Positions 1 to 64,000 of a stretch of 64,000 nucleotides of DNA are shown here, in pieces. The DNA lies in NCBI GenBank assembly GCA_039715015.1, contig JBDLIE010000008.1, positions 20,660 to 84,659 on the forward strand, written 5' to 3'. A program made the translations under genes and the position numbers. The stretch comes from Thermodesulfobacteriota bacterium (GTDB lineage Bacteria; Desulfobacterota; Desulfobulbia; Desulfobulbales; SURF-16). Each line of letters begins with the position of its first letter. Position 1 is the stretch's first letter. Below the pieces are notes generated by a model. The model was given only the letters and a program-made list of their open reading frames with translations, made no database searches and was not told where the DNA came from.

Positions 1-771
1 CGGTTCAATTACCTTTTTCAGAATCAGCGTTGGTACATCAAGCCCCTGCCAGTGCCGGGGCGAGGTATAATTCTGGCGGGTCAGCAGTCCACCGTAGGTG
101 CTCCTTTTATGCCCGGTATTTATGAAATGGCAGTAACTGGCGGCCGCTTGGTGAAGGGAGAGGCCCTGCCTGTTCCTGAGAGTGCCAATGTCTTTAGCTT
201 TGCCTTGGCGGATCTTGATGGTGACGGGGCCACCGAAGTTATTACCATCAATGCTAATGATAAACTCAGGGTGCTCCTGCCTGGCGGCAAAATGCTTTGG
301 GAGAGCGATGATTTCTTTGGCGGCAGTCTGCGCTACGTGGGAGGTAAAAGTGGGCTCAAGCGGCGCTCTGGCCGCGATAAAAGTCCTGTGGGAGAGGAGG
401 TTGACGCCAGTCAGGATAAGACCTACATCCCAGCAAGGATCATCATCGCCGATATAAATAATGACAACCTGCCCGACGTGGTGGTGAACAAAAATCTCTC
501 CACTGCCTCGCGTGTATTGAAGAATATAAAGTCCTATCCCAGCGGTGAGGTGCACGGCCTGGTCTGGAGCGGTATCGGTCTTTCCGAGCTATGGCGCACC
601 AAGAAGATCGACGGCTATGTGGCCTCCTATGATTTCCGGAAGGCGGCCGGTTCAGATCAGGCGCTACTCTATGTCGGCCTTATCATGAACAGCGGCTGGA
701 TGAATATGCTGAGCGCCAAGGAATCCACCATCCTCATCTACCCCCTGGATATGGGAACTAAGGATAACTAG
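1..771 (+). CDS. FG-GAP/VCBS-like repeat protein, C-terminal part (5' end lies outside the window)
   Basis: The reading frame is open from position 1 with no stop before 771. Motifs DLDGDGATEV and DINNDNLPDVVV are typical of FG-GAP/VCBS beta-propeller repeats. Confidence 0.5.
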   Translation, partial: RFNYLFQNQRWYIKPLPVPGRGIILAGQQSTVGAPFMPGIYEMAVTGGRLVKGEALPVPESANVFSFALADLDGDGATEVITINANDKLRVLLPGGKMLWESDDFFGGSLRYVGGKSGLKRRSGRDKSPVGEEVDASQDKTYIPARIIIADINNDNLPDVVVNKNLSTASRVLKNIKSYPSGEVHGLVWSGIGLSELWRTKKIDGYVASYDFRKAAGSDQALLYVGLIMNSGWMNMLSAKESTILIYPLDMGTKDN

Positions 772-772
772 T

Positions 773-1443
773 TTAGGCCTTTCTTTGTTTCTTTTCTAAA
801 AGCCATTGCCAGAACCCGGCCATACCTTCACCGGTGCTGGCCGAGACTGGAAAAATCTTGATGCCCGGTTTAAGGCGTTCTACCTGCCGGCACCACTCAT
901 CCACATCGAAATTGACCTGGGGCAGTAGGTCAATTTTGTTGACAGGCAAGACGTCCGAGCTGAGGATGAGATTGGGGTATTTGACAGGCTTATCCTCTCC
1001 CTCAGGGCTGCTGACCACGGCAACCCAAATTTTCCCCCAGATCATAGACAGTTTGGCAGGCCATATTGTTGATATTTTCAATAATCAGCATCTCGACATC
1101 CGAAAGATCAAAGTCGTGCATGGCCCGATGGACCATGCGGACATCATGGTGGCAGGTGGTCCCGGTATTAATCTGCCCAGCGTTGAGGCCCGCCCCTGCC
1201 CGCCGTTTTCGGTGGTTATCAGTTGGCTGGCCGCCGCCAATCACGGCCCAATCTTTCCAGGAAGGAGGTCTTGCCGGAGGATTTTTTTTTGAGTGTAGCA
1301 AACAGCAATTGCCGGAGGGGATGAAAAAGGTTCACCTCTGAATAGGTGAGGCATTTTTTGTGGAATGTCTCTCGATCTGCAAGGATGTTTTGAGCCCCGC
1401 CCCTGCCCGTTAGGACTGACCAGGGAAAGAGGAGCAAAAACAT
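773..1443 (-). pseudogene. hypB: hydrogenase nickel-incorporation GTPase HypB, disrupted by two frameshifts
   Basis: HypB signatures are split over three minus-strand frames: the P-loop (SSGKTSFLERLGRDW), the QINTG..CHHDVRMV..IIENINNMACQTVYDLGE segment, and the AVVSSPEGEDKPVKYP..NKIDLLP..SASTGEGM segment. The frame changes sit in homopolymer runs, A9 on the minus strand at 1282-1290 and G5A4 around 1027-1038. Confidence 0.6.
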
Positions 1444-1459
1444 AAGAAGAAAGGCAAAA

Positions 1460-1489
1460 GGCCAATGGACAACTTGTCGTCCATTGGCC
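1460..1489. terminator. bidirectional rho-independent terminator hairpin downstream of glnK
   Basis: GGCCAATGGAC / GTCCATTGGCC stem with T-runs on both sides. Confidence 0.6.
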
Positions 1490-1517
1490 TTTTGCCTTTA
1501 AGAGAAATGGGGAAACC

Positions 1518-1910
<393 letters not shown>

Positions 1911-1928
1911 TCAAGCGGTAAATGTTGT

Positions 1929-3140
1929 TTATAGGGTGTAGCCGATCTCGCTGTGCTGGGTAAGGTCCAGGCCCTGGACCTCATCGTCATCGTCAACCCG
2001 TAGGCCGACCACCAGGTCAATAACCTTGAGGATGATGAAGCTGACCACCACAGAATAAATGATGGTGGCACCAGCGTCAACAGCTTGGGTGACCAGGAGC
2101 TTGGCGTTTCCATGGAAAAGACCGTCGGCACCACCGGCATTCACAGCCAAAGAGGCAAACAGTCCGGTGGCCAAGGCGCCCCAAAGGCCGCCGACACCAT
2201 GGACGCCGACAACGTCCAGGGCATCATCATAGCCCAGCTTGTTTTTGGCCAGGACGGCAAAATAACAGAGGGCGCCGCCAACAAGACCAATGATGATGGC
2301 GGAGAGGGGAGAAACAAAACCAGCTCCCGGGGTAATGGCAACCAGTCCGGCAACAGCACCGGAGGCGGCACCAAGCACAGTGGGCTTGCCCTGAAAGATC
2401 CACTCAGCAATCAGCCAGGAAAGAGCAGCGCAGCCGGCAGCAACCTGGGTGGTCATAAAGGCGTTAGCCGCAATGCCGTCGGCGGCAAGGGCACTGCCGG
2501 CATTAAAGCCGAACCAGCCAAACCAGAGAATGCCGGCACCAAGCAACGTCATGCCGAGATTATGGGGGTGGATGGCCTCTCTGCCCCAGCCTTTGCGTTT
2601 GCCGATAAGCAGGGCGGCAACCAGGGCGGCAGCACCGGAATTAATGTGGATAACCGTACCGCCGGCAAAATCAAGACCGCCGTGGCTGCTGATCCAGCCG
2701 CCGCCCCATACCCAGTGGCAGACAGGGAAATAGACAAAGGTGGTCCAGAAAATGGTGAAGAGCAGAAAGGCGGAAAATTTGATGCGCTCGGCAAAGGCGC
2801 CGGTGATCAGGGCCGGGGTGATGACGGCAAACATGAGTTGAAAGGCGCAGAAAACGAGATGAGGAATGGTGCTGCCCTCTGTGGGGTCAGCCCCGACTCC
2901 GCGCAGAAACAGAAAGTCAAGGCCGCCGATTAGACCATTGACATCGGTGCCAAAGGCCATGGTGTAGCCAAAGAGCACCCAGAGAATGGTGACTATGCCC
3001 AGGCATATAAAGCTCTGGAGCAGGGTGGAAAGGACGTTCTTTGAGCGGACCATGCCGCCGTAAAAAAGGGCGAGGCCTGGGGTCATGAGCATGACCATGG
3101 CCGTTGCTATCAGCATAAATGCGGTGTCGCCGGTGTTCAT
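1929..3140 (-). CDS. amtB: ammonium transporter Amt
   Basis: 403 aa polytopic membrane protein with Amt/MEP family motifs (FAGGTVIHINSGAAALV, DDALDVVGVHGVGG). Confidence 0.9.
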   Translation of the reverse strand: MNTGDTAFMLIATAMVMLMTPGLALFYGGMVRSKNVLSTLLQSFICLGIVTILWVLFGYTMAFGTDVNGLIGGLDFLFLRGVGADPTEGSTIPHLVFCAFQLMFAVITPALITGAFAERIKFSAFLLFTIFWTTFVYFPVCHWVWGGGWISSHGGLDFAGGTVIHINSGAAALVAALLIGKRKGWGREAIHPHNLGMTLLGAGILWFGWFGFNAGSALAADGIAANAFMTTQVAAGCAALSWLIAEWIFQGKPTVLGAASGAVAGLVAITPGAGFVSPLSAIIIGLVGGALCYFAVLAKNKLGYDDALDVVGVHGVGGLWGALATGLFASLAVNAGGADGLFHGNAKLLVTQAVDAGATIIYSVVVSFIILKVIDLVVGLRVDDDDEVQGLDLTQHSEIGYTL

Positions 3141-3226
3141 CGCTGGGTCTCCTTATTTTTCTGTTTTATTGACTAAGGGTGAAGAATTGCTGAAAAGGGA
3201 GCGTTGCTTGTCGGCAACACCTATAA

Positions 3227-3242
3227 GCAACCACCGTGCCAG
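3227..3242 (-). promoter_or_regulatory. sigma-54 (-24/-12) promoter for amtB-glnK
   Basis: The minus strand reads TGGCACGGTGGTTGCT, a perfect match to TGGCACG-N4-TTGCW, about 85 nt upstream of the amtB start. Palindromes at 3205-3220 (GTTGCttgtcgGCAAC) and 3252-3267 (CTTGCCtgctGGCAAG) lie upstream and are candidate enhancer sites. Confidence 0.6.
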
Positions 3243-3530
3243 GCTTGTTTTCTTGCCTGCTGGCAAGGTGTATGTCATTGATATTTGAGTTATTTCTGCG
3301 GATTGTTGCCGGCATGGCCTAACTTCTTGTTTTTTACGAAAATGTGTAATACCCCGAGGGGGTGTTCCAAATTTGTAAAAACAGAGGGCGGAGATGGAGA
3401 AGGATAGTTGTGTTTTGGAACAATGTGCGAAAACATTGACATGTTTAAGGCATGGTCAATATTATAATGATTAGCCCCTGTTGAAAGGGAAAGGTTTCTT
3501 GTGGTTTAATTCGTTGCGGTTATCTGTTTT

Positions 3531-4358
3531 ATGTTGAAAATATGTTGGTTTGTTGCCCTGTTGTTTCTCCCCCTGCCCCTTCACGCCCTTGGTGGAGATA
3601 ATGGTCAGGTTATAAAAATTTGCGGGAGCGGTGATAGCCAGGTTCTTTTGCGTAACCTGGGCCAGGCCTATGAAAAGCTGCATCCAGGGATTCGTGTCCA
3701 AGTTCCCGACTCTATTGGTTCCTCCGGTGGAGTGAAGGCCACTGCCGGCGGGCAATGCGATCTTGGCCGAACAGCTCGACCACTGAAGAAAAAAGAGAAA
3801 CGCTTTAATCTCATCTATAAGGTGTTTGCCCGGTCACCGGTGGTTTTTGTGGTAAGCGCCAATCTGGAATCGGTCCGCAATCTCACTTCCCAGCAGGTTG
3901 TGAGCATTTTTGCCGGTAAGATCAGGTCCTGGCAGGATATTGGCGGCCCCTCCGGGAAAATTTATGTCGCTAACCGGGAAAAGGGAGACTCTTCCCGTAC
4001 TATCATAGAAAAACACCTCATAGACTTTGCCCTCATTGAGAAACCTGTCGGCGCAACCATCTACAGTACGCCGGAGACCATGCATATAATCGCCACCCAT
4101 GACAACACCATCGCCTATGGTCCACTGGCGGCAGTGAAAACAGAGAAAGGAGTTCGGGTTTTAGCCTATGAGGGTGTCATTCCTGATATAGAAGCTCTAG
4201 GCGCAAAAGAATACCCGCTCTTTTCTGAATTTGGTCTTGTTTGGCGGCAGGATGTAAGCGCCCTTGCTCTCAATTTTGTCAAATTTCTTGACACACATGA
4301 AGCCCGTAAAATCATTTACGGCTATGGCGCTGCTCCCGTTGTCCCGGAGAAAATATGA
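3531..4358 (+). CDS. periplasmic substrate-binding protein, PstS/phosphate-binding (PBP_like_2) family
   Basis: Signal peptide, the GSGDS motif and the SIGSSGGVKA..G..DLG..RPL signature. Its stop overlaps the next gene start (ATGA at 4355-4358). Confidence 0.65.
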   Translation: MLKICWFVALLFLPLPLHALGGDNGQVIKICGSGDSQVLLRNLGQAYEKLHPGIRVQVPDSIGSSGGVKATAGGQCDLGRTARPLKKKEKRFNLIYKVFARSPVVFVVSANLESVRNLTSQQVVSIFAGKIRSWQDIGGPSGKIYVANREKGDSSRTIIEKHLIDFALIEKPVGATIYSTPETMHIIATHDNTIAYGPLAAVKTEKGVRVLAYEGVIPDIEALGAKEYPLFSEFGLVWRQDVSALALNFVKFLDTHEARKIIYGYGAAPVVPEKI

Positions 4359-6727
4359 TATTTAGGTCTATCAAGACTAGGCTTGTCTGGTCTCATCTCC
4401 TGGCAATACTCATTGTCAATGCCATATTAGGGGGGATGACGTACAGGTTTATGGCCGGCAAGCTCATTGCCGCAGAGCGGCATAACCTGGAGTTTATTGT
4501 CAACCATACCGCGGATATGCTCCGTAGTCTTATCTTGAAAAAGGGGAGATCTCTCCAGCAAGTTGCTAAGGGCAGAGAGTTTGTCGAATATCTGCAAACA
4601 TACCGAGAGCTCGCTCTGGCCCAATATCTAGCAGGTTTTAAAAAACAATTTCCACAGATAAGTTTTGTAAATAAAGATGGCGGCGAGGAGGTAAAGGTAA
4701 AAGATGGTGTTAAGAGTCAGGTTTTAGTGGCAGCCTATGATCAGCAGTTTGTCGACAGGACCCAGGCCAGCCCCAATGAGGTTGAATTTGTTTTTGACAG
4801 TGAATTACACAACCAAACCAACTCGTTACTTTATTTGGCCATCAGTAAATACAGCTATTTTGGTGACAGGTTTGAAGGTACGCTGTTGGCAGCGGTGCCC
4901 CACCAAGATCTCTTGCAGGAAATAGCCACTACCCATATTCATTCCGAGGGATATCTGGCGCTCTGGGGTGACGGCAAGAATGATATTTTTGTCCAGGATT
5001 CAGGCCATGGCCACAGCCATAACTCCGAGGGCATTATGCGAATGGCCTCTTACCACAAGGATGGCCGGCAATTTCTGAAAAAATCAGGGACAAAGGCCCA
5101 TATTACCAAGGAGACGATTCTCGGCGTTGAGTCCCTGGTTGCCTATGTGCCCCTGCCGGAGTTTCAGCTCAACTTACTGGCCACCCTTCCCCATGATAAG
5201 ATCACACTTATGTTGCGGCAATTACGCAATCGATCGTTACTTGTCTTTTTTGGGCTCTGTTTTGTGGCTGTTATTCTTTCCTATCTCCTGGCGCGGAGCA
5301 TTACCAGGCCCATAAGAAAATTAACAGAGGTAACCAGGGAAATTGCCGACGGTGGCATGGAGACTCAAGGTCTGGCCGCAATTAAACACAGAGCCGACGA
5401 GGTCGGCGTTCTGGTCAACTCCTTTGAGACAATGATCAACAGTCTGTGGAGCACCATGGTGTCGCGAGATTATATTGACAGTATTTTTGCAGCCATGGCA
5501 GAAAGCATTATCGTCATCTCGGAAAATGGGGGGATAAAGTATGTTAATGATTCGGCTTGTCAATTACTTGGCTATAGTGAGAAGGAACTGCTTGGTCTTT
5601 CCATCGGAGATATCCTGGCTGACGGACTGAAAATACCAGATTTTATAGGCCAGCTCCGCCAAAAACAAGAATGGCAGGAGGCTGGCTACCGTCATAAACA
5701 CGGGAGTGATGTGCCGGTCCTTTTTTCGTGTAGCTCCCTGGTCGGCAAGGAAGGTGGAAAGGAGACAGTCTGTGTCGCCTCGGATATCAGCAGCCTGCAA
5801 AAGGCGCGGGAAGCTCTTGAGCAAAATGAATATTACCTCAAGGCCTTAATGAAGTCGTTGCCCAGCGGTCTTCTGGTCATTGATGCTGAAAACAGGATGA
5901 TTATTGATGCCAACCCGACATCCTGTCTGATTTTTAAATGTTCTAGAGAGCAACTGATCGGCAAGATTTGTTTTGAGCTTATTGCTCCGGTGGGAGAGGT
6001 TGATGAGTGGCCGCCCATTGTGACACCGGAAAAGCCTATTATTAATATGGAAGCTGAATTAGTGGTGCCAAACGCGCCCCGGGTCCCTATTTCCATGTCG
6101 GTTCAGGCCATCAGGCTGCGTGACTCCTTAATCTATATAAACAGTTTTATTGATATCTCGGAGAGTAAAAAGACCCTGAAGGCACTGCAGGAGAGTGAGG
6201 AGAAGCTGCGATCCCTCTCCCTCACCGATGAGCTCACCGGGCTCCTTAATCGCCGTGGTTTTTTTACCATGGTTGAAAAACAGCTTGAGATTTATGCCCG
6301 CAGCAACAAGACTGCCTATATTCTTTATGCCGATATTGATGGCCTGAAAGATGTCAATGACACCCAGGGGCACAGTGTGGGAGACAAATTGCTTTGCAGT
6401 GCTGCGAAGGCCTTAGAAGGGGTCAGCCGTAAATCGGATATTGTCGGCCGTCTTGGCGGGGATGAATTTGGGGTGCTTCTTACTAACGCTGAAAATGAGG
6501 AGGCCATTTTAAGGCGGCTGGATGAAAAAGTGTCCCGCTTCAACAGCGAAGCCAGCCATCCCTTTGAGCTTTCGATCAGTGTCGGCATTGTCACCTGCAA
6601 CGAGTCCGATCAAGTTTCCCCTTGTCTTCTCGAAGGATTACTCTCCACGGCAGACGCCAAGATGTATGCCATCAAAAAAAGGCGTAAAGATAAAGACCAT
6701 CCTGCCCCAAAGCCTGATTTGCCTTAG
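4355..6727 (+). CDS. membrane sensor diguanylate cyclase (periplasmic domain-TM-HAMP-PAS-PAS-GGDEF)
   Basis: Two TM segments flank a periplasmic region of about 270 aa. HAMP and PAS segments follow, and the C-terminus carries GGDEF motifs (RGFF, GGDEFGVLL). Confidence 0.8.
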   Translation: MIFRSIKTRLVWSHLLAILIVNAILGGMTYRFMAGKLIAAERHNLEFIVNHTADMLRSLILKKGRSLQQVAKGREFVEYLQTYRELALAQYLAGFKKQFPQISFVNKDGGEEVKVKDGVKSQVLVAAYDQQFVDRTQASPNEVEFVFDSELHNQTNSLLYLAISKYSYFGDRFEGTLLAAVPHQDLLQEIATTHIHSEGYLALWGDGKNDIFVQDSGHGHSHNSEGIMRMASYHKDGRQFLKKSGTKAHITKETILGVESLVAYVPLPEFQLNLLATLPHDKITLMLRQLRNRSLLVFFGLCFVAVILSYLLARSITRPIRKLTEVTREIADGGMETQGLAAIKHRADEVGVLVNSFETMINSLWSTMVSRDYIDSIFAAMAESIIVISENGGIKYVNDSACQLLGYSEKELLGLSIGDILADGLKIPDFIGQLRQKQEWQEAGYRHKHGSDVPVLFSCSSLVGKEGGKETVCVASDISSLQKAREALEQNEYYLKALMKSLPSGLLVIDAENRMIIDANPTSCLIFKCSREQLIGKICFELIAPVGEVDEWPPIVTPEKPIINMEAELVVPNAPRVPISMSVQAIRLRDSLIYINSFIDISESKKTLKALQESEEKLRSLSLTDELTGLLNRRGFFTMVEKQLEIYARSNKTAYILYADIDGLKDVNDTQGHSVGDKLLCSAAKALEGVSRKSDIVGRLGGDEFGVLLTNAENEEAILRRLDEKVSRFNSEASHPFELSISVGIVTCNESDQVSPCLLEGLLSTADAKMYAIKKRRKDKDHPAPKPDLP

Positions 6728-6764
6728 TTGGCTTGAGAGAAAAGGATGCAGCCTGTCAACCATG

Positions 6765-8204
6765 TCAGAACAGCGAAAATCCGAAGCGTTCCTGGAGTTC
6801 ATATTGCCAGTATTTCAAGATGCTGGTGTCGGCAAATTGTTCATAGTCAACAGTGAAATGGCCGCCTTTATTCTCCCAAAGGCCATGGAAATAAGAGTGT
6901 ACCTCTCTGCTGACCGGGCTTTGGGTTGGGCAGACGATGCGCAGAGAGGTTTCTAGGTTGTAGTCGCAGATATTGCGGCGGGTGAGGTTGGCTGAGCCGC
7001 CAATGATGGAGGTGTTTTCACTGTCAGTGATCATGACGAGTTTGCTGTGAAATTGTTCGCCGTGGCTGTCGTACCAACGAATCTGCAGACGCTCTCCGCC
7101 TTTTCTTTTCAAAAGGGCTGCCACAGGCCGGTTCGGCACGCCTTTTTTCTGGTGGCCAAAGGCGTCACGATTGGCGTCGAGGATAAGGTTGATTGTAGCT
7201 CCACGCAGGGCTGCAGCCAGCAGGGCGGCAATAATCTGGTGGTCGGCGAGATAAAACATGGCCATCCAGATGGTCGCCCGGTCCTGACACTTTTGCAGAT
7301 CCTCAAGCAGTATCTTCTTGATTTTTCCTTCGGTTAGAAGCTGGACGTATTGATCGTTTTTTGAGGGTGAATCAACTTCCGGTGGTGTCACATTTATGTT
7401 GACTCCACTAAGGGCGGTAACCGCCTGTTCGCTTTTAATCAGGTGGCAAAGAAGGGGGCCGCTGACACAAAAGGCGATATTGCTGTTTGCAGCGCTGGCG
7501 TCGTGGCTGTTGTTGGCCGAGGTGATGAGCGCCTCCTTTTCGGTGATCAGGAGCTTGCGGTGATTGGCCTTGAAGTTAAAAAGTGTCAGCCAGCCACGCA
7601 GGGTAAAGGGAGGAGACTGGGGATAAAAGGGGGAAGGCAGCCAGCCTTTTCCTCCACTGCCAAAAGGCCTGCAAAGCAGGTTCCAGAAAGGGCTGTAGGC
7701 CAGATTTGAGTCGGGCAAGCGGTCGAGGTTGGTGAGCACCACACGAGCGCCGGCATCCTTAAGTTTTTGGAAATAGGGATTGGTGTACGAGCCATAACCG
7801 GTGTTGGCCGGATCGGAGATGATCCAGACATGTAATGAAGGTTTTAGGGCTTTGGCAGCAAGCAGGGCCTGGGTTATTTTTTTGCTATGCTGCGGAAAGA
7901 CTTCCTTGGCATTATGGAGATCATTATAGAGGAAGACATCGAGGATGATGAAGGACTCTGCCTCGCTGATCAGTCTCAGTACTTCCGGGAATATTTTTTG
8001 CTCGGAGTACAACTCCCCTTTTTTGAGGAAGGTGAGGTCGGAGAGAAAGAGGAGTTTGCCTGCTGGCAGAAGGGGGCTTGCAAAAGAAAGCCCTGTGGGC
8101 ATGGAGCGCCGGCAGCCCAGCAGGGTGGCGATGAACCAGCCAAAGAGAAAAACCGAAAGAATGGTGATGAAAAGCTCTACAACCGGAAGGGAAGAGAAGG
8201 TCAT
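6765..8204 (-). CDS. phospholipase D family protein (cardiolipin synthase-like, two HKD motifs)
   Basis: N-terminal TM helix. The HKD-like motifs are HRKLLITE.. and HSKLVMITDSENTSIIGGSANLTRRN. Confidence 0.7.
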   Translation of the reverse strand: MTFSSLPVVELFITILSVFLFGWFIATLLGCRRSMPTGLSFASPLLPAGKLLFLSDLTFLKKGELYSEQKIFPEVLRLISEAESFIILDVFLYNDLHNAKEVFPQHSKKITQALLAAKALKPSLHVWIISDPANTGYGSYTNPYFQKLKDAGARVVLTNLDRLPDSNLAYSPFWNLLCRPFGSGGKGWLPSPFYPQSPPFTLRGWLTLFNFKANHRKLLITEKEALITSANNSHDASAANSNIAFCVSGPLLCHLIKSEQAVTALSGVNINVTPPEVDSPSKNDQYVQLLTEGKIKKILLEDLQKCQDRATIWMAMFYLADHQIIAALLAAALRGATINLILDANRDAFGHQKKGVPNRPVAALLKRKGGERLQIRWYDSHGEQFHSKLVMITDSENTSIIGGSANLTRRNICDYNLETSLRIVCPTQSPVSREVHSYFHGLWENKGGHFTVDYEQFADTSILKYWQYELQERFGFSLF

Positions 8205-8369
8205 TGCCGGGCTACCATTTAGGCATGGTTGGCAGCGATAGAGGGCCCCAGCAGCTCCACCTCGGCGAGGGTAACGTTTTCATCGATAATACTCGATAGG
8301 GAATGACGCATAATCGCCCTCCTTGTAAGTTTTTCCGGTGCAGCCAGTCTTATGAACTTTCAGCCGCCA

Positions 8370-8549
8370 TTAAATCAGATACTCTTTAAGTTTCTCTAAA
8401 AGGGTGTCTGGAAGTTCTTCATTAAAGAGAAAGGCATGGGCCTCTTCGCCGGTGATTTTTTCTTTAACTTCGATAGGTAGACTGCGGAGCACAGCCATAC
8501 GTTCCGGATCTGGCTTCTTTTTTGTCTCAGATGGTTGTTTGTCTGCCAT
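8370..8549 (-). CDS. small hypothetical protein (59 aa), one of two or three tightly packed small ORFs upstream of the PLD gene
   Basis: ATG start, MADKQPSETKKKPDPERMAVLRSLPIEVKEKITGEEAHAFLFNEELPDTLLEKLKEYLI. A 30-aa ORF with an AAGGAGG RBS lies at about 8225-8320 and a TTG-initiated 72-aa ORF at 8555-8773. No homology is recognised. Confidence 0.2.
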   Translation of the reverse strand: MADKQPSETKKKPDPERMAVLRSLPIEVKEKITGEEAHAFLFNEELPDTLLEKLKEYLI

Positions 8550-9153
8550 AGGTTCTATTTCTCAAGTGTACAGGGATTTTTGCCGGCGAATTTAACAAGC
8601 CCTATGCTTATAAGAAGATCATACATCCTATCTTTTTGTTGGTTAAGCTCTTTTAGTTTTTCTTTAAATCTTGTGACCTCAACGGAATCGTCCAGGCCAC
8701 GGGTGGTGGCCGTTAGGAGAATAATAAATTCATCTTTAGACAAGTAAAAAGGAACAGAAGGATATAGCGGCAATAGAGAAAAATAGTGGCAACAACTTGC
8801 CCACGCTAATCCGCGATGAACCTAATTTAAGACCTGAACGAAAAGGGAGTCGTTATGGTCGAAGTGAAAGTAAAAACTTTTTTACAGAGATAAACACAAC
8901 AAGCCAGACAACAGGGGCGAGTATGAAGGTCCCCCAGGCAGGGAGAGGGAGACGGCTTGTTAGAAAACCAGCACAGCTAGCCAGAAGCAGGGCAAGGAGG
9001 GTAGGCATCGTTGTTCACTCTCGTTATTTTTTGGGGCTCTCAAGGTGGACACGGAGGAGACAATCATTTTATCAAAATGTCAAAGTATGTGCCGCCCAAA
9101 AGGAGCTGGTCCTCGTTTTTATGATTTAAAAGAGCAAAGTTGTTGTGTGGATG

Positions 9154-10491
9154 TCAAAGGGGGGCATCATCACAGACAGCCTTGATAAAGTTGTGGGTAA
9201 AAATATCCTGCCAGCCGGCATAGGCCATGTCCATATCCACATGCCAAGCATCCCGGCGACCGTGAAGATCAGCGCTCCAGAGCCGCATCTTTTGGCGGTC
9301 AAAGATCTCATCCACCGGCTGATAAAGAACATCGTTTAACAGGGAAAGAAGCTCGGTGACGCTGGGCAGCCGCCAGGCATCTACACCGCCGAAATGCTCC
9401 CTGTTGAGCTGGTCAAGGTAGTGTTGAGCCCCCCGGTGGGTGATGGGGTATTTGCTGCCGCCCTGTTGCCAGCAGAGTCCGGTTGCTCGGTCCTTGATCA
9501 CGCCGTTTCCTATATTTTCCAGGCAGTTATCAATATAGGTGAGAGGTTGTGATCTTTCATTAAGGCCCAGAAAATTACGGGCCTTGCCTCCCCAGATGTT
9601 TATAGGTTTTTTGCGCAGGGTGACTGTCGGGCAGGACGTGTTGGCAGGTGCGGCGTAATCTTTTTGGCGTTGGAGGTCCTCCTGCCAATGGACCTCCAGT
9701 TTATCAAGCTCAGTACACATTTCGTCTGCCCTTTGAAAACGTTGTTCAGGATTGAAATGAAGGGCTTTTATGAAAAAGGCATCCCAGCTTTGATCGTAAA
9801 GGGGGTTGATGGCGCTTAGGGAAAACTGAGCCATGCCCGGCAGCAGGCCGGTGAGCATACGGTAGAGGAGAACGGCCGCTGAATAAAGATCGGCTCGGCC
9901 ATCCACCCTGTCCGGAGCTTTGATCTGTTCCGGGGCTGCGTAGAAGGGGGAGCCAATATTGATGTTGGTGGATCCGGAAAATGGTGTGGTGGCAGACAGG
10001 GCCATGCCGAAATCACAAATTTTTAGCTGGTCATCATCGGTGATCAGCAGGTTTTGGGGCTTGATGTCGCGGTGGATAACACCGTTATGATGGAGGCAGG
10101 CAATGCCTGCCAGGAGCTGTCGGCCATAATCGAGAACCTTGTCGGGCCGGATGATCCGGGAGCGGTTCTCCAGGCGAAAATCCTCGCCAATCATGTCGCC
10201 GAGATTGTGAGAGAAAAACTCCATGACAAAAAAAGGCCGCCCCTTGGCATCTTCGTTGTAATCCCAAACATCGACCACCGCTGGATGCTTGATGGCGGCC
10301 ATGGTCATGGCCTCGGCCATAAAGATTTCTTTTAAGGCGGCAGCCCCTATCACCATTTCCATACTCTCAAAGGGATCAAAGAGTTTGACGGCCACCACCT
10401 TATTAATGGTGGGGATGATTGCCTTGTAAATGGCGCCCATGCCGCCCTTTCCCAGTTTGCGAATGATCTGATAGCGTCCGATTTTCTGCAT
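9154..10491 (-). CDS. Ser/Thr protein kinase with C-terminal DUF1566 (Lcl C-terminal) domain
   Basis: N-terminal Hanks kinase motifs (GKGGMGAIYKA, VAVK, HRDIKPQN, DFG, APE). The C-terminal roughly 130 aa carries the DUF1566 hallmark (GLCWQQ.., WRLPSVTEL). Confidence 0.8.
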   Translation of the reverse strand: MQKIGRYQIIRKLGKGGMGAIYKAIIPTINKVVAVKLFDPFESMEMVIGAAALKEIFMAEAMTMAAIKHPAVVDVWDYNEDAKGRPFFVMEFFSHNLGDMIGEDFRLENRSRIIRPDKVLDYGRQLLAGIACLHHNGVIHRDIKPQNLLITDDDQLKICDFGMALSATTPFSGSTNINIGSPFYAAPEQIKAPDRVDGRADLYSAAVLLYRMLTGLLPGMAQFSLSAINPLYDQSWDAFFIKALHFNPEQRFQRADEMCTELDKLEVHWQEDLQRQKDYAAPANTSCPTVTLRKKPINIWGGKARNFLGLNERSQPLTYIDNCLENIGNGVIKDRATGLCWQQGGSKYPITHRGAQHYLDQLNREHFGGVDAWRLPSVTELLSLLNDVLYQPVDEIFDRQKMRLWSADLHGRRDAWHVDMDMAYAGWQDIFTHNFIKAVCDDAPL

Positions 10492-10506
10492 GATCGTCGT
10501 GGGCCT

Positions 10507-11283
10507 TTAAAGAAGTCGGCTGGCGTTGGAGGCGTGGAAACCTAATTTTTTAAGAAGGGCCACGGTTTCTGCAACATCATACTCCAGGGCCCGGATTTCC
10601 AGGCTGTTTGATTCGGTATTCCATAGGCCATATTTTGCACTGTTTCCTTTGCCGTCTCGGGGCTGGCCGACACTGCCGACATTGTTAATGTGACGCCACA
10701 TGTCATTAAGCAGCACTTGACCGATCTCCGCTTTTTCTGCCCAATATCTTTTGCCGTCAGAGAGGTAGCGGCCAAAGGCGTGGGTGTGGCCGTAAAAGCA
10801 GTACTGCTCCGGATAGGTGGCAAAGGTTCGCTCCAGCCTGGTTGGGGAAGGGTTCTGGAGATAGGTGGTCACTGACTCAGGAGGGCAGCCATGGACAAAG
10901 CGAGTGTTGTTTTCCACCCGGAAAGAAGGGAGAGAGGTTGAGAAGGCGATGGTTTCCGGGCCCATCAATTTCCTGGTCAGTGCCAGTGAATCTTGAACCA
11001 CAAAATTAAGACGCTTTAAGTAGCTTTTGCTTTTTAAGGCCAATTCATGGTTGCCAAGGATTGATCTGGCATCCCGGGCCATAAGGGCCTGGACAACCTC
11101 TTCAGGCTGCGGACAGTAGCCGATATTGTCGCCCAGGGTGTAAATCAGGTCAACGTCGTGGCCATCAATGTCAGCCAGCACGGCCTGGAGGGCCTGGTAG
11201 TTGCCGTGGATATCGGAAAGGATAGCAAGAAGCATGGGCTTATTATGAAAGGTTATGGTGGAAGAGGTGTCTCCATCCACCAT
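10507..11283 (-). CDS. metallophosphoesterase (PPP-family Ser/Thr phosphatase-like)
   Basis: Calcineurin-like motifs DIHGN, GDNIGY, GNHE and GHTH. It sits 16 bp upstream of the kinase on the same strand. Confidence 0.75.
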   Translation of the reverse strand: MVDGDTSSTITFHNKPMLLAILSDIHGNYQALQAVLADIDGHDVDLIYTLGDNIGYCPQPEEVVQALMARDARSILGNHELALKSKSYLKRLNFVVQDSLALTRKLMGPETIAFSTSLPSFRVENNTRFVHGCPPESVTTYLQNPSPTRLERTFATYPEQYCFYGHTHAFGRYLSDGKRYWAEKAEIGQVLLNDMWRHINNVGSVGQPRDGKGNSAKYGLWNTESNSLEIRALEYDVAETVALLKKLGFHASNASRLL

Positions 11284-11423
11284 AACCGATTTACAGGGCT
11301 AAGTTCAATTTGTGAAGAATTTATGGTTGCCTTAGCAAATGTGTTGCCAGGATAAGAAAGTGCTTTGTCATGGCCAATATGGTAAAATTTGATCACGGTC
11401 AACCTTTCCGCCTTTATCCAAAA

Positions 11424-12911
11424 AAAGGAGATAGTATGGGTGAAAAACTAAGTTTAAACAAGAAGCTGACAGGGATTCTCCTGGTGTTCTTGGCCATTGG
11501 AGTCATCAACTCGGTGACCATCTACACCGTGGTCAATCAGCAAATTGAAAATGCCCGGGCCATTAATTTTGCCGGCCGGCAACGGATGCTCACTCAGAAG
11601 ATGAGCAAAGAGGCCTACATGCTGATTATCAAGGCGGAGAACCAGGATGACCTTGGCGAGCACCGTAAAAAAACACAGGCAACGGTTGAGCTTTTTGACA
11701 CCACCCTGAAAGGCCTGATAAATGGCAGTGACGAACTGGGTCTCAGTGCGGCAACGGCGCCGGAGGTGGTTGAGGGGTTGCAAAATGTCCAGACCTCCTG
11801 GCTGGATCTCAAGAAAAAATTTGAGAATCTGCTGGCCATAGAGGATCCCTCCTCTGATGAAGGTTATGAGGCCCTGACCGTTATCAGCGCCAAGAATGTC
11901 CCCCTCTTAAAGGCGATGAATCACACGGTCATGCTCTACGAGAAGAACAATAATGCCAGCAAGGTTATTATCAGCCAGGCCATCCTGTTGCTACTCACTG
12001 TGATCGTGGCTTTTGTGGCCTGGTTTTTTACTCGAAAGTTTATTGTCCACCCCATCAAGCAGAGTAATCAAATTTTGCATGATTGTGCCGAGGCCATGCA
12101 GAGCGCCTCTTCCACTATGAGTTCTTCAGCCATCGATATTGCAGATCGAGCCTCTGCTCAGGCCGCATCCCTGGAGGAATCATCGGCATCCCTGGAGGAA
12201 ATTACCTCCATTGCCAAACAAAATACCGACAATACCGGCGAATCCAATCAGCTTGTTCAGGATACCCAAAAGGTGGTGAGTCAGGCCAACGATCTTATGA
12301 CGCGGATGGCGGCCTCCATGGGCGACATCTCCGAGGCGGGCCATGAGATCAGCAAGGTTATCAAGACCATTGACGAGATTGCCTTTCAGACCAACCTGCT
12401 GGCCTTAAACGCTGCTGTGGAGGCGGCCCGGGCCGGCGAGGCAGGGGCCGGTTTTGCCGTGGTGGCTGATGAGGTTCGCAATCTCGCCATGCGGGCGGCA
12501 GATGCGGCCAAAAACACCTCGGAGATGATTGCCGGGGTTATCCAGAAGATTGATGACGGCTCCCGCTTGGTGAGTGAATCCACGGAATCCTTTGATGAGG
12601 TCTATAATCGTTCCAACAAGGTGGCATCCTTGACCGGTGAGATTAAGGATGCCATAGCTGAGCAATCTGTGGGCATTGATCAAATCCATCTGGCTATTAA
12701 TGAAATGGACCAGTCAACCCAACAAAACGCCGCCAGCGCCGAGGAGTCGGCCTCCCTGGCCCAGAACATTAAAAATGACGCCGCCCAGCTTTTGGGCATT
12801 GTTAAGGAGCTTACCAACCTTGTTGAAGGGGCCGGTGATGGAATGACAACAGGCGCCGGGCTCATGGCCTCCCATGGCAGTGATGAAGGTGTCCCGTTGT
12901 TGGCTAGATGA
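11424..12911 (+). CDS. methyl-accepting chemotaxis protein with PilJ/NarX-type N-terminal sensor domain
   Basis: An AGGAG RBS precedes the ATG at 11424, and the ORF is open from 11370. The sensor motif is AINFAGRQRMLTQKMSKE, and HAMP and MCP signalling domains follow (LLALNAAVEAARAGEAGAGFAVVADEVRNLA). Confidence 0.85.
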   Translation, partial: KGDSMGEKLSLNKKLTGILLVFLAIGVINSVTIYTVVNQQIENARAINFAGRQRMLTQKMSKEAYMLIIKAENQDDLGEHRKKTQATVELFDTTLKGLINGSDELGLSAATAPEVVEGLQNVQTSWLDLKKKFENLLAIEDPSSDEGYEALTVISAKNVPLLKAMNHTVMLYEKNNNASKVIISQAILLLLTVIVAFVAWFFTRKFIVHPIKQSNQILHDCAEAMQSASSTMSSSAIDIADRASAQAASLEESSASLEEITSIAKQNTDNTGESNQLVQDTQKVVSQANDLMTRMAASMGDISEAGHEISKVIKTIDEIAFQTNLLALNAAVEAARAGEAGAGFAVVADEVRNLAMRAADAAKNTSEMIAGVIQKIDDGSRLVSESTESFDEVYNRSNKVASLTGEIKDAIAEQSVGIDQIHLAINEMDQSTQQNAASAEESASLAQNIKNDAAQLLGIVKELTNLVEGAGDGMTTGAGLMASHGSDEGVPLLAR

Positions 12912-12964
12912 TGGACAGACACTGGCTAAGAGTGTTGCTGAACAATTAAACAGGGCAGGATCCG

Positions 12965-13771
12965 ATGTGTGAATTTTGTACAAAGCATGGCGATGGCAAG
13001 ATCTGGTTTAAAAATGCCGCTAATTATGGCAAGGATCTGATGGCCGACCTTGAGCGGCGTGACTATATCAAGGGTTTTTTTAACTCGACCATTGAGGAGG
13101 GCATTGTGACCCTGGGTCGCCTGGAAACCCTGTACCAGAAGAAGAAACAGCTGCCGGGCCGGGTGGTCAAGGCCATGGTGGACAAGGCCAAGGACGAGCA
13201 TTTCGGCCAGGTGGTGACCATAGAGGATATCCGGGAGATGGTGGGCAAGGCCGCCACCGTGGTCCGCCTGCCCTGCGCCTGCCGCTGGGCCTCGATGAAA
13301 ACGGAAAACCGCTGCTGCTATAGTGTGAGCTATAGCCCGGACGCCTGGTACGATGACCTGGATATGGGCTATTTCGGCCTGGCCCAGGACGAGGGCTTGG
13401 AAAGGGTTAACCCTGAAGAGGCCATTGGCCAGATGGAGAAGCTGGAGAGCCAGGGCGCAGTGCACACCATCTGGACCATGATGACTCCTTTTGTCGGGGC
13501 GATCTGCAACTGTCAGCCCGGCGATTGCCTGGGGCTGCGTACCCTGTCTCTGGATGTGGAGACCATGTTTCGCGGCGAGCAGGTGGCCAGGGTGGATGAG
13601 GAGCTGTGCAGCGGCTGCGGGTCCTGTGAGGAGGCCTGCCAGTTTCAAGCCATCAGCAGCCAGCAGGTCAGTGGTGACCACAAGGCCGTGATTAATCCCC
13701 AGCAATGCTTTGGCTGCGGACTCTGCCGTAATGCCTGTCCGGAAGAGGCCCTTTCCATGGTGGGGCGGTAA
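12965..13771 (+). CDS. Fe-S protein with C-terminal 2x[4Fe-4S] ferredoxin domain
   Basis: Cys-rich N-terminus (CEFC, CACRWAS, CNCQPGDC) and a C-terminal CSGCGSCEEAC...CFGCGLCRNACP dicluster motif. Confidence 0.6.
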   Translation: MCEFCTKHGDGKIWFKNAANYGKDLMADLERRDYIKGFFNSTIEEGIVTLGRLETLYQKKKQLPGRVVKAMVDKAKDEHFGQVVTIEDIREMVGKAATVVRLPCACRWASMKTENRCCYSVSYSPDAWYDDLDMGYFGLAQDEGLERVNPEEAIGQMEKLESQGAVHTIWTMMTPFVGAICNCQPGDCLGLRTLSLDVETMFRGEQVARVDEELCSGCGSCEEACQFQAISSQQVSGDHKAVINPQQCFGCGLCRNACPEEALSMVGR

Positions 13772-13772
13772 T

Positions 13773-14177
13773 ATGGAAAATAAAGGGCAAATCCCGCCAC
13801 CGGCCAGAGGTCTGCAGCGTATCATCAGGGCGGCAGGCTATTCCTGGGCCGGCCTCTGCTTCACCTTTAAAAACGAGGCCGCCTTCCGCCAGGAGATTCT
13901 GCTCAGCCTTGTCCTGGCGCCGCTGATTATTTTTCTGCCCCTCCCCCTGCTGGCCAAGCTTTACCTGACAGGATGCCTGGCCCTGGTCCTGATCTGCGAG
14001 CTTGCCAACACCGGCCTTGAGGTCATCATCAACCATGTCTCGCCCCACTATAGTGAGGCGGCCAGGGACGGCAAGGACATCGGCAGCGCCCTGGTCTTTG
14101 TCAGCCTGGCCAACCTGGCTGTCTCTTTTCTGGCCTTGGTGCTCCCCCTCGTGTGGCACCTCTTTGAGAAGAATTAG
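13773..14177 (+). CDS. dgkA: diacylglycerol kinase
   Basis: The ATG at 13773 immediately follows the upstream stop. DgkA motifs ELANTGLEVIINHVSPHYSEAARDGKDIGSALV, three TM helices. Confidence 0.8.
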   Translation: MENKGQIPPPARGLQRIIRAAGYSWAGLCFTFKNEAAFRQEILLSLVLAPLIIFLPLPLLAKLYLTGCLALVLICELANTGLEVIINHVSPHYSEAARDGKDIGSALVFVSLANLAVSFLALVLPLVWHLFEKN

Positions 14178-14468
14178 GGGCAACAAGGCCTAGCCCCGAA
14201 GATGGCCTCTCCATAGCCTCTGTTGGCAGCAGGGACTTGACGCAGGCAGCGTTTACGGCCACTCTAGCTCTCTTCTTTCGCCGCCGCCTATCGAATTTCT
14301 CGATTTTAGTTTTCAATTAAATATAGCCAACCAGGCATTCTGCGGTTATTATTGCCTCATTTTAAATGAGAGATGCAGCATGCCTGAAGTGCTTGGGGCG
14401 GGCAGCTGCTTAATTTTTCAGGGCAGAACTCACTAGGGGGCAGTGGGAAACCGGTAAGAGGACCAGGC

Positions 14469-16382
14469 ATGTTACAGGCTGATCAGCGTTCAAAACTGCT
14501 TCACCATTATTTTTTTATTTCTTATCTCATCATTCTTGGCCTCACCTGCGGCTTTCTCGATGACATTGATATCCATGACCGGCGCACGGGTTTCTTTGTG
14601 TTGGCCACCCTGCTGAGTTCAAGTTTTTTCTATCTTCTCCCTGCCATTTTTTTGAGCAAGGTGGTGCATTTTTTCCTAACCTGCCGCTTGCTCAGCCCCT
14701 GGGGTTTTATCAAGAGGTGGGGCCTTATTGTCGATTTTGGCGTGGCCATAGGGGCTGTTGCCATGGTGGAGCTCCTGCTCTTTGCGGACAGGACCGTCTT
14801 TTCCCTCTTTGGCTTTCATATCAACGGCTTTGTCATCAACCTGGTAACGACCCCCGGTGGCATGGAGTCCATGGGCGCGGGTGGGGCGGCAAACCTGATT
14901 GGTTTCCTGGCTGTCGTGGCCCTTTTGGCGGCCCAGATCATTGTCCTCTGGCTGTTACATAGATTGTCGTCCAGGGATGGCTGGCGCCTCTCCTCCTGGC
15001 CCGGCAAAATGTATCGTTATGGCCTGGTGGTCATCTTGCTGCTCGGGGTTACGGAAAAGGCGACCTATGCCATGAGTAATCTTAAGGATTTTCAGGAGGT
15101 GCTGGTGGCGGCCCGGCTCTTTCCCGTTTATCAGCCCTTGACCATTAACAGCCTGGCCAGGAAACTGGGGGTGGAGGTCAAGCGCCAGGAGGTGATGGCC
15201 ATTGATGATGAGATAAGCAGACTGGCCTATCCTTCCCAGCCCATACAGGTATCTGCCCCAGAAAAGCCCTTCAATATTGTCTGGCTGGTCTCTGAATCGT
15301 GGCGGGCCGACATGCTGGACCCGCAGATCATGCCGGCAACCTGGAAATTTTCAAGGGGGGCCCAGCGTTTCAGCAACCATTACAGTGGCGGCAATGGCAC
15401 CAGAATGGGGCTGTTTTCCATGTTTTACGGGGTGTATGGTCCCTACTGGTTCTCCTTTTTGGGCGAGGGCCGGCAGCCGGTCATTATGGATGTTCTCCAG
15501 GACCAGGGATACCAGCTGGGCCTCTATACCAGCGCCAAGTTCTCCTATCCGGAGTTTGATAAGACAATCTTTGCCGGTGCGCCCCCGGAGACCCTCCATT
15601 CTCACCAGGAGGGCTTGGGCTGGAAAGCAGACCGTCATAATGTCGGCGAAATGCTCAGCTTCATAGAGGGACGGGATCGTGGCCGCCCCTTTATGGCCTT
15701 CATGTTTTTTGAGTCTCCCCATGCCCGTTACTACTTTCCTGAAGAGAGTGTTATCCGCCGCCCCTATCTTGAGGATTTTAACTACGCCACCATGTCCCTG
15801 GAGAGAGACATGGAGCTCATCCTTAACCGTTATATCAACTCCTGCCATCATCTCGACAGCCAGCTTGCGCGGGTCTTTTCCTATCTTGAGGATAATGATC
15901 TTCTGGAAAACACCGTGGTTGTCGTTACCGGAGACCACGGCGAGGAGTTCATGGAAAAGGGCCGTTGGGGCCATAATTCAGAATTTCACCAGGAGCAGGT
16001 GCGTGTCCCCCTTCTCCTCTGGCTGCCAGGCAGGGGGGCGGGGGAGCACAGCAGGATGACCAGTCATCTCGATATCGCTGCCACCCTGATGCCGCTGCTG
16101 GGGGTCAAAAATGACAGCAGGGACTACTCCTTGGGTTTTGACCTCATGGGTCCAGAGCAGCGCGACTTTACCATCATCAGCGATTGGTCCCGCATCTGTT
16201 ATGTCAATGAGGATTATAAGTCAGTGATACCCATGAAGGCCCAAAGAATGCTGGGCAGCAAGACCACCACGACGGATGATAGAGCCGTTGCTGAACCGGC
16301 CCTTTTTTACCAAACACACATGGATTCCCTCCAAGAGGTGTTGCAAGGTCTCGGCAAGTTCAAACGGCGCAACGCATCATGA
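14469..16382 (+). CDS. YejM/PbgA-like inner-membrane protein (DUF3413 N-terminus plus sulfatase-like domain)
   Basis: Five N-terminal TM helices, then an alkaline-phosphatase-superfamily domain (VVVTGDHGEEF, GHNS). Confidence 0.75.
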   Translation: MLQADQRSKLLHHYFFISYLIILGLTCGFLDDIDIHDRRTGFFVLATLLSSSFFYLLPAIFLSKVVHFFLTCRLLSPWGFIKRWGLIVDFGVAIGAVAMVELLLFADRTVFSLFGFHINGFVINLVTTPGGMESMGAGGAANLIGFLAVVALLAAQIIVLWLLHRLSSRDGWRLSSWPGKMYRYGLVVILLLGVTEKATYAMSNLKDFQEVLVAARLFPVYQPLTINSLARKLGVEVKRQEVMAIDDEISRLAYPSQPIQVSAPEKPFNIVWLVSESWRADMLDPQIMPATWKFSRGAQRFSNHYSGGNGTRMGLFSMFYGVYGPYWFSFLGEGRQPVIMDVLQDQGYQLGLYTSAKFSYPEFDKTIFAGAPPETLHSHQEGLGWKADRHNVGEMLSFIEGRDRGRPFMAFMFFESPHARYYFPEESVIRRPYLEDFNYATMSLERDMELILNRYINSCHHLDSQLARVFSYLEDNDLLENTVVVVTGDHGEEFMEKGRWGHNSEFHQEQVRVPLLLWLPGRGAGEHSRMTSHLDIAATLMPLLGVKNDSRDYSLGFDLMGPEQRDFTIISDWSRICYVNEDYKSVIPMKAQRMLGSKTTTTDDRAVAEPALFYQTHMDSLQEVLQGLGKFKRRNAS

Positions 16383-16544
16383 AAAATCAGCATTGTTTAT
16401 GATGGAGAAGAGGGACATTATGCCAGGGCGGTGAAGATGAAGGCCCTTTGCACGGCAATCCTCTTTGCTCAATTCCGGCATTGATGGCGGGATTGGAAAT
16501 TGCGATCTTGAGTGAGATATATTTCGGCAATGGCGATTGGCAGG

Positions 16545-17018
16545 TCACGCCATGCAGCATTTCTTGAACTTCCTGGCCCTGCCGCAGGGGCAGGGATCGT
16601 TGCGCCCCACCTTTTTGGCTTCGCCGTCAGAACCCTGTATCTCTCCATCCACATAGAACCAGCGCCCTCCTTCTTTGACAAAACGGCTCACCTCATGGAG
16701 GGAGCCGCTGGTGCCCTGGCTCATATAATGGGCCTTGAACTCAACAACCCCTCGGTCATCATTTTCTGAGCCTTCTGTGCTTGCCAGGATCTCCAGCCTG
16801 CACCAGTTGGCTGAGCCTTTTAGGTTTAGATCTTTGGGGGCGGTGGTGGGGTGCCAGGAGTTCAAGAGGTAAGCGGCATTGGCCAGGGTGAAGGCGCTGT
16901 AGCGAGAACGCATCAGGGCTTCGGCTGTGGGGGGCAGTTGGCCCAGCTCCACAAATGGTTGGCAGCAGGCACCATAACTCAGGCCCGTGCCGCAGGGGCA
17001 GGGTGTTTTTTTCGTCAT
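16545..17018 (-). CDS. ychJ: YchJ family protein (UPF0225, SEC-C motifs)
   Basis: N- and C-terminal SEC-C metal-binding motifs (CPCGTGLSYGACC, CPCGRARKFKKCC). Confidence 0.8.
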   Translation of the reverse strand: MTKKTPCPCGTGLSYGACCQPFVELGQLPPTAEALMRSRYSAFTLANAAYLLNSWHPTTAPKDLNLKGSANWCRLEILASTEGSENDDRGVVEFKAHYMSQGTSGSLHEVSRFVKEGGRWFYVDGEIQGSDGEAKKVGRNDPCPCGRARKFKKCCMA

Positions 17019-17287
17019 TGGCAGTGATTTTTTCCAGCCCGGGCAATGAGGGCTTTTTTCTGATTGGCTGTCATCTGTTTTATGGCGTATTCACGCTTGC
17101 TTGCTGCCGAACGTGACTCGGCCTTTTCAAGATAAACAAGGCTGACAGGTCGTCGGGACCGGGTATATTTGGCACCGTCTGGGCCGCTGTTATGGGCGGT
17201 GAGGCGTTTGTCCGGATCTGTGGTGATGCCGGTGTACAGGGTCTGGTCTTGACATCTGACCATATAGACAAACCAGTTTGTCGCCAT
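17015..17287 (-). CDS. GIY-YIG nuclease family protein (UPF0213)
   Basis: WFVYMVRC..LYTGITTD..RL.AHN and the conserved KREYAIKQ segment. The ORF is open to 17311, but the MATNWFVYMV start at 17287 is preferred. Confidence 0.8.
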   Translation of the reverse strand: MATNWFVYMVRCQDQTLYTGITTDPDKRLTAHNSGPDGAKYTRSRRPVSLVYLEKAESRSAASKREYAIKQMTANQKKALIARAGKNHCQ

Positions 17288-17848
17288 TTTTCGCTCTTTT
17301 CCCCCGACCAAAGATCTTTAGATATCAAGCACTTCCTGTCTCGGGGCTCTCCTTCTGTTTTTTTATGGGGAGTATTTGATGATTTTCCTTCCTGGTGCCA
17401 ATGAGCCAATACTATTCAAAAAGACAAAATTTTGCAGGGTTTCTTCTCACCCTGCTGGTGGCGGCGACTCTCTCCTGGCCTTGGATGGCACTGCCACCGA
17501 TGATAATAGTATGGCTGGGCTGGGCCGTTTCCCGGGCCCTGGGCATGGATTTTTCGGAAGCTTGATTCTTTTGCCAGGAAAACCTTCCTGCTGCTACCCA
17601 TTCTGTTGTTCTGTGTTTCTTCTTGGCCACTATATAGAGTGGCATCAATTTTTGCCTTAAACCTCAGTCATTATTTGAGATTGGCTATTTACGGCCATTT
17701 TCCTGTTTAAGTAGGCGAAATGGAAATGTTTTTATTGACCTGGTTTGAGGTTGGCAATAGAGTGTTTTTTGGTTTTTTCTGTGCGTAACATGTTGAATTT
17801 ACGAATATACATAAAATACTTGTTGAATTAACAGCTGTTTAGAGGAGG

Positions 17849-19129
17849 TTGCGTGCTGTGGGTGATTGGCTGGAGCAGGATTTCAGACGCCTTACCTATC
17901 TGATTCAATACAACCCCAACACCATCATTCTCACCGGTATTACAGGTGAGATTGAGTACGTCAACGCTGTTTTCACCTCTAATACAGGCTATGGGGCTGA
18001 TGAGGTTGTCGGGCAGCCCGTTGATAAGCTGGGCCTTGATGATTTAAGCACCAATACCAAGGCCTACGTCTGGCAAAATATTCTCGATGGCTATGTCTGG
18101 GAAGGTGAGCTGGTCAGTATCAAGAAGGATGGCAGCCATTTTCCGGAACAGGTTTTTGTCCTTCCCATCACTGACGAGCAGGATCGCGTAACCTCGGTGG
18201 CCTTTATTAAAAGGGACATCAGCGAGAGAAAATTCGCCGAACATGGCCTTTTAGAACTGACCGGCAATCTGGAGCAGCGGGTGCTTGAACGCACCAGCGA
18301 ACTTGACGCCTCCAATAAAGAGCTTAAGGACACCCTGGAGAGACTCCAGGGCATGCAGAACCATCTGGTGCAGACGGAAAAGCTGGCCTCCTTGGGAGAG
18401 CTCATTGCCGGTGTGGCCCACGAGATCAACACGCCGGTGGGCATCGCTTATACAGCTTCGACCCATTTTCGCCAAAACGCCCGGGATATTGCCGAACGCT
18501 ATGAGCGGGGGGATATGAAGCGGAGCGAGCTTGAAGATTTTCTGGATGTATGCCTGGAGTCGAGCAGGCTGTTAATCTCCAACCTGGACAGGGCCAGTGA
18601 GCTTATCCGCAGTTTTAAGCAGGTGGCCGTTGATCAGTCCGGCCAGGGCAAACGCCGTTTTTATTTGCGTGAATATATAGCGGAAATCCTCCTTAGTCTG
18701 CGGCCAGTATTAAAAAAGACCAGTCATGTGGTGGCCGTGGCCGGCGACAAGGATTTAATCTTAGATAGTTTTCCGGGGGCCTTTTTTCAGATACTTACCA
18801 ACCTGATCACCAACTCCCTGAATCATGCCTATGATGAGGGACAGGCGGGCAGGCAGGAGATTTCTTTCAGGAAAGACGACGGACAGCTTTTTTTGATCTT
18901 CAGGGATGATGGTAAAGGGATTGCAAAGGAGAATATTGAGAATATTTTTTCGCCATTTTTTACTACAAACAGGGAAAAGGGAGGCAGTGGCTTGGGGCTC
19001 CACATTGTCTACAATATTGTCAGTCAGCGGTTGCACGGAACCATTAACTGCGAGAGTGAGCTTGGTAAGGGTACCACCTTCAACATAACCTTGCCTCTTC
19101 GCCAGGAAGGAGAAACCCCAGATGCTTGA
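17849..19129 (+). CDS. sensor histidine kinase (PAS - HisKA - HATPase)
   Basis: H-box AHEINTPVG plus N, G1 and G2 boxes (NLITNSLNHA, DDGKGI, GGSGLGL). The TTG at 17849 abuts the AGGAGG RBS, so the in-frame GTG at 17858 is the more likely start. Confidence 0.8.
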   Translation: MRAVGDWLEQDFRRLTYLIQYNPNTIILTGITGEIEYVNAVFTSNTGYGADEVVGQPVDKLGLDDLSTNTKAYVWQNILDGYVWEGELVSIKKDGSHFPEQVFVLPITDEQDRVTSVAFIKRDISERKFAEHGLLELTGNLEQRVLERTSELDASNKELKDTLERLQGMQNHLVQTEKLASLGELIAGVAHEINTPVGIAYTASTHFRQNARDIAERYERGDMKRSELEDFLDVCLESSRLLISNLDRASELIRSFKQVAVDQSGQGKRRFYLREYIAEILLSLRPVLKKTSHVVAVAGDKDLILDSFPGAFFQILTNLITNSLNHAYDEGQAGRQEISFRKDDGQLFLIFRDDGKGIAKENIENIFSPFFTTNREKGGSGLGLHIVYNIVSQRLHGTINCESELGKGTTFNITLPLRQEGETPDA

Positions 19130-20657
19130 TGACGCTATAATCTTTGCTGACGAAGATCCGTTGCGGGTTGACGAATCTCCCCGTAAATCCTATCAGGAAC
19201 CGTGGAAGGTCCTTGTTGTTGATGATGAAGAAGAGGTTCATACCATCACCACCCTGGTACTTCGTCAATTTCGGTACGATGGCAGCCCCTTGAAGTTTCT
19301 TCATGCCTATAACGGCGAAGAGGCCAAAAAGCTGATCACCGAAAATCCCGATATCGCCGTTATCCTTCTTGATGTGGTCATGGAAAAAGAGGATGCCGGC
19401 CTTGAGGTTGTTGAGTATGTCCGCAAGGATTTACGAAATTCCTTTGTCCGCATCATCCTCCGCACCGGCCAGCCTGGCCAGGCACCTGAAGAGAAGATCA
19501 TCGTTGATTATGACATTAACGATTACAAGGAAAAGACCGAGCTCTCCTCCCAGAAACTTTTTACGATGATGCTCTCCTCCCTGCGCACCTACCGTCATAT
19601 GCTGACCATTGACGCCAACCGGGCCGGGCTCAAAAATATCATCCAGGCCTCGGCCTCCCTCTTTGAACAGCGTTCCGTCAAACTCCTGGCCTCAGGGGTG
19701 CTGACCCAGCTAGTCGCCATCCTGGGCATGAGCCCTGACGCCATGGTCTGCCAGGTGTCTGATATTAATAAGGAGGTCAGTATTGACACCATTGAGGTGC
19801 TGGCAGGCTCCGGGAGCTATGAAAACCTGGTCGAGAATGCGGTGTCCTGGGACCTTCCGGGTGATCTCATAAATGACCTGAACCGGGCCTGGGATCAAAA
19901 GAGTTGCCTCTGTCTTGGTGATCGCTATGTGGGATTTTTCCCTTCAGAGTCGGGGGTGGGTGTTCTCCTCTATTGCGAAGGGTGGGATAAGCTCGACGAC
20001 CTGAGCAAGTCCCTTGTCGAGGTGTACTGCACCAATGTCCATGCCGCCTTTGAGAATGTCCTTCTCAACCAGGAGATTGAAGATACCCAGAAGGAAATCA
20101 TCTATACCCTGGGCGAGATTGCCGAGGCGCGATCCCTGGAAACAGGAAACCATGTCAAAAGGGTTTCAAGTATCTGCCTTATTTTGGCCAAAAGCTGCGG
20201 CCTCACCCAGGCCGAGGTAGAGATGCTGCGGATGGCCGCTCCCATGCACGATATCGGCAAGGTGGCTATTCCCGATGGTATTCTCAATCATCCTGGTAAG
20301 TTGAGTGAAGAAGATTTTGCCACCATGCAGAACCACACCGAGATCGGTTCGGTGATGCTCAAGTCGTCACCGCGCTCCATTATGAAGGCTGCTGCCATTA
20401 TTGCCCTTCAGCACCATGAAAAGTATGACGGTTCTGGTTATCCAGAAGGTCTCAAGGGAGAGGATATCCACGTCTTCGCCCGTATCGTGGCCCTGGCCGA
20501 CGTTTATGACGCCCTCAATAATGACCGGGTCTACCGCAAGGCGTTTCAGCCCAACGAGGTGCTGGCCCACATCAAGGAGCAGCGTGGCCTTCATTTTGAC
20601 CCTGCTCTGGTGGATGTCTTTTTCGATAATCTTGAAAATATCCAAAATGTCCATTGA
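19122..20657 (+). CDS. response regulator with REC, linker and HD-GYP domain (c-di-GMP phosphodiesterase family)
   Basis: REC (VLVVDDEEEV..D), HD..H and HHEKYDGSGYP motifs. Its start overlaps the HK stop. Confidence 0.85.
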   Translation: MLDDAIIFADEDPLRVDESPRKSYQEPWKVLVVDDEEEVHTITTLVLRQFRYDGSPLKFLHAYNGEEAKKLITENPDIAVILLDVVMEKEDAGLEVVEYVRKDLRNSFVRIILRTGQPGQAPEEKIIVDYDINDYKEKTELSSQKLFTMMLSSLRTYRHMLTIDANRAGLKNIIQASASLFEQRSVKLLASGVLTQLVAILGMSPDAMVCQVSDINKEVSIDTIEVLAGSGSYENLVENAVSWDLPGDLINDLNRAWDQKSCLCLGDRYVGFFPSESGVGVLLYCEGWDKLDDLSKSLVEVYCTNVHAAFENVLLNQEIEDTQKEIIYTLGEIAEARSLETGNHVKRVSSICLILAKSCGLTQAEVEMLRMAAPMHDIGKVAIPDGILNHPGKLSEEDFATMQNHTEIGSVMLKSSPRSIMKAAAIIALQHHEKYDGSGYPEGLKGEDIHVFARIVALADVYDALNNDRVYRKAFQPNEVLAHIKEQRGLHFDPALVDVFFDNLENIQNVH

Positions 20658-20776
20658 GTAAGATGGCCGGGGTTTTAGCTTGCTGCCCAGAAAATCTCTG
20701 ATCTGCTATCATAGGAATTAACGATTTTTTTTAGCTGGCCAGTTCGTCACGGAAATAAAAAATTCCAGGAGAGTCC

Positions 20777-22135
20777 ATGCATATTGTATGTCCTGAATGC
20801 GGGAAAGACCATGCGGTTCCCGATGAAAAATTGCCGGCCCAGAAGTTTAATGCCATCTGCCGCGACTGCAAAGCCAAGTTTATGGTTGAGGTCGCTTCCT
20901 GCCTTGGTTGCGGGTCTAAAAAACAAGAAGGTCATCCTTGCCCCTGCGGCGTGGTGGAGCCGCAAAAAGATCTTGAGGTTGTCAAAACAGCCGAAGGTGC
21001 AAGAGAAGCTGTTCCAGCCCCCTCAGGCGTTGAACAACAGGATGAACAACCACTTGAGGGGGTGAAAGAAGAGCCCCAGCTGCGTCCGGAATTCAACCAG
21101 ACCCGCGATGAGCACACCCTGCAATTCACCGGCACGGGCCAGGAGTTTTTCCGGATCTGGATAGTGAATCTCTTTTTGACCATCATCACCCTGGGAATCT
21201 ACGCCGCCTGGGCCAAGGTCCGAACCAGGCAATATTTTTACAGCCACACCTCCTGTGCCGGCGAGCCCTTTGATTATCTGGCCGATCCCATGATCATCCT
21301 GCGCGGTAATTTGATAATCGGCGGCGGCTTTATTATTTACTCGATCTCCAATGCCTTTACGCCGCTGATCAGCTCTGTAATCGCCATGATGTTTGGTCTA
21401 CTCTTCCCCTATCTGGTCTTTAAATCCCTGCGCTTTTTCGCCCGCAACTCGGCCTATCGTAATATCCGTTTTCATTTTCTGGGCAGTGTTGAAGAGAGCT
21501 ATATTACCTATCTCCTCCTCCCCATCCTGATCCCTTTTACCTTGGGATTAGTTCTTCCCTACTGGGGCTATCGCCGCAAAAAATATTTTTTCGAGAATTT
21601 TGCCTTTGGCAGCCATCGTAATGCTTTCAGCGGCATTCCCGGCGATTTCTACAAAATTTACATGAAGGCCTTTCTCATTGTTGTTTTGCCGGTGATTGTT
21701 GTCTTTTCCATCATTGGCGGCATGGTCATGGCCATGGATGGCTCTTCTGGCGAGGCCATGTCAGGCGGCATGATCGCCCTTGTCGTCATTGCCTATCTGG
21801 GCTTTTTTCTGACCACTATTTTTGCCCAGCAATATGTCTATGCCAAGACCACCAACTATTGCTGGAAATACTCATCCATGGGGGCGGTGAAGTTTCGTTC
21901 CACGCTTGACGCAGGTAAATTGATGTGGATTCGGATGACCAACATCATCGCTCTCATCGTCTCCGCCGGCCTCCTCTTCCCTTGGACCAAAGTCCGCCAG
22001 AGTAAGTATATTTTTGAGAATCTCACCATCATCACCTATCAGGGGCTTGATGATTTTACCGCAGGCGAGGAGGATTCTGAAGATGCCTTGGGTGAGGCGG
22101 CCATGGATTTCTTTGATTTTGAGGTCGGACTCTAA
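20777..22135 (+). CDS. zinc-ribbon plus DUF898 (YjgN-like) membrane protein
   Basis: N-terminal CPECG..CRDC zinc ribbon, an acidic linker, then the DUF898 signature GTGQEFFRIWIVNLFLTIITLGIYAAWAKVRTRQY and repeated TM pairs. Confidence 0.7.
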   Translation: MHIVCPECGKDHAVPDEKLPAQKFNAICRDCKAKFMVEVASCLGCGSKKQEGHPCPCGVVEPQKDLEVVKTAEGAREAVPAPSGVEQQDEQPLEGVKEEPQLRPEFNQTRDEHTLQFTGTGQEFFRIWIVNLFLTIITLGIYAAWAKVRTRQYFYSHTSCAGEPFDYLADPMIILRGNLIIGGGFIIYSISNAFTPLISSVIAMMFGLLFPYLVFKSLRFFARNSAYRNIRFHFLGSVEESYITYLLLPILIPFTLGLVLPYWGYRRKKYFFENFAFGSHRNAFSGIPGDFYKIYMKAFLIVVLPVIVVFSIIGGMVMAMDGSSGEAMSGGMIALVVIAYLGFFLTTIFAQQYVYAKTTNYCWKYSSMGAVKFRSTLDAGKLMWIRMTNIIALIVSAGLLFPWTKVRQSKYIFENLTIITYQGLDDFTAGEEDSEDALGEAAMDFFDFEVGL

Positions 22136-22137
22136 TC

Positions 22138-23187
22138 ATGCGTAGATCTGCCAGGCTCGAGTTCCAAGGGATTTATTTTGACGGCAGGAGCTCCCAGGCC
22201 CACGATGTGCTCTGTATTGTCGGCCATGACCAGGTAGTAATCCGCAGTGTGGCCGGAGAGCAGATTGCCGACCTTCCTTTGGCAAAATGTATTCTGACGC
22301 CTCCCCTCGGGTCCAGCCGCCGTTTTTTGAAGTTCCCTGCTGGCCAACGGCTGCAGGTAGATGATCCGGAGATTCTCAGCTTTCTAGACGACCTCCTTCG
22401 CTCCCACCTTGGCCTGCAGTTTGTCCATCTCATAGAAAGCCATTGGCGCCTTGTGGCGGCCAGTATGGCAGGGCTTGTCGTCTGCGTGTGGGCCTTCATG
22501 GCCTTTGCCATTCCCCATCTTGCCAAAAAAGTAGCCATGGCAGCTCCTGCTGGTTTGATGAACAGCATTAGCCATGACACCTTGGAGTTTCTTGATAAGC
22601 GTTTTTTTGCCACCTCCGATCTGCCCATGGCACGACAGGATGAGGTGAAGAAAATTTTCACGACACTCTGTGATGATTTTGCCCCAACCCAAGGCTGTAC
22701 CCTTGTTTTTAGGCAAGGGGGAAATATTGGTGCCAATGCCTTTGCCTTACCCTCAGGCCTGGTCATTGTCACCGATGAGCTCATTGATTTTTCAGAAAAT
22801 AATGAGGAGATCGAAGGTGTCTTGGCCCATGAGCTGGTTCATGTCCAGGCCCGTCATGGTCTGCGCCATGTGATCCAGCAGGCCGGGGTCTTCATGGTGA
22901 TTTCCACCCTGCTTGGCGATATGGCATCTTTAACCTCGTTGGGTTCTGCCTTGCCGATGATGCTTGTTGAGTCAGGGTATTCCAGAAGGTTTGAAGAAGA
23001 GGCTGATGAACATGCCTGCCTCTATTTTTTAGAGAGGAACCGAAGCGTTCAGCCCTATAAGGACATGCTCTACCGCCTCACCAAAGACAAGCAGTTGCCC
23101 GCCGTGGCCAGTTTCCTTGCCAGCCATCCTGATCCGGATAAACGGTTGCTGGCCATTGAGGAACTGGAAACCAACTATGGCCGCTAA
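22138..23187 (+). CDS. M48 family zinc metallopeptidase with N-terminal cytoplasmic domain
   Basis: HELVHVQARHG (HEXXH) and TM segments. It begins 3 nt after the DUF898 gene. Confidence 0.75.
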   Translation: MRRSARLEFQGIYFDGRSSQAHDVLCIVGHDQVVIRSVAGEQIADLPLAKCILTPPLGSSRRFLKFPAGQRLQVDDPEILSFLDDLLRSHLGLQFVHLIESHWRLVAASMAGLVVCVWAFMAFAIPHLAKKVAMAAPAGLMNSISHDTLEFLDKRFFATSDLPMARQDEVKKIFTTLCDDFAPTQGCTLVFRQGGNIGANAFALPSGLVIVTDELIDFSENNEEIEGVLAHELVHVQARHGLRHVIQQAGVFMVISTLLGDMASLTSLGSALPMMLVESGYSRRFEEEADEHACLYFLERNRSVQPYKDMLYRLTKDKQLPAVASFLASHPDPDKRLLAIEELETNYGR

Positions 23188-23209
23188 ACCATTTTGATAA
23201 GTGGTTTTT

Positions 23210-23286
23210 GTAGGAGCCGCCCCTGGGGCCGATAAATCACTATTGTACCAGGAGCTAGCCAATCGCCCCCAGGGGCGGGTTCCTGC
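23210..23286. repeat. GTAGGAGC-bounded palindromic miniature repeat (copy F)
   Basis: GTAGGAGCCGCCCCTGGGGCCGAT ... ATCGCCCCCAGGGGCGGGTTCCTGC. It is related to the copies at 30.2, 33.5, 39.1, 40.35, 61.3 and 62.5 kb. Confidence 0.7.
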
Positions 23287-23328
23287 AATAATATCTTTCT
23301 GCCTGAGAACAGAGTATAATGAGGAAAC

Positions 23329-23370
23329 AAAAAAGGGGGCGCGGCAATCATGCCGCGCCCCCTTTTTTGG
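23329..23370. terminator. bidirectional rho-independent terminator between the M48 gene and divIVA
   Basis: AAAAAAGGGGGCGCGGCAATCATGCCGCGCCCCCTTTTTTGG. Confidence 0.7.
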
Positions 23371-23391
23371 GGAAAAATATAAATACTATTT

Positions 23392-24273
23392 CTAGCTGGA
23401 AGCTTTGTCCAGCTTAGACGAATCGATGTTGGTTTCAGGGCCAAGTGGGTCATCAAGGGGATCATCCAGGCTAAAGAGCATGTCTCCCTCAAGATCAGGC
23501 ATGGTGCGGCCAAGGTCATTAAGGCCTTCTGTGGCAGAGTTGCCTGAAGATGCCGCCGGCGCTACTGAGCCATCATCGCCTATCTCAGAGAGATCAATCT
23601 TTTCATATAGGTTGCCTAGATCCACCTCAGGTTCTTTGGGAACAGCGCTGAACACGGGTTCTTTTTCCTGTCCAGGGCCAGGGTCTGCGCCACTGCCAAT
23701 ATCGCCAATAATGGAAGGCTGCGGGGCAGGTTCCTCAACCTGTGGTTGCTGAGGGGCGCGAGTGGCTTGGCCGCTGGCAGGGTATTGGCTTTCCAGCCGA
23801 TCCATGTGGGATGAGAGAAAGGCCTTGAGGTCATCCTTGAGCTTCTGCTTTTCAAGGATAAGGGAGCTAATGTGTTCCTTGAGAGAACTCTCCTCCTCTT
23901 TTGCCGAATTGAGTGACGCTTCTACCTCAAGGCGGGCATTTTCCTTAAGGACATGGGCCTCTTGTTGGGCCTTGGCTTGCATTTCATCGGCGATGGTCTG
24001 GGCCGAGATGATAGCATTTTTAAAGGTGCGTTCCTGGGACTGGACTTGGTCCCTTTCGCCCTGGATGGCAGCCATCTCATTCTTTAATTTTTCGTTCTCT
24101 TTGACCAGGACAAGATAGTTTTCGGCGACCTTTTCAAGGAAAACATCCACTTCATCGACATCAAAGCCGCGAAAGCGTACATTAAACTGTTGGTTCTGAA
24201 TGTTTTCCGGGGTAAGCAGCATGGTAGTCATCTCTTTCATCTCCCAATGATAATCGTCGGCCTGTTCAGCCAA
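23392..24273 (-). CDS. divIVA: DivIVA domain cell-division protein with Pro/Glu-rich C-terminal tail
   Basis: N-terminal DivIVA motif (LTPENIQNQQFNVRFRGFDVDEVDVFLEKVAENY) followed by a coiled coil. Confidence 0.8.
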   Translation of the reverse strand: MAEQADDYHWEMKEMTTMLLTPENIQNQQFNVRFRGFDVDEVDVFLEKVAENYLVLVKENEKLKNEMAAIQGERDQVQSQERTFKNAIISAQTIADEMQAKAQQEAHVLKENARLEVEASLNSAKEEESSLKEHISSLILEKQKLKDDLKAFLSSHMDRLESQYPASGQATRAPQQPQVEEPAPQPSIIGDIGSGADPGPGQEKEPVFSAVPKEPEVDLGNLYEKIDLSEIGDDGSVAPAASSGNSATEGLNDLGRTMPDLEGDMLFSLDDPLDDPLGPETNIDSSKLDKASS

Positions 24274-24568
24274 CAGCAGCGGCTATGTAATAGAGAGTTT
24301 TTACAAGAAAATCTTGCAGGAAAATAATAACAAGCATAACCAGCAAAGGCGAAAAATCGATGCCGGATGTGTAGGTAAAAGGCAGGAGCTTGCGGACCCG
24401 GTAAAGAACCGGCTCAGTGACATTGTGGAGAAAACGGACAATAGGGTTGTAAGGATCAGGGCTTACCCAGGAGATAATGGCCCGGGCCAGCAAAATGATC
24501 ATGTAGGCGTTAAGTACGAAGTTTACCAGACCGGCAACAGCTTGTAAGAAAATCCTGATAATAGCCAT
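24266..24568 (-). CDS. yggT: YggT family membrane protein
   Basis: 100 aa, two TM helices. It carries the YggT/Ycf19 signature and overlaps the divIVA start. Confidence 0.75.
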   Translation of the reverse strand: MAIIRIFLQAVAGLVNFVLNAYMIILLARAIISWVSPDPYNPIVRFLHNVTEPVLYRVRKLLPFTYTSGIDFSPLLVMLVIIFLQDFLVKTLYYIAAAVG

Positions 24569-24618
24569 AGATCAGTGAAAAAGAGGGTTGTTCTGCCTGC
24601 AGAGTTTTGTTGGGGCTG

Positions 24619-25383
24619 CTAGATGCCTTCCTGCTCCAGAAGTTGGCTGGCGATCACGCGGATGGCCTTGGCTGCCTGGCAATCAGGTGCGGCAAGCAGG
24701 AAGGGTTTCTGGCTGCGAATTGCCTCTACCACCTTGCTGTCCTTTGGAAGCGGCCCTAAATAGGAGGGGATTTCCTGTAAAAATTGTTTGAGCACCGTGG
24801 CCATATTGGTGTAGGTGCTCATTGCTTCCTTTTTACTTTTAACATTGTTTACTACGAGTTGAAACCCCTTTTTCCCGTGGCGCGAGGCAAGGACCTTCAT
24901 CAAGGCATAGCCGTCAGTAAGGGATGTCGGGTCCGGGGTAAGGATGATGATATTGGCCTGGGCCCACTGGTTGAACCAGAGGACAGAGTCGCCGATACCT
25001 GCGGCAGTATCAACGAGAACAAGATCAAAGTCTTTGATGATAGCGTCTAAGACGTTAGTGAGAAGGTGCTGGTCCTCATGGCTTAAACCAGCCATCTCAG
25101 GGACGCCGGAACTTGCCGGCAGGACAAAGAGATTTTGCTGGACCTCAAGGATGATGGAGGCGGGGTCGCGGCCATCCTCCACTGCTTCACGGATGGTATG
25201 GTCCACCTGCAGGCCCAGGACCACGTCGACATTACCCAGGCCCAGATCGCCGTCGATCAGAAGGATTTTGGCCCCCCTGTCCGCAAGAGCTGCGGCTAAA
25301 TTGACTGAAAAGGTGGTTTTCCCTACCCCGCCTTTGCCGCTGCTGATGCAGAAAATAGGGGGCGTTTTTTTTGCGCTGCTCAT
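24619..25383 (-). CDS. MinD/ParA/FlhG-family P-loop ATPase
   Basis: Deviant Walker A SSGKGGVGKTT and the DGDLGLGN motif. Confidence 0.8.
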   Translation of the reverse strand: MSSAKKTPPIFCISSGKGGVGKTTFSVNLAAALADRGAKILLIDGDLGLGNVDVVLGLQVDHTIREAVEDGRDPASIILEVQQNLFVLPASSGVPEMAGLSHEDQHLLTNVLDAIIKDFDLVLVDTAAGIGDSVLWFNQWAQANIIILTPDPTSLTDGYALMKVLASRHGKKGFQLVVNNVKSKKEAMSTYTNMATVLKQFLQEIPSYLGPLPKDSKVVEAIRSQKPFLLAAPDCQAAKAIRVIASQLLEQEGI

Positions 25384-25388
25384 AGACT

Positions 25389-25688
25389 TTAACCGTTGAG
25401 AAATTTAAAGAGCTGGGCCCGTTCTTCCACAGTGACCTGGCAATCGATAGTGCTTTGGCCTGCGGGGGCTTGACAGTTTTCCGTTTGATCATCCGAAACA
25501 GGTGGAGCAGTTTGCTCATCGTGGAGCTCGGCAGCCTTATTCTTCAGGAGGCTGCATTGCTCGGAGGCGGCAATTCCTTCAGCAAAGAGGAGAAGGCCCT
25601 TGCTGGCCGGCAGGATGTGGGCCTTAATGCCATGCTCTTTGGCGCCATTGAGAACGGACTCAAGAAACTTGCTTGTAAGTATCGCCAT
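25389..25688 (-). CDS. hypothetical small protein (99 aa) translationally adjacent to the MinD-like ATPase
   Basis: Ends 6 nt before the ATPase start. No motif is recognised. Confidence 0.4.
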   Translation of the reverse strand: MAILTSKFLESVLNGAKEHGIKAHILPASKGLLLFAEGIAASEQCSLLKNKAAELHDEQTAPPVSDDQTENCQAPAGQSTIDCQVTVEERAQLFKFLNG

Positions 25689-25803
25689 TTCAGGATGTGG
25701 GCAAATGTATTGAGAGGTAGAAAAAGATTCTCTGGCCAGCGACCAAAATAAACCGCCAGGCCAGTGAGTGGCCTCCCCTTTTATGGGGACGGATAGTGTC
25801 TGA

Positions 25804-26134
25804 CTATCCGGGAAATTTGTGCTGCTTGCTGTTCGCCTTCTTTGTTTTGCCGAACCATGTAATTGAAAACTCCGGATAATATTTTATCATGCATTTAGGG
25901 CACACGCTATGGCTGAATTCTGCCTCTGAATGATTACGGATATATTCTGCCATTTGATTCCAGCAGCCTTCGTCTCTTTCCAGCGTTGTGGCCATGGATA
26001 CCAATACAGTGAGAGTTTTCAAAGATACAAGGGTGATCGCGGCTAACTATGCCGATATCTTCATCAATAGCATTGAGAACAGTTTCATAATTGCTGAAAT
26101 TCTCAATCTCTTTGAAGGGTTGCTCTGCATCCAT
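25804..26134 (-). CDS. possible small Cys/His-rich protein, either frameshifted or two overlapping small ORFs
   Basis: An ATG at about 26134 opens MDAEQPFKEIENF...HPCIFENSHCIGIHGHNA, which stops at 25934. A second frame (25804-26022) continues ...CWNQMAEYIRNHSEAEFSHSVCPKCMIKYYPEF. Confidence 0.25.
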
Positions 26135-26153
26135 AGATGCCCCTGCTTGCCGG

Positions 26154-28061
26154 TCAGGCCACCCGTGAACCGGGGGCAACGGTGTCGGCAACGGTGGAGA
26201 GAACAAGCCGGTCGCCATCCTTGGCAGCCAGAACCATGCCCTGGGAGGGGACACCCATGAGTTTGGCGGCCTTGAGGTTGGCAACGATAATGACCCGCCT
26301 GCCTGGCAGATCGTCAGGTTGATAATATTCGGCAATGCCGGCAACAATGGTTCGTTCTTCCGGGGCCTTGACAGTAAGCTTGAGCAGTCGGTCAGATTTC
26401 TTGATTTTTTCTGCGGCGATAATTTCCGCCACCCGTAACTCCACCTTGCCGAACTCCTCAAAGGTGATAACCCCTTCAAGTTCTGTCTTCTTGTCCTTGC
26501 CGGGCTTGGCCTTTTTCTTAGCGGCCTGTTGCTTGCCCTTTTTCTTCTCCATGCGCGGGAAGAGGGGTTCGGGCTTGGCAATGGCGGTGCCGGGGGTGAG
26601 TTTCCCCCACCTGGCCAGGCTGGCCAGGTCGCCCTCAACCTCAATACCAAGTGCGGCCCGCATCTTAGCAGCTGTACCCGGCATAATCGGCTCCACAGTC
26701 AGGGCGAGAATGCGCAAGGTCTCCAGGAGATAGTAGAAAACTGTATCCAGATGTTTCGTTTGCTCTTCGTCCTTGACCATTTCCCAGGGAGCATTTTCAA
26801 CAATGTACTTATTGGCCTTGCCCACCACCTCCCAAACGGCCTGCAGGGCCAGGTGGAATCGAAAATCGGTCATCTCTTTGCTGTAGGTTTCCACCATGGC
26901 GGTGCAGGCATCGGCCAGGGCCGCGTCGATTGGCCGGGGTTCAGCCGGTTCAGGCACCTTGCCATCAACAAATTTACCCACCATGGTAAGGGAGCGGGAA
27001 AAAAGGTTGCCCAGGTCATTGGCCAGGTCAGAATTCTGGCGGGCCACCACAGCCTCTGCCGAAAAAGATGAGTCCAAACCAAAGGACATGTCGCGCAGCA
27101 GGAAGTAACGCACCACATCAACGCCAAACTCCTCCACCATCTCCTTGGGGCGCACTACATTGCCCAGGGATTTGCTCATCTTGGCCTCACCCATGTTCCA
27201 GTAACCGTGGACATGGAGTTTTTTGTAAGGCTCAAGTCCCATGGCTTTAAGCATGGTGGGCCAGAAGATGGCATGGGGCTTGAGGATGTCTTTGGCGATG
27301 ACATGCTCGGCCACTGGCCAGTAAGTGGAAAATTTCCCATCGTCCGGATAGCCCAGACCGCTGAGGTAGTTGATCAGGGCATCAAACCAGACATAGGTGA
27401 CAAACTTGTCGTCAAAAGGCAGTGGGATTCCCCAGGTCAAACGGCTGGTGGGCCGCGAGATGCAGAGGTCATCCAGGGGTTCGCTCAAAAAGGAGAGCAT
27501 CTCGTTTTTGTAGCGTGCCGGGGTGATGAAATCTGGATTATTGTTGATATGATCGATGAGCCATTGCTGGTACTTGCTCATCTTGAAAAAGTAGTTCTGC
27601 TCGCGGATCTTTTCCGGCGGTTTGCGATGGTCTGGGCAATTGCCCTCCACCAGCTCCTTTTCGGTGAGAAAGCGCTCGCAGCCTTGGCAGTAGAGGCCTT
27701 CATATTCGCTGAAATAGATATCGCCCTGGTCATAGACCTTTTGGAGGATGTTTTGGACGTTGTTGATATGATCGCTGTCAGTGGTGCGGATGAAGTTGTC
27801 AGGCGCGATGGCCAGTAGTGGCCAGGAATCGCGAAACAGGGAGCTTATCCGGTCGACATACTCCTTGGGAGATTCGCCGGCCCCTTCCGCTGCTTGAACA
27901 ATCTTATCGCCATGCTCGTCCGTGCCGGTCTGGAAGCGGACATCGTCACCGCATAATTTCCGGAAACGGGCGTAGGTGTCAGCAACAATGGTGGAGTAGG
28001 CGTGGCCCAGATGGGGCTGGGCATTGACATAAAATATAGGGGTGGTGATATAGGTGGTCAT
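26154..28061 (-). CDS. metG: methionine--tRNA ligase with C-terminal tRNA-binding (EMAP/Trbp111-like) domain
   Basis: HLGH motif (PHLGHAYS), KMSKS motif, zinc knuckle CQGCERF..CPDH, and a C-terminal OB-fold tRNA-binding domain. Confidence 0.95.
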   Translation of the reverse strand: MTTYITTPIFYVNAQPHLGHAYSTIVADTYARFRKLCGDDVRFQTGTDEHGDKIVQAAEGAGESPKEYVDRISSLFRDSWPLLAIAPDNFIRTTDSDHINNVQNILQKVYDQGDIYFSEYEGLYCQGCERFLTEKELVEGNCPDHRKPPEKIREQNYFFKMSKYQQWLIDHINNNPDFITPARYKNEMLSFLSEPLDDLCISRPTSRLTWGIPLPFDDKFVTYVWFDALINYLSGLGYPDDGKFSTYWPVAEHVIAKDILKPHAIFWPTMLKAMGLEPYKKLHVHGYWNMGEAKMSKSLGNVVRPKEMVEEFGVDVVRYFLLRDMSFGLDSSFSAEAVVARQNSDLANDLGNLFSRSLTMVGKFVDGKVPEPAEPRPIDAALADACTAMVETYSKEMTDFRFHLALQAVWEVVGKANKYIVENAPWEMVKDEEQTKHLDTVFYYLLETLRILALTVEPIMPGTAAKMRAALGIEVEGDLASLARWGKLTPGTAIAKPEPLFPRMEKKKGKQQAAKKKAKPGKDKKTELEGVITFEEFGKVELRVAEIIAAEKIKKSDRLLKLTVKAPEERTIVAGIAEYYQPDDLPGRRVIIVANLKAAKLMGVPSQGMVLAAKDGDRLVLSTVADTVAPGSRVA

Positions 28062-29107
28062 TTCTTCTTTCCTCGTTGTTTGCCATTCTTATCTGAGGAA
28101 TTTTTTTGTTTTTTGTCTTGCCGGGGTTTTTTGCTTCTGTTTTGCTGGCGCATCTTCTGGGCCAGAGGCTCCCAGGTGGAGCGCGGCAGGTCAATGGTTG
28201 CAGAGCGGTCTTCCGAGTCAAGGACGGTGATCGATTCTTCAAGGACGTTATGCTTGATCACCTTCATGGGCTTGTTGTCGATGGTGATGATTTTCCCGCA
28301 GCGCGGCATTTTTCGTCTGATTTCCTTGTACATGGGAAATTCATAGGTAAGACAGCAGAGCAGGCGGTTACAGATGCCGGAGATTTTGGAGGGGTTGAGG
28401 GGCAGGTTCTGCTCCTTGGCCATCTTAATGGAAACAGCGGCAAAATTATCAATGTAAGAGGAGCAGCATAACTCCCGGCCACAGCTGCCCAGGCCGCCGA
28501 TCATTTTTGTCTCGTGCCGGACACCTACCTGGCGCATCTCCACCCTGGTTCTAAACTCCTGGACCAGATCTTTGACCAGGGCGCGAAAGTCCACCCTGTT
28601 TTCTGCGGTGAAATAGAAGATGATTTTGCTGCCATTAAAGAAGCGTTCAACCTTGATGAGCTTCATGGCCAGGCCATGTTTTTTGATGAGTTCGACGCAG
28701 GACTTGAAGGCCTCCCCCTCCTTTTCCATCAGACGGGCATACTTCTCCCTCTCATCAACGTTGCAACGCCGTTGGATTTTTAGGGAAGGTTTGAGGCCGG
28801 CAAGTTTGCCTTCAAGAACAGGCTGGGGGCCCAGGCCAACAATGGTGGCGGGTTCCGGGCCGTGATCGGTCACCACCATGACATCTTCATCGCTATGAAG
28901 GTCCTGGAGCTTGGCTCCGGCGGTAAAGATTTGATCGTGGGCGCGAAAACGGACCTTGTACCATCTGTCAGATGGTTCCGGTGGCTGCTCTGGTTTTTCG
29001 GGGCCCTGGGATTCTGCTGTTTGGGTCATGGCTATATATGGGAACTGAAACCGGAATGAACTCAAAGAGTTGCCGGACAGCAACCTTTGGATTCCTCTTG
29101 GTGTCAC
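28058..29107 (-). CDS. ricT: PSP1 C-terminal domain protein (RicT/YaaT family)
   Basis: PSP1 domain with Cys cluster (GGLGSCGRELCCSSY). GTG start, with an alternative internal ATG at about 29029. It overlaps the metG start. Confidence 0.8.
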   Translation of the reverse strand: MTPRGIQRLLSGNSLSSFRFQFPYIAMTQTAESQGPEKPEQPPEPSDRWYKVRFRAHDQIFTAGAKLQDLHSDEDVMVVTDHGPEPATIVGLGPQPVLEGKLAGLKPSLKIQRRCNVDEREKYARLMEKEGEAFKSCVELIKKHGLAMKLIKVERFFNGSKIIFYFTAENRVDFRALVKDLVQEFRTRVEMRQVGVRHETKMIGGLGSCGRELCCSSYIDNFAAVSIKMAKEQNLPLNPSKISGICNRLLCCLTYEFPMYKEIRRKMPRCGKIITIDNKPMKVIKHNVLEESITVLDSEDRSATIDLPRSTWEPLAQKMRQQNRSKKPRQDKKQKNSSDKNGKQRGKKK

Positions 29108-29136
29108 ATTCTAAGGTGTCTGTTAAACATCAACCA

Positions 29137-30135
29137 TTAACATTTTTCCCTTAGCAAGGCAAAGAAAAGAACCTCGCAGACCAGGGTGCGGTTGCAGTTA
29201 CGCAGGAGCTGGCGGCGGGCCTGGTCGATATGGTCGATGGCGGCCAGCAGGCCGGATTGGCTCCAGTGGTGCTGGCCATCCTCAAGAAGAGCCGCAAGGT
29301 CATGGTTGATGAGCTGCCCTTTTTTTTCAAAGGCAAGCACAGTGAGGTCACGCAGCCAGGTGGTGAGAAGGTCAAAAAGCTCGCCGAGATTTTCCTTGAG
29401 GGCAGCGGCCTGGGCAGCCAGACCATAGACCAGATCAACCGCCTCGGGGCTGCTTGGGTCGAGGTTGGTCAGGGTGTCGATCATCTCCCTGCGTAACTCA
29501 AGAAGGCCCATGCCGTCCAAAAGCACGGCCCGGCCAGGGCTGCCCTCGGCCACAGCGGCTAAGGTCAATGCCTGGCTGGAGGCCACCTCCGGGCTGAGCA
29601 GACCGGCAACCTCTTGGCAGGTTAAGGGTGAAAAGGGCACGAGCTGACAGCGCGATAGAATGGTGGGCAGGATGCCGCCCGCCTCATCGCCGGTGAGAAC
29701 CAGCAGGGTGTCAGGTGGCGGTTCCTCCAGGGTTTTAAGCAGGGAGTTTGCCACCTCGGGCCGCCGCATGGTGTCGTGGATGTCCGGCAGGATCACCACC
29801 CTGGTTTTAGCCTCAAAGGGGGGGTAGGTCAGGTCTTTTTGCAGTTGGCGAATCTGGGCAATTTTGATGCCTGCCCCCTGGGGTTCAATAACAAGAAGAT
29901 CGGGGTGGTTGTCAGAGTTGAATTTCTTGCAGGAAGGGCAGCTGCCGCAGGAATCATTGTTTGCTGGCGAAGTGCAATTTATAAAGGCGGCAAAGGCCCG
30001 GGCCAGCATTTTTTTACCCACGCCGCTGGGACCCTTGAAGAGGTAGGCGTGGCTCATCTTTTCCTTGGCAAAGGAGGAGAGGAGAAAGCTTTTGGCCTTG
30101 GTCTGGCCTATGACAGTGGAGAGAGGTATAAGCAT
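29137..30135 (-). CDS. holB: DNA polymerase III subunit delta'
   Basis: AAA+ clamp-loader motifs (HAYLFKGPSGVGKKMLARAFA, Zn module CGSCPSCK, SRC motif LSRCQ). The holB-ricT-metG order is conserved. Confidence 0.85.
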   Translation of the reverse strand: MLIPLSTVIGQTKAKSFLLSSFAKEKMSHAYLFKGPSGVGKKMLARAFAAFINCTSPANNDSCGSCPSCKKFNSDNHPDLLVIEPQGAGIKIAQIRQLQKDLTYPPFEAKTRVVILPDIHDTMRRPEVANSLLKTLEEPPPDTLLVLTGDEAGGILPTILSRCQLVPFSPLTCQEVAGLLSPEVASSQALTLAAVAEGSPGRAVLLDGMGLLELRREMIDTLTNLDPSSPEAVDLVYGLAAQAAALKENLGELFDLLTTWLRDLTVLAFEKKGQLINHDLAALLEDGQHHWSQSGLLAAIDHIDQARRQLLRNCNRTLVCEVLFFALLREKC

Positions 30136-30206
30136 AGTGTAATTTTTTATTTGATTACCCCCATGTTTCAGCCATTATCTCATCATCAGGCGACAAATAG
30201 GGACCT

Positions 30207-30331
30207 GTAGGAGCTCACCCCTGTGAGCGATGGACTACCTGGCGAGTCAGAGTTGTCTCTTTATCGTCCGCAGGGCCGGGTGCCCCGCAGGAGATAAGCG
30301 AAGACTTCAAATACCCTTGGCGTCCTCCTAC
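30207..30331. repeat. GTAGGAGC-bounded palindromic miniature repeat (copy A)
   Basis: GTAGGAGCTCACCCCTGTGAGCGAT ... GCGTCCTCCTAC with terminal inverted GTAGGAG ends. Confidence 0.6.
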
Positions 30332-30464
30332 GGCACCATCCCAGGAAGGTGGCTGAGATTAGATGGAAATCAGAATTTTTTATAGCAAGGCGCCCTGTGG
30401 AAACTCTTTTGAGGAAGAGTAGCAGGCCCTTGCAGGTTGTCAAGTTCTAACCTATCTTGCCAGG

Positions 30465-30887
30465 ATGAACAGTTTCAAACTCCATCGTTGGTTTTTAGTT
30501 TTTCTCATCATGGCGGTAATTTGTCTGAGTGGCGGCTGCTCGTCCGGCTCCGGCGCGATAACACGTTTAACATTGCACTCCTTGGTTGACGAGGGGACAG
30601 CCCCGGTTGTTGTTGATGTCCGTAGTGGAGGCGAATATGCCGAGGGCCATATCCCGGGCGCCATCCACATCCCTTTCTATTCCGTCGGCAAGCGTCATGC
30701 AGAGATCAGCTCTGATAAGGATAGCCCTGTGGTGGTTTATTGCGCCCATGGCCCCCGGGCCTGGTGGGCTTCTTTTGTCTTACGCCGCAAGGGTTTTAGC
30801 CGGGTGGCCATCCTGGAGGGCCATTTTAAAAAATGGCAGGAAAGCGGCTTTATCCCTGATAAAAAAAGCACTAGATTTTTTGAATGA
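30465..30887 (+). CDS. rhodanese-domain lipoprotein (sulfurtransferase-like)
   Basis: Lipobox LSGGCSS and rhodanese active-site loop CAHGPRA. Confidence 0.8.
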   Translation: MNSFKLHRWFLVFLIMAVICLSGGCSSGSGAITRLTLHSLVDEGTAPVVVDVRSGGEYAEGHIPGAIHIPFYSVGKRHAEISSDKDSPVVVYCAHGPRAWWASFVLRRKGFSRVAILEGHFKKWQESGFIPDKKSTRFFE

Positions 30888-31062
30888 TCTTAGCTGGTTG
30901 TCCTGTGTGAGCTTCTTTTGCTATCATCTTTCTGTTTGCCAGGCCTGGCAAATACTGTATGTCTAAAAAGTGAAGTTGCGGCATCTTGTCACACCTCCTC
31001 GGCCTTCTGGCCAAGATATGGACCAGGGGATGTTATGGGACGATGTACCGTCATGTGAAAAT

Positions 31063-31100
31063 AGCCATATGGCTATTTGGCGCTGGCCATATGGCTATTT
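31063..31100. promoter_or_regulatory. tandem palindromic operator-like sites upstream of the decahaem cytochrome gene
   Basis: GCCATATGGCTATTT occurs twice (31064-31078 and 31086-31100), 22 bp centre to centre, about 310 bp upstream of the 31412 start. Confidence 0.4.
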
Positions 31101-31411
31101 TCTTCTGGTTAGGTTCAGTGTGCCCGGATTTCTCTGGCATTCCCTCTTTCTTTCAACTTGTTAATCTTACATGAAAATTTTCCCAAATTGTGACAATTTG
31201 TCGCAGCGGCATTGGTTTTGCTTTATGGCAACTATACTTTGATCTCTCGACCATGACCTCCATCACAGGGTTTGTGGTTTTAGAATTTAATATCTCCAGA
31301 GTGTCTTTGAACCGCTTGATTTTATCAAAAAACAACACGGGAAAAGGAGGAATCCCAAAATAATTGGCCACAATCAATAAAGAAAAGAAATACTAGTGCT
31401 AGGAGAGAAAA

Positions 31412-33301
31412 ATGATAAAAAAAGGAGCATTACTATGCGCCCTGGTGATGACAGTGGGCCTTGGCGCCCAGGATGTCTTTGCAGCTAAGCCCGTAGATAA
31501 TGATGGTGATGGTTACAACGCAAGCGAGGATTGTAATGATTCTGATCCCACCGTTTGGGTCCTCAACACCTGTGGCAGATGTGAAGTAGAGCCCGTAGGA
31601 GGTTTTTGTCTGCCAGACATTAACCCCAATCATGCAGATATAACCGGTACCTTTAACACTCCGGCAGAAGTCACCGCCAAATGCCTTGAGTGTCATGCTG
31701 CTGAGGGTTTTGCCGCCGCTAACTCGTTACACGGTATGAAGCCCACTGCCGCACCCAATGTCACAAACATGACCCGCGATAGCCAGAAGTTAAGTGAGAT
31801 TAATACATTCTGCAGCTATCCTAACCCAGATATGGCAGGGGCCGCCTGTCTCGGCTGCCATCCTACCTTAGGCAAGACCGAAAATCTGGTTGCCGCAGAC
31901 CTCGACTGTCTGCGCTGTCATAATGACGCCTATGCCCGTGCCTTTCCAGGTGATCCTGATCCCGCCAACCATGATACTATTATTGACTGGCAGGGAACCG
32001 AAAAAACCTATATCCCAGCTGACCGGGATGATGTCACCGGCGAGTTCTATGTCGCCTTTAAGTGGGCTTCCATGCCCGGTGCTACCGCCCTTGACCTGAT
32101 CAAAACAGCCCATAAGCCCACCACCAAGACCTGTCTGAGCTGTCATGCCAAGGCCGGCGGCGGTGACTGGACCAAACGCGGCGATATCGGTCTGTCCACC
32201 AAGGATCCTTCCAGTGCGGAAGATGTCCATCTGGCCTCTGTGGCCAATGGCGGTGCTGGCCTGAGTTGTTCGAGCTGCCATGTGCCATCAAGCCACGCCG
32301 TTCCTGGCCGTGGTATTGATCTGCGTCCCACTGAGGGCGGAGCTGTGAAGGCCTGTATCGAGTGCCATCCTGGCATGGATTCAGGTGGTCATGCTGCTGC
32401 CGGCGCTCGGGTTGAGCCGGATCGCCATACGCCGCGCGTTGCCTGTCAGTCCTGTCATATCCCTGCCTTTGGTAAAGGAGGAGCCACTGAGATGTCGCGT
32501 GACTGGACCCATCCTGAGTGGAATCAGGCCCTGTGTAGTGGTCAAGGTGCCTGGGCTGGTTTGGAGCTTAAGGAAGCCAATGTTGCTCCGAAACATGTCT
32601 TTTTTGACGGCACCAGTTATGTCTACGCCCTTGGCGAGACCCTGTCCAAGGTTGATCCTATCAGCGGTCTTGATCTGGTGGCGGATGCCAACGGTGACGT
32701 CAATGATGCCTTTGGAGTCAGCAAAATGGTGCCCATTAAACGTCATTGGTCCAATATGGCGGTGATGAGTGACGGGCCTGATGCCGGTAAGGTCATTCCT
32801 TATGATGTGGTTTGGCAGTTTAAGACCGGTCTTGCTGACGAGGCAGCTGAAAGAGGTAAGGCGTATGCCGGTTACGTCGGAAACCATGAGTGGAAGAAGC
32901 TGGAAGCAGAAATGGCCATTAACCATGGCGTAAGCCCTGCTTCTGATGTGGCTGAGTGTACCAGCTGTCATCATGCCAGCGGTGACTTCCTCGTCGAAAC
33001 CACAAGTAAGCTTGATGAGCTTGGTTATGCCCTCAAGGATGCCGATAAAAACGGTGTTGTTGATGCGGCAGACAAGGCCATGATCTGTAGCCAGTGTCAT
33101 GCCGAGAAGAGCCTCAAGCGTGACTGGGAGGGGATGCATAACCATACCGGAAAAGGCTCCGGCATCGGCTGTACCTTCTGTCATGACATCGAGCGTCCTG
33201 AGCGTGGCTTAAGTGAACCCTGTAACCCTGATGGCACCGAGAACACCGCTGCCATCAATGAGTTCGTTGACACCAACTACTATGATCACTGTACCCCATA
33301 G
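31412..33301 (+). CDS. secreted decahaem c-type cytochrome
   Basis: Signal peptide and 10 CxxCH motifs (CLECH, CLGCH, CLRCH, CLSCH, CSSCH, CIECH, CQSCH, CTSCH, CSQCH, CTFCH). N-terminal Asp-rich DNDGDGYNASEDCNDSDP motif. Confidence 0.85.
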   Translation: MIKKGALLCALVMTVGLGAQDVFAAKPVDNDGDGYNASEDCNDSDPTVWVLNTCGRCEVEPVGGFCLPDINPNHADITGTFNTPAEVTAKCLECHAAEGFAAANSLHGMKPTAAPNVTNMTRDSQKLSEINTFCSYPNPDMAGAACLGCHPTLGKTENLVAADLDCLRCHNDAYARAFPGDPDPANHDTIIDWQGTEKTYIPADRDDVTGEFYVAFKWASMPGATALDLIKTAHKPTTKTCLSCHAKAGGGDWTKRGDIGLSTKDPSSAEDVHLASVANGGAGLSCSSCHVPSSHAVPGRGIDLRPTEGGAVKACIECHPGMDSGGHAAAGARVEPDRHTPRVACQSCHIPAFGKGGATEMSRDWTHPEWNQALCSGQGAWAGLELKEANVAPKHVFFDGTSYVYALGETLSKVDPISGLDLVADANGDVNDAFGVSKMVPIKRHWSNMAVMSDGPDAGKVIPYDVVWQFKTGLADEAAERGKAYAGYVGNHEWKKLEAEMAINHGVSPASDVAECTSCHHASGDFLVETTSKLDELGYALKDADKNGVVDAADKAMICSQCHAEKSLKRDWEGMHNHTGKGSGIGCTFCHDIERPERGLSEPCNPDGTENTAAINEFVDTNYYDHCTP

Positions 33302-33323
33302 TTAGTTAAGCATACGTTCTCGT

Positions 33324-33359
33324 AAAAAAAGGCCGCCCCGCAAGGGGTGGCCTTTTTTT
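33324..33359 (+). terminator. rho-independent terminator after the cytochrome gene
   Basis: AAAAAAAGGCCGCCCCGCAAGGGGTGGCCTTTTTTT. Confidence 0.75.
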
Positions 33360-33541
33360 ATGTTCTTCACAAATGAGCGTGGAATTTTTGTCGTTAGGAA
33401 CGTCTTTTTGCAGTTCTTTTTTAAACGAGTAGCAGCGACGCGGGTGAAAAGGAATAAAAGGATATTGCTGCTAAAAAGATCAATGCAACAAACAACTCTC
33501 CCGCGCTAACCCGTGAAGAGCCTTTTTTGAAGCACGATGCT

Positions 33542-33625
33542 GTAGGAGCCCGGCCCTCCGGGCGATTAGAAGCAATTTTTCAGCTCAAGCCTTCCCTCGT
33601 ATCGCCCGGAGGGCCGGGCTCCTAC
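33542..33625. repeat. GTAGGAGC-bounded palindromic miniature repeat (copy B, two inverted modules)
   Basis: GTAGGAGCCCGGCCCTCCGGGCGAT ...50 nt... ATCGCCCGGAGGGCCGGGCTCCTAC. Confidence 0.75.
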
Positions 33626-33802
33626 AAATTAAGCTACTCATGCAACCATGCGCTATAACGATAAATGGTGGGCTGAGTTTCGTTGGTAAGCACATTTTTT
33701 TATGTATCACATAAAACCTTGAAAGCAGCTGGACCCAGCGGCGACCAGGGCCATATGGTGTCATAGCCAGCAGGCCGCCGGCAATATATTCCTCCTCATA
33801 TC

Positions 33803-36163
33803 CTAAAAGCGAAACTGAAAGCCGCCGCCAAAGCCGAAGTCGGAGTGCCAGTTGCCCACCAGGGAGAGGTTTTGATCCAGGGTGTATCTGAGGCCGGTGC
33901 CGCCCTGCCAATCCTCCACCGTGTCATACTCTACCTCGCCATAGAGAGAGAGGCGGGGGGTGAGGTCAAAGCTTTTTTCCAGGCCAATCCTCGCTTCGCC
34001 ATCCGTGTCAAGCCACATGGTTGATTCGATATTCAGCGGCAAAAGATAGGTGAGACCTGCCATGGCCCGGCTCCTTTCAAACTCGTCCTCAGCGTCGCCC
34101 TCAACATACTGGCCGATAAAGATGGTGGTGAAACGGTTAAGGTAATAATCCCAGCGCAGCTCTCCTTCCCACTCATTTTCATCAACATCCTGCCAGCCCC
34201 CTTGCCATTCGGCAGAAATGATGTGGCGGGTGTTGCTGGCCATCAGGATTCCTTCCGTCATCTGGCTGAGCAGGTCAACCTCACCCCAGAAATACCAAGG
34301 GTCCTTGTAGAGGTTGGGGCGGACAGCCATAACCTCAGGGCCGGGATTGAAGTTGTCATACTCCACCACCCGGGCCATGCCGCTTTTCATGTGATAGAGA
34401 AGATGGCAGTGGAAGAACCAGTCGCCCGCCTCATTGGCGTCAAACTCAATGACCGTGGTGGACATGGGCGCCACATCCACTGTGTGTTTTAAGGGAGAAT
34501 AATCACCCTGGCCATTGACCACCCGAAAGAAATGGCCGTGCAGATGCATAGGGTGATGCATCATGGTGCGGTTGATCATGATGAAACGGGCAACTTCCCC
34601 TTCCTTGATTTGGATGGAGTCACTCTCTGCCAGGGTTTTATTATTCAGGGTCCAGATGTAGCGCTCCATATCGCCATCAAGGGTGAGACGGATTTCCCGC
34701 ACCGGTTTTGCCTCGCCTGCAAGGGCGGTTTTGCGGAGGGCCCGTAGTTCTTTGTATGGCGTGAGGGGGCGGCGTGGATCCATGCCATCAACAGCCAGTT
34801 CAGGGGCTGAAGCGATGTCAGGTCCCAGGATGCTAAAATTGGCAGCAAACTGCTTGCCGCCTCTTGCCGGAGCTTGTGGCCGGCCATGGGCCATGGCCAT
34901 GGAATGTTGCTGGTGGCCGTTAGGGCGGGCCATCTGGTGTTGGGAGTGGTCGGTCATTTTGTGCTGCTCACCCCTGTCATGGCCGGCATGACCAGAAGGG
35001 TGGCTGGTATTGCCGTGGCCCATGCCATCCATGCCCTCCATGCCTGCCATGCCGGGCTTGTCGAGGTCACCACGATCCACCTTGGCGTCTTCCATGCCCA
35101 TGGAGCCTGCCGGGGTCAGGGCAAAGACATCTGCAAGATTGAAGTGGCCCATGCCTTGATAGAGGTTGGGTTTGGGAAGATTGGTGGCATAGGTCTTATG
35201 GCCTGCACCAAGCCAGACAGAAGCGTAGCCAGAGCCGTCATGGGCCGTGGCCCGCAGTTCATAGGAGCCATGGGCAGGCATGGTGATAAGCACATCATAG
35301 GTCTCGGCCACACCGATCAAAAAGCGGTCTTTGTCAACAGGTACAACCCGTTGGCCGTCTGCGGCAATAATGGCCATGGGGCCGCCGGCAAATTCCAGGT
35401 GGAAATAGGTGGTGGCTGAGCCGTCAATGATCCGTAGCCGTATCGTTTCTCCCGGCAGAGCCTTTAAAGAGGTCTCGGCCTGACCGTTGGCAAGAAAGCA
35501 GTCATAGGCGATGTCGGCAATATCCATGGGCGGCATGCGCTGTAATTCCCTGGTGAAATAGTCGCCTAGTTTACCGGCCTTTGCAGCACCGAAGATGCTC
35601 TGGCCGCTGCCCTTTTCAAGGGCATACCATTCGCTGCCCCGCTTCAAGGTGCGCAAGACAGCATGGGGGTCCTCATCTGTCCAATCTGAGAGCAGGATCA
35701 CATGGCCGCGGTCCGCCTTGATGTCAGGTTGGGGTGGGGCGATAACAATGGAACCGTAGACCCCCCGCTGCTCCTGGAGGCTGGTGTGAGAGTGGTACCA
35801 GTAGGTGCCACTCTGACGGATGGGAAACTCGTAGGTAAAGGTGGTGCCGGCGGCAATGGGGGGAAAACTGATATTGGGCACACCATCCATCTCAGGAGGC
35901 ACCAGAAGTCCGTGCCAGTGGATGGAGGATTCCACATTCATTTTATTGTGCACCTTGATGCGGGCAAAATCACCTTCCTTGAAGGTGAGAGTGGGGCCGG
36001 GAATGCTGCCATTGATGGTCATGGCCTGGGCTGGCTGGCCAGTGTAATTCATCTCTTTTTGCTCAAGGGTCAGCTCGTACTCAACGGTGGCGGCTTGTAG
36101 CAAGAATAGGGGGGGAAAGAGAAAAAAAATAAAAGAGGTAAAGGAGAAAATTTTCAAATGCAT
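33803..36163 (-). CDS. multicopper oxidase (CopA/PcoA-like) fused in one ORF to a CopB/PcoB-like outer-membrane domain
   Basis: Signal peptide. Cupredoxin copper ligands (HWHG, WYHSH, HPMHLHG, HCHLLYHM). A Met/His-rich segment (MGMEDAKVD..GMAGMEGMDGMGHG..). A C-terminal ~230 aa resembling PcoB/CopB (WYFWGEVD.., LTPRLSLYGEVEYD, GLRYTL) that ends in an aromatic residue. The ORF is continuous (786 aa). Confidence 0.7.
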   Translation of the reverse strand: MHLKIFSFTSFIFFLFPPLFLLQAATVEYELTLEQKEMNYTGQPAQAMTINGSIPGPTLTFKEGDFARIKVHNKMNVESSIHWHGLLVPPEMDGVPNISFPPIAAGTTFTYEFPIRQSGTYWYHSHTSLQEQRGVYGSIVIAPPQPDIKADRGHVILLSDWTDEDPHAVLRTLKRGSEWYALEKGSGQSIFGAAKAGKLGDYFTRELQRMPPMDIADIAYDCFLANGQAETSLKALPGETIRLRIIDGSATTYFHLEFAGGPMAIIAADGQRVVPVDKDRFLIGVAETYDVLITMPAHGSYELRATAHDGSGYASVWLGAGHKTYATNLPKPNLYQGMGHFNLADVFALTPAGSMGMEDAKVDRGDLDKPGMAGMEGMDGMGHGNTSHPSGHAGHDRGEQHKMTDHSQHQMARPNGHQQHSMAMAHGRPQAPARGGKQFAANFSILGPDIASAPELAVDGMDPRRPLTPYKELRALRKTALAGEAKPVREIRLTLDGDMERYIWTLNNKTLAESDSIQIKEGEVARFIMINRTMMHHPMHLHGHFFRVVNGQGDYSPLKHTVDVAPMSTTVIEFDANEAGDWFFHCHLLYHMKSGMARVVEYDNFNPGPEVMAVRPNLYKDPWYFWGEVDLLSQMTEGILMASNTRHIISAEWQGGWQDVDENEWEGELRWDYYLNRFTTIFIGQYVEGDAEDEFERSRAMAGLTYLLPLNIESTMWLDTDGEARIGLEKSFDLTPRLSLYGEVEYDTVEDWQGGTGLRYTLDQNLSLVGNWHSDFGFGGGFQFRF

Positions 36164-36423
36164 GATGCGCTAACCTCCATGCTGAATTATAAAGATCAAG
36201 GACTTTATCTAAAGAAAATATTAGGGGAAATCTATTGTTAAGTAAATAGTGGATAAAGATAGACCTACGTGAGAGTTTATTTCGTTTTTTAGAAGAATGA
36301 GGTGTGGCATCTATTTTTCTTAAAATAATCAAGGCGTGGTACCATGAGTTTTCAGGCTAAAAGGTTAAGCGCTAAAAGGGGTAACCCCTCACCCAAATGT
36401 AAACGGGGTGCTTTGCAGGAGGT

Positions 36424-37884
36424 ATGCAGGTGAAACGATCCATAATTTCCGCCATGGGTGGAATTTTCGCACTTCTCATCTTGACCGGTTCCGGTTGCAT
36501 GAAGGAACAAGTCCAAGGGGCTAAGGATCTAGATGGTCAGCTGGCAAAAATAATCAATGAACACTCTTTGACTGGGGATCCCAGCAAAGGGCGGGATCCT
36601 GTTAAAATTGACAGCTCCGTAGCTCAGTTGGGCATGAAATTATTCTTTTCAAAATCGCTTAGTCTGGAGGGAGATACGGCTTGTGTGAGCTGCCATCACC
36701 CCTTTCTTGGTGGTGGAGACAATCTTCCTCTGCCCATAGGGGTTGAGGCTGTTAATGCAGATATTCTGGGTGAAGGAAGAACACATCCCGGTGGTGTTTT
36801 CACAGTGCCAAGGAACTCTCCCACCACCTTCAATGCCGGCCTGTGGAAAAAAGCGCTTTTTTTTGATGGCCGGGTGGAAGTTTTAGGTGAAAAGAATGGC
36901 AATATGACCATCCGGACACCGGATTCCGATTTTGGCGTGGCTGACCCCAAGGCAGGCAACAGTCTTCTTGAGGCCCAGGCCCGTTTTCCTGTCACTTCTG
37001 TTGATGAGATGCGTGGCAGGGCGACAGAAGTGATGGCAGATATTCGAAAAGACCGGCAGCAAGTACGTCGCCGTCTGGTTCAGCGTCTTGCCGAAAATAA
37101 TTGGACGCAAGAATTCAAGCGCGCTTTTCCAGGTTATAAAGAGCCAAAATCACTCATAAGTTACGCCCATATTGCCAAGGCCATCAGCGCTTATGAGGAG
37201 TCCCAGCTCTTTATTAACAATCCCTGGCGGTCATATGTGCAGGGTAATACTTCTGCCATAAGCCAATCCGCTAAACGCGGAGCGCTTCTCTTTTTTAAAG
37301 GGGTCAATCAGGGGGGTACCGGTTGTGCCGCATGCCATAGCGGTGATTTTTTTAGCGACGAGAATTTTTATGTACTCTGCATTCCCCAGGTGGGAGTCGG
37401 CAAGGGTGATGGCGAGACCGGAACCGATGATTTTGGACGGTTCCGGGAGACCGGCAACCCTTTAGACACGCATGCCTTCCGCACTCAATCGCTTCTCAAT
37501 GTTGAGGTCACAGGGCCATATGGCCACTCAGGTTTTTATGGAAGTTTAGAAGAGGTTGTCCGCCACCATTCCTCTCCAGCAAAGGCCGTTGCCAGGTGTA
37601 ATTTCGAGGAGCTTGACCCCATGATTCCAAGTAAGGATGCCGAAAAAAACACTAAGGATGTCTTGGCCCATCTTCAAAGAAATAAGGACCAGGGCATTGC
37701 AACCCTTACCGAATTTTCCTTAAGCGATGGTCAGCTCACTGATATTGTCAACTTTCTAAAGTCTCTCACTGATCCCTGCGTCAAAGACAAGGAATGTCTT
37801 AAACCATGGGTCCTGGGCCCTGATATGCAAGGTCCAGACGGCTCTTTGTTGAGGGCCATTGATGAGCAGGGACGTCCTCTGTAA
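36424..37884 (+). CDS. dihaem cytochrome c peroxidase (CCP/MauG family) lipoprotein
   Basis: Lipobox LTGSGC, two CxxCH motifs (CVSCHH, CAACHS) and the conserved GPYGHSG segment. Confidence 0.85.
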   Translation: MQVKRSIISAMGGIFALLILTGSGCMKEQVQGAKDLDGQLAKIINEHSLTGDPSKGRDPVKIDSSVAQLGMKLFFSKSLSLEGDTACVSCHHPFLGGGDNLPLPIGVEAVNADILGEGRTHPGGVFTVPRNSPTTFNAGLWKKALFFDGRVEVLGEKNGNMTIRTPDSDFGVADPKAGNSLLEAQARFPVTSVDEMRGRATEVMADIRKDRQQVRRRLVQRLAENNWTQEFKRAFPGYKEPKSLISYAHIAKAISAYEESQLFINNPWRSYVQGNTSAISQSAKRGALLFFKGVNQGGTGCAACHSGDFFSDENFYVLCIPQVGVGKGDGETGTDDFGRFRETGNPLDTHAFRTQSLLNVEVTGPYGHSGFYGSLEEVVRHHSSPAKAVARCNFEELDPMIPSKDAEKNTKDVLAHLQRNKDQGIATLTEFSLSDGQLTDIVNFLKSLTDPCVKDKECLKPWVLGPDMQGPDGSLLRAIDEQGRPL

Positions 37885-37909
37885 CCAATTTGTCTGAAAG
37901 CCTGATTTG

Positions 37910-38977
37910 TTAACGGCGCTTCTTGCCGGCCAGCAGGCGATTATAAGCCTCGGTGAGGCGGACAAAGACGTCATGGTCGCCGCCGGTATCAGGATGGAGG
38001 AGCATGGCCTGTTGGCGGTAGAGGCGGGTGAGTTCGCGTTTACTCATCTTCTTTAACTCTTCCAGGCCGGCATCGAAAATCTCCTGATATTCCTCATCGC
38101 TGATTTTCTCAGCAGATTCCGGAAAACTAAATGTGCGGTGATCGGCCATGAAACGGCGGAGATAATCGTCAAGAAGTGGATTGCCGCCATACTGGTAATC
38201 TACCCAGAGGCAGAGGTAGCGTTTGAGATACTCCGGCAAATTCGGGCCCAGCACCATGCCCTGCCAGAAAGATTTGTTGTCGGCCAAGGTGCAGAGTTCC
38301 TGGACAAAGAAATTGTCCACCTCCTCTTCTTCAAGCATCTGGGGGGCATGGAGAACGAAAGACTGGTCAAAAAAACGGGAGAGATGAAAGATGGCAAAGA
38401 GATAATTGCGCACCTCTTCCTCATAGAGGGCCTCCCGCTCCTGTTCAACAAAGTACTGTTCCCGCTGATCGCGGCTCATGCCCAGGAGCTTTCTGGCAAC
38501 CTTGCCGGGCAATTGGTAGAGACGGCTCTGGTCAATGGAGCCGTAAAGCAGGTAGTGGAGGCGGCGGCGGTCAAAATCTTCAATGTCGTGGCGGATGGCC
38601 TCTTCCTGCTCCGCTGTAAGCGGCGAACTGCGTATATTTTTGCGGCTGGGGAAACGTTCAAGGTGGCGGCGAATGATGGGGCTGACAAAGGGGTAGAGAA
38701 GTTCTTCCAGGAGGTCCTCAGCATTGTCCAGCAGCGGATCAATCTGGTCAATGAGGTCTTCAGCAATATAAAAACCCCGCTCGCCGATATAGACGATGTA
38801 CTCCTCAGGGTCAATGCCAAGTTCAAAGAGCTGGCGGGAGACCATGCATTTCTGGGCATCATCCCAACAGGAGAGACGCAGGAAATAGGGAGGAGGATGC
38901 TCCATGACCCCCCGGGCCAGGTAGAGCCTTGGTTGGTAGGGGGGGGCAGGTGATGGAGGGGAGATTTTTGCGGCCAT
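37910..38977 (-). CDS. hypothetical protein with minimal C-terminal J-domain (HPD motif)
   Basis: The C-terminus LYRQQAMLLHPDTGGDHDVFVRLTEAYNRLL resembles J-domain helices II-III. The N-terminal roughly 300 aa, acidic and Tyr-rich, is not recognised. Confidence 0.45.
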   Translation of the reverse strand: MAAKISPPSPAPPYQPRLYLARGVMEHPPPYFLRLSCWDDAQKCMVSRQLFELGIDPEEYIVYIGERGFYIAEDLIDQIDPLLDNAEDLLEELLYPFVSPIIRRHLERFPSRKNIRSSPLTAEQEEAIRHDIEDFDRRRLHYLLYGSIDQSRLYQLPGKVARKLLGMSRDQREQYFVEQEREALYEEEVRNYLFAIFHLSRFFDQSFVLHAPQMLEEEEVDNFFVQELCTLADNKSFWQGMVLGPNLPEYLKRYLCLWVDYQYGGNPLLDDYLRRFMADHRTFSFPESAEKISDEEYQEIFDAGLEELKKMSKRELTRLYRQQAMLLHPDTGGDHDVFVRLTEAYNRLLAGKKRR

Positions 38978-39090
38978 AAAAAAAGCTTAATATGGCCGAG
39001 GTTATGGATGCAAGGAGTTTGCCTGGATTGGTTCAGGTCGTTTCCTCCCCAGAGAGGTGAGAATGATGAGAAGGGAGATTGAAATGGTAT

Positions 39091-39176
39091 GTAGGAGCCC
39101 GCCCCCCCGGGCAATACTAAGATAATCTTTCCCTCTGGAGATTAATCGTTTCGCTCACAGGGGTGAGTTCCTGCAG
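39091..39176. repeat. GTAGGAGC-bounded palindromic miniature repeat (copy C)
   Basis: GTAGGAGCCCGCCCCCCCGGGCAAT ... TCGCTCACAGGGGTGAGTTCCTGCAG. Confidence 0.65.
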
Positions 39177-39271
39177 CGGCGTGTTTAATATAGGCGCTGG
39201 ACGAAAAGTTGTTTAGACGTCTGGGTTTCTGCCTTGGTGACAATGACTTTGGCTGACGGCCTGTAAGCTTT

Positions 39272-40321
39272 TTAAAAAAGCGAGGGTTGTTTTCGAGGGG
39301 ACGGAGGCTCTGGTGAGCTTTCGGTGGCTTCAGGTTCAGAAGGCTCCTCTTCATCGACCTGGGCGCTGCGGCCTTTGACAAAGAGAAAGCGTTCCAGGCT
39401 GCGCTGGTAGTCGCTCCACTGGTAGCCCTCTTCCTTGGCCTGTTCGCTCACCTTTTCAATGGTGTTGATTTTGGCGTCCATATCGTCAATGAAGTTGAGA
39501 GCAAAGCCCTCAAGGAGCATGGGCAGAGTGGGGGAGCCGAAATCGTAGCGACCGTGGTGACTGAGAATGAGATGTTTGACCCGGACGGCGAGCTCTTCAG
39601 GAAAATCTTGGATGGTGCTGAGCCGCTCCTGAACCATCTCCACCGCCATGACCATGTGGCCCATGAGGCGACCGGCGTTAGAATAGTCAAAGCGATGGGA
39701 ATCAAAGGAAAATTCCTTGGTCTTGCCGATATCGTGGAGCATGGCTCCAGCCATGAGCAGCGAACGGTCCAGGGACGGGTAGAGGTTGCTCACCGCATCG
39801 GCCAGGCGGGCCACCCCAAGGGTGTGCTCCAGCAAGCCGCCAAGGTAGGCGTGGTGCATCATCTTGGCGGCGGGCGCCTTTTTGAAGATGGCGAAGAACT
39901 CCTCATCGGCAAAGAAGGCCAGCAGCAGTTTTTTTATAAAAGGGTCGCTGACGCTGTTGGCGAGACCGGCAAACTCGGCAGCCATCTCGTTAATGTCATT
40001 TTTGGAGCTGGGCACAAAGGCCGAGAAATCCACCTCCTCATCAGGGACACGATGAAGATCGGTGATAGAGAGTTGCAGGGCATTACGGTAGGAGGAACAT
40101 CTTGCCTTAATGGCAATAACCGCGCCGGCCGGGCATTGAGGCTCCCGTTGTTCGGCCCGGTCCCAGACCTTGGCCCCTATCTCCCCTGACTTATCCATCA
40201 GCTTCAGGGAGAGATAGGGCTTGCCCGCCTTTGTCTCTGCCTTGCTGAGGTCCTGAACCATGAAGAGATCGTTTACGGCCTGGCCGTCTTTGATGGCGGA
40301 GATGAAGGTTTTTTTTGTCAT
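39272..40321 (-). CDS. yhaM: OB-fold plus HD-domain 3'-5' exoribonuclease (YhaM family)
   Basis: N-terminal OB fold and an HD domain (HHAYLGGLLEHTL, HDIGK). Confidence 0.7.
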   Translation of the reverse strand: MTKKTFISAIKDGQAVNDLFMVQDLSKAETKAGKPYLSLKLMDKSGEIGAKVWDRAEQREPQCPAGAVIAIKARCSSYRNALQLSITDLHRVPDEEVDFSAFVPSSKNDINEMAAEFAGLANSVSDPFIKKLLLAFFADEEFFAIFKKAPAAKMMHHAYLGGLLEHTLGVARLADAVSNLYPSLDRSLLMAGAMLHDIGKTKEFSFDSHRFDYSNAGRLMGHMVMAVEMVQERLSTIQDFPEELAVRVKHLILSHHGRYDFGSPTLPMLLEGFALNFIDDMDAKINTIEKVSEQAKEEGYQWSDYQRSLERFLFVKGRSAQVDEEEPSEPEATESSPEPPSPRKQPSLF

Positions 40322-40350
40322 GGCGCGAGTTGATCTCCAAGATGGGAAAA

Positions 40351-40370
40351 TCGCCCCCAGGGGCGATTTA
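40351..40370. repeat. single palindromic module related to the GTAGGAGC repeat family
   Basis: ATCGCCCCCAGGGGCGAT is a perfect palindrome lying between yhaM and purL. Confidence 0.5.
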
Positions 40371-40386
40371 ATGGGTTCTGCTTCCC

Positions 40387-43377
40387 CTAGAAATCCAGGG
40401 TTGCCTGCCAGGAGGCCTTGAGTTCGGCCAGGTCGGCGCTGAGCACCGTGCGGCCACTGAGGCCCTTGGCCTGCAGAGTCAGTTCCTCTGTTACCACGCC
40501 TATCCGGCCCATTGAGGTGCCAGCCATGGCAATCTCAAAGGCATCGGCCTTGTCCGGGCTCACCGTAACCACAAAGCGGCTCTGGGACTCGGAGAAGAGC
40601 AGCACGTCATCGCGGTCAATACCCTCTGTGGGTGCCTGGCTCAGGTCAAGGTGCATGCCCAGGCCGCCACTAAAGGCGGTTTCGGCCAGGGCCACGCCAA
40701 GGCCGCCGTCTGAGCAGTCATGGCAGGAGGCCACCAGGCCGTCCTTGATCGCCGCCTCTAAGGCCCGGTAACGGGGCAGGGAGTCGGCCTCGCGCACCTT
40801 GGGAACATTGTTGCCGATCCCGCCGTTGAGCACGGCATACTCGGAGGCACCCAATTCGTCATAGGTGGTACCCAGGACATAGACCATATCGCCGGCCTTT
40901 TTGGCGTCCATGGTCACGGCCTTGCGGACGTCATCAATCTTGGCCATCACCGAAAAGAGCAGGGTGGGCGGGATGGAGATCTTGGTGCCGCCCACCATAT
41001 AGTCGTTTTTCATGGAGTCCTTGCCGGAGATGGGCGGTACGCCGTAGGCCTTGGCGTAATGGGCCAGGGCGCGGTTGGCGCGGACCAGCTGGGCCAGCTT
41101 ATAATGGCCGTCCGGTGTCTTGTCAGACTGGATGGGGTCGCACCAGCAGAAATTGTCGAGACCGGCCATGACCTCCAGCGAACCGCCGACACAGATGGCG
41201 TTACGTACTGCCTCGTCCACGGCGCAGGCCGTCATGTGGTAGGTGTCGATGTCCGAGTAGCGTGGGCAGACACCGTGGGAAACCACCAGGCCGGCAAAGG
41301 AGTCAAACAGAGGCCGGACCACAGCCGCGTCGGAGGGGCCGTCGTTTTGCTCACCGGTAAGGGGCTTAACCACTGAAATACCCTGGACCTCATGGTCATA
41401 CTGGCGAACAACATATTCTTTGGAGCAGATGTTGAGGCTGCCCAGTAACTTCATCAGCTCGTCGTTTAAGTCAGGGCTGGCGGGCAGGGCAGGCTCGGCA
41501 AAGGTCTTTTGCTGCCACTTGGCCACCATCTCCATGGGCGGCAGGGCCTTGTAGACAAAATCCATGTCCAGATAGGCCACGGTGTTGCCGTCGTAGAGGC
41601 AGTGGAATTTTCCTGAATCAGTAAAGGTGCCGAGGATGGTGGCCTCGACATCCATCTTGTTACAGAGATCCATGAAACCATCGATTCTCTCCGGCGGAAT
41701 GGCCAGGGTCATCCGCTCCTGGGCCTCGGAGAGGAAAATCTCCCAAGGCTGGAGGCCGGCGTATTTCAGCGGGGCGCGGTCCAGGTGAAGCTCAAAGCCG
41801 TTGGTGAACTCGGCCATCTCGCCCACTGAGGAGGACAGACCACCGGCACCGTTATCGGTGATACAGCGGTACAGCCCCATGTCGCGGGCCTTGATCAGGC
41901 AGTCGAACATCTTCTTCTGGGTGATGGGGTCACCGATCTGCACGGCAGTGGCCGGCGAGTTTTCGTTAAGCTCCTCAGAGGAGAAGGTGGCGCCATGGAT
42001 GCCGTCCTTGCCGATCCGGCCGCCGGTCATAACGATGAGGTCACCGGGCAGGGCGATCTTGTCCTCAGAAGGCTTGCCGCCCACCTCTTTGGGCATGATG
42101 CCCACGGTGCCGCAAAAAACCAGGGGCTTGCCGGCAAAGCGGTCGTCAAAATAGAGGGAGCCGTTCACCGTGGGGATACCGCTCTTATTGCCGCCATGCT
42201 CAACACCGGTGCGCACCCCTTCAAAGATACGCTTGGGGTGCAGCAGCCGGGCCGGGATCTCCTTGTCGTAAAAAGGAGTGGCAAAGCAGAACATATTGGT
42301 GTTGCAGAGCAGCTTGGCGCCCATGCCGGTGCCGAACGGGTCGCGGTTAACGCCGACAATACCGGTGAGGGCGCCGCCGTATGGGTCAAGGGCTGAGGGG
42401 CTGTTATGGGTCTCCACCTTGAAGACCACGTTCCAGTCGTTGTCAAAGCTGATCACCCCGGCGTTGTCTTTAAATACGGAGAGGCACCAGTCATCATCGC
42501 CCATGGACTTGCGGATCTCGGCGGTGGGGGTGCGGATGCAGGAATCAAAGAGGCTTTCGACCTGCTCCACCGTACCGCTATCAAGGTCGTGGTACTCGAT
42601 ATTGCCGGAGAAGATTTTATGCTTACAATGCTCGGACCAGGTCTGGGCCAGGGCCTCAAGCTCCACATCTTTGACCTTGCTGCCAAGACCATGGGCCTTG
42701 CGCTGTTCAATAATTTCCGGCTGGCTCAGATAGGAGCGGATGAAAATCATCTCATCCAGGGTCAAGGCCAGGACACCCTCCTTGCTGATCCGCATAAGCT
42801 CGTCATCGGAGACATCCAGATCAATCTCGTTGGAGACGGCCTTGGCCTGGTCAACCACCTTGGCCGCGTAAGGCTCAAGGCCGCCCTGCTTAACGAAATC
42901 TGCGTGGTTGATGATGGTGAAACGTTGGATCAGCTCATTGGCCAGGGCCTTCTTGGCAATGGTCTCGGCATCAGCAGCGCTCAGCTTGCCGCGGATCAGA
43001 AACTGGGTGGAGGTGTAGACCGCCTCTGTGCCCTCAAGTTGGCGGCCCAGCATAAGCTCCAGGGCCGAGGCTGCAGTACGGCCTTCATTATCGGTGACGC
43101 CGGGCCGGAATCCCACCTCAATCAGCCAATCAAATGTATAATCCCAGTCCAGGGCCAGGGGGCCCAAAGAGTAGTCTTGGGTGACCGGGTCGCAGTAAGG
43201 ACCCTGGGCAGCGGTCAGGAGCTGCTCGTCGCTGAGATCGGCCTCCACGGTAAAGACCTTGATGGTACGGACCGAATCCACGGCCAGGCCAAGGTCGTTT
43301 TTGATACCGGTGGCAGTGGTTTCGCCGAAAGAATCACGAAAGGCAGGTTTCAGACCAACCTGGATGCGTGCGAGCAT
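40387..43377 (-). CDS. purL: phosphoribosylformylglycinamidine synthase, large PurS-PurL fused form
   Basis: 996 aa with an N-terminal PurS-like domain and the PurL AIRS/AIRS-C duplication. Confidence 0.9.
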   Translation of the reverse strand: MLARIQVGLKPAFRDSFGETTATGIKNDLGLAVDSVRTIKVFTVEADLSDEQLLTAAQGPYCDPVTQDYSLGPLALDWDYTFDWLIEVGFRPGVTDNEGRTAASALELMLGRQLEGTEAVYTSTQFLIRGKLSAADAETIAKKALANELIQRFTIINHADFVKQGGLEPYAAKVVDQAKAVSNEIDLDVSDDELMRISKEGVLALTLDEMIFIRSYLSQPEIIEQRKAHGLGSKVKDVELEALAQTWSEHCKHKIFSGNIEYHDLDSGTVEQVESLFDSCIRTPTAEIRKSMGDDDWCLSVFKDNAGVISFDNDWNVVFKVETHNSPSALDPYGGALTGIVGVNRDPFGTGMGAKLLCNTNMFCFATPFYDKEIPARLLHPKRIFEGVRTGVEHGGNKSGIPTVNGSLYFDDRFAGKPLVFCGTVGIMPKEVGGKPSEDKIALPGDLIVMTGGRIGKDGIHGATFSSEELNENSPATAVQIGDPITQKKMFDCLIKARDMGLYRCITDNGAGGLSSSVGEMAEFTNGFELHLDRAPLKYAGLQPWEIFLSEAQERMTLAIPPERIDGFMDLCNKMDVEATILGTFTDSGKFHCLYDGNTVAYLDMDFVYKALPPMEMVAKWQQKTFAEPALPASPDLNDELMKLLGSLNICSKEYVVRQYDHEVQGISVVKPLTGEQNDGPSDAAVVRPLFDSFAGLVVSHGVCPRYSDIDTYHMTACAVDEAVRNAICVGGSLEVMAGLDNFCWCDPIQSDKTPDGHYKLAQLVRANRALAHYAKAYGVPPISGKDSMKNDYMVGGTKISIPPTLLFSVMAKIDDVRKAVTMDAKKAGDMVYVLGTTYDELGASEYAVLNGGIGNNVPKVREADSLPRYRALEAAIKDGLVASCHDCSDGGLGVALAETAFSGGLGMHLDLSQAPTEGIDRDDVLLFSESQSRFVVTVSPDKADAFEIAMAGTSMGRIGVVTEELTLQAKGLSGRTVLSADLAELKASWQATLDF

Positions 43378-43793
43378 GGGAAAGACTCCTCTATCCTTTG
43401 TTAAGATGGGGACAGTATAATTAGGGAAAGTCAGGCCATAAGCAGGGTATATCTGGCGGCCTGAAAACCATAAAGTCCAAGGAAAATAACGAATTACTTC
43501 TTTGTGACTTTCTCTCTAATGAGTTAAAACATCTAGTAAGAGTTCAGCAGCAACGCATCTGCTTTGTCATCGACCTGCTTGCATAGAAGGCTATCGGAGT
43601 CTACGCTTGCGCTCCGCTTACCTGCTCACAGGCCTCTTCCGTGCATCTGCATCACTGCTGAATTCTTACAGTTCCCAGGCGTTTGGTGTTTTTATGGCCT
43701 GGTGAACTATTAAAACATTTATATACTAAATCAGCCTCAATTTTGAAACGGCGTTTCCACTTTTTATCCACTTGATGCCTGAAAAAGATCACC

Positions 43794-45587
43794 ATGCAGC
43801 TTCTTAACGACGAACAATATCTGCTCGACCTGCTCTTTCGCCATAAGCTCATCAGCGCTGAACAGCGCAAGATGATTTCCCTGAAAAAAGAACAAAAGCG
43901 CCAGAATCTCAGCCATAAGTTGCGTGACCGCGGTATTGACAGGAACGAGCAGCGCCTGGACCTGGTTGATGTCATTATCTCTTTTAACCTGGAGATTCCT
44001 GGCCGGGATGGTGAGTTCCTCTCTGAAGAAGAGGTCATCCGCACCGTGGCGGCTGACAAGGATTTGCCCTTTAAGAAGCTCGACCCCCTTCAATTAGATA
44101 TGGAAGTGGTCACCAAGACCATTCCCCAGAACTTTGCCATGCGCCATCTTCTGGTACCCTTTGAGATCAGAAACGGCGTCCTGGAAATGGCGATTTATGA
44201 GCCGGGCGAACTGGCTATTCTGGAAGACATTACCCGGGCCAACCAGGTGCGGATTAACCCGCACCTGGCCACAAAAAGTGAGATCTCCCGTATCCTTGCC
44301 GAGTTTTTTGGTTTCCAGAGTTCCATCTCCGCTGCCGAGGTCCATCTTGGCGGCCCCAGTGTAGATATCAGCAATCTTGAGCAGCTGGTCAAGATTGGTT
44401 CGGCCCAGGAGATCAGCTCTTCAGATAAAAATATCAAGGCTGCCGTCAACCATATGTTCAACTATGCCTTTGACGAGCGGGCCTCTGATATCCATATTGA
44501 GCCGAAGCGCGAAAAAAGTCTGGTCCGTTTTCGGATTGATGGCGTTCTTCACACCATCTATGATCTGCCCAAGGTTATTCATGCTGCCATGGTCAGCCGT
44601 ATCAAATATCTGGCCCGCCTCGATATTGCCGAGAAGAGGCGGCCCCAGGATGGCCGCATCAAGGTCCAACACCATAAACAGGAGGCTGAGATTCGCGTCT
44701 CCACCGTGCCGGTTTCCTTTGGTGAGAAGGCGGTGCTCCGTATCTTAAATTCCGAGGTGCTCTTTCAAGACATTGAGGATATCGGCTTTAACGAGCGCGA
44801 TCTCGCAGTCTATAAGTCTTTTGTCGAGGCGCCCCATGGCATTGTCCTGGTCACCGGCCCCACGGGCTCCGGTAAATCAACCACCCTCTACTCCACCCTC
44901 CATCACGTCTCCAACCCGGAGATCAATATCACCACGGTGGAGGACCCGGTGGAGATGGTCTATGAGGAGTTTAACCAGATTGCCGTCCAGAATCAGATTG
45001 ACGTCACCTTCTCTAACATCCTTCGTAATATCCTCCGTCAGGATCCGGACATCATCATGATTGGTGAGATTCGTGACTATGAAACCGCGGCCCATGCAGC
45101 CCAGGCCGCCCTCACCGGCCATCTGGTTTTTTCCACCCTGCACACCAATGATGCGGTGACCTCCATCACCCGCCTGGTTGAGCTTGGTGTCCAACCCTTT
45201 CTGGTTGGCTCCACCATGCTCGGGGCCATGGCCCAGCGTCTGGTGCGCACCATCTGTGCTGATTGCAAGGAGGAGGTGGTTATGCCCATCACCAGCCTTC
45301 AGGGCTTTGGTTTTCCCCTGCCAGATAGCCCTGGAATAACTCTCTACCAGGGCAAGGGCTGCCGAAAATGCCGTGGTACCGGCTATTATGGCCGCTGCGG
45401 TATCTTTGAGATTTTCCCCATGTCAGATGCCATCAAGGGGCAGGTCGCCAAGGCAGCCCCGGCCTCGGAGCTCCAGAAGATAGCCGCGGCAGAAGGCATG
45501 ACCACCCTCAAGGAGGATGCTTGGGACAAGGTGCGCCGCGGCATAACCACCTTTGCCGAGGCGGTGCGGGTCACGGGATCGGTGTAG
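43794..45587 (+). CDS. GspE/PilB-family secretion ATPase (type II secretion / type IV pilus assembly ATPase)
   Basis: N-terminal GSPII_E_N domain, Walker A GPTGSGKSTT, Asp and His boxes, and a tetracysteine motif (CADC..CRKC). No other T2SS/T4P gene is adjacent. Confidence 0.85.
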   Translation: MQLLNDEQYLLDLLFRHKLISAEQRKMISLKKEQKRQNLSHKLRDRGIDRNEQRLDLVDVIISFNLEIPGRDGEFLSEEEVIRTVAADKDLPFKKLDPLQLDMEVVTKTIPQNFAMRHLLVPFEIRNGVLEMAIYEPGELAILEDITRANQVRINPHLATKSEISRILAEFFGFQSSISAAEVHLGGPSVDISNLEQLVKIGSAQEISSSDKNIKAAVNHMFNYAFDERASDIHIEPKREKSLVRFRIDGVLHTIYDLPKVIHAAMVSRIKYLARLDIAEKRRPQDGRIKVQHHKQEAEIRVSTVPVSFGEKAVLRILNSEVLFQDIEDIGFNERDLAVYKSFVEAPHGIVLVTGPTGSGKSTTLYSTLHHVSNPEINITTVEDPVEMVYEEFNQIAVQNQIDVTFSNILRNILRQDPDIIMIGEIRDYETAAHAAQAALTGHLVFSTLHTNDAVTSITRLVELGVQPFLVGSTMLGAMAQRLVRTICADCKEEVVMPITSLQGFGFPLPDSPGITLYQGKGCRKCRGTGYYGRCGIFEIFPMSDAIKGQVAKAAPASELQKIAAAEGMTTLKEDAWDKVRRGITTFAEAVRVTGSV

Positions 45588-45704
45588 AAGAAGGCCGGCC
45601 CCGGAATCCACGGAAAAATATAAGAAGGGTCTCTTCGGTGCTTTCCGGGGCTGAAAAATGCATGTTTGGCTAAAGATGGATTTTTTTGAGAAGGAAGAAG
45701 TTCA

Positions 45705-46160
45705 ATGAGTATCAAGATCGTCGCCAAGAACAAAAAGGCGTTTCACGACTATCATATAGATAAGAAGATTGAAACGGGCATCGTCCTGGTGGGGCCTGAG
45801 GTCAAGTCCCTGCGGGCTGGACGGGCCAATCTGCGCGACAGCTACGCCCGCATTAAGAATGGCGAGGTGTGGGTCCATAACCTCCATATCTCGCCCTATA
45901 AATACGCCACCCATGCCTCGCCGGACCCTCTCCGGGTCCGCAAACTCCTCCTTCATAAACGCGAAATATCAAAGCTCATCGGCAAGGTCCAGGAAAAGGG
46001 CTTCTCCCTCATCCCCCTCAAGCTCTACTTCACCGGCAAGGGCAAGGTCAAATTGGAGCTCGGGCTCGCCAAGGGCAAGACCCAGTATGACAAACGCCAG
46101 ACCTTAAAGAAGAAAGAGGCGAGCCGCGAGATGGACCGTATCCGTAAGGATTATCGTTAA
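45705..46160 (+). CDS. smpB: SsrA-binding protein
   Basis: 151 aa with canonical SmpB sequence ([11 protein letters not shown].., [13 protein letters not shown]). Confidence 0.9.
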
Positions 46161-46193
46161 AGAAGGAGGAATGAAACTCCTAGACAGGAAGTC

Positions 46194-47255
46194 TTAATCA
46201 TGGAAACGCTCGGCAATCTGTTGAAATTCGCCGTTGATATCGTGGAAGGCGTCAAAGATATGGGGGTCAAAATGGGTCCCCTTTTCCTTGACCATAATGG
46301 CAAGCGCCTCTTCATGGCTATAGGCATCCTTGTAAACCCTTTTACTGATTAAGGCGTCATAGACATCGGCAATTGCCATGATGCGGCCGGAGAGCGGCGT
46401 CTCTTCCCCCATCAGGCCGCGGGGGTAGCCGTTGCCGTCGTATCTTTCATGGTGGCTGCCGGCGATCTCCTTGGCGTGGAGGAGAAAGGAGCTTTCCCCC
46501 ACTGTTTTTTCGAGTTTTTTGATGACTTCTTCACCATAGGTGGTGTGTTTTTTCATGGTCTCAAACTCTTCACTGGTGAGTTTGCCTGGTTTGAGGAGGA
46601 TGTCATCGCGGATTGCCACCTTGCCGATATCGTGGAGAGGGGCTGATTTGAAGAGAAGCCTGATGAGTTCAGGGGTGAGCTGCTCCTTGAATCTGGCAAC
46701 GCTGCCCAATTTGCGCGCCAATGCGCGAACATAATGCTGGGTCCGTTTAATGTGGCTGCCTGTCTCCGGATCGCGATACTCAGCAAGCTCACCCATGGCC
46801 TCAATGACCACGTCTTTGAGCAACTCGGTTTCCTTGGTCCGGTCGGCTACTTGTTCCTCAAGGCTTGCCCTGTAGGCCGCAAGTTCCAGTCTGGTGGACA
46901 CCCTGGCCCGTAACTCCTGGCCTGAAAAAGGTTTGGTGATGTAGTCGACGCCACCTGACTCAAAGCCCATGGCAATATCTTCCGGCTCATTTCTGGCCGT
47001 GAGAAAAATCACTGGAATGGAAGAGGTGAGCTTTTCCTGCTTCAGGGCCTTAACGGTCTCATAGCCGTCAATGCCGGGCATAACCACATCCATCAGGATG
47101 AGTTGGGGACGGGCGGTCCAGATGCGTTCCAGGGCCTGTTCGCCGCTGGTGGCATAGGCAAAATCGCAGTCAAGCTTGCTTAAATGGCTGAGGGCAACCT
47201 GGATGTTTTCGGCAACATCATCAACAATAAATACCAGGGGGCGTTGGTTTCTCAT
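46194..47255 (-). CDS. response regulator with REC plus HD-GYP domain
   Basis: REC (VFIVDDVAEN..D) and HD-GYP motifs (HDIGK, HHERYDGNGYP). Confidence 0.85.
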   Translation of the reverse strand: MRNQRPLVFIVDDVAENIQVALSHLSKLDCDFAYATSGEQALERIWTARPQLILMDVVMPGIDGYETVKALKQEKLTSSIPVIFLTARNEPEDIAMGFESGGVDYITKPFSGQELRARVSTRLELAAYRASLEEQVADRTKETELLKDVVIEAMGELAEYRDPETGSHIKRTQHYVRALARKLGSVARFKEQLTPELIRLLFKSAPLHDIGKVAIRDDILLKPGKLTSEEFETMKKHTTYGEEVIKKLEKTVGESSFLLHAKEIAGSHHERYDGNGYPRGLMGEETPLSGRIMAIADVYDALISKRVYKDAYSHEEALAIMVKEKGTHFDPHIFDAFHDINGEFQQIAERFHD

Positions 47256-47260
47256 GGTGG

Positions 47261-49369
47261 TTATACCTTTATGTATTTCTGCAGCTCATCCTGGAGCTCT
47301 TCAACCTTTAAAATGTTAAATCTGTCAGCGTTAACCCGGAGGTCGTTGCCGAGCTGGGTCAGTTCGTCCTGGCCTTCCGTTTCACCTAGTTTTTCAATTT
47401 CCTGTCCCAGCCTTGAGGCGTCACTGAGGTTGCCGCTCTTTTTATCATAGCCTGCAAGAATTTCCTGGATTTTCTCGACAAGATTTTTGCTAACAAAAGG
47501 AGAGGGGCCAGTTGTGTCAGGGGCCGCTTGGTCTGTTGATTTGGCCATGTCAGCGTAGGATGATAAAAAGCGGGCCATTTCATGTTCCAGCTCACGAATC
47601 TGAAAGGGCTTGTTGAGATAGCCGTCAAAAAGAGACTCCTCGTTGTTGAAATCAAGGACCGAGGCGGAAATGGCAATGATCGGGATGTCAGCAAGACCAG
47701 GATTTTTTTTGATGATGTCTGTGGCCTCATAGCCGTCCATAACAGGCATCTTTAAGTCCATGAGGATAAGGTCAGGTTTTCCCTCCTTCAGAATGTCCAG
47801 GGCCACCTTGCCATTTTCTGCTGAAATGATTGTTACCGCTGTTTTTCTGAAAAAATCTTTAATAAGTTGACAGTTAATTTCGTTGTCATCCACCACCATG
47901 ACGCGGCCTTCTTGGAACGAGACACGGCCAGAAGAGGAGGCTGTGGAGGAAGCAGGGGTATTTGTTGATACCTCTATTCCAGGGATGCTTAGTTCAAAGA
48001 CGCTGCCTTTTCCTGGGTTGCTATTCAGGGCCATTGTGCCGCCCATCAGGGTGACAAGGCGCTGGCTCAGAGGGAGGCCAAGGCCGGTGCTGCCCGTGTT
48101 GCGAATAGCTAAAGCGCTGATTTTATGGAAGGGTTCAAAAAGGGTTTCTTGGTCATTTTTGGCAATGCCGATACCCGTATCTTCAACAGCAATTATCAGT
48201 TCTATAGTGTTGTGGCCCGAGGCCTTGTGCTGCACGCGAAGAGTTACGCCTCCTTGCTCGGTAAAGGAAATGGCGTTTCCGAGGAGGTTGAAAAGAACCT
48301 GTCTCAGCCGTGTTTCATCAAAAATGACAGAAGGGGGGATCTCTGGGGAAATTGCCACCTGCAGGTCGATATTTTTGGCCTTAGCCCTCTCGGTAAACAT
48401 CCTGCCGATATTATGGAAAAACGTTGCCGTGTCAACAGACTGGTTCTGTATTTTGAGGCGACCGGCCTCAATTTTTGACAGGTCAAGGATGTCGTTAATG
48501 ATGACAATCAGGTCTTTGCCACTCTTTATGATGGTCTGCACATACTCCTTTTCCCTGTCCGTCAGGTTGGCCGAGGTAAGCATCTCACTGTAGCCGAGGA
48601 TGGCATTCATAGGGGTGCGAATTTCATGGGACATATTGGACAGAAATTCGTTTTTCAGGCGATTAGCGGTTTCTGCCATGTCTTTGGCCCGGCTCAGCTC
48701 AGCGGCATTTTTTTTGAGCTTTTTCTCCTGCTTGATCTGCTCACTGATGTCTTCGGAGATGATGACTACATGGTCGCCGCCGTGAGATGCCAGAAAAGAA
48801 ACATGCTCTTCGGTGGGATGACAGTCTCCATCACCACTGCAAAGATGGCCGTAATGGCTGAAATGGCCCTGGGCCTTTATTCTTTCCCAGGCCTTTGTCC
48901 GTCCCTGTCCATCGGTGGGGAAATTCTGGTCAAAAAAGGAGATATCTTTTGTAAGAAGCTCGGGCCTAGAGAGGCCTGTGGCCCGGCATGCTGCCTCGTT
49001 TACCATGGTGAGCTTAAAGTCCCGGTTATACCAGAAGATGTTAATCGGAACGGTGTCCAGGGTGAGCCAAGCAAGGGAGAGTTCGTCTTCCAGGCTCTGA
49101 GAGCGGGCCTTTGCCCTGGCCAACTGACGCCGATGCCAGAGATGAAGAAAGACAAGGAGTGCCAGGAGGGCGAGCCCTCCTGAGATGACGGCCTGAAAGG
49201 TTTTCATGCCGGGTTTCTGGATTTCAGTTTCCGTTGAAGCGGCCACGGAGGCATCTTGCTGGAGTTGGCTGTAGACCGGACAACACCATAAAAGAGAGAC
49301 GGCAAGAAGCGGCAGGAGAAAGACGAGGCATACCTTGGATAATGATAAGATTTTATAAGCGCAATTCAC
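47261..49369 (-). CDS. hybrid sensor histidine kinase (TM - PAS - HisKA - HATPase - REC - REC)
   Basis: H-box SHEIRTPMN, HATPase G-boxes, and two receiver domains (VMVVDDNEIN.., and a C-terminal REC). Confidence 0.8.
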   Translation of the reverse strand: MNCAYKILSLSKVCLVFLLPLLAVSLLWCCPVYSQLQQDASVAASTETEIQKPGMKTFQAVISGGLALLALLVFLHLWHRRQLARAKARSQSLEDELSLAWLTLDTVPINIFWYNRDFKLTMVNEAACRATGLSRPELLTKDISFFDQNFPTDGQGRTKAWERIKAQGHFSHYGHLCSGDGDCHPTEEHVSFLASHGGDHVVIISEDISEQIKQEKKLKKNAAELSRAKDMAETANRLKNEFLSNMSHEIRTPMNAILGYSEMLTSANLTDREKEYVQTIIKSGKDLIVIINDILDLSKIEAGRLKIQNQSVDTATFFHNIGRMFTERAKAKNIDLQVAISPEIPPSVIFDETRLRQVLFNLLGNAISFTEQGGVTLRVQHKASGHNTIELIIAVEDTGIGIAKNDQETLFEPFHKISALAIRNTGSTGLGLPLSQRLVTLMGGTMALNSNPGKGSVFELSIPGIEVSTNTPASSTASSSGRVSFQEGRVMVVDDNEINCQLIKDFFRKTAVTIISAENGKVALDILKEGKPDLILMDLKMPVMDGYEATDIIKKNPGLADIPIIAISASVLDFNNEESLFDGYLNKPFQIRELEHEMARFLSSYADMAKSTDQAAPDTTGPSPFVSKNLVEKIQEILAGYDKKSGNLSDASRLGQEIEKLGETEGQDELTQLGNDLRVNADRFNILKVEELQDELQKYIKV

Positions 49370-49605
49370 AGGGGATTGATCCGGTAGGCTTCTCTTTATT
49401 ATGACGTGTTTTTTCAGGTTTATGGTTTGTCACCCTTCAGGTTAAAATAAAGCGATGCTCTATGTCAAAGTAAAACAGAGGGTTAGAAGACGGACAGCGC
49501 AAAATGAGCCATGGGAAATGGTTTGCTTAATCATCATGAACGATTTATCTTGATGGAAATGGGAACCAAAACAGGTTGCCAGCTTTCTTAAAAGAAAAAC
49601 AACAA

Positions 49606-49966
49606 GGGGGTGAAACGGGTTCGACGGGGATATATAAGCTCAGGTTGCATGTCGAGAATTCTATCTTTCTCGTAAACATTGATAGATTTATTAAAATAGT
49701 CGCAGATGACTATGCATATGCTGTGGCAGCATAAATAAGCCACTGTTCTCCTTCGTTATTCCTGCGGACGGAGGAAGAACATCGACTAGCGGGATAGCCC
49801 CTGATTTTTTGGGTGGGTCAATGGGCGAAACTAAACACCTGATAGTGCCGAAATCTCCTCGTCCCGGTGGAGATCAGGCACGATAAGCAGCTAAGCGGGA
49901 ATAAACATGTAGATACCTGCAGGGGAGTATTTTCGGACGGGGGTTCAACTCCCCCCACCTCCACCA
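49606..49966 (+). ncRNA. ssrA: tmRNA (SsrA) with predicted tag ADDYAYAVAA
   Basis: The 5' end GGGGGUGAAACGGGUUCGACGGGG pairs with the 3' end ..CACCUCCACCA (7-bp acceptor with a G3:U70 pair and an encoded CCA). T-arm GGGGGUUCAACUCCCCC. The tag ORF GCA GAT GAC TAT GCA TAT GCT GTG GCA GCA TAA lies at 49702-49734. Confidence 0.9.
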
Positions 49967-50133
49967 TTTTTTAGTGTTAAAACAGGTGGTTGAGAAAGAT
50001 TGTTCGCGTTTGAAGGTGGCCCAAAGGTGGCCCAGCTCTTTATCGCGATAATCAAACACAAGAAGCCATCCTTTTGGGGTGGCTTTTCTTTTTTATGATG
50101 AGATTCAATCTCATTTCGATATTGTTCAGCTAA

Positions 50134-51291
50134 CTAATCAACATCGCTATATGCGATAGCAAATATCTCGGGAGATATGTAAACTTTTGGTCTAGTTGAA
50201 GCTCTGCTTTCTCTAATTATTCCTAACTTTTCAAGTATGGAAAGGTCGTTTCTTGCGGTTGGGTAAGTTATTTCAAAAATCTCAGTTGCTTGCGGGATAG
50301 TTATAAGCGGAGATTCAAAGAGTCTTTCGATGATTCCATGCAACCGAATACTTCCTTTGCAATTTGCAACCATTTGTAGGTACCTCTCCCTTACAGCCAC
50401 TAGTTGGTCGAATCTCTTAATCGCATCCTTTGCTTGGTAAATTGTTGCTCGCAAGCAGTATGCAATCCAAGTATCAAAGTCCCCTTTTGCGCTTACGTTA
50501 AATAAATTTTGAATATATTCTTCTTTGTATTTGTCAAAGAAGGCACTCAAATAAAGCCAAGGGCTAGTTAATTTGCACCAGTGGAAAATCATTAGCGATA
50601 GCAGCAATCTGCCAACCCTTCCATTTCCATCCAAAAAAGGATGTATAGTTTCAAATTGATAATGAACAAAAAAACAAAACACCAGAGGATCAATAGAGCT
50701 TTCTTGGTGAATATATTTTTCTAAATCAAATAAGTTGCCTTCAAGTTTGTCTGGAGGAGGAGGTATAAATCTTTTGTCAGATCCGACATGAACCTGAGAT
50801 CGTCTAAAGTTGCCAGGATCTCTATGGTGTCCTCGGACACCAGACAGAAGTACCTTGTGGATTTCGCGGAGAAACCTTAATGAGACGGGTATCTCGGAAA
50901 GAAGCTGTTGGCCTTTGATAAGAGCTTCATGGTAGTTGAAGACTTCTTTCCAAGAATTTATTTTATCTTTATTTGACTTCGGTTCTTTAGGTTCTATTTC
51001 AAATAAAAGAAGCTCTTCAGGGGTTGCGTATGTTCCTTCTAGGCTTGACGATTTTAATGCTTCGCGATGCTGTAGTGGCTTGAGCAATAAATTATAGTTG
51101 GGCATATGTCTCCCAACACCGTCTAATCTAGCTAGCTCTTCACGTGCTTCTGCCAGTAATGGCCATAAATTCCCTGAAACTTGAAAATCCGTAGGAAGAT
51201 GATCAGGCACAAAAGCCCAATCATCACTTTCTTGAATGCTTATCTTAACCAGCTCTCCAGGTGAGTTTTCAGTGAAGAAAGTCTTTTCCAT
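50134..51291 (-). CDS. Fic family protein (class II, N-terminal SxxxEG inhibitory motif) with C-terminal winged-helix region
   Basis: Fic motif HPFLDGNGRVGR and inhibitory-helix-like SSSLEGTYAT near the N-terminus. The gene is clearly AT-rich compared with its neighbours. Confidence 0.85.
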   Translation of the reverse strand: MEKTFFTENSPGELVKISIQESDDWAFVPDHLPTDFQVSGNLWPLLAEAREELARLDGVGRHMPNYNLLLKPLQHREALKSSSLEGTYATPEELLLFEIEPKEPKSNKDKINSWKEVFNYHEALIKGQQLLSEIPVSLRFLREIHKVLLSGVRGHHRDPGNFRRSQVHVGSDKRFIPPPPDKLEGNLFDLEKYIHQESSIDPLVFCFFVHYQFETIHPFLDGNGRVGRLLLSLMIFHWCKLTSPWLYLSAFFDKYKEEYIQNLFNVSAKGDFDTWIAYCLRATIYQAKDAIKRFDQLVAVRERYLQMVANCKGSIRLHGIIERLFESPLITIPQATEIFEITYPTARNDLSILEKLGIIRESRASTRPKVYISPEIFAIAYSDVD

Positions 51292-51319
51292 TAGGTGTCC
51301 ATTTTTATTAGAAGAAGAA

Positions 51320-51588
51320 TTTTAACTAAAACAGTTGAATTAAAATATCAGCCAATAAATTTTAATTCAACTGTTTTAGTTAAAGGGAGTTAAATTAGAA
51401 GCGATTCTTTAAAGGCAGTCTCCTTTAAAGTCGAAATTGTTAAATATATCTATCTGTTACGGAAATTCCGGGGACACCATAGAATGGCACTAGTTTAAAA
51501 TAAATTAATGGTTCAGAATTGCTGACAATAGAGGGTTTAAATCGGATTTTAAATCCTTAAGCTAGCGCCATTCTATGGTGTCCCCGGA
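51320..51588. repeat. AT-rich intergenic region with two long inverted repeats
   Basis: IR1 is TTTTAACTAAAACAGTTGAATTAAAA (51320-51345) paired with TTTTAATTCAACTGTTTTAGTTAAA (51361-51385). IR2 is GGGGACACCATAGAATGGCACTAG (51469-51492) paired with CTAGCGCCATTCTATGGTGTCCCC (51561-51584). Confidence 0.6.
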
Positions 51589-51671
51589 ACTCGCAAGGAA
51601 GAAATAAAAAAGCTCCACCAGAAAATCAAAAAATAGATGAAAATTGCTACAAGCAAAAAGGAGGAGTTTTA

Positions 51672-52049
51672 ATGTTAAATTTACAGAAGAAAGACTTTGT
51701 TTCCCTTATCCTATGTTTATTGCTTGTGGATATGGTTTTTTCTAGTCCCAGTTTAGCGTCTTCGGCAATAACAGGATTGGTAAAAAAGCAGAGTGTCTAT
51801 GTGGCAATTTACTCGCATATATACCATGGAAACAAAGAAAAACCGTTTGATTTAGCCGCAACTCTCAGCATTCGCAATACAGATCTGCATAAAAATATCA
51901 GGCTCCTCTCTGTTGATTATTTTGACTCAAAGGGAAGTTTTCTGAGGAAATATGTGGATAAACCCACGGCTTTAAAAAGTCTTGCGACAACTCGTTATGT
52001 TATAAAAAGCTCAGACACGAGTGGCGGCTCCGGGGCAAAATTTTTGTAA
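51672..52049 (+). CDS. small secreted protein, probable DUF3124 family
   Basis: Signal peptide and the VYVAIYSHIYHG..TLSIRNTD motif, as recalled for DUF3124. AT-rich. Confidence 0.45.
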   Translation: MLNLQKKDFVSLILCLLLVDMVFSSPSLASSAITGLVKKQSVYVAIYSHIYHGNKEKPFDLAATLSIRNTDLHKNIRLLSVDYFDSKGSFLRKYVDKPTALKSLATTRYVIKSSDTSGGSGAKFL

Positions 52050-52230
52050 GGTGGGAATCGGATCATCCAGTAAATCCTCCCTTAATTGAAGCAATCATGA
52101 TAAGCACAAAAAGCCAACAAGGGATTTCTTTTGTGTCAAGAGGGCAAGTGATAGAAGAGTAAAGCTAAAAACTATCTCACCTTATATTGATTTTAATAAG
52201 TAAATAGAATTTTCCGGGGCAAGAAAAGTA

Positions 52231-52965
52231 ATGATCTTCTCTATTATCCTTAAAAAATTAAGAGACGCTTTTACCGACCTGCTTCCTATCATTGTTGTTA
52301 TCGCTTTTTTTCAGATTGCTGTTCTGAAACAGCCTTTGCCGCAGCTGGGGGAGGTTCTTTTTGGCGCTCTTCTTGTGGTGGCCGGGCTCAGCCTGTTTGT
52401 TCAGGGCTTGGAGATGGGGCTCTTTCCCATAGGTGAAGAAATGGCTCATGCCTTAGCCAGGAAGGGCAGTCTTTTTTGGCTTCTGCTCTTTGCCTTTGCC
52501 CTTGGCTTTTCAACCACTGTGGCAGAGCCAGCACTTATAGCAGTGTCGGCCGAGGCCGCGCACATTGCCAGTGAGGGTGGTCTTATCGATTCCAACAGTG
52601 ACACTCTTCGGCAATATGCCTTTGGCCTACGTATGTCTGTCGCCTTTTCTGTGGGCCTGGCTATCCTTATCGGTGTGATGCGTATCATCCGGGGCTGGCC
52701 TCTTCATTATCTGATCATTGGTGGCTATATTGTTGTCATGTTGATGACCATCATTGCTCCGAAAGAGATTATTGGTATAGCCTATGATGCCGGCGGAGTC
52801 ACGACCTCCACCATCACTGTCCCTTTGGTTGCCGCCCTTGGCGTTGGGTTGGCCTCAACCATCAGGGGCAGGAGCCCTCTTGTGGATGGCTTTGGTCTTA
52901 TCGCCTTTGCCTCTCTAATGCCCATGATCTTTGTCATGGGATATGGGCTCATAGTTTTCGGATAA
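52231..52965 (+). CDS. DUF1538 family membrane protein (copy 1)
   Basis: Polytopic membrane protein with a repeated [23 protein letters not shown] motif. It is paralogous to the next gene. Confidence 0.7.
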
Positions 52966-52980
52966 GTACAGGAGCTTTGA

Positions 52981-53775
52981 TTGGGCTTTTTACTCGATTT
53001 TTTAAAAATTCTGCTCGCTACCTGCAAAGATGTGCTGCCGATCATCATTCTTATTACCGGCTTTCAACTTCTGGTCTTACGGCAACCAATTCCTCATCTG
53101 CGCCGCCTTATTGTTGGCGGGCTTTATGTTGTTGCCGGTCTGGCGCTTTTTCTGGTGGGTCTCGAAAAGGCTCTTTTCCCCTTGGGTAAAATCATGGCTA
53201 ACCAGCTCTCTGATCCCGTTTTTGTTTATGGCACCAGTGAAGCTGTATTGCATGCAGACTGGAAGGCCTATGGCTGGGTTTACCTCTTTGCGGCAATGAT
53301 CGGTTTTGCCACTACCATTGCCGAACCTTCTCTCATTGCCGTGGCCTTTAAGGCAAACGAAGTCTCCGCCGGAACCATTAGCCAGTGGGGGCTACGTATT
53401 ACTGTTGCCATAGGAGTTGCTTTTGGAATCAGCCTTGGTACGTTTCGTATTGTTACCGGCACACCACTTTATCTCTATATACTTGTTGGCTATCTGGTGG
53501 TTATTGTGCAGACTATATTTGCCCCCAAAAGTATTATCCCATTGGCATATGATTCTGGAGGGGTCACCACTTCAACGGTAACGGTGCCACTGGTGGCAGC
53601 CCTTGGCCTGGGTCTGGCCAGCACAGTGCCAGGGCGAAACCCTGCCCTTGACGGTTTTGGTCTTATTGCTTTTGCTAGTCTTTTCCCAATTGTTGCGGTT
53701 ATGGGCTATGCCCAGATAATGGACTGGCGAACACATCGTAAATCAAAAATTATGGAGAAGAAAAATGCGCTTTAA
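52981..53775 (+). CDS. DUF1538 family membrane protein (copy 2)
   Basis: Paralogue of the preceding gene ([23 protein letters not shown]). Confidence 0.7.
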   Translation: MGFLLDFLKILLATCKDVLPIIILITGFQLLVLRQPIPHLRRLIVGGLYVVAGLALFLVGLEKALFPLGKIMANQLSDPVFVYGTSEAVLHADWKAYGWVYLFAAMIGFATTIAEPSLIAVAFKANEVSAGTISQWGLRITVAIGVAFGISLGTFRIVTGTPLYLYILVGYLVVIVQTIFAPKSIIPLAYDSGGVTTSTVTVPLVAALGLGLASTVPGRNPALDGFGLIAFASLFPIVAVMGYAQIMDWRTHRKSKIMEKKNAL

Positions 53776-54112
53776 ACTCATTTTGTCTTCAGTAAAGTCT
53801 GATATTACAGACCATATTGTTGATACAGCTAAAAAGGAAGGGGCCACAGGGGCAACGATCATCCCGGCAAGGGGGACCGGCATCCATGAGGCCAAGACTT
53901 TCTTCGGCCTTTCGCTGGAGGCGCAGACTGATATCATTTTACTCCTTGTTGAAGAGCATCTTGTTCCTAAAATTTTGGATGCTATCAAAGAAGCTGGAGA
54001 ATTCCATAAGCCAGGAACCGGTATTGCCTTTGTGGTACCGGTGGAGCATGTGGTGGGGCTGGAAAGCCAGATGGAAAGATTTAAAGAAGAAGTGCGGGAT
54101 AGCTACTTTTAA
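53765..54112 (+). CDS. P-II-like (GlnB-fold) small regulatory protein
   Basis: 115 aa with ferredoxin-like beta-alpha-beta repeats and a T-loop-like RGTGIHEAKTF. It overlaps the previous stop by 11 nt. Confidence 0.7.
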   Translation: MRFKLILSSVKSDITDHIVDTAKKEGATGATIIPARGTGIHEAKTFFGLSLEAQTDIILLLVEEHLVPKILDAIKEAGEFHKPGTGIAFVVPVEHVVGLESQMERFKEEVRDSYF

Positions 54113-54139
54113 GCAGCCATTTTTATTTGGAGAAAAAAT

Positions 54140-54544
54140 ATGGAACATGACAGCACGCCAATAATACGGGCACGGGACGTAATGCAAAAGGGCATTGTCT
54201 CCATTGACGGCATGGCCACAGCCAAGGAGGCTGCCGCCAAGATGCGCGCTGAAAAAACCTCCTATCTTCTGGTGGACAAAAGACATGACGATGACGCCTG
54301 GGGCATCTTGGTCGTCCAAGATTTCATTAAAGGGGTGATTATACCTGGCCGCTCTCCTTCCGAGGTGAATGTCTATGAGGTCATGACAAAACCAGTGATC
54401 ACAGTGCCGGCTGACATGGATATACGTTATGTTGCCCGCCTGATTTATCGTGCCAATATCCGCCGGGCCCCGGTTGAGGACCGCGGAGAACTTGTCGGCA
54501 TAATTTCTCTTGCCTCCATAATCCTCGACAACGAGCTTTTTTAG
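54140..54544 (+). CDS. CBS-domain pair protein
   Basis: Two CBS motifs (..VMQKGIVSIDGMATAKEAAAKM.., ..VMTKPVITVPADMDIRYVARLI..). Confidence 0.8.
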   Translation: MEHDSTPIIRARDVMQKGIVSIDGMATAKEAAAKMRAEKTSYLLVDKRHDDDAWGILVVQDFIKGVIIPGRSPSEVNVYEVMTKPVITVPADMDIRYVARLIYRANIRRAPVEDRGELVGIISLASIILDNELF

Positions 54545-54612
54545 TCAGAGAGAAAAAATCAATTGGCCCCAAAAGGCAGGAACCGAACCAATGCACATGG
54601 ATTTTCAGTCTG

Positions 54613-54897
54613 ATGATTGTGGCAAGCTGGAAGGTCTTTGAAAAGGCTGGCCAGCCTGGATGGGCTTGTCTGGTCCCCATCTACAATCTGTATGTCTTTT
54701 TGGTGATTGCCGGAAAACCCGCCTGGTGGATTTTGCTCATGTTGGTCCCCATCGTTAACATCATCTTTGCGGTGATCGCCTGTGTCGCCTTTGCTCAGAA
54801 ATTCGGCAAGGATGCTCTCTTTGGAGTGGGTATTGCTTTGCTGGGCATTGTTTTCTTGCCTATTCTTGCCTGGGGCGATGCCCACTATTCAGGGTAG
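54613..54897 (+). CDS. small three-TM membrane protein (DUF5684-like)
   Basis: 94 aa with hydrophobic segments, matching the pattern of a widespread small membrane protein family. Confidence 0.45.
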   Translation: MIVASWKVFEKAGQPGWACLVPIYNLYVFLVIAGKPAWWILLMLVPIVNIIFAVIACVAFAQKFGKDALFGVGIALLGIVFLPILAWGDAHYSG

Positions 54898-55360
54898 TTA
54901 AATTTCTACAAAAACAGCTGGGTGGTGTTTGTCCATCCTTTATGCAGCGCAATTGTCTATTGGCAATTGCGCTGTTTTTTGTTCATGGCCATCTGGGCGG
55001 CACTCCATTTTTTTTAATTTTGCTTGTCTGAGTAGGGTTCTTTTTCTTGATAGACATTAGGCAGGTGAATCAATAGTATAATTTTTAAAGCAGCTATCTG
55101 GGGGGATAGCCGGTGGTCGATGGGCGGAAATACCCATGTCGGATGTCAAATTTCGTTTTCGACTTGCTTAATCACTTCAGCTGCTGAAGGTGGCGACAAT
55201 GCGGATCCTGCCCTGCTCACCCAGGTTCCCAGCAGCATTTTTTTTCAAAAGACCCTGGGCCGGAAAGCGGGAGACAAGACAGAAGGTCTAGGGCAGCATC
55301 TGCTCGCCAAACCCATGGCCTCTGCCAAGACCAGGGAGGCTGAATCAGCCTGAAGGACCA

Positions 55361-64000: not shown

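Follow-up and report, generated by a model that had tools for sequence, protein, structure and literature searches.

Gene layout and composition of the locus

The window, a stretch of 64,000 nucleotides from a Thermodesulfobacteriota contig, carries a run of co-directional genes that the sequence-only reading had described as a five-gene module, made up of a DUF3124-like secreted protein, two paralogous DUF1538 membrane proteins, a PII-like protein and a CBS-pair protein. All five open reading frames lie on the plus strand at the positions given there (Table 1), with a 15-nt gap between the DUF1538 genes (52966-52980) and an 11-nt overlap of the second of these with the PII-like gene (53765-53775). 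The family calls were upheld by Pfam, with E=9e-33 for DUF3124, E=9e-69 and E=3e-66 for the two DUF1538 proteins, E=3.5e-10 for P-II and E=3e-20 for CBS. The description of the genes as tightly packed is accurate for the two DUF1538 genes, the PII-like gene and the CBS gene, but not for the DUF3124 gene, which ends 181 nt before umpA as called and 68 nt before it once its frame is repaired. An AT-rich islet does lie beside the module, with a GC content of 0.33-0.42 over approximately 50000-52250 against 0.45-0.54 in the module itself. We considered an att-type repeat of the tmRNA 3' end as a boundary of this islet and found none.

Table 1. Features of the DUF1538 locus and its immediate surroundings
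Feature	Coordinates	Strand	Basis and remarks
DUF3124 gene	51672..52162	+	1-nt frameshift; as-called ORF 51672-52049; accessory, loosely associated, outside the conserved core
umpA-like gene (DUF1538 membrane protein, A-type subunit, 244 aa)	52231..52965	+	Pfam, NCBIfam
umpB-like gene (DUF1538 membrane protein, B-type, 264 aa)	52981..53775	+	Pfam, NCBIfam; TTG start; K/R-rich C-terminal tail
PII-like signal protein (115 aa)	53765..54112	+	Pfam P-II, AF2/Foldseek; DUF1538-dedicated subfamily
Stand-alone CBS-pair (Bateman module) protein (134 aa)	54140..54544	+	Pfam CBS, two stretches
DUF5684 small membrane protein	54613..54897	+	Pfam DUF5684, E=1e-24
Intrinsic-terminator-like hairpin	54944..54985	+	14-bp stem with 7 G-C pairs and a T run; the transcription unit probably ends here

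Shine-Dalgarno sequences were found 7 nt upstream of the TTG at 52981 (AGGAG, umpB) and ahead of the ATG codons at 53765 and 54140 (GGAG, PII-like and CBS genes). The hairpin downstream of the DUF5684 gene, at 54944-54975, is the only strong terminator-like site, and the plus strand between the CBS and DUF5684 genes is free of such sites; the DUF5684 gene is therefore probably co-transcribed, and the transcription unit in this genome probably extends to this sixth gene. DUF5684 was present in none of 160 related loci and is not conserved with the module, and the SLC12 and Fic genes of the window were likewise found in 0 of the 160. An E-value scan of 49300-55500 against Rfam identified no upstream riboswitch or leader RNA, its matches being the tmRNA and spurious hairpins on a 26-nt palindrome.

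The DUF3124 open reading frame as called covers only positions 2-87 of the 123 in the Pfam profile, and the C-terminus (VRWESDHPVNPPLIEAIMISTKSQQGISFVSRGQVIEE*) sits in another frame, at 52046-52162. When the two frames were joined the match to PF11322 became complete (2-123 of 123, 165.7 bits). The gene thus lacks one nucleotide in its A4T5 run (around 52037-52045), either because it is a pseudogene or because of a sequencing error. Its product has one hydrophobic segment (residues 10-28), N-terminal and signal-like.

Conservation of the gene linkage

Two surveys of related loci were made. The first used umpA and covered the best 80 of at least 577 matches in species genomes, spanning Desulfobacterota, Bacteroidota, Gammaproteobacteria, Nitrospirota, Magnetococcales, Longimicrobiales and Rhodospirillaceae; the second used the PII-like protein and gave 80 metagenome loci, 73 of which have room upstream. 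Among the best 80 genome loci umpB followed umpA without exception (80/80), and a PII-like gene followed umpB in all 75 loci not cut by a contig end, at a spacing of mostly -11 to +20 nt. In the reverse direction, a DUF1538 gene lay directly upstream of the PII-like gene in 72 of the 73 metagenome loci. Distant relatives, at 30-35% identity, kept the pairing of DUF1538 with PII in 7/7 cases examined; two alphaproteobacterial plasmids from this distant group carry DUF1538 genes and then a PII gene. Five Firmicutes loci present a fused double DUF1538 protein (~500 aa) overlapped by a tandem PII gene (~222 aa). A CBS gene came after the PII-like gene in 65 of 74 loci among the same best 80 genome matches and in 50 of 70 metagenome loci, and was missing from the other 9 of the 74 genomes and from all distant clades examined.

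Because it recurs across phyla, the four-gene order is not a matter of chance. Its conserved core consists of umpA-umpB-PII, often joined by CBS in fourth place. The association of DUF1538 with a PII-like protein that the sequence-only reading had put forward is thus borne out, and its CBS gene is a common, dispensable member; the fifth gene, DUF3124, is loosely linked and frameshifted here. The PII-like subfamily itself is found in at least 7 phyla and comprises 648 clusters at 50% identity (E<=1e-10). When the flanking open reading frames of the 80 loci (best of at least 577) were clustered for other conserved neighbours, none occurred in more than 11 loci. The largest of these groups were sigma-54-type regulators, histidine kinases and Kef-type antiporters, the last in 6 loci.

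Taken from gene order, the umpAB-PII linkage points to a previously undescribed PII-type control of an ion transporter. Our literature searches found no paper coupling UmpAB or DUF1538 with PII or CBS, and none naming PF07556. A Borrelia "PII-like" paper was set aside, as it concerns the unrelated family YitT/DUF2179.

The transporter and its two candidate regulators

Both membrane proteins match DUF1538 (PF07556) over the full length, with one domain per subunit, and are 54% identical to each other. NCBIfam models told them apart: the umpA-like product scored 369.9 bits with UmpA and 210.3 with UmpB, and the umpB-like product 332.5 with UmpB and 205.2 with UmpA. These scores are short of the equivalog cut-offs (490 for UmpA, 500 for UmpB), as are those of seven further homologues, six from Gammaproteobacteria including Gynuella and Oceanospirillales and one from Rhodospirillaceae (360-398 bits); the models are therefore narrow. 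The umpA-like product is 65-90% identical to its homologues in the 80 species genomes (best 80 of at least 577). With UmpAB (NF041627/NF041628) the locus shares the adjacent, co-directional arrangement of paralogous DUF1538 genes, A then B, with the B subunit longer. Three charged residues, E99, R151 and D186 in UmpA, do not vary in either subunit type or in the distant members, and both subunits share two helix-break motifs, "AEP" and "YD-GG-TT-T-TVP". The predicted fold is without a solved relative: phmmer found none, and Foldseek found none at E<=0.001, with TM-scores <=0.2.

The sequence-only reading had considered the substrate of DUF1538 proteins to be uncharacterised. This is outdated, since a 2017 paper reports that UmpAB from Halomonas zhaodongensis works as a two-component Na+(Li+,K+)/H+ antiporter (PMC5484666), and the NCBIfam models match the two proteins by subunit. 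Tolerance of E. coli KNabc to Na+, Li+ and alkaline conditions required the expression of both genes, UmpA and UmpB co-immunoprecipitated, and everted vesicles presented Na+, Li+ and K+/H+ antiport with K0.5 values of 0.26-0.46 mM (PMC5484666). The antiport assignment comes from this single study, by heterologous over-expression and acridine-orange dequenching (PMC5484666). Homologues in cable bacteria are 56% identical to Halomonas UmpAB (PMC10030654), and a cable-bacteria homologue is ~80% identical to the UmpA of the window; by way of these homologues the window pair would be roughly 55-60% identical to the characterised UmpAB. For the window pair, heterodimer formation and Na+(Li+,K+)/H+ antiport are predictions from the literature on this homologue. 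The earlier proposal that the two paralogues form one heteromeric transporter is supported by the co-immunoprecipitation and the requirement for both genes. Some natural proteins also join two DUF1538 domains in one chain, and such A-B fusions support an A+B unit. DUF1538 is also among the Pfam families selected by machine learning as predictors of optimal growth pH, together with Mrp/Mnh, Trk and Kdp (PMC13255231).

The PII-like protein matched the Pfam P-II profile at 40.6 bits against a cut-off of 25. Its AF2 monomer model (pLDDT 77.9) has the PII fold, the top 50 Foldseek matches being all PII or PII-like at a probability of 1.00 and including TTHA0516, SbtB, GlnK, CPII and PotN. The best of these was the putative PII-like TTHA0516 of Thermus thermophilus (2cz4; E=3.7e-6, 29% identity), to which the match in sequence is marginal (E=0.007). 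Searches for a solved structure from the subfamily, by single sequence and by profile, yielded nothing but canonical PII or NifI-like proteins, at E>=5e-8. The T-loop motif K-T-F-F-G-L was conserved at more than 95% in 76 sequences, in a T-loop 5-6 residues shorter than that of canonical PII. The B-loop reads PGTGIAF where GlnK1 has PGDGKIF, so that the canonical G-D-G-K-I-F is absent, and the C-terminal VGLESQ aligns with VRVRT of GlnK1 and contains no R-x-R. Comparison with what we take to be the sequence of E. coli GlnB gave the same lack of the B-loop motif and of R-x-R. The modification site Tyr51/Ser49 of canonical PII and its 2-oxoglutarate/ATP residues Gln39 and Lys58 are not kept either, the aligned positions being His, Ala and a deletion. 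With the canonical nucleotide and 2-oxoglutarate residues absent, ligand binding by this protein is an assumption. Relatives that carry three PII domains in a single chain (P0262, P0263, P0337 and P0381) would fit a unit of three domains.

Few signal proteins are as widespread as those of the PII family, and the transporters known to be their targets handle ammonium or bicarbonate. With AmtB-GlnK and SbtA-SbtB the present system shares a PII-fold gene immediately after the transporter gene, a near-obligate pairing and a conserved T-loop; SbtB and GlnK are themselves among the top structural matches. It differs in its target, by homology a heterodimeric cation/proton antiporter of unrelated and unsolved fold, and in a PII-like protein with a shorter T-loop, without the canonical B-loop and C-terminal ligand residues and with an extra C-terminal helix predicted at residues 100-114, from a subfamily where tandem and triple-domain forms are common. 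SbtB adjoins SbtA and has a C-terminal redox R-loop with a Cys pair, whereas the window protein adjoins DUF1538 and has zero cysteines, so that an SbtB-type redox R-loop is not present. PstA/DarA and the c-di-AMP-binding CBS modules of osmolyte and Mg2+ transporters also tie PII-like and CBS proteins to ion homeostasis. The c-di-AMP analogy had already been raised in the sequence-only reading; no link of the locus to c-di-AMP was found. In PstA/DarA the B-loop is long and the T-loop short (PMC6516651); this swap is not found in the window protein, whose B-loop has the canonical length and aligns with canonical PII without insertion.

In the CBS protein two CBS stretches were recognised by Pfam, at 72.6 bits. 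The closest solved relative is CBS-CP12 of Microcystis aeruginosa (5nmu, E=3e-23, residues 8-131), whose CBS pair aligns with the window protein over its full length. CBS-CP12 binds AMP specifically and relays the signal to a partner protein (PMC6142219). Its CP12 domain is needed for the hexamer and for signal transfer (PMC6142219), and is not part of the window protein. The target of CBS-CP12 is phosphoribulokinase, whereas that of the window protein would be the transporter or the PII-like protein.

A putative PII-gated antiporter

The explanation we favour, at a probability of roughly 0.6, is a cation/proton antiporter of the UmpAB type with two soluble proteins as its gates, a dedicated PII-like protein and an adenylate-sensing CBS protein, the gating being deduced from genomics. 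The A and B subunits would assemble side by side, with the N- and C-termini of each in the cytoplasm, and the unit would exchange monovalent cations (Na+, Li+, K+) for protons, the invariant Glu, Asp and Arg of each subunit being the likely ion and proton sites. The PII-like gene is translationally coupled to umpB, and its product is probably a trimer whose short, highly conserved T-loop most likely binds UmpAB from the cytoplasmic side. There it would switch transport in response to a small-molecule ligand, in the manner of GlnK with AmtB and SbtB with SbtA. The CBS protein most likely binds an adenine nucleotide and, where a clade has it, would add the energy state as a second input. We infer the physical contact of PII with UmpAB, the direction of regulation, the ligands and the role of CBS. 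Basal activity does not depend on the two regulators: UmpAB cloned with no downstream gene was active in E. coli and located to the membrane (PMC5484666), which fits a modulatory role for them. Counting against the scheme, the docking of a trimeric PII on a heterodimer raises a question of stoichiometry.

There is perhaps one chance in five that the transporter is indeed plugged by PII but moves another solute (K+ in uptake or efflux, bicarbonate, ammonium or something else), the antiport in E. coli being a side activity. All PII-transporter pairs known so far handle ammonium or bicarbonate, SbtB and CPII are among the nearest structural neighbours, the antiport evidence comes from one laboratory system, and autotrophs and methanotrophs are frequent among the hosts (Thiomicrorhabdus, Sedimenticola, Gallionellaceae, Nitrospirota, Methylococcales). 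Moreover, since the transporter fold is without a solved relative, its mechanism cannot be read from structure. Against this, the vesicle assays were direct and gave sub-millimolar K0.5 values for Na+, Li+ and K+, and heterotrophic Bacteroidota, Bacillaceae and Clostridia carry the module equally. The informative neighbours also concern ion homeostasis, being SLC12-type here, Kef-type in the 6 loci above and ClC in one further locus (L082), and DUF1538 is a predictor of growth pH.

We consider it unlikely that the PII-like and CBS proteins belong constitutively to the transporter as structural or assembly subunits, or act on other targets in the cell, and are not ligand-controlled gates. The missing PII ligand residues would agree with this, as would the strict and translationally coupled gene order, which resembles that of subunits of one complex, and the parallel fusion of both partners in Firmicutes. 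However, UmpAB by itself is active and reaches the membrane in E. coli, the solved relative of the CBS protein is an AMP sensor, and to our knowledge all characterised members of the PII superfamily are ligand-binding switches. Very improbable is a functional five-gene unit in which DUF3124 serves the transporter complex from the periplasm, as a subunit or accessory: the gene adjoins the module on the same strand in 6 of the 80 genome loci (best 80 of at least 577) and 4 of the 80 metagenome loci, which is above expectation for a rare family, but it is missing from more than 90% of loci, changes sides (3 upstream and 3 downstream in the 6 genome loci), is frameshifted in this genome and sits in the tmRNA-adjacent AT-rich islet, outside the composition range of the module.

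The transporter family had already been named and assayed, and the idea of a PII-gated transporter is established. In the sole functional study of the transporter only umpAB was cloned, and it was expressed apart from the conserved partners; PII or CBS partners are never mentioned there (PMC5484666). Genome papers that use "UmpAB" as a salinity marker likewise leave out the regulators. As a tentative generalisation of the PII-gated antiporter, a ligand-divergent PII-like protein, helped by CBS in many lineages, may gate a widespread antiporter family of previously unseen fold. A PII-like subfamily that is nearly one-to-one with UmpAB would offer a new ligand-binding variant of the PII fold, and because the transporter fold is without a solved relative a structure of the UmpAB-PII complex would be informative. 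If the proposed gating is true, the parallel fusions and the triple PII forms in one chain would point to a fixed transporter-PII assembly, and control by a PII "plug" would reach beyond carbon and nitrogen transporters to Na+, K+ and pH homeostasis.

Layout of the locus and its AT-rich flank

All five open reading frames proposed for the module in the sequence-only reading were confirmed on the forward strand at the coordinates listed in the table, and the spacing proposed was exact, with a gap of 15 nt between the two DUF1538 genes and an overlap of 11 nt into the PII-like gene. Shine-Dalgarno sequences were found 7-8 nt upstream of the starts of the umpB-like, PII-like and CBS genes. Because the only strong terminator-like hairpin of the forward strand comes after the DUF5684 gene, the transcription unit here is probably umpA-umpB-PII-CBS-DUF5684. 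DUF5684 was linked to the module in 0/160 related loci. A second ion-homeostasis gene beside the module, an SLC12-type homologue (466 bits against TIGR00930, under the cut-off), is separate from its unit and is not conserved with it.

Features of the window and of the related Firmicutes loci
Feature	Coordinates	Strand	Remarks
Hybrid histidine kinase ORF	47261-49369	-	702 aa; kinase and receiver-type sequence; upstream of tmRNA
tmRNA (ssrA)	49606-49966	+	Rfam RF00023, 178.9 bits, E=3e-72
Fic/DOC gene	50134-51291	-	Fic_N, Fic and C-terminal HTH; inside AT-rich islet
Two large inverted repeats	51321-51384 and 51466-51589		Fic/DUF3124 intergenic region
DUF3124 ORF as called	51672-52049	+	125 aa; Pfam E=9e-33
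umpA-like, DUF1538	52231-52965	+	244 aa; Pfam E=9e-69
umpB-like, DUF1538	52981-53775	+	264 aa; TTG start; Pfam E=3e-66
PII-like, P-II	53765-54112	+	115 aa; E=3.5e-10, 40.6 bits (cut-off 25)
CBS-pair gene	54140-54544	+	134 aa; two CBS domains, E=3e-20
DUF5684 small membrane protein gene	54613-54897	+	starts 68 nt 3' of CBS gene
Terminator-like hairpin	54944-54975	+	3' of DUF5684 gene
SLC12-type cation-chloride cotransporter homologue	55361-57598	+	AA_permease and SLC12 C-terminal domain; TTG start
Firmicutes tandem PII, L082	4560-5228		
Firmicutes tandem PII, L083	4557-5225		
Firmicutes tandem PII, L085	5341-6015		
Firmicutes tandem PII, L086	5481-6149		
Firmicutes tandem PII, L088	5538-6203		

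The module had been described as lying next to an AT-rich islet and as having an AT-rich first gene. This is correct, since GC content is 0.33-0.42 over approximately 50000-52250 and 0.45-0.54 over the DUF1538, PII and CBS genes. The islet, which holds the DUF3124 gene as well as the Fic/DOC gene and the two inverted repeats, starts directly 3' of the tmRNA, as the remnant of an ssrA-linked island would, and a search around it for an att-like repeat of the tmRNA 3' end found none. The Fic/DOC gene, which runs divergently to that for DUF3124, is missing from every related locus; its product scored 166 bits against the NCBIfam SoFic-like model, under the cut-off. Of the two inverted repeats between these genes, the first, a 26-nt palindrome, is perfect and has a loop of 12 nt, and in the other 58 nt separate two arms of 33 nt that are 94% complementary; a portion of the second arm of the latter (TCTATGGTGTCC.CGGA) recurs within the Fic gene at 50821-50837. 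Rfam searches of these repeats gave spurious hairpin matches only, and an operator, a MITE-like element or a structured RNA are possibilities.

Of the 123 positions of the Pfam profile, the DUF3124 ORF as called matches only 2-87. The C-terminus lies in a different frame (52046-52162), and once both frames are joined the match extends over the full length, at 165.7 bits. Alignment with an intact homologue from a related locus (L001) places the loss of 1 base at an A4T5 run near 52037-52045, a frameshift that marks either a pseudogene or an error in sequencing the homopolymer.

The DUF1538 pair as a UmpAB-type transporter

The substrate of DUF1538 proteins had been regarded as uncharacterised, a view that is outdated on several grounds. 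The first DUF1538 protein of the window scored 369.9 bits against the NCBIfam model 'Na,Li,K/H(+) antiporter subunit UmpA' and 210.3 against 'UmpB', and the second scored 332.5 bits against UmpB and 205.2 against UmpA. Both are under the equivalog cut-offs (490 and 500), as are seven further homologues tested, these cut-offs being narrow. UmpA and UmpB of Halomonas zhaodongensis are reported to co-immunoprecipitate from membranes, to rescue E. coli KNabc only when expressed together, and to catalyze Na+, Li+ and K+/H+ antiport in everted vesicles, where activity was highest at pH 9.0 and K0.5 values were 0.26-0.46 mM (PMC5484666). The window UmpA is about 80% identical to a cable-bacteria homologue (L012), and the cable-bacteria UmpAB homologues, with 56% identity to those of Halomonas, serve as salinity markers (PMC10030654). 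A machine-learning model that predicts optimal growth pH also picked DUF1538 as one of its features (PMC13255231). The main claim to novelty of the sequence-only reading, an unknown substrate, therefore fails, and the transporter of the window is a homologue of an already characterised family.

The pair very probably forms a heteromeric transporter, and cation/proton antiport is reasonably likely to be its native function. The functional evidence for antiport comes from a single heterologous study (PMC5484666), and a transporter that keeps the PII-plugged architecture but has a different native substrate is an unlikely alternative.

No sequence relatives of the DUF1538 transporter were found in the PDB. 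An AlphaFold2 model of a natural DUF1538 fusion (P0121), built from an alignment of 120 sequences, was confident (pLDDT 84.4, pTM 0.84), and in each half several short helices surround two motifs that are invariant family-wide; the invariant residues, in UmpA numbering, include E99-P100 and D186-x-x-G189, plus R151. Lysine/arginine-rich ends are found at the N-terminus of UmpA and in the C-terminal tail of UmpB, and the linker between the halves of the natural fusion is short. From these features we infer that each domain is N-in/C-in and that the two are arranged in parallel, in which case part of the 'seven TMS' of PMC5484666 would be re-entrant or half helices.

Conservation of the umpAB-PII neighbourhood

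Both window DUF1538 paralogues were used as queries against one genome per species, and loci confirmed in this way number at least 577. From these the 80 best, with UmpA 65-90% identical, were kept and their six-frame ORFs were searched with the window proteins. These 80 loci span Desulfobacterota, Bacteroidota, Gammaproteobacteria, Nitrospirota, Magnetococcales, Longimicrobiales and Rhodospirillaceae. Among them, umpA was followed by umpB in 80/80, umpB by a PII-like gene in 75/75 loci with enough contig left (five more, whose contigs stop 0-134 nt past umpB, are outside this count), and PII by a CBS gene in 65/74. The distance from umpB stop to PII start was -16 to +108 nt, mostly -11 to +20, and the 11-nt overlap of the window was found in 17 loci. 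No further neighbour recurred in more than 11 of the 80 loci, and the DUF5684, SLC12 and Fic genes of the window never recurred near the module in them. In the reverse direction, aligned PII-like sequences served as the query against metagenome contigs: a DUF1538 gene lay immediately upstream in 72 of the 73 loci with upstream room, and a CBS gene downstream in 50/70.

The association extends to distant relatives (30-35% identity). On two plasmids of Alphaproteobacteria a PII gene comes directly after DUF1538 genes: a Methylocystis plasmid (L081) has two full DUF1538 genes, and in a Chelativorans conjugative plasmid (L084) the first DUF1538 gene is a 90-aa fragment and one full gene accompanies it. 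In five Firmicutes loci a single protein of about 500 aa has two DUF1538 domains, and the end of its gene is overlapped by the gene for a two-PII-domain protein of about 222 aa, this tandem PII following the fused gene in every locus examined (n=5). A CBS gene was found beside the module in none of the seven distant relatives examined.

The plasmid modules adjoin IS66 transposase or conjugation-associated genes, and the module is evidently mobile. Six gammaproteobacterial loci have, no more than a few hundred nt 3' of umpAB-PII, a gene for a Kef-type (CPA2-like) cation/proton antiporter (for example 9100-11094 in locus L063).

Taken together, the forward, reverse and distant-relative tests show that the conserved core is two DUF1538 genes and PII, and that CBS is a frequent addition within the window's own clade. 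The five-gene module as proposed shrinks at its first gene: DUF3124 is an occasional neighbour, adjoining the module in 6/80 loci (three upstream, three downstream), and that it is a true subunit of the transporter complex is very improbable. As a genomic association, umpAB with PII-like (and CBS) genes is well supported, and a search of 8 million full texts, with subscription-only literature outside it, found no mention of DUF1538/UmpAB accompanied by dedicated PII-like and CBS proteins.

The PII-like and CBS proteins and a proposed mechanism

Homologues of the PII-like protein number 5241 at E<=1e-3 in a 90%-clustered collection, the closest 120 being 85-100% identical and from Desulfobacterales-type MAGs. 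Among 50%-identity clusters, 1859 matched at E<=1e-3 and 648 at E<=1e-10, and the best 150 representatives include 105 tandem, 28 single and 4 triple-domain proteins. The last (P0262, P0263, P0337 and P0381) are covalent pseudo-trimers. Only one of five AlphaFold2 models of the window protein was good (pLDDT 77.9), with a beta-alpha-beta-beta-alpha-beta PII core and an extra C-terminal helix (residues 100-114), and its top Foldseek matches were all PII or PII-like (TTHA0516, SbtB, GlnK, CPII, PotN). No solved structure clearly within the subfamily was found.

Conserved over 76 sequences are GATGAT, R-G-x-G, P-G-T-G-I-A-F, V-x-G-x-x-x-Q and the T-loop motif K-T-F-F-G-L. Compared with canonical PII (GlnK1 and E. 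coli GlnB), the B-loop has Thr and Ile in place of Asp and Lys. The T-loop is shorter by 5-6 residues with no equivalents of Tyr51, Gln39 and Lys58, and the C-terminal Arg-x-Arg is missing. Unlike SbtB, the protein has no cysteine and therefore no SbtB-type R-loop. It is a member of the PII superfamily and not a canonical ATP/2-oxoglutarate sensor.

Among solved structures the CBS protein comes nearest to the CBS pair of CBS-CP12, a cyanobacterial protein (E=3e-23, residues 8-131). CBS-CP12 binds AMP, but neither ADP nor ATP nor cAMP, and its inhibition of its target depends on AMP (PMC6142219). An adenylate or energy-state input is plausible by this analogy.

We estimate a probability of about 0.75 that the PII-like protein regulates the transporter directly. 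The chance that the CBS protein is a second input is about even, and adenine nucleotides can be proposed as the ligands only tentatively. It is quite improbable that the PII-like and CBS proteins are structural or assembly subunits, or act on other targets, rather than being sensory gates: constant linkage would also suit a subunit, but in E. coli UmpAB works with neither PII-like nor CBS genes present (PMC5484666), which favours modulation over an essential subunit. Direct regulation would follow a logic similar to that of AmtB-GlnK and SbtA-SbtB. UmpA and UmpB would assemble into a cation/proton antiporter, and translational coupling would set a fixed proportion of the PII-like protein, whose conserved T-loop may bind the transporter at its cytoplasmic face. 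Effector bound to the PII-like protein would then switch the transporter, with the CBS protein perhaps contributing adenylate sensing.
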